A stretch of DNA of 64,000 bases from an uncultured Spirochaetota bacterium (GTDB taxonomy: Bacteria > Spirochaetota > Spirochaetia > SZUA-6 > CAVTHK01): NCBI GenBank assembly GCA_963734495.1, contig CAVTHK010000001.1, positions 288,001-352,000 of the forward strand, given 5' to 3'. The translations under genes were made by a program, and so were the position numbers. The notes beneath the pieces were generated by a model that saw nothing but the letters and a program-made list of their open reading frames with translations, was not told where the DNA came from and made no database searches. The stretch's first letter is position 1; each line of letters starts with the position of its first letter. This document shows, in pieces, positions 1 to 64,000 of this stretch.

Positions 1-242
1 CACAGCCGCTCGACATCCCACACGTCCAGGCCGACCGCGGCCTGGCTGAGCGCCCGGGCCGACTCGTAGACCGCGAGATCCGGTCCCGGCTGCGCGTGGG
101 TGAACCCGACCCCCTCCACGCCGGCGTCCGTGTGCACGCGCACCACGATCTGTCCCGTGGCCGCATACGTGTACTTGCCGTTGCGGATGGCCTTGGCCCG
201 CGTGAGGCGGCAGATGTCGGTAAGGACCTCAGTGATCTTCAT
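1..242 (-). CDS. Mandelate racemase/muconate lactonizing (enolase superfamily) enzyme, N-terminal part; runs off the window edge
   Basis: Manual translation from ATG at 242: MKITEVLTDICRL...IVVRVHTDAGVEGVG...VGLDVWDVERL, the typical MR/MLE N-terminal domain; AGGAG RBS upstream. Confidence 0.8.
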   Translation of the reverse strand, partial: MKITEVLTDICRLTRAKAIRNGKYTYAATGQIVVRVHTDAGVEGVGFTHAQPGPDLAVYESARALSQAAVGLDVWDVERL

Positions 243-344
243 GGCTGTTGCTCCTGGGCGGCGCTGGGACGATATCTTTGCAGGTTCGGGCCTTTCCGTC
301 TATGGGCGGCAGGGGCGGGCGGCAGGGGCCTTCATTCTTTTTGT

Positions 345-373
345 TTGACTCCGCCAAAGGCGTGCATTAGGCT
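345..373 (+). promoter_or_regulatory. Putative sigma70-type promoter of the sugar ABC operon
   Basis: TTGACT-N17-TAGGCT about 170 nt upstream of ATG 541. Confidence 0.5.
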
Positions 374-540
374 TTCGTTCGGACTCCGCCCGGCGCGCGC
401 GCAGCGCGGCCATCGACGGGCGAAAGACGCCGACAGGGGGGCAAAGCACACACTCGGACAGGTCGCGACAAGCTTCAGGCCTGACGTCGGCGGAACACTG
501 GAATCCTTTAAGCCTCGGATCGTCCGAAGGAGGAGGAGAG

Positions 541-1929
541 ATGTCACGCAACCGTTGGATCGCGCTCTCGGTCATCGGGATCGCGCTGTTCGCCACAGGC
601 CTCGCGTTTGCCAGCGGCTCGAGCGAGCCTGCCGCCGGCGCGGCCCTGCCTGCCAAGCTGACCCTCACGGCGTGGGTCCAGGCCAACCAGGTGGAGGAGT
701 ACCGGTCCAAGAACCTGGTAACCGCCGGTGAGCGCCTGACCAAGGAGCTGGGAAGCACCACCGTCACGGTCCAGGCGACCCCTGACAGCGCCGGCTGGGG
801 CGACTACAAGAGGAAAGTCCTGCTGGCCTTCGAGGGCGGCACCGCCCCCGACATCATTCTTTCGGGGCACGAGGACGTCGCTCCCTGGAGCGAGAACGGC
901 TACATCCTCGCCCTCGACGATTACATCAAGAAGTACGCGAGCACCTACGACAACATCATTCCTTCGCTCTGGAAGTCCACCGAGTACAAAGGCAAGCGGT
1001 GGGCCATCCCGCAGGACACCGAGGCGCGGCCGCTGTTCTGGTCCAAGCCCGTGCTCAAGAAGCTCGGCTGGTCCGACGCCGACATCGCCGCCCTGCCGGA
1101 CAAGATCAAGAGCGGTCAGTTCACCCTGCAGGACATCCTGGACAACGCCAAGGCGGCCCAGGACCGCGGCATCGTGCCCAAGGGCAACGGCTTCTGGACG
1201 CGCTGGGGGCAGGGCAACGACTGGTACGAGTTCTACTTCTCGTTCGGCGGCCAGGTCCAGGACCCGGCGAGCGGCAAGCTGATCTTCGTCAAGGATGCGT
1301 GGCAGAAGTACTACCAGTACTTCTACGACGTCTTCAACACGTACGCCGTCTGCCGCAAGGACATCATAGGCGCCTCGACCTCCAAGGTGGTGTACCCCGG
1401 GGTCACAAGCGGCGACGTCGCCTTCTACTTCGGCGGCATCTGGCAGTGGGCCGACTGGGCCAAGAACTACGTCGCGGACAAAGGCGGCGAGCAGTACCTG
1501 TTCGACACCCTCGGCTACGGGCTCATCCCGGCCAGCACCAAGGGCGGCAGACCCACCACGGTCACTCACCCGCTCGTCTACATGGTCAACGCCAAGGGAA
1601 AATACCCGGAGGCCTCGTTCAGAGTGATCACGCTCGCCAGCGCCGACGACCTGAACACGCTCCACGCGGTCGGCAGCAGCCACCTCGGGATCAACAAGAC
1701 GCAGGCCAACTACCCCGCGTACGCCAACGCCAAGTTCCTCCAGTCGACCACGTACATGCTGGACTACACCTGGTTCATCCCCAACCACTTCAAGTTCGCC
1801 ACGTACGACAACGTGGCCTGGAAGGCTCTGACCGCCGTGGCGGCGGGACAGATGAAACCCGACCAGGCCGTCAAGCTGGTGGAGGACGAGCTCAAGGCGC
1901 AGATGCCGAACGACGTGATCTTCAAGTAG
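541..1929 (+). CDS. Carbohydrate ABC transporter substrate-binding protein (CUT1 family)
   Basis: Signal peptide; GTAPDI, G.ILALDDYI and GKRWAIPQDTEARPLFW motifs; strong RBS; first gene of a permease/permease/ATPase operon. Confidence 0.9.
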   Translation: MSRNRWIALSVIGIALFATGLAFASGSSEPAAGAALPAKLTLTAWVQANQVEEYRSKNLVTAGERLTKELGSTTVTVQATPDSAGWGDYKRKVLLAFEGGTAPDIILSGHEDVAPWSENGYILALDDYIKKYASTYDNIIPSLWKSTEYKGKRWAIPQDTEARPLFWSKPVLKKLGWSDADIAALPDKIKSGQFTLQDILDNAKAAQDRGIVPKGNGFWTRWGQGNDWYEFYFSFGGQVQDPASGKLIFVKDAWQKYYQYFYDVFNTYAVCRKDIIGASTSKVVYPGVTSGDVAFYFGGIWQWADWAKNYVADKGGEQYLFDTLGYGLIPASTKGGRPTTVTHPLVYMVNAKGKYPEASFRVITLASADDLNTLHAVGSSHLGINKTQANYPAYANAKFLQSTTYMLDYTWFIPNHFKFATYDNVAWKALTAVAAGQMKPDQAVKLVEDELKAQMPNDVIFK

Positions 1930-1942
1930 CCGTATGCCTCGC

Positions 1943-1989
1943 GCGGGGGATGCGGAGCGCCGGCTCCGCGTCCTCTGCCGCGGTTTTTT
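1943..1989 (+). terminator. GC-rich stem-loop plus U-tract after the SBP gene (partial terminator or mRNA stabiliser)
   Basis: GCGGGGGATGCGGAGC...GCTCCGCGTCCTCTGC followed shortly by TTTTTT. Confidence 0.55.
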
Positions 1990-2003
1990 CCGAGGAAGGG
2001 TCA

Positions 2004-2957
2004 ATGACAGCACGCACTCGCGGCGGCAGGATCGGGGCACGCCTGCGGAGCATGAGCCTCACGCCCCTTCTGTTCATCGGTCCGGCGGCGATCCTGGTCG
2101 CCCTGTTCTTCTTCCTCCCGGTGATCCTCACCATGGGGATCAGCCTGACCGATCTGGCGACGGCCACGTTCGGAGGGAGGGCCCACTTTGTCGGCCTGGA
2201 TAACTACCGGCGGATGGTCCTCTCCCCGTACACGATCAAGATCTTCGTCAACACGGTCGTCTACGTCGCCTGCACCCTTGTCTTTTTCAACGTGGGCATG
2301 GCGCTGATCATCTCGCTGCTGACCACCAGCATCAACAAGACGGCCGGTTCGCTCTTCCGCGCGATCTGGCTGCTGCCCCGCATCACGCCCGCGGTCATCT
2401 ACGTCATCATGTTCCAGTACATGCTGGCCGACGCGCCGTCGGGGATCCTCAGCCAGATCGTCGCCGCCCTCGGGGGTCAGGGGCAGAACTGGCTCTACAC
2501 CTACCCGATGATCGGGGTGATCGTGGCCAACGGGCTCATCGGCACCTCGTTCGGCATGATCATCTTTACCTCGGCCATCGAGTCCATCCCGCCGGACTAC
2601 ATCATCGCGGCGAAAGTGGACGGGGCGTCCACCTGGCAGATCATGCGGCGCATCACGATCCCGCTGATCCGCTGGCCGCTGCTCTTTGTCATTGCCTACC
2701 AGACGCTTTCGCTGCTCACCTCTTTCGAGCAGATCCTGCTGCTGACAGGCGGCGGGCCGGGCTTCTACACGACCGAGGTCTGGGCCCTGTACGCCTACCA
2801 CACGGCGCTGTCCAACTACTACGGCAACACGGAGTTCGGCTACGGAGCCGCCCTCGCAGCGCTGCTGGTCGTCATCGGGATCGTCGCCTCTGTCGTGTAC
2901 CTGCGGGTCTTCAGGTTCCGGCAGATGGTGGCGGAGCCCAAGATCGAGGTGCTATGA
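2004..2957 (+). CDS. Carbohydrate ABC transporter permease (MalF-like)
   Basis: FVGLDNY motif, EAA-like loop (YIIAAKVDGASTWQIMRRITIP), multiple TM helices; start reassigned to ATG 2004 with GAGGAAGG RBS. Confidence 0.88.
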   Translation: MTARTRGGRIGARLRSMSLTPLLFIGPAAILVALFFFLPVILTMGISLTDLATATFGGRAHFVGLDNYRRMVLSPYTIKIFVNTVVYVACTLVFFNVGMALIISLLTTSINKTAGSLFRAIWLLPRITPAVIYVIMFQYMLADAPSGILSQIVAALGGQGQNWLYTYPMIGVIVANGLIGTSFGMIIFTSAIESIPPDYIIAAKVDGASTWQIMRRITIPLIRWPLLFVIAYQTLSLLTSFEQILLLTGGGPGFYTTEVWALYAYHTALSNYYGNTEFGYGAALAALLVVIGIVASVVYLRVFRFRQMVAEPKIEVL

Positions 2958-3781
2958 AGATCCGCGTCGGTTCCGTCGTGCCCTACTCCTGCTGATCGTC
3001 CTGAGCGCGCCCATCCTCGTGGGCTACTTCTGGCTCTTCGAGTCGTCGCTCTCGCTGCGCACCTATGGCCTGAAGGCCGAGGGCCTGACTCTCGAGAACT
3101 GGCGCTTTCTCATCGAGCCCATCCGCAGCAGGCCGGGCATCTGGCGGGTGCTCCTCAGCACTCTCGCCTTTGCGGTGCCCCTTTCCCTGCTGGACATGAC
3201 GGTCTCGTCCATGGCCGGGTACGCGCTTTCGCGGCTCAAGTTCCCGGGGCGGCGGTACGTTTCTTTCGTTTACGATCATCCTGCACGCGTTTCCCAGCGC
3301 GACGCTCCTCATCGCCATCTTCTTCGTCCTGCGCGCCGTGCGGCTCTACGACAGCATCCTGGGCGTGGTCCTGGTCAGCGCGAGCCTGGGCCTGCCCCTC
3401 GGAATCTGGCTGATGAAGGGTTTCTTCGACAACGTCTCGTGGGACATCGAGATGGCCGCGCTGATCGACGGCTGCTCGCGCCTGCGCGCGTGGTGGAAAG
3501 TCGTCCTCCCCATCGTCCGCCCGGGGCTCGCAGCGCTCGTCGTGTTCTCGTTCCTCTCGGGATGGGGCGCCTACATCATCCCCTACACCTTTCTCGTGAC
3601 TGCGGGCATCCAGCCGATCTCCGTCTACCTGCAGAGCCTCACCGGCGACTACACGTTCGTGAACTACGGCGTGGTCACCGCGGTCGGATTGTTCCAGCTC
3701 ATCCCGGTGGTCATCTTCTACACCTTCGCGCAGCGCAGCCTCCTGAACCTCTACAGCGGCGGCATGAAGGGTTCGGCATAG
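2954..3781 (+). CDS. Carbohydrate ABC transporter permease (MalG-like), with two frameshifts (~2985 and ~3260)
   Basis: ATGA overlap at 2954; segments in successive frames join to give MKIRVGSVVPY / LLIVLSAPILVGYFW...AGYALSRLKFPGRR / FLSFTIILHAFP...EMAALIDGCSR...GGMKG. Confidence 0.8.
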
Positions 3782-3825
3782 CGGAGCACAAGGTGTCGGC
3801 GTAGCGACGGGAGCGAAAGCAAACC

Positions 3826-4911
3826 ATGGAAGTCACTCTGGACCGTGTCAGCAAGCTCTTCGGCAAGGTCAAGGCGGTCGACGAGGTGGGGCTCAAGGTG
3901 GGCGACGGCGAGTTCGTCGCGCTCCTCGGCCCCTCGGGGTGCGGCAAGACCACGACCTTGCTCATGATCGCCGGCATCTACAAGCCCAGCGCGGGCGAGA
4001 TCCGCTTCGGCGACCGCGTGGTGAACGCGCTGCTGCCCAAAGACCGCAGGATCGGCATGGTCTTTCAGAGCTACGCCCTCTATCCCCACATGACGGTCTA
4101 CGAGAACATCGTGTTCCCGCTTCGGCTCCAGCGCATGCCGGAAAAGCAGATGCGCGAGCGCGCGGACCGGATGGCCGAGCTGGTCCAGATCCAGGAGCTC
4201 CTGGACCGCAGGCCCGGCCAGCTCTCCGGCGGCCAGCAGCAGCGCGTCGCGCTCTCGCGCGCCCTGGTCAAGGAGCCCGACATCCTGCTGCTGGACGAGC
4301 CGCTGTCCAACCTCGACGCGAAGCTCCGCATCGCGATGCGCGGCGAGATCAAGCGCCTGCAGAAGCAGCTCGGCATCACCACGATCTTCGTCACGCACGA
4401 CCAGCTCGAGGCCATGACGATGGCGGACCGCATCGCGCTCATGAGGAACGGCCGTCTCATGGACTACCGCGACCCGCACGAGATGTACGACCGCCCGCGC
4501 TCCCAGTTCACGGCCGACTTTATCGGCAGCCCGCCCATCAACTTCCTGCGGGCGCGCGTCGAGCAGGCCGACGGCGCGGTCTCGCTGGTCGGCGAAGGTT
4601 TCCGCGTGAGGCTCTCCGGCGAAATGGAGCGCAGGGCGAGATCCCTGGGCGCGGGACGCGAAGTCGTGGTGGCCATCAGGCCCGAGGACATCTCCCTGGA
4701 GGAGGCGCCCGGCGACGCCAGCGCCGAGGTCTACGTGGTGGAGCCGCTCGGCCGCGACATGCTCGTCGAGCTGCGGGTGGGAGACGCCACCGTGCGCGTG
4801 CTCGCGCCCCATCTGTTCCGCGCAGCCATCGGCGCGAAGGTCTCGGTGACCCTGGACCGCTCCCGGATCCACCTCTTCGACCCGCGGACCGAGGAGGCGA
4901 TCGAAAATTGA
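3826..4911 (+). CDS. Sugar ABC transporter ATP-binding protein (MalK/UgpC family)
   Basis: GPSGCGKTT, MVFQSYALYPHMTV, LSGGQQQR, LLLDEPLSNLD; C-terminal TOBE region. Confidence 0.95.
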   Translation: MEVTLDRVSKLFGKVKAVDEVGLKVGDGEFVALLGPSGCGKTTTLLMIAGIYKPSAGEIRFGDRVVNALLPKDRRIGMVFQSYALYPHMTVYENIVFPLRLQRMPEKQMRERADRMAELVQIQELLDRRPGQLSGGQQQRVALSRALVKEPDILLLDEPLSNLDAKLRIAMRGEIKRLQKQLGITTIFVTHDQLEAMTMADRIALMRNGRLMDYRDPHEMYDRPRSQFTADFIGSPPINFLRARVEQADGAVSLVGEGFRVRLSGEMERRARSLGAGREVVVAIRPEDISLEEAPGDASAEVYVVEPLGRDMLVELRVGDATVRVLAPHLFRAAIGAKVSVTLDRSRIHLFDPRTEEAIEN

Positions 4912-5090
4912 AGCAATGCACCGGCCGGGCGCGGGGCTCGCGGCCGCCGCGGCCCCGACGCGACCATGGCCGCCGCGAGCTGGCCGCGCGCTATGCGCCG
5001 CTGATCTACTTCGACGCGAAGGATCTCTTCGAGTGGATCCCGATGCGCATCGACTGGTGGCTCGACCAGCTCGAGGGGGGCGCGGCGTGA
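4908..5090 (+). pseudogene. Short ORF, probable internally deleted gene remnant
   Basis: ...ELAARYAPLIYFDAKDLFEWIPMRIDWWLDQLEGGAA*; host-like codon usage; overlaps both neighbours (TTGA and GTGA). Confidence 0.4.
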
Positions 5091-5803
5091 AATCGCCCCG
5101 CCGTTACCTCGCCGTCGCCCACCGCGGGGCGTCGGCCTACGAGCCCGAGAACACGCTGCGCGCTTTTCGGCGCGCCATCGAGCTGGGCGCGGACATGAGC
5201 GAGCTGGACGTCCATCTCAGCCGCGACGGTCACGCGATGGTGATGCACAACGCGACCGTGGAGCAGACGACCGACGGGCGCGGCGCCATCCGGGACATGA
5301 CGCTGGAGGAGCTCAAGCGCCTGGACGCGGGCGAGGGCGAGCGGATCCCGACCCTCCAGGAGGCCATGGACGTCGTGCGCGGGAAGAACGGGCTGTACAT
5401 AGAGCTCAAGGGCGAAGGCACCCCGCCGGTGGTCGTGAGCCTGCTGCGCGCCAACGGCTTCACGGACCGCAGGCAGGTCATCGCCGGGTCGTTCAACGCG
5501 GCGCTGGCGGGCGAAGTCAAGAAGCTCGCCCCCGAGATCGCCACCTCGCTGCTCGTCAGCCCGGTGCTCCCCGCCGCGGAGCTCATCGCGATGACCCGCG
5601 CCGCGGGGGCCGACTACGTGCACCTGTGCTGGGAGCGCAGGCATCCCCAGCCGCACACGCTGCTCACCCCCGCGCTGCTCGCGGACCTGCGCGCGGCGGG
5701 CCTGGGCATCGTGCTCTGGCACGAGGAGCGGCCCGAGGAGATCGCCGTCCTGCGCACGCTCGACATCGACGCCATCTGCAGCAACGCGCCCGACCTGCTT
5801 TGA
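5087..5803 (+). CDS. Glycerophosphodiester phosphodiesterase (GDPD family)
   Basis: AHRGASAYEPENTLRAF, ELDVHLSRDG, IPTLQE and IELKG motifs; GTG start at 5087. Confidence 0.92.
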   Translation: MKSPRRYLAVAHRGASAYEPENTLRAFRRAIELGADMSELDVHLSRDGHAMVMHNATVEQTTDGRGAIRDMTLEELKRLDAGEGERIPTLQEAMDVVRGKNGLYIELKGEGTPPVVVSLLRANGFTDRRQVIAGSFNAALAGEVKKLAPEIATSLLVSPVLPAAELIAMTRAAGADYVHLCWERRHPQPHTLLTPALLADLRAAGLGIVLWHEERPEEIAVLRTLDIDAICSNAPDLL

Positions 5804-5898
5804 CCCGCCCGCGGTCGGCCGGCACGCGGTCGGTCGCGGTCGGCCGGCCGGTTGGCAACGCCGCCGGTATTCGCTACGATCCTCACCCGGGAGGCGGC

Positions 5899-6483
5899 AT
5901 GCCGAAAGTCGTCGTGGACCCGATGCGGCCGGTGTACCCGACTCCGGCCGCGCTGATCTCCTGCGTCTCGCGGGACGGCAGGCCGAACATCATCACGCTG
6001 GGCGAGGTCTTCAACGTGAGCCTCCGCCGCCCTCCGATCGTGGGACTCGCGATCCGCAAAGCCACCTTCTCCCACGGACTGATCTCGGATACCAGAGAGT
6101 TCGTGGTGAACCTGCCCGGCACGCGGCTCCTGCGCGAGACCGACCTCTGCGGCTCCTGCTCCGGCCGCGACACCGACAAGTTCGCGGAGACCGGGCTCAC
6201 GGCGATCCCCGCCGAAAAGGTGAAGCCCCCGCTGATCGCGGAGTGCCCGGTGAACATCGAGTGCCGCCTGCTCAGCGTGCAGGAGATGGGGGACCACGAT
6301 CTGTTCCTCGGCGAAGTCCTGCTGGTCCACGCGGACGACTCGGTTCTCGACGGGGAGGGCAGGGTGTCGCCCGCGAAGCTGGAGCCCTTCGTGTTCATGT
6401 ACAACTGCGGTCACGCGGGCGAATACTGGGGCCTGGGCGGCAAGATCGCGGACGCCTGGTTCACGCGGCGGGGAAAGGAATGA
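5899..6483 (+). CDS. Flavin reductase-like (DIM6/NTAB) family protein
   Basis: YPTPAALIS, EFVVN, SGRDTDKF, PLIAECPVNIEC and GDHDLFLGEV motifs; GGAGG RBS. Confidence 0.88.
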   Translation: MPKVVVDPMRPVYPTPAALISCVSRDGRPNIITLGEVFNVSLRRPPIVGLAIRKATFSHGLISDTREFVVNLPGTRLLRETDLCGSCSGRDTDKFAETGLTAIPAEKVKPPLIAECPVNIECRLLSVQEMGDHDLFLGEVLLVHADDSVLDGEGRVSPAKLEPFVFMYNCGHAGEYWGLGGKIADAWFTRRGKE

Positions 6484-7340
6484 CGCCCATGACTGTCTAC
6501 TTCAACGGCCGTTTCATGCCCGCGGACGAGGTCCGCATCTCCCCCGACGACCGGGGCTTCCTGTTCGCGGACGGCGTCTACGAGGTGATCAGGACCTACG
6601 GCCGCCGGCTCTTCCGACTCGAGGCGCACCTCGCGCGGCTGGGCCGCAGCCTCAGGGAGCTGCGCATCGCGTTCGACGGCGTCGCCGCCCTCGGAGGCGT
6701 CTGCGAAGAGCTCCTTGCCCGCAACCCTCTTCCCGCGGCGGAGGCGCGATTCTATATTCAGATCACGAGGGGAGTCGCGCCGCGCAGCCATGCCTTTCCG
6801 CCGCCGGGGACGCCGCCGACAGTCTACGCGTGCGTGCACGGCCTCGAGCCCGAGACGGAGCAGCAGGCAGCCGGCATCCGCGTGGTGCTCGCGAGCGACA
6901 ACCGGTGGGGACGCTGCGACATCAAGTCCGTCGCGCTTCTGGCCAATGTCCTCGCCCTCCAGAGGGCGATCGATGAGGGGGCGGAGGAGGCAGTGTTCGT
7001 CCGCGACGGGCTCGTGACGGAGGGGACGCACAGCAACGTCTTTGCCGTCGTGGACGGCGTGGTGCGCACGGCGCCCCTTTCGGGCACCGTGCTCCCGGGC
7101 GTCACGCGCGACGTCGTGCTCGAGGTCTGCCGCTCGGAGCGCGTGGACGTCGAGGAGGGTCCGCTGAGCGACGCGGCCTTCCTCGCCGCCGAGGAGGCCT
7201 TCGTGACGGGCACCACGGCGGAGATCACGCCGATCGTGGCCGTCGGCGGGCGGCCGATCGCGGGCGGACGGCCGGGGCCTGTCACGAGGCGCCTGCAGGC
7301 CGCGTTCCGCGCCTTTGTCCTGGGAGGGACCCATGGGTGA
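6480..7340 (+). CDS. D-amino-acid aminotransferase-like, class IV PLP aminotransferase
   Basis: DDRGFLFADGVYEVIR, RCDIKS (PLP lysine), VTEGTHSNVF and LPGVTR motifs. Confidence 0.88.
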   Translation: MTPMTVYFNGRFMPADEVRISPDDRGFLFADGVYEVIRTYGRRLFRLEAHLARLGRSLRELRIAFDGVAALGGVCEELLARNPLPAAEARFYIQITRGVAPRSHAFPPPGTPPTVYACVHGLEPETEQQAAGIRVVLASDNRWGRCDIKSVALLANVLALQRAIDEGAEEAVFVRDGLVTEGTHSNVFAVVDGVVRTAPLSGTVLPGVTRDVVLEVCRSERVDVEEGPLSDAAFLAAEEAFVTGTTAEITPIVAVGGRPIAGGRPGPVTRRLQAAFRAFVLGGTHG

Positions 7341-7827
7341 AACCGACCGCAAGGCTGTCCTCGCATCGTTTCGCGCCGGCCCGGAGAGGCTGCGCAAGGC
7401 GGTCAAAGGACTCCCGCCGGCGCTGATCGACTTCAGGCCGTTCGCCGACGCGTGGACCATCCGCGAGAACGTCGCGCACCTGTGCGACGCCGAGGCCTAC
7501 GCGTACGCGCGCCACCGCAAAGCCCTGGCGGAGCCGGGGGCCCGCGTCGACATGTGGGACGAGATCAAGTTCCACGAGCGGCTGCGCTACGGCTCCCGCG
7601 ACATGGCCGCCGCGCTCGCGCTGTACGCGGCGCTGCGCCTGGCGACCGCCGACCTGCTCGACCTGTTCGCGGCCGAGGACTGGAGCGGGTACACCGTCGA
7701 GCATGCGAAGCGAGGCACGATGACCCTCGAAGGGCTCCCGGAGTTCTTTGCCGACCACGACACCTTCCACCTCGACCTCATCGAGCGCAACAAGAAGTTG
7801 TGGAAGGAGAAGAAGGGCGCCGGCTGA
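7333..7827 (+). CDS. DinB/YfiT-like family protein
   Basis: WTIRENVAHLCDAE and C-terminal HDTFHL metal-binding histidines. Confidence 0.8.
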   Translation: MGETDRKAVLASFRAGPERLRKAVKGLPPALIDFRPFADAWTIRENVAHLCDAEAYAYARHRKALAEPGARVDMWDEIKFHERLRYGSRDMAAALALYAALRLATADLLDLFAAEDWSGYTVEHAKRGTMTLEGLPEFFADHDTFHLDLIERNKKLWKEKKGAG

Positions 7828-7858
7828 CGCCCCCGCCCCGCCGGGCGGAGGCGTCGCT

Positions 7859-8707
7859 TCAAAGCGACTCGACCCAGCGGGCGATGAGCGCGGCCACCTC
7901 GCGCTCGTGGCCGTTGTAGTTGTGGTCCGAGCCTTCGACCATGGCCGTGTCGACCCGGGGCGCGGCCTTCGCGTTGCGCCGCACGGTCTCCAGGTCCGCC
8001 GCGGTCCCGATCGACGCCTCCTCTGTCCCGTAGAAGGCGAGGATCGGGCACTCGATGCGCGCGACCGCGGGGTCTCTCGTCCGATCGCCGTAGACGTCGA
8101 TGCCGGCGCGGATCCAGCCGAGCACCGTCTGCGCCGAAAGCGTGCCGGCCCCGGCATCCATGAAGTCCCAGGGCAGCAGGTCGCGGCCCCGTCCCTCGGC
8201 CTCCATCTTCGCGGCCTGCTCCCGGGTCGCGTCCGACCACTTGCCCGCGTGCAGCGGCGGCGAGGCCGCGATCAGCGCCTTGACCCTCGGGTCCCGGCGC
8301 TGCGCCTGGTAGTAGCACACCTTGAGCGAGCCGAGGCTGTGACCGAGCAGGACGACCTCGCCGTTCCCGATACCCGCCGCGAGGTCGATCCAGGCCGCGA
8401 CGTCGCGGGGCGAGTCCTCGAACAGCTCCCAGGCCCCGCCCGCGATCAGGCGCTGCAGGTCCGCCGTCCGCAGGATTGCGCCGAAGTCGCGCCCGCGGTT
8501 GTTGCCCGTGACGAAGACGTGACCGCGCTCCGCGAGGCCCCTGCCGATGGTGACGATCTGCCGGGCGTAGAACTTGCCGGTCAGGCCGTGCACCCAGATG
8601 ATCGGCCGCCCCTGCCTGATCGGGCCCGACGGCCTGACGACCGCGCCCTCCAGGACGTAGCCGTCCTCGCTCTGAACGTAGACAAGCTCTTCGGCGTATC
8701 CTGGCAT
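7859..8707 (-). CDS. Alpha/beta hydrolase (DUF1749-like)
   Basis: WVHGLTG, GHSLG nucleophile elbow, C-terminal GSDH; start ATG 8707. Confidence 0.82.
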   Translation of the reverse strand: MPGYAEELVYVQSEDGYVLEGAVVRPSGPIRQGRPIIWVHGLTGKFYARQIVTIGRGLAERGHVFVTGNNRGRDFGAILRTADLQRLIAGGAWELFEDSPRDVAAWIDLAAGIGNGEVVLLGHSLGSLKVCYYQAQRRDPRVKALIAASPPLHAGKWSDATREQAAKMEAEGRGRDLLPWDFMDAGAGTLSAQTVLGWIRAGIDVYGDRTRDPAVARIECPILAFYGTEEASIGTAADLETVRRNAKAAPRVDTAMVEGSDHNYNGHEREVAALIARWVESL

Positions 8708-8766
8708 CGCTCCCGGCCTCCCTTTCGCGCGGCGCCGCCTCTGCGGCCGGGCCGCAGTCGACGATA

Positions 8767-10551
8767 TCACGAGGCCGCCTCGAGCGCGAGATCGACGAAC
8801 TGGCGGCTGTACAGGCTGTAGTACGGTCCGCGCGCCCGCATCAGCTCTTCGTGCGTCCCCGCTTCGGTGATGCGGCCGGCTTCGATGACGAGGATGCGGG
8901 CCGCGCGCCGGATCGTCGAGAGACGGTGGGCGATCACGAAGCTGGTGCGGCCGCGCATCAGCGCCTCCATCCCGCCCTGGATCAGGCGCTCGGTGAGCGT
9001 GTCGACCGAGCTGGTCGCTTCGTCCATGACGAAGATGTCCGGGTCGGCGAGGACCGCGCGCGCGAGGCTCACGAGCTGTTTCTGACCGACGGAGAGCAGG
9101 TTGCCGCCCTCGCCGACCTCCGAGTCGTAGCCCTTGGCGAGCGTCGCGACAAAGTCGTGCGCCTTCGCCACACGCGCGGCCCGCTCGACCTCGGCGTCGC
9201 TCGCGGCCGGCCGGCCGTAGCGTATGTTCTCCCGGATGCTGCCCGAGAACAGGTGCGGGTCCTGCAGCACGATCCCGAGCCGCGAGTAGATGCCGGAGAG
9301 GGTGAGCCCGGTGTAGTCCGCTCCGCCTATGCGTATGATCCCGGATTGCGGCTCGTAGAAGCGGCAGAGAAGGCTCGCCAGCGTGGATTTGCCTCCCCCG
9401 GTGGGCCCGACGAGCGCAACGGTCTCGCCCGCGGGCACCACGAGGTCGAGCCCCGCGAAAACGGGGTTGCCATCGCGGTAGCCGAACGACACTCCCTCGA
9501 ACCGGATCTCCCCGCGCAAGCTGAGCGGGTCGCGGGCGCCGGGGCGATCGCGCACCTCGGGCTCCGCGTCCAGGAGCGAGAAGACGCGCTCCGCGGACGC
9601 GATGGAGTTCTGCAGCTCGGCGTACACGCGCGCCAGGTCCTGCACCGGCCAGAGCATGAAGGTCAGATATGAGATGAAGGCCTGCACTCCGCCCAGTGTC
9701 ATCGATCCCGCGAGGACCTGGCTGCCGCCGTACCACACGATCCCGCCGAGGGCCGCGGCCGAGATGAGCTGGACCAGCGGGAGGAAGAGGACCGAGAGCC
9801 AGGCGGCCCGGTAGGAGGCGCGGTACATCTCGCCGGTCAGCTCCGCGAACTCGGCGGCGTTCGCGCGCTCGCGGCCGAGGGCCTTGACGACCCGCACGCC
9901 CTGGATGTTCTCGTTGAAGGCCCCCGTGATGCGGGAGTTGACCTTGCGCACGCGGCGCACCTCGACGATGATCCGCCGGCGGAAGCGCACGGCCACCCAC
10001 ATCAGCGCCGGCACGATCGCCAGCACCACGAGGGCCACCCGGGCGTTGATGGCGAGCATGAAGGCGAGGGCGGACAGGATGTTGAGCGCTGCCCAGGTGG
10101 TGTCGAGGAGCCCCCACGTGACCAGGTTCGCGATGCGCTCGGAGTCCGAGGTCACGCGCGACATGATCCAGCCGACGGCGGTGCGGTCGAAGTAGGAGAG
10201 CGAGAGCTCCTGCAGGTGGTCGAAGCTGCGGCGCCGCAGGTCGTACTGCACGCGTTCGCCGAGAAAGCCCGCCATCAGGATGAAGCCGAACACCGCGACC
10301 GCCTGGACGGCGATCAGCCCCGCGTACAGCCCCACGAGCCGGGAGACGGCCGCGGAGTCGCGATGCGCGATCCCCTGGTCGATGACCTGCTTGACCAGGA
10401 GAGTGGCCACGGAATCGAGCACCGCGACGGCGCCGATGCAGACGGCGAACGCCGCGATCCAGGTCCAGTAGGGCCGCGCCTGCGCGAAGATCCGCAGCAC
10501 GGTCCGGCTGCCGCCGCGTCCCGCGAAGTCCTCGTCGTCAAGCCAGGGCAT
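8767..10551 (-). CDS. ABC exporter, fused TMD-NBD subunit (heterodimer partner 2)
   Basis: TM domain plus GPTGGGKST, LSVGQKQ and VMDEATSSVD. Confidence 0.93.
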   Translation of the reverse strand: MPWLDDEDFAGRGGSRTVLRIFAQARPYWTWIAAFAVCIGAVAVLDSVATLLVKQVIDQGIAHRDSAAVSRLVGLYAGLIAVQAVAVFGFILMAGFLGERVQYDLRRRSFDHLQELSLSYFDRTAVGWIMSRVTSDSERIANLVTWGLLDTTWAALNILSALAFMLAINARVALVVLAIVPALMWVAVRFRRRIIVEVRRVRKVNSRITGAFNENIQGVRVVKALGRERANAAEFAELTGEMYRASYRAAWLSVLFLPLVQLISAAALGGIVWYGGSQVLAGSMTLGGVQAFISYLTFMLWPVQDLARVYAELQNSIASAERVFSLLDAEPEVRDRPGARDPLSLRGEIRFEGVSFGYRDGNPVFAGLDLVVPAGETVALVGPTGGGKSTLASLLCRFYEPQSGIIRIGGADYTGLTLSGIYSRLGIVLQDPHLFSGSIRENIRYGRPAASDAEVERAARVAKAHDFVATLAKGYDSEVGEGGNLLSVGQKQLVSLARAVLADPDIFVMDEATSSVDTLTERLIQGGMEALMRGRTSFVIAHRLSTIRRAARILVIEAGRITEAGTHEELMRARGPYYSLYSRQFVDLALEAAS

Positions 10552-12391
10552 CGCCGGCCTCCGCCTCGCTCTCCAGCCGCGCCTGCAGCCGGCAGATCTC
10601 CCGGTAGAAGCCCGGCTGCCGCACCAGCTCCGCGTGGGTCCCGCGCTGCGCGACGCGGCCGCCGTCGAGAACGAGGATCAGGTCCGCCTTCATCAGGCTC
10701 TGGATCCTGTGCGCGATGACGAACGTGGTGCGGTCCCGCATCAGCTCCTCGAGGGCCGAGCGGATCGCGGCCTCGGTCTCCGTGTCGACCGAGGACATCG
10801 AGTCGTCGAGGATGAGGATGCGCGGGTCCTTGAGGAGCGTGCGAGCGATCGCCACCCGCTGCTTCTGCCCGCCCGAGAGCGTCACGCCCCGCTCGCCGAC
10901 CAGCGTGTCGTAGCCCCGCGGGAACGACAGGATCGCGTCGTGGATCGCGGCGCGCCGCGCCGCGGCGAACACCTCCTCCTCGCCCACGGGCCGCCCGGCG
11001 CCGAAGGCGATGTTCTCGCGCACCGTGCGCGAGAACAGGAACGGCTGCTGCTCCACGATGCCGATGGCCCGGCGCAGGAACGCCCGCGGGTAGCCCGCGA
11101 GCTCGCGGCCGTCGAGGAGGATGCGGCCCTCGGTGTGCTCGTAGAAGCGCGGCAGGAGGCTCGCGAGCGTCGTCTTGCCGGAGCCCGGCGGCCCGAGCAG
11201 CGCGATCACGGAGCCGGCGGGCGCCGCGAAGCTCACGTCGCTCAGCGCCGGCGGCCCCCCGTTGTAGGAGAAGCCGACGCGCTCGAAGACCACCTCGCCC
11301 CGCAGCGGCGCCCGCGGCGCGGAGGCGTCGGCCGCGGCGCGGCGGCCTTCTTCTTCACCTAGAGGCTCCTCCTCCTCGCGGATGATCTCGCACACCCTCC
11401 CGAAGGATACGAAGCCCGTCGACATGTCCACGATCAGCCGCCCCAGGTTGCGCATCGGCCAGACGATCTGCATCAGCATCCCGTAGTAGGCGAGCGTGGT
11501 GCCGAGGGTGATCTCGCCGCGGATGGCGGCGAGCGCGGCCATCGCGAAGCCGAAGAGGAGCTGCGCGCCGCACAGCACGTCGGTCGTCGGCCAGAACAGC
11601 GCGTGGAGGAGCGCCAGGCGCCTGCCCTGCTCGTACTTGCCGCGGTTGTCGCGCTCGAATTTCGCGCGCTCGAAGTCGTGTCTGCCGAACGCCTTGACCA
11701 CGCGGATGCCGCGCAGGTTCTCCTGGAGCGTCGTCGACAGGCGCGCCTCCCGGTCCTGGTAGGTCTCGTAGGCGTCGGAGATCCTGCGGAAGAAGACGAC
11801 GGAGACCGCGAGGACCGGCGGGATCACCAGGACCGAGAGCAGGGCGAGGCGGCCGTCGAGCGAGAACAGGCCCGCCAGGTTGATGACGAAGAGGAAGAGG
11901 ATGCGTCCCACCTGGCGCACCTCGTCGCCGAAAAAGCGGCGCACCGCCTCGACGTCCGAGGTGCAGCGCTCGATGATCTCGCCGGTCGGCGTGACGTCGT
12001 GCCACGCGAATCGCAGGCGCTGCAGGTGATCGTAGAGGAAGTCGCGGAGGCGCCGCGCCACGTTCTCCGCCGTCCAGGCGGTGAGCCTGCCGCCGCCGTA
12101 GGTGGCCGCGCCCTCGACCACGGCCAGGGCGACAAAGCCCAGCGCCGAGGGGAGGATCAGCCCGCGGAGGTCGGGCCGCGTCAGCACGTGGTCGACGAGG
12201 AAGCGCAGCAGGTAGAAGCCGCCGGTCCGCGCCGCGGCCGACGCGCCGATCAGCAGGAGCGCGAGCAGGTAGAGCGCCCGGTAGCCGGAGGCCATGCGCA
12301 GCAGGCCGACGAGCGGCGGGACGCGGAGCACCGCGTGGAAGTCGAGGGACGCGGGTGATGTCGCGCGCGCGGTGGGTGTCTCGTCGTTCAT
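10538..12391 (-). CDS. ABC exporter, fused TMD-NBD subunit (heterodimer partner 1)
   Basis: GPPGSGKTT, LSGGQKQR and degenerate Walker B ILDDS, typical of heterodimeric exporters. Confidence 0.93.
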   Translation of the reverse strand: MNDETPTARATSPASLDFHAVLRVPPLVGLLRMASGYRALYLLALLLIGASAAARTGGFYLLRFLVDHVLTRPDLRGLILPSALGFVALAVVEGAATYGGGRLTAWTAENVARRLRDFLYDHLQRLRFAWHDVTPTGEIIERCTSDVEAVRRFFGDEVRQVGRILFLFVINLAGLFSLDGRLALLSVLVIPPVLAVSVVFFRRISDAYETYQDREARLSTTLQENLRGIRVVKAFGRHDFERAKFERDNRGKYEQGRRLALLHALFWPTTDVLCGAQLLFGFAMAALAAIRGEITLGTTLAYYGMLMQIVWPMRNLGRLIVDMSTGFVSFGRVCEIIREEEEPLGEEEGRRAAADASAPRAPLRGEVVFERVGFSYNGGPPALSDVSFAAPAGSVIALLGPPGSGKTTLASLLPRFYEHTEGRILLDGRELAGYPRAFLRRAIGIVEQQPFLFSRTVRENIAFGAGRPVGEEEVFAAARRAAIHDAILSFPRGYDTLVGERGVTLSGGQKQRVAIARTLLKDPRILILDDSMSSVDTETEAAIRSALEELMRDRTTFVIAHRIQSLMKADLILVLDGGRVAQRGTHAELVRQPGFYREICRLQARLESEAEAGDALA

Positions 12392-12550
12392 GGGGGCCGC
12401 CGATCCGTGCTCAGGGGCGACTCATCTTAGCGTCTCCGCCCGACGCGAGGCAACGCGAGGCGGCGGGGCGCGGCGGGGCCCGGTGTGGGCGCGACGGGTT
12501 GCTGGCCGCGCGGCAATCTTCGTACATTCCCGTCCGGGAGGGCGAGGCCC

Positions 12551-13264
12551 ATGAAGACCGCCCCAAAGGCGTCCGCTCGGCGGAAAGACGGATCGACGGC
12601 CGGGCTGCGCGAAACCGTGCTCCATCGACGCAGCATCCGCAGCTTCCTTCGGAAGCCCGTCCCGGAGGAGACGATCCGGGAGCTCATCAGCGAGGCCCGC
12701 TGGGCGCCCTCGTGGGCCAACACGCAGCCGTGGGAGCTCGTCGTCGTCACCGGCGAGCGTCTCGAGCAGTTCAAGAGGAACAACAGGGAAGAGCTTCTCG
12801 CCGGCCGGACCTCGCCGCCGGACATCCGCATGCCGCTGAGCTGGCCGGAGACGCTGCGGAACAGGGACAGGGAATCGGCGAAGAGCATCTTCGACTCCAT
12901 CTCGGTCGATCGCGACGACACGGCCGGGAGGATGGAGTACTACGCCCGCATGTACCAGCTGTTCGATGCTCCCGCCCTGGTGCTGTTCCTGCTGGACCAG
13001 GAGCTGTCGCTGGAATACGCGATGCTGGACATCGGCGCGTTCCTCCAGACCTTCTTCCTCCTGGCCCACGGAAGGGGACTGGGCACGTGCGCGTTCGCCG
13101 GGACGGTGCACGTTCCCGACATCGTGCACGGGCTCTTCGAGATCCCGGACAACAAGCTCCTGGCCATCGGGGCCGCTCTCGGCTGGCCCGACAAGCGCGC
13201 GCCCATCAACAACTTCGAGCGGAAGAGGGCGTCCCTCGAAGAATTCGTGAGGTGGATCCACTGA
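12551..13264 (+). CDS. Nitroreductase family protein
   Basis: RRSIRSF, APSWANTQPW and GLGTC motifs. Confidence 0.9.
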   Translation: MKTAPKASARRKDGSTAGLRETVLHRRSIRSFLRKPVPEETIRELISEARWAPSWANTQPWELVVVTGERLEQFKRNNREELLAGRTSPPDIRMPLSWPETLRNRDRESAKSIFDSISVDRDDTAGRMEYYARMYQLFDAPALVLFLLDQELSLEYAMLDIGAFLQTFFLLAHGRGLGTCAFAGTVHVPDIVHGLFEIPDNKLLAIGAALGWPDKRAPINNFERKRASLEEFVRWIH

Positions 13265-13333
13265 CAAGCCCGGCGGCCTTCCGGCCGCCGGGTTCCTGGA
13301 CCGACGATGCGCCTGTCCGGTGCGGAGCGCTCT

Positions 13334-13894
13334 CTACTTGGGCGCCCACTTCGCGAAGGACTCGAGGTGGGCCCAGTACGAGCCGTAGCCGGTGATGGCC
13401 CAGATGATCGCGGCACCGAGGGCCGCCAGCGCGGCCAGCATCCGCAGCACGGGGCTCTTCTTCGTAAGGTAGGCGGGCAGCGAGAGGATGCCCGCGGCGC
13501 CGGTCGCGACGTAGCCGAGCGCGGCGACGAGCGGCTCCTTGGTCATCCCGCGGTTAAAGACGCGCACCCCGACAATGACGGAGACCACGCCGCCGAGCAC
13601 GGCGACGATGCCCATCGAGAGCAGCTCCCAGTCGGCGAGGAACGCGATGCCGGTAAAGACCAGCAGCGCCGCGTACAGCACCATCAGCTCGCCGAACGCG
13701 ATGTTGTAGCTGCTCGGCAGCGGCCAAAAGAAGATCATGTGCAGGCCCGTGACGAGGCCGACAAAGCCCGTCAGGAGCAGCCCGGGCGCCAGGACCTTGG
13801 GATTCTCGTTGATGTACTTCGCAAAGTAGAGAGCCACCAGGACCATGGCGATCGTGAGGTTGACCAGCATGAGCGCAACGTAGTCAACGAACAT
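13334..13894 (-). CDS. DUF981-like integral membrane protein
   Basis: MFVDY start, WPLPSSYNIAFGE motif, several TM helices, C-terminal YWAHL. Confidence 0.75.
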   Translation of the reverse strand: MFVDYVALMLVNLTIAMVLVALYFAKYINENPKVLAPGLLLTGFVGLVTGLHMIFFWPLPSSYNIAFGELMVLYAALLVFTGIAFLADWELLSMGIVAVLGGVVSVIVGVRVFNRGMTKEPLVAALGYVATGAAGILSLPAYLTKKSPVLRMLAALAALGAAIIWAITGYGSYWAHLESFAKWAPK

Positions 13895-14139
13895 GGAGAC
13901 CCTCCCCCGGGCATGCGCCGCGGTGAGACGTTCGAGGGCGCGTGTCCCACGCCTGCCTCTCCCGCCAACGAGCGCCGGTGCTGCAGATTTTCGGACTGAG
14001 CCAAGTTATTGCGGGAACGGGCGATAGTCAACCGAAAAGCTAATTAATGCGCCGCGACGATCCCGCGGAACCGGGCGGAACCCCGGTGGAGCAGGCGCAG
14101 GAAACGGGCGACCATGCTATGATGGCGGTCGAGGTTTGT

Positions 14140-15034
14140 ATGAAGAAGTGGCTGCGCGCCCTTCGCGCGCACTTTCTCACCGCGACCATCGCCCCGGTCG
14201 TCGTCGGTACGGCCGTCGCGTGGTTCGAGACCGCGAGATTCGACCTCGGGATCTTCCTGCTTGCCTTTGCGGGCGTGATCCTCGTCCATCTCGGCGCCAA
14301 CATGGCCAACGACTACTTCGACTACCGGTCGGAGACCGACGACCGCAACGCGAGCTCCAGCGCCTACAGCGGCGGCAGCCGCGTCATCCAGGACGGGCTG
14401 ATCCCCGCCCGCCACGTGCTCGTCGCCGCCGTGTGCTGCCTCGCGGCCGGATCGCTGATCGGATTCTTCCTCGTCTGGAAGCTGCGCAGCGTGGCGCTCC
14501 TGGTCCTGGGGCTCGCGGGGGTGTCCCTCGCGTACTTCTACACCGGCTCGCCCATCCGGCTCGCCTACCACGGGTTTGCCGAGATATCCAACGGCATCTC
14601 CTTCGGACCCATCATCACGCTCGGCGCCGCCGTCGTGCAGACCGGGATGATCTCGCTGCGGGCGGTCCTCGCCTCGGTGCCCCCTGGCCTCCTCCTCGCC
14701 TCGGTGCTGATGATCAACGAGTTCCCGGACTACGAATCCGATCGCGCCGTCGGAAAAAAGACGATCGTGGTGCTTGCCGGCCGGCGCGCCGCCCTCACCG
14801 TCTACCACGCGACGATGCTGGTCTCGTGCGTGTGGGTCCCCGCGTTCGTCGCGCTCGGCTTCTTTCCGCCCTGGACGCTGCTCAGCCTCGCCGCCGTGCC
14901 ATTGGCGAATTCGCGCCTACCGCGTTTCGCTCGCGCACTACGACGACAGCCGCGCGATCGTGGCCGCCAACAGCGCGACCTTCCTGTTCCACATCGCCTT
15001 CAACCTTCTTCTCGCCATCGGTTTCTTCATGTGA
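14140..15034 (+). CDS. menA: 1,4-dihydroxy-2-naphthoate prenyltransferase (UbiA family), frameshift near 14908
   Basis: WLRALR, ANDYFDY and INEFPDYESDRAVGKKT motifs; hydrophobic C-terminus continues in another frame to TGA 15034. Confidence 0.8.
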
Positions 15035-15142
15035 AGCGACGGAGCCGCGGGTTGCGCGCGCAACCGCCGCAACCTATTTGACGGCGCGGAGCTTTTCTCC
15101 CATGATTGCTGGAAGCGGAGACTGCTCAAGCGGAGGTAGGCC

Positions 15143-16126
15143 ATGTCGATCCTTGTCACCGGCGGCGCCGGCTATATCGGCAGCCACTGCGTCAAGGCGC
15201 TCCGCGAGGCGGGACGCGAGGTCATCATCTACGACAACCTGAGCACCGGGCACAGGCAGGCGGTCCAGGGCGCGCCCCTGGTCCGAGCGGACCTGCGGGA
15301 CGCGCGGCGGCTCGAGGCGACGCTGCGCCGGCACAAGGTCACGGCGGTCATCCATTTCGCGGCCAAGAGCCTGGTGGGCGAATCCATGAAGGACCCGCAG
15401 GCCTACTACGACAACAACGTGACGGGCACGCTCTCGCTGCTGCAGGCGATGCGCGGCGCCCGCGTCGGCCAGATCGTCTTTTCCTCGTCGGCCGCCGCCT
15501 ACGGCGAGCCCGAGAAGATCCCGATCACCGAGGACGCGGCCCAGAAACCCACGAACGTGTACGGCCGCACCAAGGTGCTGATGGAGCAGATCCTCCGCGA
15601 CTTCGAGGCCGCCTACGGGCTGCGCTGGACCGCCCTGCGCTACTTTAACGTCGCCGGCGCGGACGATTCGGGGGAGATCGGCGAGGACCACAGGCCCGAG
15701 ACCCACCTGATCCCCATCGTCTTCCAGGTGCTGCTCGGCCAGCGCGACCACCTGGACCTGTACGGCACCGACTACCCGACGCGCGACGGGACGTGCATCC
15801 GCGACTACATCCACGTCACCGACCTCATCGACGCGCACCTCCTGGCGCTCAAGCGCCTGGAAGCGGGGGGAGCGTCGCGGGTCTACAACCTCGGCAACGG
15901 GCAGGGCTTTTCCAATCGCGAAATCGTCCAGACCGCCGAGAAGGTGACGGCCACGAAGGTCAAGGTCAACGAGACCGGCCGCAGGGCCGGCGATCCCGCG
16001 GTCCTCGTCGCATCGTCCGATCGCGCGGTAGCCGAGCTGGGCTGGCAGCCGCAGCATGCGCAGCTCGACAAGATCGTCGCCAGCGCGTGGCGCTGGCACT
16101 CCGCTCACCCGCGCGGCTACGCCTGA
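15143..16126 (+). CDS. galE: UDP-glucose 4-epimerase
   Basis: ILVTGGAGYIGSH, YGRTK, LRYFNVAGA, ETHLIP and DGTCIRDYIHV motifs. Confidence 0.95.
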   Translation: MSILVTGGAGYIGSHCVKALREAGREVIIYDNLSTGHRQAVQGAPLVRADLRDARRLEATLRRHKVTAVIHFAAKSLVGESMKDPQAYYDNNVTGTLSLLQAMRGARVGQIVFSSSAAAYGEPEKIPITEDAAQKPTNVYGRTKVLMEQILRDFEAAYGLRWTALRYFNVAGADDSGEIGEDHRPETHLIPIVFQVLLGQRDHLDLYGTDYPTRDGTCIRDYIHVTDLIDAHLLALKRLEAGGASRVYNLGNGQGFSNREIVQTAEKVTATKVKVNETGRRAGDPAVLVASSDRAVAELGWQPQHAQLDKIVASAWRWHSAHPRGYA

Positions 16127-16584
16127 GACTTCGCGGGGGCGCCCGATTCCTCCGCGATCATCTCCTCGACGATCCGGCAGGCGTCCATGACGAATGGCTC
16201 GCAGAGGCGATGGGCGAGGTCCTGCTCCTTCATCCGCTTCTTTCCCTCGGGCGTGCTCAGGTCGACCCCGAGGAGCTCGCGGCAGCTCACGCTTCCGTGC
16301 AGCTCCCGGAAGCGCCTGAGCACTTCCCGCGTCTTCGCGTACACGCGCTCCTTGGAGCCGGCCGCGTCGTCGGGATCGAACCAGCGGCAGCCCACGGCCA
16401 TGACCGCGCCCGCGACCGCGCCGCAGGTGAGCTGCTCGCGGCCCATTCCCCCGCCGAAGCCCGAGGCCATCAGCTTGACCGTCCGCTCATCGATCCCGAG
16501 GCTGCCGCTGAACGCGCACATCACAGACTGGGCGCAGTTGTAGCCGACCCTGAACCACGCCCTGGCCTTGTCCGGACTGTCCAT
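16117..16584 (-). CDS. C_GCAxxG_C_C family putative redox protein
   Basis: YNCAQSV, GFGGGMG, CGAVAG, SCRELLG and final Cys pattern. Confidence 0.88.
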   Translation of the reverse strand: MDSPDKARAWFRVGYNCAQSVMCAFSGSLGIDERTVKLMASGFGGGMGREQLTCGAVAGAVMAVGCRWFDPDDAAGSKERVYAKTREVLRRFRELHGSVSCRELLGVDLSTPEGKKRMKEQDLAHRLCEPFVMDACRIVEEMIAEESGAPAKSQA

Positions 16585-16660
16585 GGTCCTCGATCCTAAC
16601 GCGCGGCAGGCGGCGGGGCAACCAACGCGACGCGGCGGGGCGGCGCGAGCCTCGGACCGG

Positions 16661-17062
16661 CTACAGAGGGCTCGGTCCGGCGACGACGCGGCGGCCCACA
16701 GCGGCCCAGGTGTTGTAGCCGCCGGCGAGCGCCCGCGCCCCCCTGATCCCGAGGCGGTCCAGCGTCGCCACGGCCATCAGGCTCTCCTCTTCCTGCAGGC
16801 ACGAGCAGTAGGTGACGATCGGAAGCTTCACCGCCTTGAGCTCGGCCACGCGGGAGTCCAGGTCGTCGAGGGGGACCGAGTAGGCTCCGGGAATGTGGCC
16901 GGCATCGTATTCCTCGGGAGTGCGGACGTCGATGACCGCGATCCTGCCGTCGGCGAGCAGCCGCTCGAACTCGTCCATGGGCATCCGGGGCAGGGCCGAC
17001 CCGCACGAGACCAGCGCCCCGACAGCAGCCAGCAACAGGAGACGGACCGCCGTGCTGTTCAC
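16661..17062 (-). CDS. Rhodanese-like domain lipoprotein
   Basis: Lipobox LVSC; IDVRTPEEYDAGHIPGA, IVTYC and LAGGYNTW motifs. Confidence 0.85.
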   Translation of the reverse strand: MNSTAVRLLLLAAVGALVSCGSALPRMPMDEFERLLADGRIAVIDVRTPEEYDAGHIPGAYSVPLDDLDSRVAELKAVKLPIVTYCSCLQEEESLMAVATLDRLGIRGARALAGGYNTWAAVGRRVVAGPSPL

Positions 17063-17143
17063 CGGGAACCCTCCGCGCGCTCGAGCCGGGCAGGTGGAGC
17101 GCGCGGTTCAATGTACTGCCGCCCCGCGCGGGGCAGCCACCCT

Positions 17144-18160
17144 TCAGCCCCACGGCTCGAGGATGACCTTCGCGCAGTCGCCCGCAAGCTGCAGCTCCCA
17201 GGCGTCACGCACCCGCTCGAGGGGGAACCGGTGGGTGATCAGCCGATCGAGAGATTCGCGGGTATCGCGGATCACCCGCATCAGCGCGGGGGTGTCGCCC
17301 AGCCTGTAGTGCCACGAGCCCCGCAGGGCGATGCCCTTGCGGATGAGATCGCGGCTCACCCACACGGGGAGCTCGCCGCCCTCGCCCACAAAGGCGACCT
17401 CGCCGCGCCTGCGCACCGCGTCGATCGCGAGCCTCTGCGCCGCGGGGATGCCGCTGCAGTCCACCGCCTTGTCGACGCCGCGGCCCCCCGTGAGCTCGCG
17501 GAGGCGCTCGCCGGCGCGGGGGTCGGCAGGATCGAGGACCGCCTCGGCGCCGAGGCGCAGCGCGAGGGCGGCCCGGTACGGATGGGGCTCCACGCCGATC
17601 ACGCGCGCGCCGCGCGCCCGGGCGTTGATCACGCCGCCCAGGCCCACGGGGCCGAGCCCCGTGATCAGCAGCGTGTCGAAGGCGTCGACGCGCATCTGCT
17701 GCATCGCGCCGAAGGTCGGCCCGAGACCGCAGCAGGCCATGGCGCCGTGCTCGATCGAGACGTCGTGCGGGATCGGCAGCAGCAGCCAGTCCTGCTTGAT
17801 CACGTACTGCGCGTAGGTGGCGCGGCCCGTCGTGTTTCCGGTCTCCGCGAGCGGGTCCACGAGGCTCTCGCAGTGGATGTAGTCTCCGGCGAGGCACAGG
17901 GCGCAGCGGCCGCAGGGGTACTGCGGCATGACCACCACGCGGTCGCCCACACGCACGCGGCCGGGCTGCGCGACCTCGACGACCTCGCCCGCGGCCTCGT
18001 GGCCGAGCGAGTCGGCCGGCTTGCCGTCGCGGTAGAGCTTGTATTCCGTGCACATCGGCGCGGCCAGGATCTTCACGACGGCGAAGTCGCCGCGGGCGTG
18101 AGGGTCCGGGGCGTCCACGACCTCGCACGCGCGCGGTCCCGTGATGGTGACGTTCTTCAT
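17144..18160 (-). CDS. Zinc-binding (MDR) dehydrogenase
   Basis: GHEAAG, CGRCALC..C structural zinc site, GLGPVG. Confidence 0.9.
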   Translation of the reverse strand: MKNVTITGPRACEVVDAPDPHARGDFAVVKILAAPMCTEYKLYRDGKPADSLGHEAAGEVVEVAQPGRVRVGDRVVVMPQYPCGRCALCLAGDYIHCESLVDPLAETGNTTGRATYAQYVIKQDWLLLPIPHDVSIEHGAMACCGLGPTFGAMQQMRVDAFDTLLITGLGPVGLGGVINARARGARVIGVEPHPYRAALALRLGAEAVLDPADPRAGERLRELTGGRGVDKAVDCSGIPAAQRLAIDAVRRRGEVAFVGEGGELPVWVSRDLIRKGIALRGSWHYRLGDTPALMRVIRDTRESLDRLITHRFPLERVRDAWELQLAGDCAKVILEPWG

Positions 18161-18218
18161 CGTTCGTTCCTTGAGGGAGGGCTCGGGAACAGCTCAAGAT
18201 GCGGCAAAAGGGGACGGC

Positions 18219-19244
18219 TCACGACAGGGCCGCGGTCAGGCGGTCGAAGAGGTCGTCGGGAGGGTCGAAGGGCAGATCCACGGGCCTGCGCTCGAGCGCG
18301 CTCGCGTACAGACCGAGGATGGCGTTCCACTGGAGCAGGGCGCGGCCGAGGAACGTGCCCGCCGGCCGGCCGGAGTCGTCGAGCCACGCGAACATGGCGT
18401 CGGTGAGCGCGGCCTGCGTCCTGTGGTTGAGCTCGCGCCATGACTCCGGGTCGACGGCGCCCGATTCGCTCACGCCCGCCCCTTCGATCTCCCAGCGGCC
18501 GAACTCTTCGTAGAGCGTGCGGCCGCGCTCCGCGCAGGCCGCGACCCGGCTGTGCTTCCAGGTGGTCCCGTCGTCGAAAACGCGGCGGGCGACGGGCCCG
18601 TTCGTCCACAGGCCCTCCACCCCGCCCTCGAACGCCACGCGCGCCACGGTGCTCTGCGGCGCCAGGTGACCGCGGTCCTCGCGGTCCAGGCCGCTCGCCG
18701 CGGCGAACACGCTCTTCGGCGGCCGGTCGCCGTTGAGGCTCATGGCCCAGTCCAGGATGTGCACGCCCTGGTTGGCGACGTTCATGCCGGCCGAGAGCTC
18801 GAGGGAGAGGAGGCGGCCGAGGCGGCCCGAGGCGAGCGCCTCGCGACAGCGGGTGAGGTGCGGGTGGTAGCGGAACTGCATGCCCACGGCGAAGCGGGTG
18901 CGCGTGCTCGCGGCGAGCGCCGAAAGGCGCCGCCAGTCCCGGACCTCCGCCGCGATGGGCTTCTCGACCAGGCAGGCGGGCACGCCCAGGTCGCTCGCCA
19001 GGCTCATCAGGGCGACCCGCGTGTCGGGCATGGTGACCAGGTGGAGCAGGTCGGGCTTCTCCGCCCGTATCATCTCGGACGCATCGCGGTAAGGGCGCAG
19101 CCCGAGCTCGGACGCGAGGGCCGCGGCCCGGTCGGGCTCGAGGTCGCAGCAGGCGACCAGCCGGCCGCCGCTCACATGCGCGTACGCGAGGGCGTGCATG
19201 CGCGCCCTCTTGCCGCAGCCGACGATGGCAGCGCGGTAAGGCAC
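18219..19244 (-). CDS. Gfo/Idh/MocA family oxidoreductase
   Basis: AIVGCG Rossmann start, VEKP, VGMQFRY and GVHILD motifs. Confidence 0.88.
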   Translation of the reverse strand: MPYRAAIVGCGKRARMHALAYAHVSGGRLVACCDLEPDRAAALASELGLRPYRDASEMIRAEKPDLLHLVTMPDTRVALMSLASDLGVPACLVEKPIAAEVRDWRRLSALAASTRTRFAVGMQFRYHPHLTRCREALASGRLGRLLSLELSAGMNVANQGVHILDWAMSLNGDRPPKSVFAAASGLDREDRGHLAPQSTVARVAFEGGVEGLWTNGPVARRVFDDGTTWKHSRVAACAERGRTLYEEFGRWEIEGAGVSESGAVDPESWRELNHRTQAALTDAMFAWLDDSGRPAGTFLGRALLQWNAILGLYASALERRPVDLPFDPPDDLFDRLTAALS

Positions 19245-19293
19245 GGGATCACCTCTCGCGGGCGAGCGTAGACCCGGCCGTGCGGGCGGTCAA

Positions 19294-19347
19294 CCTGGCG
19301 AGTACGTCAGGCCAATGCCTGGCGAGTACGTCAGGCCAGTGCCTGGC
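19294..19347. repeat. Intergenic tandem repeat, 24 bp x 2.25, each unit a hairpin
   Basis: CCTGGCGAGTACGTCAGGCCA(A/G)TG twice, then CCTGGC. Confidence 0.85.
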
Positions 19348-19373
19348 CGCGGGCGGCGCTTGCGCCTTCACCT

Positions 19374-20355
19374 TCACCTCTGCCATTCGTCCTGGAGCGC
19401 CCAGCCGAGGTTGCGCATCTCCTGGCCCGGTGAGGAAGCGGAAGACGGACAGGCATGCCACCGCCCCCTCGCCGATCGACTTGGAGATCTGCCAGGGCTC
19501 GCCGGTGATGTCGCCGCAGGCGAAGACGCCGGGGACGCTCGTCTGCATCCGCCGGTCGACGGCGACGAAGCCGCTCGAGTCCACGTCGATGCCGGCGGCC
19601 GCGTACACCTCGCTCGTCGCTCGCCGCCTGGTGAGGAACAGGCCGTCGACCGGAAGCACGCGGTCGCCGACGACCACCTCCTCGAGCCGGTCGCGGCCCC
19701 GCAGCTCGCGGATCGAACCTTCGAGCCAGGCGACGTCGTTGGCCTCGATGATCTCGCGGGGCACCTGCCGCGCGTAGTCCGCGGGGACCGGGCCCAGGTA
19801 GGTCACCTGCGAGGCGGTGCGCCTGAGGAGGAACGCGTCGAAGGGGTTGCCGCACACGAGCACGCGCCTGCCGCGGAACAGCGGCGCGTCGCACTCCGCG
19901 CAGTACGAGACGCCCTTGCCCAGGAACCGCCGCTCCCCGGCGACGCCGTACTCCTCCTTGAGCCCGAGCAGCTCGAGGCCCGTGGCGATGATCACGGCTT
20001 TCGGCCTGTACTCGGCGGCCGGCGTCCGTACGCGGAACGCGTCCGCGGCGAAGTCCAGCTCCTGCGCCGGCTCGAGCGCGTTGAGACGGCCGCCCGCCGC
20101 CTCGAGCTGGGCGACGAGCGCTTCGGTGATCGCGGGGCCGCGTCTTCCCGTGACGCCGGGGAAGTTCTCGACGGTCTTCGCCAGGTTCATGAGCCCGCCG
20201 CCGTTCTCGGCGTCGAGCAGCACCATGTTGATGCGGAGGAGCGAGGCGTAGATCGCGGCCGAGAGCCCGGCTGCGCCGGCGCCGATGATGAGCAGCTCGA
20301 GATCGGGGGCGTTGCGCTCTTCCAGCCCGTAGCGGCCAGGCGCGAAGGCGGTCAC
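19374..20355 (-). CDS. Thioredoxin reductase-like FAD-dependent oxidoreductase, frameshift near 19425
   Basis: IIGAGAAGLSAA, VENFPG, GVSYCAECD and TSVPGVFACGD motifs; GTG start overlaps the upstream stop; C-terminus QEMRNLGWALQDEWQR* lies in the alternative frame. Confidence 0.8.
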
Positions 20356-21417
20356 AGGATGGGGAGCGGCCGCGACCGCGTGTTGTGCAGCGCGGAGACC
20401 TTCGGGCCGCGGTAGCAGCGGAGTGAGTACCCGCAGTACGGGCACTTCCCGTCGACTACCCGGTTCTCGCCGACACCGAAGCCGTCGCGGTCGATCAGCA
20501 CGCGCGAGCAGCCAGGGCACAGACGTGTTCTGCGCCGGGTGTCCCGGGATGTTGCCGACGTAGACGTGCTGCAGACCTTCATCTATCCCTATCTCCCTCG
20601 CCCTCTCGAGGGTCGCGACCGGGGTGGGCGGCTCGTTGACCTTGTTGTCGGGGTGGTAGGCGGTCACGTGCCACGGCGTCTCCGCGCTCAGGCTCGCGAC
20701 GATCCAGCGGGCGAGGCCGCGGAACTGCTCGTCGGTGTCGTTCCAGTTGGGGATGACGTTGGTGACCACCTCGACGTGAACGCCCGCCTGAAACGCGATG
20801 GTGCCGTTCTCGAGGACCTGCCGCAGCACAGGGCTTCCGGTGAGCCGCTGGTAGAACTCGTCGGTGAATCCCTTGACGTCGAGGCGGTAGGCGTCGGTGT
20901 GCTTGAGGAGCGCGCGCAGGGCCGGCGGATTGATCATGCCTGCGGTGACCATGACGGTGAGCAGGCCGGCCTCGCGCGCGAGGCGCGCCGCGTCGAGGAT
21001 GTACTCGAACCAGATGCTCGGCTCGTTGTAGGTCCAGGCGAGCGCGCTGACCCGCCGGTCGAGCGCGAGCTGCACCAGCGCCTCGGGCGAGAGATCGGTG
21101 AGCCCTGCTCCCGTCTCGCTCGCCGCGTGGTGGGAGATCTCCCAGTTCTGGCAGTGCTGGCAGCGCATGTTGCACCCGAACGTGCCGACAGAAAGGATCG
21201 GGATGCCCGGATGGAAGTGGTACAGCGGCTTCTTCTCGATCGGGTCGATGGCGATCGACGCCACCCGTCCGTAGGTGAGCGCGTAGAGACGGCCCTCGAG
21301 GTTCTTGCGGACCCCGCAATAGCCGGTCCTCCCCTCGGGGATCACGCACTCGTGCGGGCACAGGTGGCAGTGCACCATCCGGTGCCCGATCTGCTCGTAA
21401 AGCAGCGCCTCTCGCAC
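20352..21417 (-). CDS. AmmeMemoRadiSam-type radical SAM enzyme (PFL-activase-like), frameshift near 20525
   Basis: CHLCPHEC...CGVR, DPIEKKPLYHF, GCNMRCQHCQNWEIS and TYNEP motifs; C-terminal CPGC...CPYCG zinc ribbon in the adjacent frame, ending at 20352. Confidence 0.88.
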
Positions 21418-21440
21418 GGCGAGCCTTTCCTTACTAAACT

Positions 21441-21469
21441 AGTATAGGAAGGCTCCCGCCCGGAGTCAA
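21441..21469 (-). promoter_or_regulatory. Sigma70-type promoter of the radical SAM gene
   Basis: TTGACT-N17-TATACT on the minus strand, followed by AAGGAAAGG and GTG 21417. Confidence 0.75.
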
Positions 21470-21557
21470 ACCGCCTCGCCGTCCGGCCAGCCCGTGCGCA
21501 GGTCGAGTTTGCGCGGCGCGCAGACTGTCGCCTATAGTGGAGCGCGAGAGGTGACGC

Positions 21558-22907
21558 GTGAGCGACCGGCTGACCTTGAAGACTCGGCTGGGCTACGGCA
21601 TCTGCGATCTCGGGGGAAACCTCTTCTTCACCATGATGGGGTTCTACCTCCTCTACTTCATGACGGACGTCGTGAAGCTCGCGGCGGGGCTGGCCGGCAC
21701 CGCGCTCATGATCGGCAAGATCTGGGACGCGGTCACCGACCCGGCGGTCGGCTATCTGTCCGATCGCACCCGCACTCGGTGGGGAAGGCGCAGGCCCTGG
21801 ATCTTCTGGGGCGCGATCTCTCTCCTGGTCGCGATGCCGATCCAGTTCATCAACCCGGGGCCCGCGAGCCAGGGGCTGCTGTTCGCCTGGGCCGCGCTGA
21901 CCTACTGCCTCCTCTGCACCGCGTACACGCTCGTCAACATCCCCTACGGGGCGCTGCTGCCCGAGCTCACGACGAACTTCGACGAGCGCACGGCACTCAG
22001 CGGCTTCCGCATGTCGTTCGCCGTGCTCGGCACGCTCGTCGGCGCGGGGGCCGTGCTGCCCATCGTGCACGCCTTTGCCGACCCCGCGATCGGCTGGCCG
22101 GCGATGGGCGCGTCCATGGGCGCCGTGATGACCGCCACCGCGCTGGTGACGTTCGCCACCGTGCGCGAGGACCCGTCGCACTGGACCGCGGACGAGGGAA
22201 AGGGAGTCGCGCGCAATCTCGCCGAGGTGATCGGCAACCGCGTCTTCCTGCTCGCGCTCATCCCGTGGGTGCTCCATATCACGGGAGTCCAGCTCATCCA
22301 GAATGCCCTGCTCTACTACTTCACCTACATCTACAACGCTCAGGACCAGTTCTACGTCGCGCTGCCGATCATGCTCGTGGTGACGCTGGCCTTCATCCCG
22401 GTCTGGGTCTTCCTCTCGCGCCGCATCGGCAAGAAGCTCAGCTACAACCTCGGGATGGGATTGCTCGCCGCGGCTGTGGTCGTGTTCTTTGTATTCGGCG
22501 AGCGGGGGGGCCTCCCCTTCGCCTACGTCATCATGGTGATCGGCGGCGTCGGCCTCTCGACGAACTACGTGATGCCGTTCTCGATCATCCCGGACGTCGT
22601 CGAGTACGACTACGCGGAGACGGGCCGCAGGCGCGAGGGCGTCTACTACGGGCTGTGGACCTTCGCGAGCAAGGTCGGGCAGGCGCTCGCGCTCGGGGCG
22701 AGCGGCTGGATGCTGGCCGCATTCGGCTATGTTGCCGACAGGCCGCAGAGCGCGTCCGCGAAGCTGGGGATCGGCCTGCTGGTCGGGCCGATCCCGGCGC
22801 TGCTGTTCGCCGCCGGCGTCGTCGTGCTCTCGTTTTACCCGATCAACCAGCGCTTCTACGAGGGCATCCTGGAAAAGGTGCGCGCGCGGCAGGACCGCGG
22901 CGGCTGA
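21558..22907 (+). CDS. Glycoside-pentoside-hexuronide (MelB-like) MFS symporter
   Basis: IWDAVTDPAVGYLSDRTRTRWGRRRPW, NIPYGAL and DVVEYD...GRRREG motifs. Confidence 0.92.
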   Translation: MSDRLTLKTRLGYGICDLGGNLFFTMMGFYLLYFMTDVVKLAAGLAGTALMIGKIWDAVTDPAVGYLSDRTRTRWGRRRPWIFWGAISLLVAMPIQFINPGPASQGLLFAWAALTYCLLCTAYTLVNIPYGALLPELTTNFDERTALSGFRMSFAVLGTLVGAGAVLPIVHAFADPAIGWPAMGASMGAVMTATALVTFATVREDPSHWTADEGKGVARNLAEVIGNRVFLLALIPWVLHITGVQLIQNALLYYFTYIYNAQDQFYVALPIMLVVTLAFIPVWVFLSRRIGKKLSYNLGMGLLAAAVVVFFVFGERGGLPFAYVIMVIGGVGLSTNYVMPFSIIPDVVEYDYAETGRRREGVYYGLWTFASKVGQALALGASGWMLAAFGYVADRPQSASAKLGIGLLVGPIPALLFAAGVVVLSFYPINQRFYEGILEKVRARQDRGG

Positions 22908-22911
22908 CCCA

Positions 22912-23280
22912 TCAGCTCTCCCGGCGACAGACCCAGACGACCTCGCCCCGGACCCCGGCGGCGAGCGTCCCCGGCTCCGCTTCGAGCATCCGCCACTCGT
23001 CCGCCGTGTAGACCAGAAGATCCGCGGGAACCGGCAGCGAGAGAGTGTCCCATGATCTGCCGCGCTCGATGAAAGGCTCCCGTGCTTCGCGCACGAGCGC
23101 TACGAGATCCACGTCGCTGCCGACGCCTGAATCCCCGCGCGCATATGAACCGAAATAGCCGACGGCCACCAGGTCCTCGCGCCTCGCCGCCTGCTCAGCG
23201 GCCCATGACCTGACCGCGGAATCGATCTGCCCGGGATCAGGCCAGACGAGAACGGACGAACTCAAGGATCGCACCGGCAT
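22912..23280 (-). CDS. Minimal nucleotidyltransferase (MNT), partner of the HEPN protein
   Basis: GS-X10-DVD (GSYARGDSGVGSDVD) and DLLVYT; start overlaps the HEPN gene end. Confidence 0.85.
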   Translation of the reverse strand: MPVRSLSSSVLVWPDPGQIDSAVRSWAAEQAARREDLVAVGYFGSYARGDSGVGSDVDLVALVREAREPFIERGRSWDTLSLPVPADLLVYTADEWRMLEAEPGTLAAGVRGEVVWVCRRES

Positions 23281-23620
23281 GACTGATCGCTTCCTCGCTC
23301 TGCAGGACGCCGTAGTGCTCGAACGGAGCGCCTTCGGGGTGTCCGTTGGGACACCGCGTCGGCATGTAGAAGTTGTCGAGCACCCTCGCGCGCTCGACGA
23401 GATCGGCAGGGGGCGCCTGCGGCAGATCCATGAGCAGCCTGGCGACGACGTGTCCCCATGCCTGCTGCCCGAGATGGAGGTGGAGCGCCTTGACCGCGAT
23501 CTCCGCCGCCTGCTGCGCGGCGAAACAGGCCCACTCGTGGCGACCCTCTGCGCGCGACGATCGGGCCTGGTCGAGGTCTCTCTCCGCCTGCGCCAGCCAG
23601 TCCCGCTCGCGATTGGGCAT
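23237..23620 (-). CDS. HEPN domain protein
   Basis: WLAQAERDL, WACFAAQQAAE, WGH and LDNFYMPTRCPNGH motifs. Confidence 0.88.
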   Translation of the reverse strand: MPNRERDWLAQAERDLDQARSSRAEGRHEWACFAAQQAAEIAVKALHLHLGQQAWGHVVARLLMDLPQAPPADLVERARVLDNFYMPTRCPNGHPEGAPFEHYGVLQSEEAISHAGAILEFVRSRLA

Positions 23621-23663
23621 CCACTGATACTACCACGAGGCCGGCCGGGCAAGGAGAGCACGG

Positions 23664-24548
23664 TCAGAGCCCGGTCGCTTCGTCCTCCGCGCGGTAGATG
23701 CCGGCGGTGAGGCGCGGCAGGGCCGCCATGTCGAACGAAGGCCTGAGCTCCTCGACGAGGCGCACGTTGCGCGCGACCTCTTCGGGAAAGCGCATCCCGA
23801 CGTTCGCGACATGCACGCGGCTGTCGGAGAGCACGAAGCGGAGCGCGACCTCGTAGAGCTCGGCCTCGCGCCACTGCGGCGCGATCGCGCTCGCGATCCG
23901 CTGCAGCATCCCCGAAGTCATCGGCCGCATCACGGAGACGCCGAGCCGCGCGTCGCGCGCCTCGTTCAGCAGGTGCAGCGCCGCGGACTGGTAGATGAGG
24001 TTGTAGCGAACCTGCACGCAGGCGAAGCGGCCGGTGGCGATGAGCGGCCGCGCCGTCCACGGCTCCTCCACCGTGAGGCCGACGAAGCGCGCCTTGCCCT
24101 GCTCGCGGAGGCGCTCGAGCGCCTCAAGAAGGCCGCCGTTCACGATGCGGTCGACCTCCTCGGCGGTGTACATGCCGCCGTGGAACTGGATGATGTCGAT
24201 GCGGTCGGTCCGCAGCCTCGCGAGCGAACGCTCGACGCTCGCGGTCACGTCGGCGGCGGAGCCCCTGTAGCCGACCTTGGTCGCGAGCACGACGCCGTCC
24301 CTGCGGCCGCCGCTCAGGGCCTCGCCGATCAAGGACTCGCTGTGCCCGTCCCCGTAGCCCGGCGCGGTGTCGATCACGTTGATGCCGTTGTCCAGCGCGG
24401 CGTGCACCGTGCTGATTGCCAGCGCGCGGCCCTCCGCGGTGTAGGGATCCCAGCCGCGGGCGCGGTTGACCGCGCCCAGCGGGAAGCCGCCGAGGGCCAG
24501 CCGTGTGACTTCGAGGCCGGTGCTGCCGTAGCTCACCTTCTGGATCAT
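23664..24548 (-). CDS. Aldo/keto reductase
   Basis: IDTAPGYGDGHSE, LATKVG and SLARLRTDRIDIIQFH motifs. Confidence 0.9.
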   Translation of the reverse strand: MIQKVSYGSTGLEVTRLALGGFPLGAVNRARGWDPYTAEGRALAISTVHAALDNGINVIDTAPGYGDGHSESLIGEALSGGRRDGVVLATKVGYRGSAADVTASVERSLARLRTDRIDIIQFHGGMYTAEEVDRIVNGGLLEALERLREQGKARFVGLTVEEPWTARPLIATGRFACVQVRYNLIYQSAALHLLNEARDARLGVSVMRPMTSGMLQRIASAIAPQWREAELYEVALRFVLSDSRVHVANVGMRFPEEVARNVRLVEELRPSFDMAALPRLTAGIYRAEDEATGL

Positions 24549-25198
24549 GGCGCCCCCATTTGCCGAACGTCGGCAAGCGGCGGCAGGTTCAGCAGCAGGT
24601 TCCCGTGGCCGGGGATCACGAGCGCAGCCTCGCGCTTGAGCCTGCGGATGGTCTCGGCCGCGGCGGCGAAATCGACGGAGTTGTGATACCCCTCCTCCGC
24701 CGCGAAAAAGTCGGGCGTCATCACGGCGTCGCCCGCCGCCACGAGCGTGCCCCACGGCGAGCCCACGGCCAGGGAATGGTGGCCGGCGGTGTGCCCCGGA
24801 GTCGCGAGCAGGCGCACGCCTTGGGGGAGCGCGCCTTCGGCGGGCTCGAAGCCGCCGATGACGGCCGCATCGTCGGGGCTGCGCTCGCGCCACTCCGCCA
24901 GGCCCGCGGCGGCCATCAGCCGGCGGGCGCCGGGAAACAGCGCGAGCCCGTAGCGGTGGTCGCCGTGGTGATGGGTCAGGAAGACCGCGTCGATCCGCCC
25001 GGGCTTGAAGCCGGCGCGGTCGAAGAGAAGGCGCTCCAGCTCTTCCGGGTGCGGCGAAGGATCGACGAGCAGCCTCGTCCCCGGCGCCGCGATGAGCGTG
25101 CACGTGGCGGTCGCGCTTCGCACCCGCTCCTTCTCGCCCCAGAAGCGGTTCATGCTGAGGCAGCCGATGTTCACGATCGTGACGGCGGGAAACGCCAT
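24545..25198 (-). CDS. Metallo-beta-lactamase fold hydrolase
   Basis: THHHGDH, TPGHTAGH, AGDA and IPGHG motifs. Confidence 0.88.
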   Translation of the reverse strand: MAFPAVTIVNIGCLSMNRFWGEKERVRSATATCTLIAAPGTRLLVDPSPHPEELERLLFDRAGFKPGRIDAVFLTHHHGDHRYGLALFPGARRLMAAAGLAEWRERSPDDAAVIGGFEPAEGALPQGVRLLATPGHTAGHHSLAVGSPWGTLVAAGDAVMTPDFFAAEEGYHNSVDFAAAAETIRRLKREAALVIPGHGNLLLNLPPLADVRQMGAP

Positions 25199-25205
25199 GG
25201 CGCGC

Positions 25206-26123
25206 TCAGCCCTGCGACACGTCGGGGATCTCGTCGCTGCGCCGCTCCCAGTAGTCCGAGGCCTGGCGCAGGGCGCGCACCCCGAGGGCCACGGCCCGGC
25301 CATAGCCGCCGCGATTCGCGTCCTCGCGGATCGCCGTCTCGAGCGCCTGCGCCGTCACCTTCTCGCCGCGCTGCGCAGCGCGAGCGGCCGCCACGGCGGG
25401 GTCGTCCGTGCGGTAGAACTCGGTCTCCACGCCGTACCTCCGGACTTTCTCCGGGTCGGGCGCGCGGAAGACGCTCACGTAGCGCTCGACGCTCAGGTAC
25501 AGCGGCTGCACCTGGTCGATGAGGTTGTCCAGCCAGGCGTCGAGGTTTTCCCTGTCGGGGGCCAGCGTGTGCGCGGCGAGCAGCGCGCGCTGGAAAAGGC
25601 TCGTGACGAACTCCTCGAGCGCGCGCACGGGCTCAAGCTTCGCGTCCGCGAACAGGAACCTGTTGAAGGGATCCTCGCCGCCGGCGAGGTACACCTCGCG
25701 GAAGACCTTGACGTCGTAGTAGACGGAGATCTCCTGGATCGCATCCAGCGCGGGCGCTTCGGCGACGCCCTTCTGCATGGCGTGGTGCGTGGCGTTCCAG
25801 TCCGCGCCCGCCAGGCGGCTCATGACCGGCTTGAGTATGTAGTCGGCGGGGAAATGCGCGATCCCGCCGAGCGCGTAAGCGATCCTGCGGGCGAGCAGGT
25901 CCCGCGCGGCCCCGCCGGCGGCCTGCACGGCCGGCCACTGCTCGCGGGCCCGTGAGAGCACGTGCGGCACGAAGCGGGCGCCCCCGCGCGACACGCTGCC
26001 GAGCCGCCCAAACTGCCGCTCCGCCTGGAGGATCGCGACGAGATCGCGGGCCATCCGCGGATCGAGCGCCGCGAGCCGGCGCATGTCTTCGAACACGGCC
26101 CAGTGGGTCAACAGATCGGACAC
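25206..26123 (-). CDS. Hypothetical protein, possibly zinc-dependent phospholipase C/P1 nuclease-like fold
   Basis: N-terminal His (LLTHW) and GGIAHFPAD (HxxxD) arrangement; host-like codon usage; AAGGAG RBS. Confidence 0.55.
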   Translation of the reverse strand: MSDLLTHWAVFEDMRRLAALDPRMARDLVAILQAERQFGRLGSVSRGGARFVPHVLSRAREQWPAVQAAGGAARDLLARRIAYALGGIAHFPADYILKPVMSRLAGADWNATHHAMQKGVAEAPALDAIQEISVYYDVKVFREVYLAGGEDPFNRFLFADAKLEPVRALEEFVTSLFQRALLAAHTLAPDRENLDAWLDNLIDQVQPLYLSVERYVSVFRAPDPEKVRRYGVETEFYRTDDPAVAAARAAQRGEKVTAQALETAIREDANRGGYGRAVALGVRALRQASDYWERRSDEIPDVSQG

Positions 26124-26281
26124 AGCTTCTCCTTTCGACGCCCGGCGCGCCCGCCCGCGGCGCGGACACCTGCGCGGAGGCGCCTCGAGCCGCAGCCGCC
26201 TTCAGCTTACCCTTTTGGCCCGCCCGTGGCGATCCCTTCGGCTTTGCGATCGGGCGAGGCCGCGCCCGGCCGCCGGGACTC

Positions 26282-27382
26282 TCAGCGCGATCGGGAGCCG
26301 GCGAGCGCCTGTTCGTAGTCGGCCTCGCCGAGCACGCCCCGCAGCATGGCGAGCACGTTGGCGGTCGGCGTGCCGACCTGCACCGCGTGCGAGGGCGCGG
26401 CGATGTAGCCGCCGCCGCGGCCGAGAACGCCGACGAGCTGCCGGCATTCCGCGGCGACCTCCGCTGCGGCGGCGCGCGGCAGGAGCGACTGCACGGCGAT
26501 CGCACCCTGGAACGAGAGCCGGTCGCCGTAGGCTGCCTTGAGCCTGGACGGCTCCATCCCGGCGGCGTCGACCTGCACGGCCTCGAGGACTTCGACTCCC
26601 GCATCGAGCAGATCGGGGATGATGTCGAAGACGGCGCCGTCGGTGTGGTACATCGCGCGCGCGCCGGGAAAGAGCCGCCGCGCGCTGTCGATGAGCCTGC
26701 GGTGGCAGGGCTGAATCATCTCGCGGTAGGTCTCGCGCGACATGAGCAGGCCCCGCTGCCCGCCCAGGTCGTCGGCGAAGAACAGGATGTCGATCAGGTC
26801 GCCGCAGCTCTCGGCCGCCCTCGAGCTGCATCGCGCAGAAGAAGTCGCAGATCCGCTCGAGCGCCGCGTGAACGACCTCCGGATACAGGAGAAGGTTGAC
26901 GAGCGTCTCCTCCAGCCCCGTCATCCACGTGTACTCTTCGAGCGGCCGGCCGCTCGCGACCAGCCCCAGCCTGCGCGCCTTCGTGAGGCCGGGGTCGGGC
27001 GCGAGGACCCGGTCGCGGAAGCCGGCCCAGTCGAACCAGTCCGCGCTCGGCCAGCGGTGACGGGCGACGATGCCCGGATCGGTGGCGCCCGCGAGAGGTT
27101 TGCCGACCACTTCGTCGTAGTGCCCGCCTCGGTAGGACACCGCCCGCCGGCGAACGCCCCACATGTCGGTATCGGGAGGCAGCTCGGTCCGACGTAGCGG
27201 GGCTCTACGGTGACGACGTCCTCGGTCAGGAAGCGCAGCGCGTTCCAGTCGATGCTTTGCGCGGCGAGGTCGCGCTCGAGCGAGGCGCTCATCTCCGGCG
27301 TCGGGCCGAAGCCCCAGGAGAAGGGCACGCGCTCCGGCGGCTCGTGCGCCAGAGCTGCGCGGACGCGCTCCCTCGCGGTCAT
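26282..27382 (-). CDS. Uroporphyrinogen decarboxylase/MtaA-CmuA methyltransferase superfamily protein, two frameshifts (~27183 and ~26822)
   Basis: MTARERVRAALAHEPPERVP, DMWGV, FADDLGGQRGLLMS, YHTDG and GGGYIAAPSH occur in successive frames. Confidence 0.82.
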
Positions 27383-27420
27383 GGACTGCCGGGCCTGCGG
27401 AACGGAACGCAGCGGCCCGA

Positions 27421-30400
27421 TCACGGCCTCGCCGTGATCATGAGCTTGTAGGGCGCGCCGATGACGGCCCCGACTGCCCACGACCGGACAGCCACGGCGT
27501 GGGTGTTGTTTGGGGCGTAGGTCGGCATGATCCACGGCGGAATGGTCGGCTCGATCCCCACGCCGAAGCTCGAGCTGAGCCATGGAATGTTGGTCCGATC
27601 GTTCCAGTGCAGCTCCAGGTCCGCGTCATCGCCCGGCGTGCCCGTGGTCCACGTCAGATAGATCTCGAGGTGCCCCACCGCTGGGTTGACCACGAAGCGG
27701 AACGTGTCGCGTATGGTCGTCGCGCCGTTGTCCAGCGCGCCCGTGATCAGGATCGCCTGGTCGAGCTGCAGGGTGACACCCGTGTCATTGCCGGCAAAGC
27801 CTGCCTGGAACGGCTTGTCGTCGTCGTTCGGCTCCGTCTCGGCGAACGTGTAGTTGTGGACAGGAATCAGGGTCGAGACATACAGGTCGTTGCCCGGGTT
27901 CGCATCATCGTCGGCATCGAGCTGGACGATCAGGTAGTAGCCGCCGCCCTTGGCGGCCCAGGTCCCGTTGAAGCCATTGAGGTCGTTCACGACAAAACTG
28001 GCCGAGCCAGCGAGCGCTGCGACCGTGCCCTGTGCGCCCGAGAACCAGTCGGAGGCATCGAGCGCCTTGTCTGGCGAGACGTAAGCGCGCCAGTGAATCG
28101 GGCTGTTGCCGGTGTTCGCGGTCAGGTTCTTTATGGTGAAGGTGCGCACGCCCGAGAATGCACCGCCCGGGCTCCCGTCCGTGGGGAAGGTCGCGGCGCT
28201 CACCGTGTAGTCCGGCCCGCCGGTCGTCACCACACCCGGGCTCGACGCCGTGTTGTTCCCCGTGTTCGAGTCGGTCTCCACCGATGTCGCCGTCGCGATC
28301 AGGTAGTAGGTCCCGGGGTCCATCGGCCAGAATCCGTCCTGGAAGCTCACGGTCGCGAAAGTCCCGGCGGCGAGGCCGGCGTGCATCCCCGATGCCACGA
28401 CCGGATCGACCCCGACCGTCAGAATCGGGTCCGCGGAGACGTAGACGGTCCAGAGCACGGAGCCGGTTCCGTCGTCGCTGCCGGCCAGGTTGTCGAGGCG
28501 GAAATCGCCCTTGAGGCTGGCGCCCGCGATAGTCAGCCCCGTGCTCTGCACGTTGCTCACGGCGTAGTCGACCTTGGGAGCCGCGACGGCGATCGGACCG
28601 AGGGACGCGGTGTCGTTGCCGGGGACCGTGTCGTCGGAAGCGGCGATGCGGACGAAGAGCCAGTAGTTGCCCGGCGCCGACGGCCAGGTGCCGCTGAACG
28701 GGATGGTGTCCGTCGGGTCCGCACTCGCCATCGGGCCGTGCGAGCCTGCGTCGACGACGGGGTCCACGCCTATTGTCAGCGTCGAGTCGCTCGAGCGGTA
28801 CACCGTCCAGCTCACGTTGACACCTGGCGTGCCGTTGGCTGAGCCCACGTTCTTGAGGTCGAACTGACCGGTGAAAGCCGCTGAGGCGCGCAGGCTGCCG
28901 AACCGCTGAACGTTCGAGACCTCGTAGTTCACGTCCGGGAGAGAGACCGCGATCGCGGCTGCTGATCTTCCCTCGTTGTCCGCCGGGTCGACTTCGTCGG
29001 CCGCGCTCACCCGCGCGATCAGGTAGTAGCTCGTCGGTATCGCGGGCCAGAAACCGTTGAAGGCCGGCGTCGTGCTCCCGCCCGACGAGAGACCGCCCGC
29101 GTAGACGTCGGTGTCCACGATCTGGTCTGCCGCGTCCCATGTCGTGTCGGTCGAGGCATAGACGCTCCAGTAGACGTTCTGCGCGCCGTTGCCCGTCCCG
29201 GAGTTCTGGAAGGTGAAGGTCCCGCTGACCGGTCCCCCTATGGTGGCTCCGGAGGAGTGAGTCACGCCGGTCACGATATAGTCGACCTGGGGCGGGGCGC
29301 CCGCGGTCACGGCCACGGAGGACGCGGTGCTCGCTTCATCGTTGAGCGAGGACACGTCGTCGCTCGCGCTGATGCGCACGACGATGAAGTAGTTGCCGGG
29401 AGTCGTGGGCCAGGCGCCACCGGTAAAGTCGTTGATCAAGACCGGACCAGGAGCCGAAAGCATAGCCGCCCGCGTCCCGGTCTTGATGACGGTGTCTCCC
29501 GTGTCCCAGGTGGGGTTGGTGGACGCGTACGCGGTCCACGTCACCGTCTTGGTGCCGTCGGCAGTGCCGACGTTGTCGAGCTCGAACGACGCGCTGACCG
29601 GCCCTCCGGCTATGCCGGGGAGGCCGCTGACGTTGCTCGGTGCGTAGTCCACGTTCGGCGGCGGGGGAGACGTGACCGCCACCGCCGCTGCCGTGCGGGC
29701 CTCATTGTCGCCCGGCGAAGTGTCGTCCGCCGCGCTGATGAGCACGATCAGGTAGTAGCTGTCCGCCGTGGCAGGCCAGAGCCCGCTGAAGCCGGGTGAA
29801 GTCGTGCCGCCTCCGGCGGCTATCGAGGAGCCGGATACCGATCCGGTGGCGACGAGCGGGTCTGTCGCCTGGTAGCTCGTGTTGGTCGACGCGTAGACGC
29901 TCCAGTAGATGATCGCCGAGCCGACAACCGAACCGCTGTTGGTAATGGTGAAGGAGCCCGTCACCGCAGCGCCCGCCACCGTACCGGACGAGTGCGTGAC
30001 ACCGCTCGGCGCATACTTCACGTCCGGCGGCGGACCGCCGGCAACCGTCACGGGAACCGCGCTGCTCGCCTCGTCGTTGCCTGAGGCGACGTCGTCGGCC
30101 GCGCTGATGCGCACGACGACGAAATAGTTGCCAGGCGTCGTGGGCCACGTGCCGCCGGCGAGACTGATCGGGACCGGTCCCGGCGCCGCAGCCATGAAAC
30201 CCTGCGTCCCTGTCTTGATGACCGTGTCTCCCGTGTCCCACGTAGGGTTCGTGGACGCGTACGCAGTCCACGCGACCGTCTTGGTGCCGTCGGCGGTGCC
30301 GACGTTGTCGAGATCGAACGATCCGCTGACTAGCCCCCCGGCTGTGCCGGCCACGGCGGTGACATTGCTCACCGCGTAGTTGACATTCGGCAGCGTCACG

Positions 30401-31482
30401 GCAATCACGCCGGTGACGCCCTGGTCATCGCCGGCGGTCGTGTCATCCGCGGCGCTGGCGCGGACGATCAGGTAGTAGCTCCCGGGAGAGGCCGGCCAGA
30501 AGCCGCTGAAGGCCGGCGAGGCCGAACCGCCTCCGGCCGCTATTGTGGCGCCCGCCACCGTTCCAGTAGCCACAACCGGGTCGGTCACCTGGTAGAGGGC
30601 GTCCGCCGAGGTGTAGACGAACCAGAAGATGGTCGCGCTTCCGACTGCCGCGCCGGAGTTGGTTACGGTGAAGCTCCCCGTCAGCCCGGCGCCTGCCGTG
30701 GTTCCGGAGAGGTGGGTCAGACCCGAGACCGCGTACTTGACGTCCGGCGGCGGCGGCCCCACCACCACCACGGGTCCCGTCCACCCCACGTTGTCCCCGT
30801 TGTCCACCTCTTCGCTCGAGCTGATCTGCACCAGCAGGTAATAGCTGCCGGGCGTCGTCGGCCAGCTGCCCCCAAACGGCATCGAGGCGCTGCTCGCTCC
30901 CGCAGCCAGCCACGACGCCGTCCCAGTCGCTACCACGTAGTCCCCGCCCAGCGACGTGTCCGCTGACGCGTACACCGTCCAGCTCACGTTCACAGTCCCG
31001 CTGTCCGCTCCCCCGTTGGCATACACGAACGTGCCCGTCACCGGCTGCCCCGCTGTCGTGCCGCTGCCGTGCCCCACGCTCGTCACACCGTAGTTCACGT
31101 TCGCCACAGCAGAGCTCTGGATGATCACCGCCGCCTCGCTGGTCGCTCCCAGCCCATCGGTGACACGCACCGTCTCGGTCCCCGTCGTCGTGGCGCTGGC
31201 AGTGTACGCCCCGGAGCTCGCTCCGATCGTGCTCCCTCCCACAGCAGTCACGATCGCGTACTGGTAGGAGCCCGCTCCGCCTTTCGCGGTAAAGGTCACG
31301 CTGCTGCCCTGCACCAGCGTGATCGCGGGCGGGCTGATCTGAAGGGCTCCGGCCCATGCCGCACCCTTCTCCCCTTCCATCAGCGTGCGGAATACAAAGT
31401 CGTTGCAGCCGACCAACCCGGCTACCGCTGCGGCGACCAGCGCGAACAGTGGCAGGACTGCTACCCTCGGGACTTTACGCAC
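27421..31482 (-). CDS. Large surface lipoprotein with 9 tandem ~120-aa Ig/CARDB-like repeats and a C-terminal ETEPND (PPC-like) domain
   Basis: Lipobox LVGC; repeat consensus V(N/D/K)Y..S...G.F...N.G...G...V.W.VY.S.D....D..V..G...G.WP..PG.YYL...S..DD....N. Confidence 0.8.
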   Translation of the reverse strand: MRKVPRVAVLPLFALVAAAVAGLVGCNDFVFRTLMEGEKGAAWAGALQISPPAITLVQGSSVTFTAKGGAGSYQYAIVTAVGGSTIGASSGAYTASATTTGTETVRVTDGLGATSEAAVIIQSSAVANVNYGVTSVGHGSGTTAGQPVTGTFVYANGGADSGTVNVSWTVYASADTSLGGDYVVATGTASWLAAGASSASMPFGGSWPTTPGSYYLLVQISSSEEVDNGDNVGWTGPVVVVGPPPPDVKYAVSGLTHLSGTTAGAGLTGSFTVTNSGAAVGSATIFWFVYTSADALYQVTDPVVATGTVAGATIAAGGGSASPAFSGFWPASPGSYYLIVRASAADDTTAGDDQGVTGVIAVTLPNVNYAVSNVTAVAGTAGGLVSGSFDLDNVGTADGTKTVAWTAYASTNPTWDTGDTVIKTGTQGFMAAAPGPVPISLAGGTWPTTPGNYFVVVRISAADDVASGNDEASSAVPVTVAGGPPPDVKYAPSGVTHSSGTVAGAAVTGSFTITNSGSVVGSAIIYWSVYASTNTSYQATDPLVATGSVSGSSIAAGGGTTSPGFSGLWPATADSYYLIVLISAADDTSPGDNEARTAAAVAVTSPPPPNVDYAPSNVSGLPGIAGGPVSASFELDNVGTADGTKTVTWTAYASTNPTWDTGDTVIKTGTRAAMLSAPGPVLINDFTGGAWPTTPGNYFIVVRISASDDVSSLNDEASTASSVAVTAGAPPQVDYIVTGVTHSSGATIGGPVSGTFTFQNSGTGNGAQNVYWSVYASTDTTWDAADQIVDTDVYAGGLSSGGSTTPAFNGFWPAIPTSYYLIARVSAADEVDPADNEGRSAAAIAVSLPDVNYEVSNVQRFGSLRASAAFTGQFDLKNVGSANGTPGVNVSWTVYRSSDSTLTIGVDPVVDAGSHGPMASADPTDTIPFSGTWPSAPGNYWLFVRIAASDDTVPGNDTASLGPIAVAAPKVDYAVSNVQSTGLTIAGASLKGDFRLDNLAGSDDGTGSVLWTVYVSADPILTVGVDPVVASGMHAGLAAGTFATVSFQDGFWPMDPGTYYLIATATSVETDSNTGNNTASSPGVVTTGGPDYTVSAATFPTDGSPGGAFSGVRTFTIKNLTANTGNSPIHWRAYVSPDKALDASDWFSGAQGTVAALAGSASFVVNDLNGFNGTWAAKGGGYYLIVQLDADDDANPGNDLYVSTLIPVHNYTFAETEPNDDDKPFQAGFAGNDTGVTLQLDQAILITGALDNGATTIRDTFRFVVNPAVGHLEIYLTWTTGTPGDDADLELHWNDRTNIPWLSSSFGVGIEPTIPPWIMPTYAPNNTHAVAVRSWAVGAVIGAPYKLMITARP

Positions 31483-31676
31483 GGTTCCGCACCTCCGCGC
31501 CGGTGTCCTGGAGCGCGCTCGGCAGTGTGCTCCGCCTGTGCCGCGCCCGGCGGGCCTTTCTTTCGGGCCAGTTTGAATCTATCGCACGGCCGCCGCGTTC
31601 TCAGGCGGAAAACTCCCCTGCCTCCGCGACCGCGCCTACCAAGAGTATCGGACGGATCGGCCGTAATCCTGCCTGC

Positions 31677-32249
31677 CTACGGCCGCATGCCGGCGAGCGC
31701 CGGGTGATTCAGAAGGGCAGCCATGACGGTCCAGGCCTCGCCGCTGTCCGGCTTGTCGAAAACGGGCCGGAACCCGAAATCCAGATAGACTTTCACGGCG
31801 ATCCAGCTCGTCGTCTGGGTCGTCAGGTACGCGCTCGTGTGCCAGCGGCGCATGCGCGTCATGGCGGCCGAAACGAGGGGCTTGGCCAGCCCGCGGCCCT
31901 GGTAGGGAGGCACGATGGCGACCCAGTGGAGCCTGCCGATCGCCCGGCCGCCGAGCTCTCCGTGCCAGGCCGTGCTGGTGCCGATCGGCGCACCGCCGGG
32001 CCCGCGCAGAAAAAGACAGCGTTCGCTCATTTCGTGCCGGTGGTTTCCAAACTCCTTCGCGAAATGAGCCAGAGCCTTGTCGTCGTCAGGGAACTCGCCC
32101 GCCTGGTGCTCGATCCGCGCCCACGCGGCCTCGTCGCCCGGTGCGTAGAAGCTGACCGCGAAGCCCGCCGGAAGCTCGAGGACGGGCACCCGATCGAGGT
32201 CGTCCAGCTCCATGGTCAGGTGAAAATACGGGACCTTCGAGTTGTCCAC
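31677..32249 (-). CDS. GNAT family N-acetyltransferase
   Basis: LHWVAIVPPYQGRGLAKPL (motif A) and AVKVYLDFGF; GTG start with GGAGG RBS. Confidence 0.88.
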   Translation of the reverse strand: MDNSKVPYFHLTMELDDLDRVPVLELPAGFAVSFYAPGDEAAWARIEHQAGEFPDDDKALAHFAKEFGNHRHEMSERCLFLRGPGGAPIGTSTAWHGELGGRAIGRLHWVAIVPPYQGRGLAKPLVSAAMTRMRRWHTSAYLTTQTTSWIAVKVYLDFGFRPVFDKPDSGEAWTVMAALLNHPALAGMRP

Positions 32250-32417
32250 AGCCGCCTCCCCGCTTCGATCGCCGCGGCCCATTCTGCGCGGGCGGGCGCG
32301 GGCTGTCGAGGCACCCGGCGGAGCCCACGGCCCGCGCGGTCCGACGCGGCGTCCGGCCTTCTTCTATTATTGGTTGTCCTGGGGCCCATGGCGCGCTAAT
32401 ATCGTGCGGTCACGCAG

Positions 32418-32675
32418 ATGCACGACTGCCCCGAACCTGATGCAAGCGGCGAGCTCTTTCTCGGACCGATCGTCGGCGGCGAGGATCGCTACCTCCTCAA
32501 GTCGAGCAAGCCCGCGGTCTTTCTCGAGAGCAGCGGCCACGAGTTCTGGCAGCTCGACCGCGACGCGCGGGTGATGGCCTGCTGGCGGCCGCGGTACGAC
32601 TGCGATTGCGAATACGGGCTGAGAACCGAGTACGAGCTGCGCGACTCCCGGCTGGCGAGGGGGTTGCAGGCATGA
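32418..32675 (+). CDS. Small hypothetical protein or gene remnant
   Basis: 85-aa ORF filling the gap, with ATGA overlap into the next gene; no recognisable motif or RBS. Confidence 0.3.
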   Translation: MHDCPEPDASGELFLGPIVGGEDRYLLKSSKPAVFLESSGHEFWQLDRDARVMACWRPRYDCDCEYGLRTEYELRDSRLARGLQA

Positions 32676-33832
32676 GATGGGATCTGCTGCTGCGCAACGC
32701 CGACGTTCTCGACCCAGGCCCGGGGCTGCGAGGCAGGCGCGACATCGCGGTGGCGGGAGGAGCGATCGCCGCCGTCGAGCCGTCGCTCGAGCCGCGGGAG
32801 CTCGAGCCGGTTCCCACCATGGATCTCGGGGGTCGGCTCGCGGTGCCCGGGCTCATCGACGTGCACGCGCACCTGTTCGCGGGCGTCTCGCACTACGGCG
32901 TCGAGCCGGACCGCTGCTGCCTGCCGAGGGGGGTCACGACGGCGATCGACGCGGGCTCCGCGGGCGCGCAGACTTTTCCTGCGTTCCGCGAAATCGCGAG
33001 CCGGAGCGCGACCAGGGTCAAGGCGCTCCTGAACCTGTCCTCGCAGGGCATGCTGATCGACGGCGCGGGAGAGCTCGAGGACATGCGGTACGTCGAGCCG
33101 GACCGGATCGTGCAGGTTTGCAGGGAGAATCCGGATCTGATCGTGGGTCTCAAGGTGAGGCTGACCCCCAAGTATGTCGGCGGCAACGCGGCCGCCGCCC
33201 TCGCCGCGGTGATCAGAGCGGCCGCGGAGACGGGCCTGCCCGTCATGGTGCATCCCAATGAGTCGGTGGTCCCGCTCGCGGAAATACTCGCCACCCTGCG
33301 GCCGGGCGACGTGCTCACCCACTGCTATCACGGCCGCGGCAACGGCATTCTCGACGCGCGGCGCATCCTGCTGCCCGCGGTCCGCGACGCGCGCGAGCGC
33401 GGCGTGCTCTTCGACGTCGGCCACGGCATGGGCAGCTTCAGCTTCGCCGTGGCCCGCGCCGCCCTGGAGCAGGGCTTCGCGCCGGACACGATCAGCACCG
33501 ACGTTCATACCTACAGCATTCGCTCGCCCGCGGTCGACCTGGCCACGACGATGACCAAGTTCCTGCACCTGGGCATGCCTCTGGAAGAGTGCGTCCGACG
33601 GGTCACGGCAGCGCCGGCGTCGGCATTCCGTCTCGGCCATGGGATCGGCAGCCTCGCGGCCGGCTGCCCGGCCGACATCACGGTGCTGGAGATCGCGCGG
33701 CGGCCCGCGGTCCTTCGGGATTGCGAGAACGTCGAAGAGCGGACCGAGGAGGTGATCGTCCCCATCCTCTGCCTCAGGGCCGGAGAGCTCGTCGCGCTCG
33801 ACGCCCCGGACGACAAGGCTTCGCTCCCGTGA
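32672..33832 (+). CDS. Amidohydrolase superfamily metallohydrolase (dihydroorotase-like deacetylase)
   Basis: PGLIDVHAH, GVTTAIDAGS, VGLKVR, THCYHG, FDVGHG and ISTDVH motifs. Confidence 0.9.
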   Translation: MRWDLLLRNADVLDPGPGLRGRRDIAVAGGAIAAVEPSLEPRELEPVPTMDLGGRLAVPGLIDVHAHLFAGVSHYGVEPDRCCLPRGVTTAIDAGSAGAQTFPAFREIASRSATRVKALLNLSSQGMLIDGAGELEDMRYVEPDRIVQVCRENPDLIVGLKVRLTPKYVGGNAAAALAAVIRAAAETGLPVMVHPNESVVPLAEILATLRPGDVLTHCYHGRGNGILDARRILLPAVRDARERGVLFDVGHGMGSFSFAVARAALEQGFAPDTISTDVHTYSIRSPAVDLATTMTKFLHLGMPLEECVRRVTAAPASAFRLGHGIGSLAAGCPADITVLEIARRPAVLRDCENVEERTEEVIVPILCLRAGELVALDAPDDKASLP

Positions 33833-34884
33833 ACGAAGCGCCGAGGCCGCAGGGGCGGATGGGCGAAGAACGGGACCTGCCCGGGCTGCCGCCCGACGCC
33901 GTCGGGTCCGCGGCCCGTCCGAGCACGGTCCTGATCGCGCTCGCGGGAATCGCGCTCATCGCCCTGATCGGCATCCTCGACTACCTCACAGGCTACGAGA
34001 TGGCCTTCTCGCTCTTCTACCTGCTCCCGATCGCGTTCGTCACGTGGTTCGCGCAAAGGGAGACAGGGCTCTCGGCCTCCGTGCTCGCCGCCGCAGTCTG
34101 GACCGTCGCCGACGCGGGCGCGGGCCACACCTATTCGAAGCCCTTCATCCTCTACTGGAACGCCGTTCTGCGCCTGGGATTCTTCGTGACGGTGGCGCTG
34201 CTCATCGCCGCTCTTCGGGAGTCGCTCGCGCACGAACGCCAGCTCTCGCGCCTGGATTTCCTCACGGGCGCAGCCAACGGCCGCTATTTCATCGAGCTCA
34301 TGCGGGCGGAAGTCGAGCGCGCGGGCAGGTACGGGCGCCCCTTCACGCTGGTGTACTTCGACGTGGACAATTTCAAGCAGGTGAACGACCGGTTCGGCCA
34401 CAATGCCGGCGACGCCGTTCTCCGCGCCGTGGCGGCCGCGGCCAGGGCCCGCCTGCGCGCTTCGGACACGGTCGCCCGCCTCGGCGGCGATGAGTTCGCC
34501 GTGCTCCTCCCCGAGACGGACGCGGATGCGGCGCGGGCAGCGGTGACCAACATGCATGCGACGCTCAGCGAGCGCGTGAGCGGCGAGGGATGGCCGGTGA
34601 CCTTCTCCATCGGCGCGCTGACCTGCACGGGCGCGGGCTTCGCGCCCGACGCGCTGCTCAAGGCCGCGGACGAGCTGATGTACCGGGTCAAGAAGGCCGG
34701 CAAAGACGACGTGAGGTTCGAGGCGATCGAAGGCCCCATCACGGCGCGCCGCGCCCACGCGGCTCCCGCTTCTCCGCCTGCGCCTCCCGCTGCTTCCCCG
34801 CCTCCCGCTGCTTCCCCGCCTCCTGCTGCTTCTGCGCCTCCCGCTACTTCCGCGCCTCCCGCACCGCGCGGCCGAAGGCCTTGA
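33829..34884 (+). CDS. Membrane-anchored diguanylate cyclase (GGDEF) with a Pro/Ala repeat tail
   Basis: TM N-terminus; DFLTG, DVDNFKQVNDRFGH, RASD I-site and RLGGDEF; start could be 33829 or 33859. Confidence 0.9.
   Translation: MNEAPRPQGRMGEERDLPGLPPDAVGSAARPSTVLIALAGIALIALIGILDYLTGYEMAFSLFYLLPIAFVTWFAQRETGLSASVLAAAVWTVADAGAGHTYSKPFILYWNAVLRLGFFVTVALLIAALRESLAHERQLSRLDFLTGAANGRYFIELMRAEVERAGRYGRPFTLVYFDVDNFKQVNDRFGHNAGDAVLRAVAAAARARLRASDTVARLGGDEFAVLLPETDADAARAAVTNMHATLSERVSGEGWPVTFSIGALTCTGAGFAPDALLKAADELMYRVKKAGKDDVRFEAIEGPITARRAHAAPASPPAPPAASPPPAASPPPAASAPPATSAPPAPRGRRP
34783..34862. repeat. 18-bp tandem repeat, about 4.4 copies
   Basis: CCTCCCGCTGCTTCCCCG x2, CCTCCTGCTGCTTCTGCG, CCTCCCGCTACTTCCGCG, CCTCCCGC. 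Confidence 0.85.
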
Positions 34885-36247
34885 GGTTCGCCACGCGCAT
34901 CTCGCCATACTCGCGCGAGGCCATCACGCCCTGGGCACCGGCTTCGATCGCGCGGGCCGTCGCCTCGTAGACTTTTTCGGGCGGCGACGGGAAGTGATGT
35001 CCCTCCCATGGCACGTCGAAGCCGATGCCGGGGTAGATGGCGCACCGGCCGCCGACGTCCGCGAGCAGCCGCTTCGTCTCGCGGTACACGTAATCCGCCG
35101 TGAACCCCTTGGTATCCATCTCATCGAGCTTCGGCTCGACCGCCGGGTCGTATCCGCGAACCGCGTAGAAGATGCCGAGCATCTGCTCCAGCGACAGCTC
35201 GTTTGCCAGCGTGCGGTTGAGGCGGCCCAGGTGCCAGTGCCGCACGCGCGGCCCCGTGATGTCGTGGTAGAGGATGGGCTTGATGAAGTCGTTGTACGAG
35301 GTCATCTCGCCGTAGTCCATGTTGGCGCGCCAGATCGGATCGTAGGTCGACTGCTGGTGATCGACGTGCGAGCCGAACTGCATCTTCGGCTTGAGCTGCT
35401 TGACCAGGCCGTACAGCAGGCGCACCACCTCTTCCTTGGCTTCGTACTGCAGGCGCTCCCAGGCGAGCACTTCGGGCCAGCGCATGATCGTGCGCAGGAA
35501 GCTCACGACGACGCCGTCTGCGGGACGGGGGGCGCCGGCCTCGAACGCCCGCGCCATGGTGTCGAGCTCGATCAGGCCCGCGCGGGCGCGCTCCGCGTCG
35601 ATGCCCTTGTCGCGGGCCCTGGCGAGGCAGTGAGGGCAGAAGCAGGTGGGCGCCCTGCCCCGCAGCAGCACGTTCGAAAGCGGTCCGACGCGCTCCGAGC
35701 CGAACTGCAGGCCGTCGAGGTCGTAGCTCTTGACGATGTCCTCGATGTTCGAAAGCCAGAAGGCGCGGTAGTCGGGGTTCGCCCAGCAGCAGAACTCGGC
35801 GATGCGGCCCCATGCGTCGACCGTGAGGACGCGGGGAAAGTTGTCGACAAAGGGCGCGATCTTCGGGCCCCAGGCCTCCAGCACGCGCGTGTACAGGCGG
35901 ATGCCGCGCCTGGTGCACGGCTCGCGGAGCTCGGCGAAGAGGTCGTGATCGGCGTAGTCGCGGCCCGTCTCGTCGGGCAGTTGCAGGAGGCTCCCGCGGT
36001 AGTACCGGGCATGCGGCTTGGCCCAGAGGCGCGCAAGCGGCCGCGTGCGCTCGTCGCGCTGCGCGATGCCGTGGTCCGGGGCGAGGGCGTCCGGGTGCCG
36101 GTCGCCGGTGTTGTAGTAGGTCTGGCTGTAGACCAGGATCGCGTTGATCGCTGCCGTCTCCTGCATCAGGTCGAGGGCGCGGTCGATGCCTTCGTCCATC
36201 AGGCTGTGAGGGCCCGCCTGGATGCCGACGAACAGGTCACTACTCAT
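34844..36247 (-). CDS. Hypothetical protein, glycoside-hydrolase-like TIM barrel
   Basis: CWANPDYRAF..IEDIVKSYDLDGLQFGSE, CFCPHC and YPGIGFD resemble GH-like barrels; family not assignable by eye. Confidence 0.6.
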   Translation of the reverse strand: MSSDLFVGIQAGPHSLMDEGIDRALDLMQETAAINAILVYSQTYYNTGDRHPDALAPDHGIAQRDERTRPLARLWAKPHARYYRGSLLQLPDETGRDYADHDLFAELREPCTRRGIRLYTRVLEAWGPKIAPFVDNFPRVLTVDAWGRIAEFCCWANPDYRAFWLSNIEDIVKSYDLDGLQFGSERVGPLSNVLLRGRAPTCFCPHCLARARDKGIDAERARAGLIELDTMARAFEAGAPRPADGVVVSFLRTIMRWPEVLAWERLQYEAKEEVVRLLYGLVKQLKPKMQFGSHVDHQQSTYDPIWRANMDYGEMTSYNDFIKPILYHDITGPRVRHWHLGRLNRTLANELSLEQMLGIFYAVRGYDPAVEPKLDEMDTKGFTADYVYRETKRLLADVGGRCAIYPGIGFDVPWEGHHFPSPPEKVYEATARAIEAGAQGVMASREYGEMRVANLKAFGRAVREARK

Positions 36248-36404
36248 GCTTCCTCCCGCGCGACCCCCACGGCGCCGCGTCTGCTCAGGCTAACCCGGGC
36301 GGCAGCAGTGCGTACAGGGAGCCAGCGACGCGTGTCGATCGGAGGCGCAGGGGCGCGGAGGTATCGCTGGAAGCACGCCCGCCGCCGGCTATAATGAAGG
36401 GCGC

Positions 36405-37142
36405 ATGAGTGATCGCGCGGACGACTGGCTGAGACAGGCTGAGAATGACCTGCTTTGGGCCGAAGACACGCTGCGCGCCGGACGATACGCGCAGGCATGC
36501 TTCGCGGCCCAGCAGGCCGCGGAGAAAGCCCTGAAGGCCGTCGCCCTTCGAAAGGGTGCCGATCAGGTTCGCAGCCATTCGATTCTCGAGATCGCACGGG
36601 CACTGCAGGTCGACGGCGAAGTGGAAAACGCGGCCAAGCGGCTCGATCTCTACTACATCAGCGCGCGTTACCCGGACGCGTTTCCCGCGGGAGCACCATT
36701 CGAGTTCTTCACCGAAGACCAGGCCCGCGAAGCGATCGGTCTGGCCCGCCTCATCGTGGAGGGTCGCGCGGCAGGAACGGGGGCGATCGAGGCGAGCCGC
36801 GATGTCCTCGTCGGCCCGCGACGGGATCCGCTGTTCGGTTTCTCGACCTCCCGGCTGCTCGAGTGGCTCAGGTCTGCTCTCGCCCGCCGCGTCCGCGAGG
36901 CCTATCTGTTCGGAAGCTTCGGTACCCGCGAGTTCGGCCCGCACAGCGACATCGATGTGATGCTCGTCGTTGACACCGACCTGCCCTTTGTGGAGAGGGC
37001 GGCGGTGTTCGATGACCTCCGCGCGCGGGTGCCTTCGCTAGAGATTCTGGTCTATACGCCGGAGGAGTTCGAGCGCTTAACGACCGAGCCTACCGCCGGC
37101 TTCTGGCGATCCGTCGTGCCCGCGATGCGACGGATCGCGTAA
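36405..37142 (+). CDS. HEPN plus minimal nucleotidyltransferase in a single ORF
   Basis: N-half WLRQAENDL/ACFAAQQAAEKALKA/YISARYPDA; C-half LFGS-X10-DID and ILVYTPEEF; TATAAT at 36390-36395. Confidence 0.82.
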   Translation: MSDRADDWLRQAENDLLWAEDTLRAGRYAQACFAAQQAAEKALKAVALRKGADQVRSHSILEIARALQVDGEVENAAKRLDLYYISARYPDAFPAGAPFEFFTEDQAREAIGLARLIVEGRAAGTGAIEASRDVLVGPRRDPLFGFSTSRLLEWLRSALARRVREAYLFGSFGTREFGPHSDIDVMLVVDTDLPFVERAAVFDDLRARVPSLEILVYTPEEFERLTTEPTAGFWRSVVPAMRRIA

Positions 37143-37202
37143 GGCTCGATTCGGCTGGCGGCGGGCGCGCGGGGGTGCGCGGCACCCCGGCCGCGGCGCC
37201 CG

Positions 37203-38123
37203 TCAGCGCCGCTGCGCAAGCGTCGTCGCGACGGACCCCGCGACCACGAGCATGGCGCCGATCAGGCTGAGCGCGTTCAGCCGCTCGAACGCCACGACGC
37301 CGGGCAGCGCGGACGAGGCGAGGCGGGCGGCGGCGACGGTGAGCAGAGGCGACAGGGCGATCACGGCGCCGATCCGCGACGCCTCGAGATGGTTCATCGC
37401 CGCGCCGAAGGTCAGATACGAAGCGAGCGTCATGAACGCGACCACGATCAGGAGCGCCAGCCCGTGGGCCGGGAGGGTGAGCACGAGCGAGGGCCTGGCC
37501 GCGGGAAGCAGGAGCCCGGCGCCCGCGAGGTACGTCACCAGCAGGATCGTTTCGGGCGCCATCACGGTGAGGAGCTGCTTCTGCGCGAGCATGTAGCCCG
37601 ACCACAGGACGGCGGAAGCAGTCACGAGCAGCACGCCGGACGAGTAGGCGCTCGCCTGCGCGGCGAGGTCGGCCCAGCGCAGGTTGAAGAAGAGCAGCAT
37701 GCCCGCAATGAGCGCCGCGAACCCGAGGGCCTGCAGACGGCCAAAGCGCTCCCGGTAGATCGCAACGCCGCCTATCAGCACGAACACGGGTGCGAGCTGG
37801 ACGATGATCTGCGCCGTGTCGGGCGACACGAAGCGCAATCCCGACTGGTAGAGGATGTAGTTCCCCGTCAGCCCGACGACGCACGCGAGCATGAGCAGCG
37901 GCCTCGCCCGAACGGCGCGCAGCGCCGACGCGCCGTGCCGCCGCAGCACCACCGGCGCGATCAGGATGCCGGCGGCCAGGAAGCGGCTCCAGGAGAGGGT
38001 GTACGCGTCCAGCCACCCCACCAGGACTTTGAGCGCGACCGGCATCGTTCCCCAGACGAGCGCGGTAAAGAGGGCCAGAGTCAGTCCGAGCGCGGTCCTG
38101 CCCGTCGTCCTGTGTAGATCCAC
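37203..38123 (-). CDS. DMT/EamA family transporter
   Basis: About 10 TM helices in two EamA repeats (ALVWGTMPVALK, IIVQLAPVF, YRERFG); GTG start 38123. Confidence 0.88.
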   Translation of the reverse strand: MDLHRTTGRTALGLTLALFTALVWGTMPVALKVLVGWLDAYTLSWSRFLAAGILIAPVVLRRHGASALRAVRARPLLMLACVVGLTGNYILYQSGLRFVSPDTAQIIVQLAPVFVLIGGVAIYRERFGRLQALGFAALIAGMLLFFNLRWADLAAQASAYSSGVLLVTASAVLWSGYMLAQKQLLTVMAPETILLVTYLAGAGLLLPAARPSLVLTLPAHGLALLIVVAFMTLASYLTFGAAMNHLEASRIGAVIALSPLLTVAAARLASSALPGVVAFERLNALSLIGAMLVVAGSVATTLAQRR

Positions 38124-38225
38124 GCGGTCTCCGTATATTCGAGCTGCGGCGCCGGCCGCTTGCCCGAGGGGCGCGGCGCGGGTGAGTATCGCTGCAAACG
38201 CGGCCGGGAGGCAAGGAGGACAGGC

Positions 38226-39032
38226 ATGACCATCGACATCAGGAACAAGGTGGCTGTCGTGACGGGGGCGGGACGCGGGATCGGGCTCGAGATCGCATCG
38301 ACCCTCGCGCGCGAAGGAGCCAGGACCGTGGCGGTCGACCTCGGCCGGGAGGACCTCGACGCGTTTTCCAGCAAGCTCGCGGCGGAGTCGCTCGAGGGCC
38401 GCGCGCTCAAGTGCGACGTGCGGGACGCTTCGCAGGTCCAGGCGGTGATGGACGAGGTGGTCCGAGCCTACGGCAGGATCGACATCCTCGTGAACAACGC
38501 GGGCGTGGCGATGCAGGCGGCGGTCGACGAGCTGTCCGAAGAGGTATGGGACCGCAATCTCGACGTGAACCTCAAGGGAACGTTCCTCATGAGCCGCGCG
38601 GCGATTCCCGTGATGAAGAAGCAGAAATCGGGGCGCATCATCAACGCCGCATCGTTCGCGGCGATCGTTCCCCGGTGCTTCACCGCCGCGTACGCCGCAT
38701 CGAAAGCGGGGGTCGTTTACCTCACCCGCGTGCTGGCCGGCGAGCTCGGGCCGTGGAACATCACGGTCAACTGCTACGCGCCGGGCATGATCCCGACTGC
38801 CATGAACCACTTTGACGAGCAGCCGCCGGAGACCCAGGCCCGGCTGCTGGACACGCTGACTCTGCGGCGCTGGGGCGCGAAGAGCGACGTGGCCAACCTC
38901 GTGTGCTTTCTCGCCTCGGACCTCGCGGGCTACATCACGGGCACCCTGATCGACGTCAGCGGGGGCAAGCTCGCGACTCAGGAGCCGCGGATCGCTTACG
39001 AGCGGGCGGAAGCGGAGAGGAGCCGGAGATGA
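38226..39032 (+). CDS. SDR family oxidoreductase
   Basis: TGAGRGIG, NNAG and YAASK motifs; AAGGAGG RBS. Confidence 0.92.
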   Translation: MTIDIRNKVAVVTGAGRGIGLEIASTLAREGARTVAVDLGREDLDAFSSKLAAESLEGRALKCDVRDASQVQAVMDEVVRAYGRIDILVNNAGVAMQAAVDELSEEVWDRNLDVNLKGTFLMSRAAIPVMKKQKSGRIINAASFAAIVPRCFTAAYAASKAGVVYLTRVLAGELGPWNITVNCYAPGMIPTAMNHFDEQPPETQARLLDTLTLRRWGAKSDVANLVCFLASDLAGYITGTLIDVSGGKLATQEPRIAYERAEAERSRR

Positions 39033-39832
39033 GGTTGAAGGGGAAGGTCGCCGTCGTGACCGGGTCGACCGCCGGCATCGGGCGCGCGACCGTGGAGCTC
39101 TTCGCCGAAGAGGGCGCAAGCGTCGTCGTGAGCGGCCGCCGCGCGGAGGCGGGCGAGAACGTGGTGCAGGGCATCCGTGCCCGGGGCGGGACCGCGAGCT
39201 TCTTCGCCGCCGACGTGACGCGGGCGGCCGATCTGCGCGGCCTCATCGGCTTCGCGGTGGCGACCTACGGCCGGCTCGACATCCTGATGAACAACGCCTG
39301 GTCCGGCAGGACCGCGTCCGTCACCGACCTCGACGAAGCCGAGTGGGACTTTGCCTTCGCGGTCAGCGTCAAGGCGGCCGCCCTCGCGAGCAAGTACGCC
39401 GTCCCCGAGATGATCAAGACCGGCGGCGGCTCGATCATCCACGTCGCGAGCGTGCACGGAGTCCGCGCGGCGAGGGACAACGCCTCGTACAACGCCGTCA
39501 AGGCCGCGCTCATCAATCTCGCGCGCGCGATGGCCATGGACTACGGGAAGCACAACATCCGGGTCAACGCGTTGTGCCCCGGCCGCATCGTCACGGAGGC
39601 CAAGGTCAGGTTCCTCGAGGCCCACCCCGAGCAGGTCGTGCTGCAGGAGCTGGTCTACCCGCTCGGGCGCGCCGGGACCATGCGCGAGGCCGCGACCGCG
39701 GCCCTCTTCCTGGCAAGCGACGACTCCTCCTTCGTCACCGGCCACGCGCTGATGGTCGACGGCGGCCTGACCGCGCAGCTCCCTGACTCAGTCGCTGCCC
39801 ACGTCGAGGCCGCCCTGCGCGCGCGCCGCTGA
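39029..39832 (+). CDS. SDR family oxidoreductase
   Basis: TGSTAGIG, NNA, YNAVK and VDGG motifs; ATGA overlap. Confidence 0.92.
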   Translation: MRLKGKVAVVTGSTAGIGRATVELFAEEGASVVVSGRRAEAGENVVQGIRARGGTASFFAADVTRAADLRGLIGFAVATYGRLDILMNNAWSGRTASVTDLDEAEWDFAFAVSVKAAALASKYAVPEMIKTGGGSIIHVASVHGVRAARDNASYNAVKAALINLARAMAMDYGKHNIRVNALCPGRIVTEAKVRFLEAHPEQVVLQELVYPLGRAGTMREAATAALFLASDDSSFVTGHALMVDGGLTAQLPDSVAAHVEAALRARR

Positions 39833-39905
39833 CGGCCGGCGGCGACCGCGCGAACCCGCCCCGCCAGCCGGGAGCGGGCGGACGCGACCGGGCGTTTGAC
39901 TTCAT

Positions 39906-39939
39906 TTTGATACTATGTTATGAGTATCATAGTATCAAA
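39906..39939 (+). promoter_or_regulatory. Promoter overlapped by a 12-bp perfect inverted repeat (probable PadR operator)
   Basis: TTTGATACTATG-N10-CATAGTATCAAA containing TTGATA-N17-TAGTAT. Confidence 0.75.
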
Positions 39940-39968
39940 TGAAGGGCACTCCGCCCGGGAGGTTCGCC

Positions 39969-40529
39969 ATGTCCATCAAGTTTGCCATGCTCGGGTTCCT
40001 GAGCTGGAAGCCGTTCAGCGGCTACGATCTCAAGAAGATGCTTTCGGACTCGCTCGCCTTCTACTGGACGGGAAACAACGCGCAGATCTACCGGACGCTG
40101 CTGCAGCTCGAGCGCGACGGGCTCGTCACCAGGGAGGTGCAGGTCCAGGAGAAGTACCCGCCGCGCAAGGTCTACACGATCACGGCGCAGGGCACGGCCG
40201 CGTTGCGCGAGTGGACGGCGTCGGCCCCCGAGCTGCCCGAGGTGCGCAGCACGTTCCTGGTGCAGCTCGCGTGGGCCGACTCGCTCGCCGCCGGGGAGCT
40301 GGACGCGCTGCTCGCGCGCTACGAGCACGAGGTCGAGATGCAGCTGCTCATGCGGCAGGAGATGCGCAGGCGCGGCACCCTGAGCCCGGCCCGCACGCCG
40401 CGCGAGACCTTTCTCTGGCGGATGATCGAAGAGAACGGCATCGGCTCGTTCGAGTGCGAGCTGGCCTGGGTGCGCAGAGTCCGACGCGAGATGCCCGTTG
40501 CGGGCGCCGCGCGAAAGCGGGCGAAGTGA
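39969..40529 (+). CDS. PadR family transcriptional regulator
   Basis: MLGFLSWKPFSGYDLKK, QIYRTL and RKVYTITAQG motifs; GGAGG RBS. Confidence 0.92.
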   Translation: MSIKFAMLGFLSWKPFSGYDLKKMLSDSLAFYWTGNNAQIYRTLLQLERDGLVTREVQVQEKYPPRKVYTITAQGTAALREWTASAPELPEVRSTFLVQLAWADSLAAGELDALLARYEHEVEMQLLMRQEMRRRGTLSPARTPRETFLWRMIEENGIGSFECELAWVRRVRREMPVAGAARKRAK

Positions 40530-40722
40530 TGGAACGGGCCGGCTCCGGCCGGCCCCTTTTCCTCGCATGAAGTTGTCGGCGGACCCTCAAAGAACTAAGA
40601 TTGACATTGGCGCAAAAGGTCCTCCGATCGCCGCGGGTCGCGGCGGAGGTGCGCCTATCGTTGCCGGTCTACGGGTCGTCAGGGAGGGGACGTTCCGGCA
40701 GCCCGGCCCGCCGGGGGTCTGA

Positions 40723-42414
40723 TTGAACGTCTTCGAAGACATCGTGAACCGATCGAGCGATTTCATCACGCTCATCAGTCGCGACTACACATACGAGGTT
40801 GCCAACGACTCCTACTGCGAGCAGATAGGGAAGAGCCGGGCGGACGTCGTGGGCCACACGGTCGCCGAGGTCTGGGGGCCCGAGCGCTTCGAGAGCTCGA
40901 TCAAGGGATACCTGGACCGCTGCTTTTCCGGCGAGCAGGTCAACTATATCGACAAGTTCAAGTTCGGGCCCTTCGACCGGCACATGCACGTGACCTATTT
41001 CCCGCGCAAGGAAGGCGAGAAGGTCACGCACGCCCTCGTCTTCTCGCACGACATCACGCAGATCAGCGAGATCGAGTCGCGTCTGACCAACTACGAGTAT
41101 CGCGACCCGGTCACGGGGCTGTTCAACCGCCGCTCGATGCAGATCATACTGGACAAGGAGATCGAACAGGCCCGCATGTCGAAGAACGAGAAGCTTCGGG
41201 CGGTCCTGTTTATCAGCGTCGAGAACCTGGGCCGCATCAACGACCTGTACGGGTACGAAACCGGCGACCTGCTGCTCGAGAACACCGGGCTGCGCGTCCG
41301 CAAAGCCTTGAGGGCGGGCGACTACGTGTTCCGCTTCGAGGGCAAGGAGCTGGCGGCCGTCATCACCGTGATCCCGCGCAAGACCGACCTGGGCGCAGTC
41401 GCCCAGGAAGTCTACAACCAGGTCACGCTCCCCTACACGTCGAACGGCAAGGCGATCGTCGTCGGGGCCGCGATCGGCGTCTCGCTGTATCCCGATGACG
41501 GCGAGAGCTCGGAGGCGGTGATCCGCAAGGCGCACATGGCCATGTCCGACGCGAAGAACCGCAAGGTGCCCTACGTGATCTTCGACCAGCAGCTCCACAC
41601 GGCCGCCCAGGACCGCTACGCGCTGGAGGGCGAGCTCGCGAGCGCGCTCGCCAACCGCCAGTTCGAGCTGCACTATCAGCCCATCGTGGACAACGCGGGC
41701 AGGATCCTCGGGGCGGAGGCTCTCATCCGCTGGCGACACCCCCGGCTCGGGCTCGTGCCGCCGATGGAGTTCATCCCGCTGGCGGTCGACTCCGGCCACA
41801 TCACGGCCATCGGCAAGTGGGTGCTCTTTACCGCCTGCGAGCAGCTTGCGAGGTGGTCGACGGAGCACGATCTCTTCGTCACGGTCAACATGTCGGCCAG
41901 CGAGTTCAACGACGGGCACCTGATCGACAGCATCCAGGCGGCCATCAGCCAGGCGCGGATCCGGCCGGACCAGCTCAAGATCGAGATCACGGAGACCGAG
42001 TGCATGGAGGACCCGACCGCGGCGGCGGAGAGGATGCGCGAGATCCAGAGCCTCGGCGTCGAGGTCCTGATCGACGACTTCGGCACCGGACAGTCGTCGC
42101 TCGGCTACCTCAAGAGCCTGCCCTGCAGCGCGCTCAAGCTCGACAAGTCGTTCGTCAAGGACGTCGAGACTCGCGAAGACGAGCGGGAGTTCCTCCGTCA
42201 CCTGGTGAACGCGATCAAGAGCCGCATTCCCAAGGTGGTGATCGAAGGAGTGGAGGCGGCGGGCCAGGCGTGGCACGCCCGCAAGCTGAGCTGCGACCTC
42301 ATGCAGGGCTCTTTCTTCGGCTGGGCGGTGCCTCCGCAGGAGTTCGAGGAGCTTCTCGCGCGCAACGCGGCGGCGGCCGAAGCCCCCGCGGCCCAGAACC
42401 CATCGGGAAACTGA
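40723..42414 (+). CDS. PAS-GGDEF(degenerate)-EAL protein, probable c-di-GMP phosphodiesterase
   Basis: PAS N-terminus; EGKEL in place of GGDEF; intact EAL, EITE, DDFGTG and EGVE. Confidence 0.88.
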   Translation: MNVFEDIVNRSSDFITLISRDYTYEVANDSYCEQIGKSRADVVGHTVAEVWGPERFESSIKGYLDRCFSGEQVNYIDKFKFGPFDRHMHVTYFPRKEGEKVTHALVFSHDITQISEIESRLTNYEYRDPVTGLFNRRSMQIILDKEIEQARMSKNEKLRAVLFISVENLGRINDLYGYETGDLLLENTGLRVRKALRAGDYVFRFEGKELAAVITVIPRKTDLGAVAQEVYNQVTLPYTSNGKAIVVGAAIGVSLYPDDGESSEAVIRKAHMAMSDAKNRKVPYVIFDQQLHTAAQDRYALEGELASALANRQFELHYQPIVDNAGRILGAEALIRWRHPRLGLVPPMEFIPLAVDSGHITAIGKWVLFTACEQLARWSTEHDLFVTVNMSASEFNDGHLIDSIQAAISQARIRPDQLKIEITETECMEDPTAAAERMREIQSLGVEVLIDDFGTGQSSLGYLKSLPCSALKLDKSFVKDVETREDEREFLRHLVNAIKSRIPKVVIEGVEAAGQAWHARKLSCDLMQGSFFGWAVPPQEFEELLARNAAAAEAPAAQNPSGN

Positions 42415-42620
42415 TCCGGGAGCGCGCGAGGGCGCCCGGCGGGGGCACAGCCTGCGCACTCGGTCGACCCACCTGACGGACGGGCGCGCGACAGACGGGC
42501 GGGCCTGGACGGGGCCGACGGGGCCCCGGACTGGGCCGCAGACAACTGGGCCCCGGACTCTTGACTATCCGCGCAAAGATCGGCAAAGTGCCCGGGTCAA
42601 CTTCAACAGGAGGTCAAAGA

Positions 42621-43340
42621 ATGACTCGCAAACTGATCATCGTGGGGGCAGTGTTTGCCCTGATCGGTGGGTTCGCTCTCGCCCAGGAGCTCAAGGTCGA
42701 GTACCAGTTCAACGTGTCCGGTGCCGACGCGGGGAACTACTTCTCCTTTATCGGGCCCATCCGCTACATGTCGGCGCTCAAGGATACGGTCGATGCGACC
42801 AGCGGAGCCTCGAAGCTGCACTCGACCGAGAACTTCAACGCCTATCGCTACGACGTAAAGGGTAAGCTGACTCTGCCCGAAGGATTGCGCGGGCTCTTCC
42901 TCTTTGCCGTCGCCCCCCTCGCGCAGCTCCAGTCCGACAACCTTACGGTCGCCAAGGCGGGGGATGGCGTCATCACGATCCACTACGCGCACCGCGGGAC
43001 CGCCTACGAGCTCATCACCGACAAGAGCGGCAAGCTCGTGTTCCCCGAGGCGGCCGGCCGCAAGCGGGCGATCGGCTACATCCAGGGCGACGGGCCGCAG
43101 GTGATCAGCCGGGACTTCTCCCGCAACGGGAAGGCTGATGGGGTGGACTGGAAGAAGGTCTGGGACGCGGGCGTTGCGGGCGGCAAGGAAATCACCGCGG
43201 GCGTCGCCAGCAAGACCGGCAACATCGCCCCCGACGGCGCCGAACCGACCTCGATGTTCTACTGGCAGGGAGCGCTGCAGTTCACGTTCGAGCGGAACAT
43301 TCTCAAGGTCGTCGGCGGAATGAACTCGGTCAAGCGCTGA
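42621..43340 (+). CDS. Secreted hypothetical protein with a DxxSGAS flavinylation-like motif
   Basis: Signal peptide ending ALA-Q; AGGAGG RBS; VDATSGAS; own terminator. Confidence 0.7.
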   Translation: MTRKLIIVGAVFALIGGFALAQELKVEYQFNVSGADAGNYFSFIGPIRYMSALKDTVDATSGASKLHSTENFNAYRYDVKGKLTLPEGLRGLFLFAVAPLAQLQSDNLTVAKAGDGVITIHYAHRGTAYELITDKSGKLVFPEAAGRKRAIGYIQGDGPQVISRDFSRNGKADGVDWKKVWDAGVAGGKEITAGVASKTGNIAPDGAEPTSMFYWQGALQFTFERNILKVVGGMNSVKR

Positions 43341-43356
43341 GATCCCGACAAGTCAC

Positions 43357-43393
43357 GAAGCCGCCGGCGCCACGTGCCGGCGGCTTTCTTTTT
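43357..43393 (+). terminator. Rho-independent terminator
   Basis: AAGCCGCCGGCGC-cac-GTGCCGGCGGCTT followed by TCTTTTT. Confidence 0.85.
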
Positions 43394-43415
43394 GTCCGGC
43401 CACCTTTGGGCCGTT

Positions 43416-44543
43416 TCAGAGCGCAGCCGCGAGCCGCGAGATTCCCTCCGTGATGCGCTTCTCGTCGTAGTATGAGAAGCTCAATCGCGCGAACTCCTCC
43501 AGGCTGCCGCGCGTCGAAAAGCGGCCGCCCGGCGCGAACGTGACGCCGCGGGCGCGCGCCCGCGGCAGCAGCTCCTCCGCGCGGTCCGGGCCTTCCAGCC
43601 GCACCCAGAAGAAGAAGCCCCCGGCCGGCGCCCTCCACCTCGCGCGCTCCCCCGGGAGGCTCTCCAGGCCTGCGGCCATCGCCTGAGCGCGCGAGCGGTA
43701 GGCCTCGCGCAGCCGCAGCAGATGCGCCTCGAGCGTTCCGATTTCCAGCATGCTGCGCACCACCGCCGAAGTGAACGGGCCCATCCCGCCCCCGCTGTCG
43801 AGGAGACCGCAGCTGCTGAGCCTCTGCAGCAGATCCGGCGGCCCCTGGACCCAGCCCAGCCGAAGACCGGGCGCGAGGATCTTGGAGAAGGAGCCGAGGG
43901 AGAGCACGCCGCCCTGCGCGGCGGACGCGGCGAACGGGCGCGGATGCTCGCCGGCAAAGGTCAGCATGTGGTAGACCTCGTCGGCCACGACGAGGACGCC
44001 GCGCTCCCGGCACAGCGCGAGCAGCGCGTCCCTGCGGGCCGCCGGCAGCGTCGCGCCCGTGGGATTCTGATGCGTCGGCACGGTGTACAGCACGACCGGT
44101 CTGTCGCGGTGCAGGCGGTCGCGAAGCGCGTCGGGAACGAGGCCGTCGCCGTCGGTGGCGACGCCCTGCACCCGCAGGCCGTGGTCCGCGAAGATCCTCA
44201 GCGCCAGGAAGTAAGTCGGCTCCTCCACGAGGACGAGGTCGCCGGGACGCGTAAAGAGCGAACAGACAAGGTCCAGCGCCTGCGAGGCACCGCCGGAGAC
44301 GAAGAGCTCGTCCGGCCGGACCTCGAACGCGTACTCGCGCGTGAGGAACCGCGCGAGCTCAGTGCGAAAGCGGAGGTCTCCCGGCTCGTAGCCGTACTGC
44401 AGGAGCGAGCGATCGCCCTGCGCCAGGCGATGGGCGGCCGCGTCCCGCAGCAGCTCGAGAGGGAGCAGCTCCGGCCCCGGGTGGCCGATCGCCAGGTCGA
44501 TGATGCCCGGGTCGACTTCCCTCTGCGTGGTCTGTGTCGTCAT
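43416..44543 (-). CDS. PLP-dependent aminotransferase, class I/II
   Basis: VEEPTY, PTHQNPTG, ADEVY and GSFSKILAPGLRLGW motifs. Confidence 0.92.
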   Translation of the reverse strand: MTTQTTQREVDPGIIDLAIGHPGPELLPLELLRDAAAHRLAQGDRSLLQYGYEPGDLRFRTELARFLTREYAFEVRPDELFVSGGASQALDLVCSLFTRPGDLVLVEEPTYFLALRIFADHGLRVQGVATDGDGLVPDALRDRLHRDRPVVLYTVPTHQNPTGATLPAARRDALLALCRERGVLVVADEVYHMLTFAGEHPRPFAASAAQGGVLSLGSFSKILAPGLRLGWVQGPPDLLQRLSSCGLLDSGGGMGPFTSAVVRSMLEIGTLEAHLLRLREAYRSRAQAMAAGLESLPGERARWRAPAGGFFFWVRLEGPDRAEELLPRARARGVTFAPGGRFSTRGSLEEFARLSFSYYDEKRITEGISRLAAAL

Positions 44544-44546
44544 CTC

Positions 44547-46523
44547 CTACCGGAACACGAGCATGCCGTGGCCGTCGAGCAGCGTCACCCGCACCCGCGC
44601 GTAGCCGTCGCGGTACTCGCACGCGAGGTCGACGCCATGCGGCTCCAGGCGGGCGGAGCGCGGCGCCTTTAGGAGCTTGACCGCGATCGGAACTTCGACC
44701 AGCGGCAGGGCATCCTCCACGATGTCGAGCCCCTCGGCCCGGCGCTCGGGGGCGAACGAAAGCAGGTGGACGATCGTCGCGGCGCCCTTGCGCACGACCG
44801 TCGTCTCCAGGCGCGACGGCCCTTCGGCGCGCACCAGCGGCTCGGGCAACAGCAGGTCGATGCAGTTGCCGAGCAGCGTGCGGTAGTTGGGCGCCGCGTG
44901 CAGCCCGTAGGCCTCGAGGATGGGCACGGAGAACGTGATCGCGCGCCCGTTGCGCACCGCGGCCGAGTACGGCGACAGCTTCGCCGGCGGCGTGTACGAG
45001 TGGCCCGAGAACTGCAGCCACCCGCGCTCGAACCACGGCTCGACGACGCGCACGAGCGACTCGGCGCCGGCCGCGGGCTTCATGCGGAAACCCGGCTCGT
45101 ACATCACGTAGTCGTAGTCCGCGAGACCGCGCGAGACCTTCTTTGCCGCCCTGAGGAACGTATGGGTGAAGGGGCTCGCCCCGTCGACCTCGATGCCCAG
45201 CCCGGCGAGGGCCGGCTTGCCCGCGTCGTCGAGCGCCGCGCGGCCGCAGACGATGAGCGCACCGCCTGCGGCCAGGTAGGCGGTCAGGCTCGCCGCGAGC
45301 GCCGCGTCGATGCGCGTGGACTCCGGCACGATCGCCAGCTCGTAGCCCGCGAGCTTCGCGTCGGGGCCGACGACGTCGAACTGCTGCTGCAGTTGCTGCA
45401 GCCCGCGCGTCGCGCCGACACCGGACGGCCCCGGGCGGTCGCCAAGCCCGGGGTCGACGATGAGCGCGATCTGGCTCGCGAGCTCGCCTCCGGCGACGTG
45501 GGGCTCGCACTTCTCGATGTGCGCGTACACGCGGCCGATCAGGTCGTACACCGCCTTCTGCGGCCGTCCGTGCGGATGCAGCAGGTCGCCGACTCCGCCG
45601 GTCATCGCCTGGCTCAGGATCTGGCAGCACTCGTACTTGAGCGCCATCTCCGGCTTGAGCGACGCGTTGTCGCCCCAGCTCTTGAAGAAGCGGCCGGTGT
45701 GGCTGAGGGCGGGCAGGCCGAGCGGGCGCACGAAGCGCGCGACGTAGGGGAAGTAGGCGTAGCCCCAGCCGCCGGTGGGCAGGGCCTCGATCTCGACGTG
45801 GCGCAGGTATTTCTTTTCGACGCGCAGGTTGAGCTTGGGCCTGCTGTTGAACCAGGTGCCCATGTGATCCGCGCCACTGCCCGCGGCCTCGACCATGGCG
45901 GAGAAGCGCTTCATGTAGGCGAGGGCCACCTCGCGGGCGTAGCGGTTGCGGTCGTCCTCGACGCGCGGGTCGTAGCCCTTCGTCACCATGCCCTCGACCG
46001 CCCACTTCGAGATGCTCGGCTGGTCCCAGCACATGTCGAGGAAGATGCCGTCAACAGGCTTGTAGACGGTGAGCACCTCCCCGAGGATCTCCGCGATGTA
46101 GTCCTGGTACGGGCTCGACATGTCGAGCACCTGCCAGCCGGCATCGAAAGGGCCGGCCCGGCGCTTGGAGCGCTTGCCGTCGGCCTCGATCGCCACCCAC
46201 TCGGGGTGCTGATTGGCCGCGTACTCGTTGACCTGGCAGGAGATGTAGATCGGCGCCCGGATGCCCTCGCTGTGCAGCGCCTCCACCTGCGCGCCGGTCA
46301 AGTCGAAGCCGCGCGCGAGGCCCGGATGCCGCGACGGGTGCGCGGTGCGGTAGTAGGTGTGGCCGTGGTGGCAGAGCGCGAAGACGGTGACGGAGTCGAC
46401 GTGCGCCTCCTTGAAGGTCCGCGCGAACTCCTTTGCGTCGAAGTCCTTTGCCACTCCGGGGACGTCGGGCCCCGTGTGGAAGTCGAGATGAATGGTCCTC
46501 GAGGGGAAGGTGAACCTGGCCAT
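44547..46523 (-). CDS. GH151-like alpha-L-fucosidase (catalytic barrel plus beta-galactosidase-trimerisation-like domain)
   Basis: RTIHLDFHT, FALCHHG, DGIFLD, HVEIEALPTGGWGY, TGRFFKSWGD and GDLLHP motifs; AAGGAG RBS before ATG 46523. Confidence 0.75.
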   Translation of the reverse strand: MARFTFPSRTIHLDFHTGPDVPGVAKDFDAKEFARTFKEAHVDSVTVFALCHHGHTYYRTAHPSRHPGLARGFDLTGAQVEALHSEGIRAPIYISCQVNEYAANQHPEWVAIEADGKRSKRRAGPFDAGWQVLDMSSPYQDYIAEILGEVLTVYKPVDGIFLDMCWDQPSISKWAVEGMVTKGYDPRVEDDRNRYAREVALAYMKRFSAMVEAAGSGADHMGTWFNSRPKLNLRVEKKYLRHVEIEALPTGGWGYAYFPYVARFVRPLGLPALSHTGRFFKSWGDNASLKPEMALKYECCQILSQAMTGGVGDLLHPHGRPQKAVYDLIGRVYAHIEKCEPHVAGGELASQIALIVDPGLGDRPGPSGVGATRGLQQLQQQFDVVGPDAKLAGYELAIVPESTRIDAALAASLTAYLAAGGALIVCGRAALDDAGKPALAGLGIEVDGASPFTHTFLRAAKKVSRGLADYDYVMYEPGFRMKPAAGAESLVRVVEPWFERGWLQFSGHSYTPPAKLSPYSAAVRNGRAITFSVPILEAYGLHAAPNYRTLLGNCIDLLLPEPLVRAEGPSRLETTVVRKGAATIVHLLSFAPERRAEGLDIVEDALPLVEVPIAVKLLKAPRSARLEPHGVDLACEYRDGYARVRVTLLDGHGMLVFR

Positions 46524-46560
46524 GGGCGCTCCTTTTTCTGGCTTCGGGGGCGGCGCCCCC

Positions 46561-47583
46561 TTACTCGATCTCGTCGATGACGATCTTGGTGACCTCGCCC
46601 GGGTGGGCCTTCCAGAACGAGAGCGCCTCGCCGGCCCGCGCGAACGGAAAGCGGTGGGTGATGATCGGGGCCACATCGAGCCGGCTCTCGCGCAGCATCG
46701 CGATCACGTCGGCAAAGTCCGGCGGCAGCGCGTTGCGCGAGCCGCGGATGTCGAGCTCCTTCTGGACGAAGTTCTTCGTTTCGTACGGGACCTCCTTGCT
46801 CGCGTAGCCGATGTACACGACGGTCCCGCAGTAGCAGACGATATCGACGGCCGCCCGGTAGGTCTGCGGAAGCCCGACCGCCTCGATCACGACGTCGGCG
46901 CCGTGCCCGCCGGTGAGCGATAGGACGCGCTCGGCGAGCGGCTCGCTGCGGCTGTTGATGCCGGCGGCCGCGCCGAGAGCGCGCGCGAGGGCGATCTTGG
47001 CGTCGTCGATGTCGATGGCGATCACCTCCGCTCCGGCCCGCGCCGCCCCCACGATCGCGCCGAGGCCGATCATCCCGCAGCCGAACACCGCCACCTTGTC
47101 GCCCGGCTTGGCCTGGCCGCGGCGCACCGCGTGAAAGCCGACCGACAGCGGCTCGACCAGGGTCAGCCGGTCCCAGCTCAGGTCGCCCGCCGGAAACACC
47201 TTGGTTTCGGGCGCGCTGACGAACAGCGTCGCGGCCCCGTCGCGCTGCACCCCCATCGTCTGGTTGGACTTGCAGGCATTGGGCCGCCCCTTGCGGCAGG
47301 AGCTGCAGACGCCGCAGCTCGTGTACGGGTAGAGCGTCACGCGCGCGCCCTTCTCGAGCCGCGCCTGGACCCCGGGCCCGACCGACACGACCTCGGCCGC
47401 CGTCTCGTGCCCGACGATCCGGGGAAAGGTCACCAGGGGATTGTCGCCGGCGAACGACTTGAGGTCGCTGCCGCAGAGACCGAGCTGCCGGATGCGCACC
47501 AGCACCTCGCCCCGCCCCGGCGCGGGCTCAGGGATGTCGCGGAAGCCGGTCCTGCCCGGCTCCAGGATGGCGCACGCCTTCAT
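46561..47583 (-). CDS. Zinc-binding alcohol/sugar-acid dehydrogenase (L-galactonate dehydrogenase-like)
   Basis: GLCGSD, GHE, CGVCSSC..NAC, GCGMIG and KELDIRGSRNA motifs. Confidence 0.85.
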   Translation of the reverse strand: MKACAILEPGRTGFRDIPEPAPGRGEVLVRIRQLGLCGSDLKSFAGDNPLVTFPRIVGHETAAEVVSVGPGVQARLEKGARVTLYPYTSCGVCSSCRKGRPNACKSNQTMGVQRDGAATLFVSAPETKVFPAGDLSWDRLTLVEPLSVGFHAVRRGQAKPGDKVAVFGCGMIGLGAIVGAARAGAEVIAIDIDDAKIALARALGAAAGINSRSEPLAERVLSLTGGHGADVVIEAVGLPQTYRAAVDIVCYCGTVVYIGYASKEVPYETKNFVQKELDIRGSRNALPPDFADVIAMLRESRLDVAPIITHRFPFARAGEALSFWKAHPGEVTKIVIDEIE

Positions 47584-47598
47584 TCTTCCCTCCTATGA

Positions 47599-47839
47599 CG
47601 TGACGTCCCTCGTCACGTCCCAAGTCCCGAGTCCTCGAGGGGCCCTCCGTGACGTCCTCGTCACGTCCCAAGTCCCGAGTCCGCGAGGGGCCCTCCGTGA
47701 CGTCCTCGTCACGTCCCAAGTCCCGAGTCCGCGAGGGGCCCTCCGTGACGTCCTCGTCACGTCCCAAGTCCCGAGTCCTCGAGGGGCCCTCCGTGACGTC
47801 CTCGTCACGTCCCAAGTCCCGAGTCCTCGAAGGGCCCTG
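47599..47839. repeat. Intergenic tandem array, 5 x 48 bp, each unit palindromic, no spacers
   Basis: Unit CGTGACGTCCTCGTCACGTCCCAAGTCCCGAGTCC(T/G)CGAGGGGCCCTC starting at 47599 (49 bp), 47648, 47696, 47744 and 47792. Confidence 0.95.
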
Positions 47840-47840
47840 C

Positions 47841-48878
47841 CTAACCAAGATAAGGATAGTCGCGGGCCACGAGACCGGCGTCCTTGAGCGCGGTCCAGAA
47901 CGGCGTGGGGACCTCGGCATCGGCGAGCGCGGCGTTGTCGGCCACGCGCTCGGCCCGGCTCGTGTTCAGCGAGACCGCGGCGACACCGGGGGGCGAGAGC
48001 GCGAACTGCACGCAGACGGCCGGCGCCGACACGCCGTGGCGCGCGCAGAGCGCGAGGAAGCGCTCGCGCCATTCGAACAGCGGCCGCTCGCGCGCGGGAT
48101 CCGGCCTGCGATAGTCGAAGAACTCGCCGCCGGTGAGGAAACCGGCGTGGAACACCGCCGAGTTCACGATCCCGACGCCCCGCTCGCGCAGGCGCTCCAC
48201 GAACGCGAGGAGCTCCGGCGGATGGCGATACACCGTGAGGCTGCACGCCAGCATCACCCAGTCGAGGTCGACGGCGTCGGCGATCTCCCGGATCACGGTC
48301 CAGTCCTTGCTCCCGACGCCGACGGCCCGCGCCTCGCCCCGGGAGCGGACCTCGCCTAACGCGTCGTAGGCGTCCCGCACGTCCGCGAAGCGTCGGCGGC
48401 GCTCGGCGCCGCCGCCCGCCGCCGCGAGGTATTCGTCGGGATCGTGCACCGAGACGAGGTCGGCGCGGAATCCCTCGCCGAGGAGGCTGTTGCCCTGCCG
48501 CCAGCACTCCACGATCCCCTCGCGGCCGATGCGCTGCTCCGCGTCGTGCGCGAGGCCCTTCCAGGCGCCCGGCTCGAACGTCGGCTCGCTGCCGCGCAGC
48601 GGGACGCGCAGCCACCCCAGCTTGTTGCTGATCAGCACATCCGCGGGCCGCGCGCCGAGGTCCCGCAGGGCCCCGCCCAGGGCCTCGAGCGCCAGCCCCG
48701 CCCCGTACTTGCCTGCCGAGTCGAAGACCACCGGCCGGCTCACACGGGCGAGGCACTCGCCGACGATCGCGCGCTTCGCCTCGAACGGGAGGGCCCGGTA
48801 CAGGTTGCCCAGGCTGCTCGTCCCGAAGATGACCGGCGGAACGGTGAGGCCCGTGCGGCCGAAAAGCCTGCGCGTCAT
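47841..48878 (-). CDS. Aldo/keto reductase (L-fucose/L-galactose dehydrogenase-like)
   Basis: FGTSSLGNLY, FDSAGKYGAGLA, ISNKLG and VSVHDPDEY motifs; ATG 48878 overlaps the LacI stop. Confidence 0.85.
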   Translation of the reverse strand: MTRRLFGRTGLTVPPVIFGTSSLGNLYRALPFEAKRAIVGECLARVSRPVVFDSAGKYGAGLALEALGGALRDLGARPADVLISNKLGWLRVPLRGSEPTFEPGAWKGLAHDAEQRIGREGIVECWRQGNSLLGEGFRADLVSVHDPDEYLAAAGGGAERRRRFADVRDAYDALGEVRSRGEARAVGVGSKDWTVIREIADAVDLDWVMLACSLTVYRHPPELLAFVERLRERGVGIVNSAVFHAGFLTGGEFFDYRRPDPARERPLFEWRERFLALCARHGVSAPAVCVQFALSPPGVAAVSLNTSRAERVADNAALADAEVPTPFWTALKDAGLVARDYPYLG

Positions 48879-49876
48879 CGGATCGCCCCCACGGACTCGT
48901 GCACGTGCAGCTCCGCCTGCAGCCGCACCGTTCGGGGGAAACCGCCCCACTCTCCAGCCATGCGGCGCGCGAGAAGCTCCTCCACGGTGCTCGCAATCTC
49001 CCGCAGGGGCTGCGCCACCACGGTGAGCCGCGGCTTGAAGATCATGGCGAGCTCCAGGCTGTCGAAGCCCACCAGCGAGAGATCGCGCGGCACCCGCAAC
49101 CCCCGTTCGTTCAACGCCATGATGCACCCCAGCGTCATCTCGTAGTTGGTCGTGTAGATCGCGGTCGGCTGCGGGCGCGCGTCGAGCAGAGCGAGCGCGG
49201 CGCGGTGGCCTCCGGCCACGGTGTAAGCGCCGTTGCTGACCAGAGCGGCGCGGGGGGTCACGCCCGCGTCGCGAAGGGCGGCGTTGAACCCCGCGAGCCG
49301 GCGGCCCGCCGTGTAGACGCTTCGCGGCCCCACGATGATGCCGAGGCGTCGGTGCCCGCGCTCGAGCAAGTGCGCGGCCACGGCCCGCGAGGCGGCCTCG
49401 TTGTCGATGACCGCGGCGTCGACGGCCGCGGCCGAGAGAAGCCGGTCGAAAAGCACGAGCGGGAACCGCCTCGCGGCGAGGGCGGCGAGCGCGGGCTGGT
49501 TCCGCCGGCACGGCACCGCGACGAGGCCGTCGATGCGCCTGCTGAGCAGGAAGTCGAGCTTGCTTTCAAAGGTTCGCGCGTCGTCGCGGTAGTCGCACAC
49601 GACCGTCGTATATCCCCGGCTCTGCGCGAAGCTCTCCACGTGCGACGCGATCGTCGCGAAGAACACGCCCTCGAGCCGCGGGATGAGCACGCCGATGCTC
49701 ATCGAGCGGTTGATCTTGAGCCCTCGCGCCAGGTCGTTCCGTCGGAAGGCCAGCCGCTTGATGACCCGCTCGAGGCTGGCACGGTTGGCGGGAAGCACGC
49801 TGCCGCCGTTGATGTACTTCGAAACGGTGGCGATCGACAGTCCGGCGAGCGCCGCCACGTCCTTGATGGTGGAAAT
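48875..49876 (-). CDS. LacI family transcriptional regulator (start is ATT 49876 or GTG 49960)
   Basis: STIKDVAALAGLSIATVSKYING HTH, ARGLK hinge and VPRDLSLVGFD. Confidence 0.9.
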   Translation of the reverse strand: MSTIKDVAALAGLSIATVSKYINGGSVLPANRASLERVIKRLAFRRNDLARGLKINRSMSIGVLIPRLEGVFFATIASHVESFAQSRGYTTVVCDYRDDARTFESKLDFLLSRRIDGLVAVPCRRNQPALAALAARRFPLVLFDRLLSAAAVDAAVIDNEAASRAVAAHLLERGHRRLGIIVGPRSVYTAGRRLAGFNAALRDAGVTPRAALVSNGAYTVAGGHRAALALLDARPQPTAIYTTNYEMTLGCIMALNERGLRVPRDLSLVGFDSLELAMIFKPRLTVVAQPLREIASTVEELLARRMAGEWGGFPRTVRLQAELHVHESVGAIR

Positions 49877-49956
49877 GGAAGGGTCCTCCGCGGGGAATCC
49901 GGCGCGGGCGGGGCGGCAGGCCGCGCACAGCCGCCCGCGCCCCGCCCCGCCGGCGC

Positions 49957-51591
49957 TCACAGCGTCAGCAGCGAGTCCAGCTTGACCTGCTCCTCGCCGA
50001 GCTGCACCTCGACCACGGTCGCGATCGTGTCGGGGATCCGCTCAGGCCGGTCGATGACCAGGCGGTGCTGCTTCTGCGACTTGTTCAATACCGTGGCGTA
50101 CTTCACGGTGGCCGAAGGGTCGGCGAGCAGGCGAACGGCCTTTATGCTGTTCGCAAGCCCGTGGATCGTGAGCCTGTGGGGCCAGTCGAACACGTGCAGG
50201 AAGAGGCGTCCCGGTTTGAATGTCACCCCGCCCCAGCTCGACGGGTCGTAGGGAAGCACGGGCGCCGGCCTGGTGCCGTAGATCGCCTCGCCGCTCGCGG
50301 TCACCCAGCGGCCGACGTCGCGAAGAATCCGCACGCTCGGCTCCGGGATGACGCCCTCGGCCGTCGGGCCCACGTTGAGCAGGTAGTTGCCCCCGCGGCC
50401 GTTGATCATGACGAGCAGCCGCGCGACTCGCTCGGCGCTTTTCCAGTTGTGGTCGAAGCTCTTGAATCCCCAGGTGTCGTTGAGCGTCGCCGGGATCTCC
50501 CAGTCGCGGTCCAGAGGCAGGCTCGGGATCAGGTTGTCCCCGGTGTTGATGTAATCGCCGCACTGGTTTCCGATCCGGCCGTTGACGAGGCAGGACGGCT
50601 GGATCTCCTTGACGAACCGGTAGAGCTGCTGGCTGTACTTGAGCTCGACGTTCATCGGCGTGTCGAACCAGATCATGCCGATGTCGCCGTACTGCGTGAG
50701 CAGCTCCCGAACCTGCGGCTTGCACTTGGCCTCGAAGTAGCGGCCGTAATCCTTGGCCTTCTCATCGGGCCAGTCCCACGTGTTGCCGACGGCGTCCTTC
50801 TCGTGCCAGTCCTGGACCTGGGAATAGTAGAAGCAGAGCTTCAGCCCCGCATCGCGGCACGCCTGCGCGAGGTCGACCATCGGGTCGCGCCTAAAGGGCG
50901 TCGCGTCCACGATGTTGTAGGGCGAGCAGCGGGAGCGGTACATCGCGAAGCCGTCATGGTGCTTGGCGGTGATCGTGACGTACTTCATGCCGGCGTCTTT
51001 CGCCAGGCGCACCCACTCGCGGGCGTCGAACCGCACCGGGTTGAACTGGCCGGCGATCTTCTCGTAATCGGCGACCGGGATCTTGCCGTCGTGCATGATC
51101 CACTCGCCGATGTTCGGCGTCTGCCAGCCCTTCCATTCGCCGGCGAGCACAGAGTAGAGACCCCAATGGATGAACAGGCCGTAGCGCGCCTCGCGCCACC
51201 ACCGGATCGCCCGCTCGGCCGCGGGGTCCAGCGCCTTCTTCGCCGGGGCCGCCGGCGCGGGCTTCGCAGCCGGCCGGACAGGCGCCCTTACCGCCTTTGC
51301 CGCGCGCACCGGCCTGGCGGGGCGGCTCGCCTTTCGCTTCGCGGCGGGTCTGGCTGCGCGGCGCGGGCGCCGGGCCGCCGCCTTGCGGGTGGCCGCCTTG
51401 CGGGCCGGCGCCTTGCGGGCCGGCCGGGCCTTCGCGCGCCGGGCCGGCGCGGCCTTCCGCGCGGCTCGCCTCGCGGCCTTCCTCGGGGCTGCCTTTCGCG
51501 CCTTTCGCGCACTCCTCGCCGGCTTCGCGGCTCGCCTCGCCTTCGCGGCCTTCGCGGGCCGCTTCGCTCTCGATGCCTTCTTCTTTGCCAT
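49957..51591 (-). CDS. GH29 alpha-L-fucosidase with an N-terminal Lys/Arg/Ala/Pro-rich extension
   Basis: WWREARYGLFIHWG, TAKHHDGF, IWFD nucleophile, LLNVGP and GEAIYGT motifs; AGGAGG RBS 7 nt before ATG 51591. Confidence 0.92.
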   Translation of the reverse strand: MAKKKASRAKRPAKAAKARRAAKPARSARKARKAAPRKAARRAARKAAPARRAKARPARKAPARKAATRKAAARRPRRAARPAAKRKASRPARPVRAAKAVRAPVRPAAKPAPAAPAKKALDPAAERAIRWWREARYGLFIHWGLYSVLAGEWKGWQTPNIGEWIMHDGKIPVADYEKIAGQFNPVRFDAREWVRLAKDAGMKYVTITAKHHDGFAMYRSRCSPYNIVDATPFRRDPMVDLAQACRDAGLKLCFYYSQVQDWHEKDAVGNTWDWPDEKAKDYGRYFEAKCKPQVRELLTQYGDIGMIWFDTPMNVELKYSQQLYRFVKEIQPSCLVNGRIGNQCGDYINTGDNLIPSLPLDRDWEIPATLNDTWGFKSFDHNWKSAERVARLLVMINGRGGNYLLNVGPTAEGVIPEPSVRILRDVGRWVTASGEAIYGTRPAPVLPYDPSSWGGVTFKPGRLFLHVFDWPHRLTIHGLANSIKAVRLLADPSATVKYATVLNKSQKQHRLVIDRPERIPDTIATVVEVQLGEEQVKLDSLLTL

Positions 51592-51650
51592 TCTGTTACC
51601 TCCTCACGTCTTCCTGCGGCGCGGCGCCGCAAGACGTGTGTCGTTGCGCT

Positions 51651-52699
<1,049 letters not shown>

Positions 52700-52703
<4 letters not shown>

Positions 52704-53809
52704 GCTTCGCCTCCCCCAGCGACGTCGATCGGCGCAGCCGGCGCTCTGTGCACCCGCGCCTTGCGCCCCCCGCCGGCAGGCTCCGCCGCGCGCGGCTCCT
52801 CGTCGGGACCATGGAGGAAGCAGCGCACCCGGTGCCCGCCCGCGCCGCCCCCGCCCTCCCGGCCGACGAGCGCCGGCACCGCCTTGTCGCAGCGGCCTTC
52901 GATCCGATCGGGGCAGCGGCTCCAGAACCCGCACTGCCACGGCGGGTTCAGCGGCATCGGCACGGTGCCTTTGATCGCCTCCAGCCGCACGCGCGCCTTG
53001 CGCCCCAGCTTCGGGATGCTCTTGAGCAGCAGGCTCGTGTACGGGTGCAGCGGGTTCTTGAAGATGTCGTGCGCCGTCCCCTGCTCGACCACGCGGCCGA
53101 GGTACATCACCGCGACCTCGTCGGCGATCTCCGCGATCACCCCCAGGTCGTGGGTGATGTAGAGAACGCTCATGCCCAGCGCCTCCTGCAGCTCCTTGAT
53201 CAGCTCCAGGATCTGCGCCTGCACCGTGACGTCGAGCGCGGTGGTGGGCTCGTCGGCGATCAGCAGCGCCGGGTGGCAGGAGAGCGCCATCGCGATCATT
53301 GCCCGCTGCCGCATGCCGCCGGAGAGCTGGTGCGGGTACTCCTGGAAGCGCTGAGCCGGGTTGCTGATCCCCACGCGCGCCAGCATCTCGATCGCGATCT
53401 CGCGGGCCTGGAACTTGTCCTGCGTCCGGTGGAGCAGGATCGCCTCCATGACCTGGTTGCCGATCGTGTGCACGGGAGACAGCGACGTCATCGGCTCCTG
53501 GAAGATCATCGAGATGTCCTTGCCGCGGATGGCGCGAATCTCCGCCCCGCGGCCGTCAAGGGAGGCGAGGTCGACCGGCACGCCGTTGTCCCGCGAGAAC
53601 ATGATGCGGCCCTGCACGATACGGCCCGGCGCCGGGACGATGCGCAGGACGCTCTGGGCAGTCACGCTCTTGCCGCAGCCGCTTTCCCCGATGATTCCGA
53701 GGGTGCGCTTCTGGCCCACGGACAGGCTGACGCCGTCGACGGCCTTGAGCGTGCCTTCCTCGAGCGCGAACCAGGTGCGCAGCTCTTCGATCTCGACGAC
53801 GTTGTTCAT
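52700..53809 (-). CDS. Oligopeptide-type ABC transporter ATP-binding subunit (OppD-like)
   Basis: [18 protein letters not shown] and ADEPTTALD motifs; start ATG 53809. Confidence 0.93.
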
Positions 53810-53820
53810 GCGCCCTCCGC

Positions 53821-54942
53821 CTATCGGTACGGGTCTGCCGCGTCGCGCAGCCCGTCTCCAATAAAGCTGAACATCAGAACCGCCAGCACGACGAACAGAC
53901 CGGGAATGAGCTGCCAGGGTCTCTGCGCGACCGCGCCGATGTCCTGCGCATCCCTGAGCAACACCCCCCAGCTCACAGCCGGCGGCTGCATGCCCAGACC
54001 GAGAAAGCTCAAGCTTGTCTCGCCGAGGATTGTCGACGGTATGGCGAGCGTAATGTGCACTATGAGGTAGCTCATGAAATTGGGCAGAAGGTGACGCGCA
54101 ATGATCCACGACTGCGACGAGCCGGAGATGCGGGCGGCCAGCACAAAGTCCTCCTGGCGCAGCGAGAGCAGCTTGCCGCGGATGATCCGTGCGAGGCCCG
54201 CCCACCCCACGACCGCGAGCACCAGCGTGATGGCGAAGTAGGTCTGCGTCACCGACCAGTGGCGCGGGATGGCCGCGGCCAGCGCCATCCACAGCGGGAT
54301 CGTCGGCATCGAGAGAAGCACCTCGATCGTCCGCTGGATGACGTCGTCGATCACGCCGCCGAGATACCCGGAGATCCCGCCGAGGGTGCAGCCGAGGACG
54401 AAGCTCAGAAACACGCCGCCGAAGCCTATGAACAGCGAGATCCTCGCCCCGTAGAGCGTGCGCGAGAACAGGTCGCGGCCGAGACGGTCGCTGCCGAACA
54501 GCAGCACCGGCATGTCGCCTTCGGTGCCGAAGAAACGCAGCCTGGTCCGGAACAGCCCCAGGAACTTGTACTCGTCGCCCTGCACCAAGAGCCTGATCGG
54601 ATGCACCCGCTCGGTGTCCTCCGTGAATTGCACGCGGAAGTTCGCCGGGTTGACCTTGCGCGTAAAGCCGTAGATGAACGGCGCCTGCAGCCCCTTGCCC
54701 GCTGTGGTGATGTGGATCCGCGTCGGCGGCGCGTTCTCGTATCCGGTAAATCGGTGGTCTCTTTCGTAAGGGACAAAGAAATCGGCCAGGATCGAGACGA
54801 AGTACATCAACGCCAGCAGGACGATCGAAGCCACGGCGACCTTGTGCTTGCGGAAGCGCCACCATATGAGCTGGCCCTGCGACGCGGTGTACCACTGCTC
54901 GGTAAAGGTCTGTTCTGCGACCTGAGTGCTGCTGTCGCTCAT
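53821..54942 (-). CDS. Oligopeptide-type ABC transporter permease (OppC-like)
   Basis: FGSDRLGRDLFSR, ETSLSFLGLG and GDGLRDAADPY motifs. Confidence 0.93.
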   Translation of the reverse strand: MSDSSTQVAEQTFTEQWYTASQGQLIWWRFRKHKVAVASIVLLALMYFVSILADFFVPYERDHRFTGYENAPPTRIHITTAGKGLQAPFIYGFTRKVNPANFRVQFTEDTERVHPIRLLVQGDEYKFLGLFRTRLRFFGTEGDMPVLLFGSDRLGRDLFSRTLYGARISLFIGFGGVFLSFVLGCTLGGISGYLGGVIDDVIQRTIEVLLSMPTIPLWMALAAAIPRHWSVTQTYFAITLVLAVVGWAGLARIIRGKLLSLRQEDFVLAARISGSSQSWIIARHLLPNFMSYLIVHITLAIPSTILGETSLSFLGLGMQPPAVSWGVLLRDAQDIGAVAQRPWQLIPGLFVVLAVLMFSFIGDGLRDAADPYR

Positions 54943-54954
54943 CGCAAGTCCCTC

Positions 54955-55953
54955 TCACGCGCTCGCGGCGCCGTAGCGGATGCGCGGGTCCAGCCAGGCG
55001 AGAAGCAGGTCGGAGAGGAAGGTCCCGATCACGGTGAGCACGCTCAGGATCAGGACGATGCTCCCCGCCAGGAACATGTCCTGAGCGAGCGTGGCTTTCA
55101 GCAGGATGGGCCCGACGGTCTGCAGGTTCAGCACGATGCCGACGATGACCTGCCCCGAGATCAGGGAGGGCAGCAGCCACCCGATGGTGCTGAAGATCGG
55201 GTTCATGGCTATCCGGATCGGGTACTTCATGAGCAGCCGCCCCTCGGCGACGCCTTTGGCGCGCGCGGTCACGACGTACTGCTTGCGCAGCTCGTCGAGC
55301 AGCGTGGCGCGGAGCACCCTGATAAGGCCCGCCGTGCCCGAAGCGGCGACGATGACGACGGGCAGCCACGCGTTGCTCAGCAGGTTGCCGATCTTGGCGA
55401 GCGACCACGGCGCGTCGGCGAACTGAGGCGAAAACAGGCTCGTGATCGCCATGCCCGTCAGGGCATACACCCCCCACATCATCACGAGCGCGATCAGGAA
55501 CGCCGGCGTCGCAAGCCCTATGAACCCGAGAAACGAAAAGAAATAGTCGACAAAGGAATACTGCCGGGTTGCGGACACGATCGCGATCGGGATGGAGGTC
55601 ATCCAGACGATCACGAGGCTGGCCAGCGACAGCGCCACCGTGATGGGCAGCCGCTCACCGAGGACTTCGTTGACGGGCTTCTGCCACAGGAAGGACCAGC
55701 CGAGGTTCCCACGCAGTACGATGCCACCTATCCAGCGGAAGTACTGCTCGTGAAAGGGCCGGTCCAGGCCGAACTGGATCGTCAGCGACTTGATCTCGCC
55801 CTCGGTGACCTCGACACCCGAAGAGCGCAGCGCGTTGATGTATGTCGTGAGGTAGTCGCCCGGAGGGAGCTGGATCACGACGAACGAGATGACCGAGATC
55901 AGAATGAGCAGCGGCACCATGATGACCAGCCGCCGGAGAATGAAGGCTCCCAT
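54955..55953 (-). CDS. Oligopeptide-type ABC transporter permease (OppB-like)
   Basis: IQLPPGD, YVVTARAKG and LDPRIR motifs. Confidence 0.93.
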   Translation of the reverse strand: MGAFILRRLVIMVPLLILISVISFVVIQLPPGDYLTTYINALRSSGVEVTEGEIKSLTIQFGLDRPFHEQYFRWIGGIVLRGNLGWSFLWQKPVNEVLGERLPITVALSLASLVIVWMTSIPIAIVSATRQYSFVDYFFSFLGFIGLATPAFLIALVMMWGVYALTGMAITSLFSPQFADAPWSLAKIGNLLSNAWLPVVIVAASGTAGLIRVLRATLLDELRKQYVVTARAKGVAEGRLLMKYPIRIAMNPIFSTIGWLLPSLISGQVIVGIVLNLQTVGPILLKATLAQDMFLAGSIVLILSVLTVIGTFLSDLLLAWLDPRIRYGAASA

Positions 55954-56037
55954 CGGATGACCCCTTTGACAGTCGGGAGAACAAGACGCCCGGGGCGCGG
56001 CCTGGCCGGTCGCGGCCCCGGGCGTGCCTGCACGCTC

Positions 56038-57990
56038 CTACTTGTAGTAGTAGATCTCCGCGGCGAACTGCGTGGCCGATGAGCGGCCCTTGGTCGCCAG
56101 GTTGCCCAGGTTGACGGGTACCACCATGGGGGAGACCACGTCACGCGCCACCGGGAACATCGGGATGTACTCCATCATCCACGCGGCGAATTTCTTTTCC
56201 GCGGCGGCCGCCCGCTCGGAGCCGGGCTTCACGGCGCGCAGCTCTTCGTCTATCTTGTAGAGCTCCTTGATCCAGTCAGGCGGCTCGATGCCCTCCTTGC
56301 CGTTGGTGAAGATCCAGTTGTGCCACTTGATGCCCCACATGCAGCGCTGCTCGCCGGTGTAGTCGTACTTGAGGTACGGCCAGTTCACGTCGTCGAGCCA
56401 GTCGATGGTGGCATAGAGCTCGCTCGCGTTCCTCCGCTGCGTCCACAACGCGTTGTCGAGCTTTTTCATCGGGACCCGGAGGCCCAGCTTCTCGATGTCC
56501 GCGCGCATCACCTCGGACATCCGCTGCCAGTCCGCCGCCTCCTCCTTGTACTCGAAGATGAAATCGAAGCGTTTGCCGTTGGGGGCGAGGCGATAGCCAT
56601 CGGCGTCCCTCTTGTTCATGCCCATCTCGTCGAGGAGCGCGTTCGCCTTGGCGACGTTGTATTCCTGCGGGAACCACGGCTCGCGCTTGCCCATGCCGAG
56701 GAACACCGTGTCGAGCAGCCCCTTGGTGTTCATGCCCAGGTTGATGGCCTGGCGGAACTTCTTGTTGAGCACCACCTCGGTCCAGAGCGTGTCGCTGTTG
56801 TTGTAGTTCAGGAACAGAGCGACCGGCGCGTTGTGATAGGTGAAGTTGAGGTTCACCTTGTAGTTGCCCTTGGCCTCGTTGTCCTTGAGCAGGGGGACCT
56901 TGTCGTGGACAATGAGGTCGCGGTTCAGGTTGACCTCGCCGGCGATGACCTTGAGCGGGATGACCTCGGGGTCGGCAACGATGACAGCCTCGTACCGATC
57001 GACGTACGGCAGCTGGTTGCCGGCCATGTCGACCTTGTAGTAATAGGGGTTCCGCTCCATGATCATGCGGTCAGCGGTGAACTTGGCAGGCACCCACGGG
57101 CCGAGCGTCGGGAACCCGGCCGCGTTCGCGTTGGTGACCTCGCTCCACAGGATATCCTTGGCCTGGAACAGCCGGAACCACTCTTTGTCGGTGAGGTTCG
57201 CAGCCTTGAGGTCGGCGGCCATCTGCGCCACCGGCGTGTACTTGGTGTGGAACTTCTTGAGGTAGTGGGCCGGCTTCATGATGTCGGTGTAGCTGCCCCA
57301 CAGGTTGCCGAGCCCGAGGATGTCGAAGAAACGCCCGTAAGGCTGGGCGAATGTCATGCGGAACGTGTACTGGTCCAGGATCTCGAGCTTCATCGGCTCC
57401 GCGCCCGCCTTGCCGCCCGCCCGGTAGTTGGACGGCAGGATCGGCGTGATCTCCTTGTTGAGCATCACGTCGTCCCAGCCGAAGCGGACATCGTCAGTGG
57501 TGACTGGCTCCCCGTCCGACCACCTGAGGCCCTTGCGGATCGTCAGCGTGAAGACGGTGTTGTCGTCGTTGACCGAGAAGCTCTCCGCGATGTTGCCGAA
57601 GATGGGGCCCGTGGTGTGCGCGGGGCTCCCGAGCCAGTTCTCCATGGCCGCATCGCGGAGGTTCCAGTCGAGCGACGAGTTCGTCGTGATCGACTTGAAG
57701 GACGGTCCGCCGTACTTGCCGATCTCGACCTTGAGGTCTTCGCCCTTCACGAGCGTGTTCTGCTCGACGACGAACGGCTTGTCCGGCAGGCGCTTTTCCA
57801 CCGGCGGCAACTTGCCGGCTTTGACCAGCTCTGCCAGCACCGGCGCCTCCTTGTACTTGCCCCCCGGCGCAGCCGCGGCCGAGGGCTGCGTCGTGCCGGC
57901 CGCTCCCTTTCCGGGCTCCGTGGTACCGCCGGCCCACACGCCGGGCAGGAGCACGAGAGCGAGGAAAAGGGATAGGATCAGTTTTCTCAT
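56038..57990 (-). CDS. Family-5 ABC substrate-binding protein (probably oligosaccharide-binding)
   Basis: Signal peptide; GKLPPVEKRLP, IGKYGG, GLRWSDGEPVT and RNPYYYKVD.AGNQLPY motifs. Confidence 0.92.
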   Translation of the reverse strand: MRKLILSLFLALVLLPGVWAGGTTEPGKGAAGTTQPSAAAAPGGKYKEAPVLAELVKAGKLPPVEKRLPDKPFVVEQNTLVKGEDLKVEIGKYGGPSFKSITTNSSLDWNLRDAAMENWLGSPAHTTGPIFGNIAESFSVNDDNTVFTLTIRKGLRWSDGEPVTTDDVRFGWDDVMLNKEITPILPSNYRAGGKAGAEPMKLEILDQYTFRMTFAQPYGRFFDILGLGNLWGSYTDIMKPAHYLKKFHTKYTPVAQMAADLKAANLTDKEWFRLFQAKDILWSEVTNANAAGFPTLGPWVPAKFTADRMIMERNPYYYKVDMAGNQLPYVDRYEAVIVADPEVIPLKVIAGEVNLNRDLIVHDKVPLLKDNEAKGNYKVNLNFTYHNAPVALFLNYNNSDTLWTEVVLNKKFRQAINLGMNTKGLLDTVFLGMGKREPWFPQEYNVAKANALLDEMGMNKRDADGYRLAPNGKRFDFIFEYKEEAADWQRMSEVMRADIEKLGLRVPMKKLDNALWTQRRNASELYATIDWLDDVNWPYLKYDYTGEQRCMWGIKWHNWIFTNGKEGIEPPDWIKELYKIDEELRAVKPGSERAAAAEKKFAAWMMEYIPMFPVARDVVSPMVVPVNLGNLATKGRSSATQFAAEIYYYK

Positions 57991-58003
57991 TGTGACCTCC
58001 TGT

Positions 58004-58017
58004 GCGAAACGTTTCGC
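58004..58017. promoter_or_regulatory. LacI-family operator
   Basis: Perfect 14-bp palindrome GCGAAACGTTTCGC with central CG, between the promoter and RBS of the SBP gene. Confidence 0.75.
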
Positions 58018-58023
58018 CCCCGG

Positions 58024-58052
58024 ATTATCAGGCCGGCCTTAAAAGAAGTCAA
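58024..58052 (-). promoter_or_regulatory. Sigma70-type promoter of the Opp/fucosidase operon
   Basis: TTGACT-N17-GATAAT on the minus strand. Confidence 0.7.
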
Positions 58053-58085
58053 ACGGAGAATCCGGCCGGGCGGACGCGGCCACGG

Positions 58086-58114
58086 TTGACATGCGCATCA
58101 CATGCAAATATGTT
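58086..58114 (+). promoter_or_regulatory. Promoter of the vapBC module (leaderless geometry)
   Basis: TTGACA-N17-TATGTT, with ATG 6 nt downstream and no SD. Confidence 0.7.
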
Positions 58115-58120
58115 CTCAAC

Positions 58121-58348
58121 ATGAAGATGATCCAGATCCGGAACGTGCCGGACTCACTGCACCGGACGCTCAAGTCGCGCGCCGCGCTCGCGGGAATGTC
58201 GCTCTCCGATTACCTGCGCGAGGAGATCGAGCGCGTGGCGCAGCGCCCCACAGTCGATGAGCTGCGCCGGCGGCTTGCCACGAGAAAGCCGACGGCCCCG
58301 GCGCAGTCGGCGGCGGATGCCGTGCGCGCGGAGAGGGACTCCCGGTGA
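58121..58348 (+). CDS. Ribbon-helix-helix antitoxin (FitA/VapB-like)
   Basis: IQIRNVPDSLHRTLKSRAALAGMSLSDYL; GTGA overlap with the PIN gene. Confidence 0.88.
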   Translation: MKMIQIRNVPDSLHRTLKSRAALAGMSLSDYLREEIERVAQRPTVDELRRRLATRKPTAPAQSAADAVRAERDSR

Positions 58349-58740
58349 CCGTCGTCGACGCCTCGGCCGTGATCGAACTGCTGCTGCGGACGCCGCTCGG
58401 CGTGCTGTGCATCGATCGGCTGCTGCGGCCCGGTGAGCTTCTGTGCTCGCCTCACCTGATCGACGTGGAGGTCCTTCAGGTCCTCCGCAGGTATGCGGCG
58501 CACGCGGAGCTCTCTGACGATCGGGGGGATGAGGCCCGGCAGGACCTCGCGGACCTGCCCCTGCAGCGATACCCGCACCAGCCGCTTCTCGCGAGGATCT
58601 GGGAGCTGCGCCGCTCTCTCTCGGCTTACGACGCCGCTTACGTGGCGCTGGCGGAGGCCCTCGACGCCCCGCTCGTAACCTGCGACGGCCGTCTCGGCCG
58701 CGCTCACGGCCACGGGGCTCGGATCGAGGTGCTTTCATAG
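58345..58740 (+). CDS. vapC: PIN-domain toxin, VapC family
   Basis: VVDASA, DVEV, LSAYDAAYVALAE and LVTCD acidic residues. Confidence 0.92.
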   Translation: MTVVDASAVIELLLRTPLGVLCIDRLLRPGELLCSPHLIDVEVLQVLRRYAAHAELSDDRGDEARQDLADLPLQRYPHQPLLARIWELRRSLSAYDAAYVALAEALDAPLVTCDGRLGRAHGHGARIEVLS

Positions 58741-58808
58741 GTCTCCGATCTGCACGCGCCGAATGCGCTGTCTTTGCGCCCGAAACGCTCGTCGCTTAGA
58801 ATGGCTGC

Positions 58809-61706
58809 GTGACCGCAGGCGGCAGCGCCGGCCGCGCGAGACCGCGATCGACGCCGTTCGCAGGCCGGCAGAAGGAGCTCGACGCGCTTGCCGGCGCGCT
58901 CGGCTCGGCGAGTGCCGGCGAAGGCGGGGTCGTTCTCATCCATGGCGAGGCCGGCATCGGCAAGACGCGGCTCGCCCGGGAGTTCGCGCGGCTGGCGGAG
59001 CAGCAAGGCGCGGTGGTTCTCTGGGGCAACTGCTACGAGGATGAAGGCGCCCCGCCCTACCGGCCATGGGCCGAGATCGTCGCCGCGTACCTGGATCGCG
59101 CGGGGCTCGAGACTGCGCGCCTTCACATGGGGGACGGTGCCGCCGACCTGGCCGAAATAGCTCCCGCCGTCCGCCTTGCGATGCCGGATCTGCCGACGCC
59201 GCCCCGCATCGAGCCTTTCTCGGGCAGACCCGAAGAACTGGGTCAGATGCGATACCGTCTCGCCGACTCGATGGAGCGGTTCTTGGGCGCTGCCTCGACC
59301 GCGAGGCCTCTGTTGCTGGTCTTCGACAGCCTCCAGTACTGCGACCGCGCCTCGCTCTGGATGCTCGAGCTCGTCGCGCAGGACGCGGCGGCTCATCGCA
59401 TGCTCATCATCGCCACCTATACCGAACGCGAGGCGCAGCAGCGTTCTCTGGAGACTCTCGGTGAGCTTGATAAACTGCCGTGGTCGCACCGGGTCCGCGT
59501 CGGCGCGCTCGGACGCGACGAGGTCGACAGCCTCGTCAGACAGACGCTCGGCAGCGCGGCGGAGCCGGGCCTGCTCGAAGAGATCTGGAGGAAGACTGAA
59601 GGCGTTCCACTGTTCGTCAGCGAAGCTCTCAAATGCCTCGCAGGCCGCACCCTGGAGGGGGCCGCCTGGGAGACCGAAGTCGCCGGCATGGTCAGGGCCG
59701 CGGTCAGCCGCAGGCTGAACAAGATGCCCGACGAGCACCGCGATCTGCTCGCGGCGGCCGCGGTCCTGGGTCGCGAGCTCACGCCGCACGAGCTGGCGTC
59801 GGTCGTGCAGCGGGACCCGGCCTTCGTCGAGCACGCTCTCGACGATTCGGTGTCGCTCGGCATCGTCGACGAGGTCGGGCCGGCCCGGTACAGGTTCACT
59901 CACGACCTGGTGCAGGAAGCAGTCGCAGGGCTCCTCTCCGCGGGCGCTCGCGCCGACCTGCACATGCGAATCGGGCGTACGCTCGAACGGCTGCGCAAAG
60001 ACGGCGAGGCTGTCGACGCGAGCCGAATCGCCCATCACCACCGTCTCGCGGGAGACACGGGCCGCGCTGGCCTGGTCAGGTGGGCAGCACAGGCCGGAGA
60101 GGATGCCCTTGCGGCCCGCGCACCGGAGAACGCAGTGAGCGCCTTCGACACGGCGCTGGCTCGCCTGCCCGCTGACAGCAGCGAGGGCGCGCAGCTGCTG
60201 CTGCGCAAGGCGTACGCCCTGGTGCTGCTCGGCCGCGACGACGAAGCCTCGGTGTGCGTCGAGCGTGCATTCGCTTGCAGCGTCGCAGTGGCCGACATCG
60301 CGGGGATCGTGGACGCGGCCGAGTTTCCTTTCCTGTCCCTGCCTTTGTTGCGAAGGCAGGCGCTCGCCCTGGTCGCCCCCGACTCGCGCGGCTGGGCTCG
60401 CATCGCCAGCCGTCTCATCATCAACATGAACGAGATCTCCTCAGACGCGGAGTGCGCGCGCCTCTACAGGAAGTCGATCGCCATCGCGCGGCGGGAGGGC
60501 GACCGCGCGTTGGAGCTGGTCGCGCTGCGGTCGGGCGCGTGGATCGATCACTACAGGATCCGACCATGGTGGCACCCCCGGGCCATGGAGCGCGGGATCG
60601 AGCTCAGCCGCGAGCTCGGCGACCTCTGGATAGAGGCGTGGCTGAGGACCATGGCTGCGTGGGAGGCATTGTACGTCGGCAACGCGACGCGGGCCCGCGA
60701 GCACGCGGCGCGCCTCGCCGAAGCGGCCAAAGAGCTGTGCAATCCTGCGTTCCACAGCAGGGCGGCCAGCGCGGCCGTGGTGATCCACGCGGCAGCCGGC
60801 GAGTGGAAAGCCTGCAGCGAAATCCTCGAGCCGCGACTCGCGCGTGGAGAGACCAATCCGATTCTGCTTTCGCAAGCGGCCCTCTTCCACACTCAGGTCG
60901 GGGAGATCGAGCGAGCGAAAGAGCTTCTGGAGACGCTCGCATTGCTCGACGAGCGGCGTGCGATCCGTGCGGTTGGTCCCGCATTCAACTCGCTGTATCA
61001 GTCGCGGGCAGCGTGCGCGGCCTGGGCTGCGTTTGCACGGGTGGCGGGCGGCGACCGCGAGCTGAGCATGGCGGAACAGCTCGCCCACGCCATCCTCCAA
61101 TCCGACCAGCGGCCGGAATTCCGAGCATATGCGCGGCTTGCCCTCGCCCTGGCGGCCCTGCAAGAGCACGACATGCGGGAGCTGGAAACGCAGCTCGCCA
61201 ACGAGCTCTTGATCGGGCCCTGCTACCTCTCGGTCTGGGCGATGATGGTTGTCGATCGCGTCAGGGCGCTCTGCGCGGCAGCACTCGGGCGGGACGAGGA
61301 GGCGCGCACGTACTTCCAGAGCGCCTACGACTTCTGCCGCAACGCCGGCTACAGACCGGAGCTGGCATGGACCTGCTATGACTGGGGCTGCTTCGACAAA
61401 GACCGCAGCCCCGCGTTGCTGGACGAAGCCGCTGGGATAGCCGCCGATCTGGGCATGAAGCCTCTCGCTCAGCGGATACAGCAGCGGCAGGCGCACGAGG
61501 CGCTGCCTCGCGCCGACCGCCTCACGCAGCGGGAAATCGAAGTGGTCCGCTTCGCGGCTGCGGGCAAGGCCAACAAGGAGATCGCCGACGCCCTCTGCAT
61601 CAGCTACCACACCGTGGTCAACCACCTCAAGAGCATCTACCGCAAGACCGGAGTCCATAGCCGCGCAGCCCTGGCGACCTGGGCGGCCCGGCGTCTCACG
61701 AGATAG
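58809..61706 (+). CDS. Large ATP-binding LuxR-family regulator (AAA ATPase, helical region, LuxR HTH)
   Basis: FAGRQKEL, GEAGIGKT, TEGVPLF and YRFTHDLV; C-terminal LTQREIEV...NKEIADALCIS..TV..HLKSIYRK. Confidence 0.88.
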   Translation: MTAGGSAGRARPRSTPFAGRQKELDALAGALGSASAGEGGVVLIHGEAGIGKTRLAREFARLAEQQGAVVLWGNCYEDEGAPPYRPWAEIVAAYLDRAGLETARLHMGDGAADLAEIAPAVRLAMPDLPTPPRIEPFSGRPEELGQMRYRLADSMERFLGAASTARPLLLVFDSLQYCDRASLWMLELVAQDAAAHRMLIIATYTEREAQQRSLETLGELDKLPWSHRVRVGALGRDEVDSLVRQTLGSAAEPGLLEEIWRKTEGVPLFVSEALKCLAGRTLEGAAWETEVAGMVRAAVSRRLNKMPDEHRDLLAAAAVLGRELTPHELASVVQRDPAFVEHALDDSVSLGIVDEVGPARYRFTHDLVQEAVAGLLSAGARADLHMRIGRTLERLRKDGEAVDASRIAHHHRLAGDTGRAGLVRWAAQAGEDALAARAPENAVSAFDTALARLPADSSEGAQLLLRKAYALVLLGRDDEASVCVERAFACSVAVADIAGIVDAAEFPFLSLPLLRRQALALVAPDSRGWARIASRLIINMNEISSDAECARLYRKSIAIARREGDRALELVALRSGAWIDHYRIRPWWHPRAMERGIELSRELGDLWIEAWLRTMAAWEALYVGNATRAREHAARLAEAAKELCNPAFHSRAASAAVVIHAAAGEWKACSEILEPRLARGETNPILLSQAALFHTQVGEIERAKELLETLALLDERRAIRAVGPAFNSLYQSRAACAAWAAFARVAGGDRELSMAEQLAHAILQSDQRPEFRAYARLALALAALQEHDMRELETQLANELLIGPCYLSVWAMMVVDRVRALCAAALGRDEEARTYFQSAYDFCRNAGYRPELAWTCYDWGCFDKDRSPALLDEAAGIAADLGMKPLAQRIQQRQAHEALPRADRLTQREIEVVRFAAAGKANKEIADALCISYHTVVNHLKSIYRKTGVHSRAALATWAARRLTR

Positions 61707-61886
61707 CCATCCCCCTAGAACACGGCATCCTCTCCTGCGCCACGCCCTCGCGCCGATTGACTAGCTTCCGGCATTTCGCCACGCCCCTGCCCCCTTCGAC
61801 GCTTTGCGTGTCGGAGGTGGGACATGGCAGCAGTCTGCACAAGCGTCTTTCACACGCAAACGGTCGCCCGCTCAAGCGCGCCGCGC

Positions 61887-62633
61887 ATGTCGGACAAGAG
61901 GCTTCTCACGCTCAAGGCGGTGCTGATGGTGGTGGCAGTGAGCGCGCTGCTGTGCGCGAGCCAGGTGCGCGCGGTGCAGGCCTGGGGGTCGCTGACCAAC
62001 GAGTGGCAGGGCGTCTCGATCCGGTACCCGAAACACTGGTGGGCCAAGAAAGAAGGCATCTGCCTCGCGACCGTCATCAGCGAGAGCAAGGGCGACCACA
62101 TGCAGATCTCGCCTGCGCTCGCGCCGGCTCCCCTCGGTGTCCAGGTCCGCATCGAGCGCGTCGCGGCTGTCGAGCTGGGCGTATCTCCCTCGATTTCGCC
62201 GGAGACGCTCGCGCGGGCGGCAGCGCGCTACATCGGCGTCGAACACGCCGATGCCTCTCGCAGGACAGCGCTCATGGACCGCCCGGCGATCGAGCTGTCG
62301 GGGCCGAGGCCGGGCGGATGGGGGGCGGTCATCGCGGTCGAGGATGGCGACACCGTAGTGCTGCTGCAGGTCGCGGCCCCGTCACAGTCGGCGCTCGAGA
62401 CAGCCCGAGCGACGTGGCGCGCGATTGCAGCGAGCGTTCGCCCGGTGCCGGTCCGCAGCAACGCCGACCTGAGCTGGCCGCCGGCGGATCCCTCCGATCC
62501 TGGCTGGGGACCAGGGGAGGAGAACGGCCCGCTGACTCTAGCGACGCTCGAAGCGCTCCACCTCCTCCATGGCGATGCGCGCCCAGTCCCAGAGGCGGCG
62601 GGGCTCGTAGCGCACGGTGGAGATGTCCTTTAG
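61887..62633 (+). CDS. Hypothetical exported protein, possibly truncated
   Basis: Signal-peptide-like N-terminus from ATG 61887 (ORF open from 61824); last 96 nt overlap the convergent gene. Confidence 0.45.
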   Translation: MSDKRLLTLKAVLMVVAVSALLCASQVRAVQAWGSLTNEWQGVSIRYPKHWWAKKEGICLATVISESKGDHMQISPALAPAPLGVQVRIERVAAVELGVSPSISPETLARAAARYIGVEHADASRRTALMDRPAIELSGPRPGGWGAVIAVEDGDTVVLLQVAAPSQSALETARATWRAIAASVRPVPVRSNADLSWPPADPSDPGWGPGEENGPLTLATLEALHLLHGDARPVPEAAGLVAHGGDVL

Positions 62634-63812
62634 AATGGCTTCAACGTAGAGGCCGCGCGTGGCCTGCAGAGCCTCGGCGAGCTCGGCGCGGGCGCGCTCC
62701 GGGTGCCACTCATGCTCGGCCAGCACCGCGGGGCTCGGCTTGCGGGAAAAGACGTAGTCGGTCCCCACGACCTTCGCCGCGCGCTCGAGCCGGACCCACG
62801 GGCTCATGGAGATCTTGCGCAGGCGGGGGATGCGGCGCAGGATCTCCATCTTCCCGTCGAGCTGCTCGCAGCAGCCGTAGTAGTTGAGGCCCCACCGCTC
62901 GAGCCACGGGATGTCGTGGCGCAGCGCGAACTCCCAATGCATCTCGGGCGAGACCTCGGAGAAGATCTGGGCGTTCGAGCAGCCCCACATGTCGGCGGGT
63001 CGCACGCGCGCCGGGTCGTAGCCCGCGGCCGGAAGCGCGCCGGTGTAACCGTAGCCGCCGGAGCCCACGCGCGTGTTGTTGCTGCCGAGCGAGAGAAGGT
63101 TCAGCCGCTCGTACTGCTCGAGCTCCTTGAGCGATGCTTCGACAAAGCGCGAGACGAACGCGTTGACCATCTCCGGCCGGTCGATGAGGTCGACCATCGC
63201 CTCCTCGACGCCCCACACGCGAATCAGGTTGTCCCAGGGCGTGAACCAGAAGTGTTTGCGGCCTGCCTTGCGCACGTCGATGACGTCGCCGAAGATGTGA
63301 CGCATCGTCTGGAGCGCGAGCTCGGTGCGCGCCTCGTCGTGGGTCACGACGGGGTCCCTGATGATGCGGACGTCCTCGGGCTCGCGAATCTGGATATGGA
63401 AGTGGCGCGACACCACCGGGTTCCGCTCATCGGTGCGGACGACGTCCACCTGCTCCTCCACCCCGAGACCGGTGCTGGAGATCGCAAGCGGGCACTCGAT
63501 GTAATCGCTGACGATCATGTCGACGGGCATGTGGCGCCACTGGTAGAGCGTCTGCCGCAGCCGCTCCTCGAGCTCCCGCGCCCACGCGTCGCTGCAGCGC
63601 AGGCTGAGCTCGTCGTCGACGTTCATCTCGTGCCACGGGATCTCCGTGATCCAGACCATCGGGCGGACGGGCTGAAGGTCGTTCAGGCGGCGCCACATAA
63701 CGGCCTTCTCCCGGTGGACGTCGAGACGCGCGACGGCCGCGGTCTCTTCGCCGAGGCGGCGCAGCGTTTCGACATCCGCCCGAGGCAGCTTGAGGACGGA
63801 TGTGCGTGTCAC
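62538..63812 (-). CDS. Uroporphyrinogen decarboxylase/methyltransferase-like superfamily hypothetical protein
   Basis: GVEEAMVDLIDRPE, SEVSPEMHWEF, YYGCCEQL, ISMSPW and RKPSP motifs; GTG start with GAGGA RBS. Confidence 0.7.
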   Translation of the reverse strand: MTRTSVLKLPRADVETLRRLGEETAAVARLDVHREKAVMWRRLNDLQPVRPMVWITEIPWHEMNVDDELSLRCSDAWARELEERLRQTLYQWRHMPVDMIVSDYIECPLAISSTGLGVEEQVDVVRTDERNPVVSRHFHIQIREPEDVRIIRDPVVTHDEARTELALQTMRHIFGDVIDVRKAGRKHFWFTPWDNLIRVWGVEEAMVDLIDRPEMVNAFVSRFVEASLKELEQYERLNLLSLGSNNTRVGSGGYGYTGALPAAGYDPARVRPADMWGCSNAQIFSEVSPEMHWEFALRHDIPWLERWGLNYYGCCEQLDGKMEILRRIPRLRKISMSPWVRLERAAKVVGTDYVFSRKPSPAVLAEHEWHPERARAELAEALQATRGLYVEAILKDISTVRYEPRRLWDWARIAMEEVERFERR

Positions 63813-64000
63813 GGTTTTATCCTCAGCACGAACGCGTGCTCGCACGGCTTGCGCTCGGGCAGCTTGGCGTGCAGCCCGTTGCCGCGCACGCTCCAGCGCA
63901 GCGGCTCCCCGCACCCGAGCAGCTCCACGGAGCCGACGGGCTTCTCGTGGAGCCGCAGGTCCGTGCCGAGCGACCGGATCACGGCCTCGCCGCCCTCGGG
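63809..64000 (-). CDS. C-terminal end of a probable GH29 alpha-L-fucosidase; runs off the window edge
   Basis: Manual translation PEGGEAVIRSLG...VGSVELLGCGEPLRW...GLHAKLPERKPCEHAFVLRIKP*, resembling the fucosidase C-terminal beta domain; GTGA overlap with the next gene. Confidence 0.65.
   Translation of the reverse strand, partial: PEGGEAVIRSLGTDLRLHEKPVGSVELLGCGEPLRWSVRGNGLHAKLPERKPCEHAFVLRIKP

What the first reader, a model, noticed from the sequence alone, without database searches (positions are those of the whole stretch)
51232..51591. Histone-H1-like basic tail fused to a cytoplasmic GH29 fucosidase
Seen: the first ~120 residues (MAKKKASRAKRPAKAAKARRAAKP...PAPAAPAKKA) are almost only A/K/R/P, with no acidic residue and no hydrophobic signal peptide. 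They are in frame with an intact GH29 domain and start at an ATG with AGGAGG 7 nt upstream; I see no SD-supported start nearer the catalytic domain. Established: such tails occur in DNA-binding proteins (histone H1, HupB, AlgP, Hc2), not usually on glycosidases. Inference: the tail could tether the enzyme to nucleoid/RNA or polyphosphate, drive condensates, or bind polyanionic (sulfated or uronate-rich) oligosaccharides imported by the adjacent ABC system. The gene lies directly upstream of the LacI gene.
Basis: partly seen in the sequence, partly recalled or inferred. Interest (0 to 1): 0.7.

Follow-up and report, generated by a model that had tools for sequence, protein, structure and literature searches.

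The report
Fucosidase with long histone-like basic tail
An uncultured spirochaete has fused a long, floppy, strongly positively charged tail, of the kind normally found on DNA-binding proteins, to an intact sugar-cleaving enzyme and to several other sugar-metabolism enzymes, which suggests that the tails hold these enzymes on a negatively charged structure inside the cell.

Summary
The minus-strand ORF 49957..51591 encodes 544 aa. Residues 1-121 are 93% A/K/R/P with no acidic residue, net charge +49 and no hydrophobic stretch. They are in frame with an intact GH29 alpha-L-fucosidase and start at an ATG 7 nt after GAGGAGG.

The fusion is not an assembly artefact. Six orthologues from independent assemblies keep an in-frame tail of 86-121 aa (net +31 to +49). 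These form one clade with 100/100 support. The nearest tail-less relatives (about 63-69% identity) start about 10 residues before the catalytic domain. AlphaFold2 predicts the tail as disordered.

The tail is not peculiar to this gene. The same genome and its sister genome carry similar tails at either terminus on GH127, GH4, GH116, a transketolase-like enzyme and a glycerophosphodiesterase. In the window's genome alone, an aldehyde dehydrogenase and CarD carry one too. Orthologues in neighbouring families lack the tails. All 6 GH127 orthologues examined keep a C-terminal tail that could be lost without harming the enzyme, which argues for selection.

The most likely role is a sequence-independent electrostatic tether to cellular polyanions (nucleoid, ribosomes/RNA, polyphosphate). 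This is inferred, not tested. Binding of the fucosidase's own substrate is unlikely. This scan earlier noted a comparable tail on another enzyme in a different genome.

The parts
51599..51605 (-). Shine-Dalgarno-like GAGGAGG, 7 nt before the ATG
   Evidence: Read directly from the sequence. The sister-genome orthologue has GGGAGG 8 nt before its ATG.
51226..51591 (-). Codons 1-122: disordered polycationic A/K/R/P tail (net about +48)
   Evidence: Composition and codon usage. The tail is kept in frame in 6 orthologues. AlphaFold2 gives pLDDT below 50 and no secondary structure for residues 1-116. Short degenerate tandem repeats of 9-27 nt.
51307..51309 (-). GTG codon 95, the only other canonical in-frame start before the domain; possible source of a short isoform
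   Evidence: No SD-like motif in the 20 nt upstream. Two database gene calls (P0003, P0123) begin inside the tail near its end; by eye they align at or near the position matching this codon. No DNA was available to see their start codons.
50287..51219 (-). GH29 catalytic domain (residues 125-435)
   Evidence: PF01120, E 9.1e-83. Closest solved structure 9rzy_A, E 1.8e-102. D310, R339, D352/N353 and E365 align with AlfC D200, R229, D242/N243 and E274 (PMC7718225 passages) and are invariant in 17 aligned sequences.
49957..50286 (-). C-terminal beta-sandwich domain of the fucosidase (residues 436-544) plus stop codon
   Evidence: The AlphaFold2 model has beta strands from 454 to 531 with pLDDT about 87-93. 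The region aligns with the C-terminal part of 9rzy_A.
48875..49960 (-). LacI-family regulator ORF, starting at the fucosidase stop codon (the true start may lie further in)
   Evidence: Pfam LacI HTH plus Peripla_BP_1/3. The HTH begins at residue 31 of the longest ORF.
51651..57990 (-). Upstream Opp/Dpp-type ABC importer: SBP_bac_5 (56038-57990), two permeases (54955-55953, 53821-54942), two ATPases (about 52700-53830, 51651-52700)
   Evidence: Pfam. Same strand, with 59 nt between the last ATPase and the fucosidase ATG.
44547..48560 (-). Downstream same-strand genes: aldo/keto reductase, Zn-dependent dehydrogenase, GHL6-family hydrolase
   Evidence: Pfam. Context only; none carries a basic tail in the census.

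Best explanation
The gene encodes one polypeptide: a cytoplasmic, catalytically intact GH29 alpha-L-fucosidase preceded by a disordered polycation of about 121 residues (net about +48). The tail was gained once at the base of a small clade of uncultured, high-G+C spirochaetes. It has since been kept for charge and composition rather than for sequence.

In the same lineage, similar tails were added to either end of several other cytoplasmic catabolic enzymes (GH127, GH4, GH116, a transketolase-like enzyme, a glycerophosphodiesterase, an aldehyde dehydrogenase) and to CarD. I infer that the tail is a sequence-independent electrostatic tether. It would hold the enzyme on abundant cellular polyanions (nucleoid DNA, ribosomes/RNA or polyphosphate granules) and so limit its diffusion and bring the tailed enzymes together, while the globular domain hydrolyses fucosides imported by the adjacent ABC system.

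Shown: the fusion, its conservation, the predicted disorder, the intact active site, and the recurrence on other enzymes. Inferred: polyanion binding and its physiological purpose. The confidence given is for the whole statement including the inferred tether; the fusion and its conservation alone I hold at about 0.95.
For: Real fusion:
- One ORF with an SD-supported ATG; the public annotation of the same contig also aa (P0122).
- Six orthologues from different assemblies share an MA(K/R)xK N-terminus in frame with the domain, despite tail lengths of 86, 89, 98, 113, 118 and 121 aa. All length changes are therefore multiples of three.

Single gain:
- The six tailed sequences plus P0003 form a clade with 100/100 support.
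- The next relatives (P0013/P0014, P0010/P0011) are 421-424 aa with neither tail nor signal peptide.

Constraint on composition:
- Each tail has 0-1 acidic residues and net +31 to +49. Sequence conservation is confined to short blocks near both ends.

Disorder and intact enzyme:
- Residues 1-116 have pLDDT below 50.
- The AlfC nucleophile, arginine and acid/base positions are conserved.

Lineage habit:
- A K-rich basic-window census of the genome gives 20 segments. Eight have a recognisable domain: GH29, GH127, GH4, GH116, GDPD, Aldedh, CarD and transketolase-like.
- The sister genome G001 keeps the tail on all 6 proteins checked.
- For the two proteins whose C-termini I read in other families of the order (GH116 and the transketolase-like enzyme, in G011 and G007), the orthologues end without a tail.

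Selection on a dispensable C-terminal tail:
- 6 of 6 GH127 sequences at 70% identity or more carry basic C-terminal tails. Four were measured at 57-83 aa after the VWLP motif; two (P0126, P0129) are about 53-60 aa as read by eye.
- 8 of 8 examined at 64% identity or less end about 2-6 residues after the same motif, as read by eye.

Enrichment:
- 4 of 8 tailed proteins are glycoside hydrolases, against 4 of 90 Pfam-identified ORF segments from 20 random 20-kb regions. Fisher one-sided p = 0.0012; the category was chosen post hoc.

Precedents for what such tails do:
- The AlgP KPAA-repeat tail associates with polyphosphate granules and DNA (PMC9239181, abstract).
- FrzCD binds the nucleoid through a positively charged N-terminal tail, independently of DNA sequence (PMC5716589, start of abstract in the listing).
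- GFP with net charge +25 diffuses up to 100-fold slower in E. coli and binds ribosomes (PMC5726854, abstract).
- A PPK1 gene is present in the genome.
Against: - No binding, localisation or expression data exist; the organism is uncultured.
- For an N-terminal tail, the reading frame is protected simply because the only supported start codon lies at its beginning. Frame conservation alone therefore does not show that the tail itself is useful.
- Repeat slippage could keep the composition uniform without selection.
- The census detects only K-rich windows, so it misses R-rich tails such as G001's GH29 tail. It was run on an indel-prone assembly and the functional category was chosen after seeing the data.
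- The four glycoside-hydrolase hits in the random sample all come from one region.
- Strong binding of a +48 protein to ribosomes could be harmful rather than useful; PMC5726854 reports aggregation with purified ribosomes (section heading).
- Nothing distinguishes DNA, RNA, polyphosphate or acidic membrane as the partner.
Confidence: 0.5

Rival explanations
1. Tolerated low-complexity expansion. GC-rich repeats containing AAG expanded by slippage at gene ends in this lineage. They persist because they do little harm on accessory catabolic enzymes that are expressed only on induction. The tail has no function of its own.
For: The tail DNA contains short degenerate tandem repeats (9-27 nt). G001's GDPD tail is an obvious tandem array of a roughly 14-residue unit. 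Tail sequence and length change quickly. The tailed proteins are mostly non-essential catabolic enzymes. For N-terminal tails the frame is protected by the enzyme's own need for the start codon.
Against: C-terminal tails could be removed by any nonsense or frameshift mutation at no cost to the enzyme. Yet they are kept in 6 of 6 GH127 orthologues and in both genomes for GH4, GH116 and the transketolase-like enzyme. Tails stay almost free of acidic residues (0-1 in 86-121 residues) across orthologues whose domains differ by up to 25%. Lysine codons run against the genome's G+C bias. Four GH127 tails share a conserved terminal motif.
Confidence: 0.2
2. Membrane tether. The polycation binds acidic phospholipids on the inner face of the cytoplasmic membrane and parks the enzymes next to the ABC importers that deliver their oligosaccharide substrates.
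For: The fucosidase gene directly follows a five-gene ABC importer. One tailed enzyme, the glycerophosphodiesterase, acts on lipid head-group derivatives. That polybasic stretches bind acidic membranes is general knowledge, recalled and not looked up here.
Against: The tail has no hydrophobic or amphipathic element: 5 hydrophobic residues in 121 and no predicted helix. CarD, an RNA-polymerase partner, carries the same kind of tail. So do a transketolase-like enzyme and an aldehyde dehydrogenase, which have no obvious reason to sit at the membrane.
Confidence: 0.12
3. Substrate or product binding. The tail captures polyanionic, sulfated or uronate-rich fuco-oligosaccharides for the catalytic domain.
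For: GH29 enzymes act on fucosylated glycans, some of which are sulfated (general knowledge, recalled). The gene sits in an uptake locus.
Against: The same tails sit on enzymes with unrelated, mostly neutral or small substrates, at either terminus. No sulfatase or uronate-pathway gene was seen among the 14 neighbouring ORFs scanned. Tail-less relatives with 63-69% identical domains are the rule.
Confidence: 0.04
4. Effect on the protein itself. The tail acts as a solubility or folding aid (an entropic bristle), a stability or turnover signal, or an autoinhibitory segment. Alternatively, two isoforms (from ATG1 and GTG95) are made with different fates.
For: The tail is predicted to be fully disordered. 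An in-frame GTG lies at codon 95, and two database gene calls start inside the tail at or near that position.
Against: GTG95 has no SD-like motif. Both truncated calls come from ENA assemblies, and one of them (P0123) visibly has a frameshifted C-terminus. Tail-less homologues evidently fold without help. There is no direct evidence either way.
Confidence: 0.1

Closest known systems
AlgP (AlgR3) of Pseudomonas aeruginosa, C-terminal KPAA-repeat domain
   Same: A long (154 aa), lysine/alanine/proline-rich, histone-H1-like low-complexity region. It binds DNA, associates with polyphosphate granules and is needed for their spacing (PMC9239181, abstract).
   Different: AlgP is a dedicated nucleoid/granule protein with no catalytic domain. 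Here the tail is N-terminal, richer in arginine, and fused to a glycosidase.
FrzCD chemoreceptor of Myxococcus xanthus
   Same: A protein whose job has nothing to do with DNA uses a positively charged N-terminal tail to sit on the nucleoid in a sequence-independent way, using it as a scaffold (PMC5716589, start of abstract in the listing).
   Different: FrzCD is a signalling protein with what I recall as a much shorter tail (not checked here). It is not an enzyme of sugar catabolism, and not one of a set of tailed enzymes.
PAKKA / lysine-repeat tails of actinobacterial Ku, HupB and topoisomerase I; histone H1 C-terminal domain
   Same: Same composition class and the same presumed non-specific electrostatic binding of nucleic acid (PMC3553676, abstract start in the listing; PMC6821194, passages).
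   Different: All of these proteins act on DNA, so the tail serves their own substrate. A fucosidase has no known business with DNA.
PhaF / PhaM phasins
   Same: H1-like basic tails that link a non-DNA structure (storage granules) to the nucleoid. This is recalled; the papers appeared only as titles in the listing.
   Different: They are structural or regulatory granule proteins, not soluble hydrolases.
GH29 alpha-L-fucosidases with solved structures (9rzy, 9rzx, 7db5; AlfC 6o18)
   Same: The catalytic domain aligns over residues 128-533 at E 1.8e-102. The AlfC nucleophile D200, R229, D242/N243 and E274 have identical counterparts.
   Different: No solved chain matched the tail; all matches begin at residue 115 or later of the query.
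   Same: An ordinary catabolic enzyme that gained a long, disordered basic tail in a narrow clade. This is an AI note that I did not check.
   Different: Different phylum and enzyme, and reported as a single case. Here at least seven enzymes of one lineage carry tails.

Membership tests
Glycoside hydrolase family 29 (alpha-L-fucosidase) | Sequence match to the family profile above the curated threshold | tested here: met
   PF01120, 279 bits against a cut-off of 25.2, residues 125-435. 54 PDB sequences match at E 1e-10 or better, nearly all deposited as alpha-L-fucosidase/GH29 or closely related names such as exo-alpha-L-galactosidase.
Glycoside hydrolase family 29 (alpha-L-fucosidase) | Catalytic nucleophile Asp and the acid/base-loop residues | tested here: met
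   D310 aligns with AlfC D200, the nucleophile. R339 aligns with R229, D352-N353 with D242-N243 (the proposed acid/base loop), and E365 with E274 (alignment; residue roles from PMC7718225 passages). I counted positions by hand, allowing for one residue that seems not to be printed at the start of one alignment block. The counting is confirmed by R229, F237 and N243 falling where the paper names them. All are invariant in 17 sequences.
Glycoside hydrolase family 29 (alpha-L-fucosidase) | Fucosidase activity and linkage specificity | not testable with these tools
   No assay is possible; specificity cannot be read from the sequence here.
Histone-H1-like / AlgP-like polycationic tails (a composition class, not a homologous family) | Long low-complexity region dominated by K/R, A and P, nearly free of acidic and hydrophobic residues | tested here: met
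   93% A/K/R/P, 0 D/E in residues 1-121, net +49.
Histone-H1-like / AlgP-like polycationic tails (a composition class, not a homologous family) | Intrinsic disorder | tested here: met
   AlphaFold2 with a 17-sequence alignment: pLDDT below 50 and no secondary structure for residues 1-116. This is a prediction only.
Histone-H1-like / AlgP-like polycationic tails (a composition class, not a homologous family) | Sequence homology to H1, AlgP, Hc1/Hc2 or another named tail family | tested here: not met
   No Pfam family other than GH29/GHL6 at E 0.01 or better. A database search with residues 1-122 returned only 2 orthologues. The Atlas feature search gave no usable hit. The resemblance is compositional.
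Histone-H1-like / AlgP-like polycationic tails (a composition class, not a homologous family) | Binding of DNA, RNA or polyphosphate | not testable with these tools
   Needs EMSA or pull-down and localisation experiments.
Secreted or periplasmic GH29 (Sec/Tat signal) | N-terminal signal peptide with a hydrophobic core | tested here: not met
   Only M1, V95, V101, V105 and L121 are hydrophobic in the first 121 residues. By contrast, P0053 and P0064 have typical hydrophobic leaders.
Bacterial-microcompartment cargo (encapsulation peptide) | Shell genes in the genome and a short amphipathic helix on the cargo | tested here: not met
   No PF00936 match in the genome, which is 83% complete, so absence is not proven. 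No helix is predicted in the tail.

The most novel reading that the evidence does not exclude
The tails are address tags. In this spirochaete lineage, a set of cytoplasmic sugar-catabolic enzymes (fucosidase, arabinofuranosidase, GH4 and GH116 glycosidases, transketolase-like enzyme, phosphodiesterase, aldehyde dehydrogenase) would be gathered by their polycationic tails onto a shared polyanionic scaffold: nucleoid, RNA or a polyphosphate granule. The result would be a membrane-less catabolic compartment or metabolon, functionally replacing the protein-shelled microcompartments that other bacteria use for fucose and rhamnose breakdown.
Probability: 0.12. Interest if true: 0.85.

Novelty: new variant of a known kind. 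Interest (0 to 1): 0.6.

Why it matters
Polycationic H1-like tails are known as devices that hold DNA-handling proteins, and a few scaffolding proteins, on the nucleoid or on polyphosphate granules. Here one lineage has attached them repeatedly to ordinary soluble catabolic enzymes and has kept them.

If the tails do tether or co-localise these enzymes, this would be a natural example of charge-based organisation of metabolism in a bacterial cytoplasm. It would also be a natural counterpart to the experiments with supercharged GFP, and could provide a simple portable tag for engineering.

If the tails prove inert, the case shows how far low-complexity expansions can go on functional enzymes. 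It also matters for annotation: several database gene calls for these orthologues start inside the tail or inside the domain (P0003, P0006, P0121, P0123).

Tried and rejected
- **Reads at the junction.** The best public run held only 0.26 of the sampled words. When four runs were laid, no contig spanned the tail or the tail-domain junction. One 263-nt contig identical to the window (50918-51180) stops inside the domain, and the rest are conserved GH29 pieces from other organisms. This says nothing for or against the junction, transcription or habitat. The junction rests on the orthologues instead.
- **Database search with the tail alone** (residues 1-122): only P0001 and P0002 came back.
- **Atlas feature search on the tail:** no usable hit.
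- **Metagenome-contig scan.** 80 loci were kept. I inspected the 9 whose tblastn match reached furthest upstream. All such extensions were read-through of stop codons, signal peptides or tandem GH29 copies, not tails. Likewise, of 16 genome-contig loci inspected, only L007 has a tail.
- **Census of basic C-terminal ends without requiring lysine.** Of 7 hits, 6 looked like frameshifted, arginine-rich out-of-frame ends, and the known GH127, GH116 and transketolase-like tails were missed. I dropped this census.
- **Twelve of the 20 K-rich segments** have no Pfam hit. Six have low third-position G+C (0.45-0.71) and are probably non-coding frames. Three (L093, L096, L099) are uncertain and three (L090, L091, L098) were not assessed. 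None is counted.
- **Microcompartment cargo idea:** no BMC shell gene was found.
- **Acidic partner idea.** Only one strongly acidic ORF exists in the genome, and it was not followed up.
- **Literature.** Searches with the term sets found no paper in the held library that describes a glycoside hydrolase with a lysine-rich basic tail. Subscription journals are largely outside that library.
Full report
**What is there.** The finding lies on the minus strand. ORF 49957..51591 encodes 544 residues from an ATG. The sequence just upstream reads GAGGAGG, then seven bases, then ATG. Residues 1-121 contain 48 Ala, 28 Arg, 21 Lys and 15 Pro (93%). They contain no Asp or Glu and only five scattered hydrophobic residues, and carry a net charge of +49. 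The first acidic residue is D122. Pfam places a GH29 alpha-L-fucosidase domain at residues 125-435 (279 bits, cut-off 25.2). The only other canonical in-frame start before the domain is GTG at codon 95, which has no Shine-Dalgarno-like motif. All 21 lysines are AAG codons in DNA of about 80% G+C. Third-position G+C is 0.87, close to the 0.93 of the domain. The composition therefore runs against the base composition and looks like coding sequence.

**Is the fusion real?** This assembly is prone to indels. In the same genome a GH4 gene and a GH116 gene are each split between reading frames, and earlier notes of this scan say the same of other loci. The junction therefore needed independent support. 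Public reads could not give it: no contig from four runs spans the tail. Orthologues do give it.
- Four database proteins (P0001, P0002, P0004, P0005; 74-90% identical) and the sister-genome locus (L007 = L101, handle G001) all begin MA(K/R)xK.
- Their basic tails are 118, 89, 98, 86 and 113 residues long and run in frame into the domain. Each has 0-1 acidic residues and net charge +31 to +43.
- G001 has its own GGGAGG 8 nt before the ATG.
- The public annotation of the window's own contig also calls the 544-aa protein (P0122).
- Shorter database calls start inside the tail (P0003, P0123) or inside the domain (P0006, P0121). P0006 comes from the G001 locus, whose full ORF is open. P0123 has a frameshifted C-terminus. 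I could not see the DNA behind P0003, P0121 or P0123.

**Origin.** In a maximum-likelihood tree of the domain alone, the six tailed sequences plus P0003 form one clade with 100/100 support. The nearest outgroups (P0013/P0014, then P0010/P0011; 63-69% identity) are proteins of 421-424 aa. They start about ten residues before the conserved WWR motif and have no signal peptide. More distant GH29s with longer N-termini carry ordinary hydrophobic leaders (P0053, P0064). Of 172 GH29-bearing loci collected from genomes, relatives and metagenomes, only the window's own locus has a K-rich basic window in the GH29 frame. G001's tail is arginine-rich and escapes that filter. The tail was therefore gained once, in a narrow clade whose closest named contigs are MAGs labelled "uncultured Spirochaetales".

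**The enzyme part is ordinary and intact.**
- The closest solved structures are GH29 fucosidases (9rzy_A, E 1.8e-102; 9rzx; 7db5; AlfC 6o18).
- Aligned to AlfC, D310 matches the nucleophile D200, R339 matches R229, D352-N353 match the proposed acid/base loop D242-N243, and E365 matches E274 (residue roles from passages of PMC7718225).
- All of these residues are invariant in my 17-sequence alignment.
- AlphaFold2 folds residues 121-544 (catalytic barrel plus C-terminal beta-sandwich). It leaves residues 1-116 without structure at pLDDT below 50.
- The gene follows an Opp/Dpp-type ABC importer (binding protein, two permeases, two ATPases). It is followed by a LacI-family regulator, an aldo/keto reductase, a Zn-dependent dehydrogenase and a GHL6-family hydrolase, all on the same strand. 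With no signal peptide, this is a cytoplasmic enzyme acting on imported fucosides.

**The tail is a habit of the lineage.** I scanned all six frames of the 5.38-Mb genome (67.8% G+C) for lysine-containing basic windows. Out-of-frame translation of GC-rich DNA cannot easily produce these.
- The strict filter gave 7 segments and a relaxed one gave 20.
- Eight have a recognisable domain:

| Protein | Terminus | Tail length | Calls |
|---|---|---|---|
| GH29 | N | about 121 aa | 12 |
| GH127 | C | about 70-83 aa | 12 |
| GH4 | C | about 45 aa | 12 |
| GH116 | C | about 47 aa | 12 |
| Glycerophosphodiesterase | N | about 95 aa | 12 |
| Aldehyde dehydrogenase | N | about 40 aa | 18, 33 |
| CarD | N | about 110 aa | 18, 33 |
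| Transketolase-like enzyme | C | about 70 aa | 43 (identified through its G001 orthologue) |

- The other 12 segments have no Pfam hit. At least six of them are probably non-coding frames.
- G001 keeps a tail on all six proteins that I checked. On GDPD it is an obvious tandem array. A tail-less GH4 paralogue sits next to the tailed copy.
- Orthologues of GH116 and the transketolase-like enzyme in two other families of the same order end without tails.
- For GH127, six of six sequences at 70% identity or more carry basic C-terminal tails. Four were measured at 57-83 residues and two are about 53-60 by eye. Four share the ending GSKRPxxKIxRxTARRKG. Eight of eight examined at 64% or less stop about two to six residues after the same VW(I/L/M)P motif.
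- That last result matters most. A C-terminal tail can be lost by any nonsense or frameshift mutation without harming the enzyme, so its retention points to selection on the tail itself.

**Is there a functional theme?** Four of the eight tailed proteins are glycoside hydrolases, and the transketolase-like enzyme and the phosphodiesterase are also catabolic. As a background I took 20 random 20-kb regions and chose 108 ORF segments with coding-like codon-position G+C. Ninety had a Pfam hit at E 1e-8 or better. Four of these were glycoside-hydrolase pieces, all GH2 and all from one region. Four of 8 against 4 of 90 gives a one-sided Fisher p of 0.0012. This is suggestive only. The category was chosen after seeing the data, the census misses arginine-rich tails, and the numbers are small.

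**How it most likely works.** The tail has no homology to any named family. Pfam, a tail-only database search and the Atlas all gave nothing beyond orthologues. It belongs to a composition class. Work on that class points one way:
- AlgP's KPAA tail binds DNA and associates with polyphosphate granules (PMC9239181, abstract).
- FrzCD uses a positively charged N-terminal tail to sit on the nucleoid independently of DNA sequence (PMC5716589, abstract start in the listing).
- GFP with a net charge of only +25 diffuses up to 100-fold slower in E. coli because it binds ribosomes (PMC5726854, abstract).

A disordered +48 tail in a cytoplasm will bind polyanions. The open questions are which polyanion, and whether the cell uses this. 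I therefore read the tail as a non-specific electrostatic tether to nucleoid, ribosomes/RNA or polyphosphate. A PPK1 gene is present. The likely consequence is that the tailed catabolic enzymes have low mobility and are co-localised. CarD, a partner of RNA polymerase, carries the same kind of tail in this genome, which fits nucleic-acid affinity.

**Rivals.**
- A tolerated repeat expansion without function is the main rival. The DNA is repetitive, tails change quickly, and the frame of an N-terminal tail is protected by the start codon alone. Against it stand the kept C-terminal tails, the near-absence of acidic residues over the observed divergence, and the conserved GH127 terminal motif.
- Membrane tethering next to the importers is possible but has no specific support; the tail has no hydrophobic or amphipathic element.
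- A role in solubility or turnover, or in producing two isoforms from ATG1 and GTG95, cannot be excluded.
- A microcompartment-cargo role is unlikely. No shell gene was found in this 83%-complete genome and no amphipathic helix is predicted.

**Novelty and verdict.** Basic H1-like tails are well known on DNA-handling proteins and on a few scaffold proteins. My searches of the held library found no report of one on a glycoside hydrolase. What is new here is the target, the size (the longest such tail in this genome) and above all the recurrence on at least seven enzymes of one lineage with evidence of retention. I class it as a new variant of a known kind. It is real and conserved, and its function is untested.

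Noticed in passing
L001:1-2214 (G000:C1:241013-243226, + strand), with P0125-P0129: A GH127 beta-L-arabinofuranosidase carries a C-terminal basic tail. Four of the six orthologues share a conserved extreme C-terminus, GSKRPxxKIxRxTARRKG, which could be a specific binding motif rather than bulk charge.
   Followed up: partly
L117:1501-2562 (G001:C34:10774-11835): The sister genome's glycerophosphodiesterase has an N-terminal tail of about 130 aa built from near-perfect tandem copies of a roughly 14-residue unit (AAAKKAARKRPARK). This shows recent repeat expansion as the way the tails grow.
   Followed up: no
L088:1-825 (G000:C1:642105-642929, - strand): CarD (CarD_TRCF_RID plus CarD_C domains) carries an N-terminal K/A/P/S-rich tail of about 110 aa in this genome. 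It is the one tailed protein with an obvious link to nucleic acids.
   Followed up: no
G000:C2:5500-6130 and G000:C13:519400-522100 (L002, L004): The GH4 and GH116 genes are split between reading frames (one and at least two shifts). They are intact in the sister genome, so these are most likely indel errors of the assembly rather than pseudogenes.
   Followed up: partly
G000:C15:99056-99490 (+ strand; overlaps L098): This is the only strongly acidic low-complexity ORF in the genome: 145 aa, about 130 of them a D/E-rich run. Another frame of the same DNA gives a K/R/T-rich string. It could be a polyanionic counterpart to the basic tails, or nothing.
   Followed up: no
window 44547-48560 (- strand): Downstream of the LacI gene lie an aldo/keto reductase, a Zn-dependent dehydrogenase and a GHL6-family hydrolase with a weak GH29-like match. 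Together with the fucosidase and the importer they may form a fucoside-utilisation locus with a non-phosphorylating route.
   Followed up: no
L202 and L204 (G001:C63:14713-17390): Two GH4 paralogues sit side by side in the sister genome. One has the basic C-terminal tail and the other ends just after the shared WLADPRN motif. This natural tailed/untailed pair would be useful for comparison.
   Followed up: no
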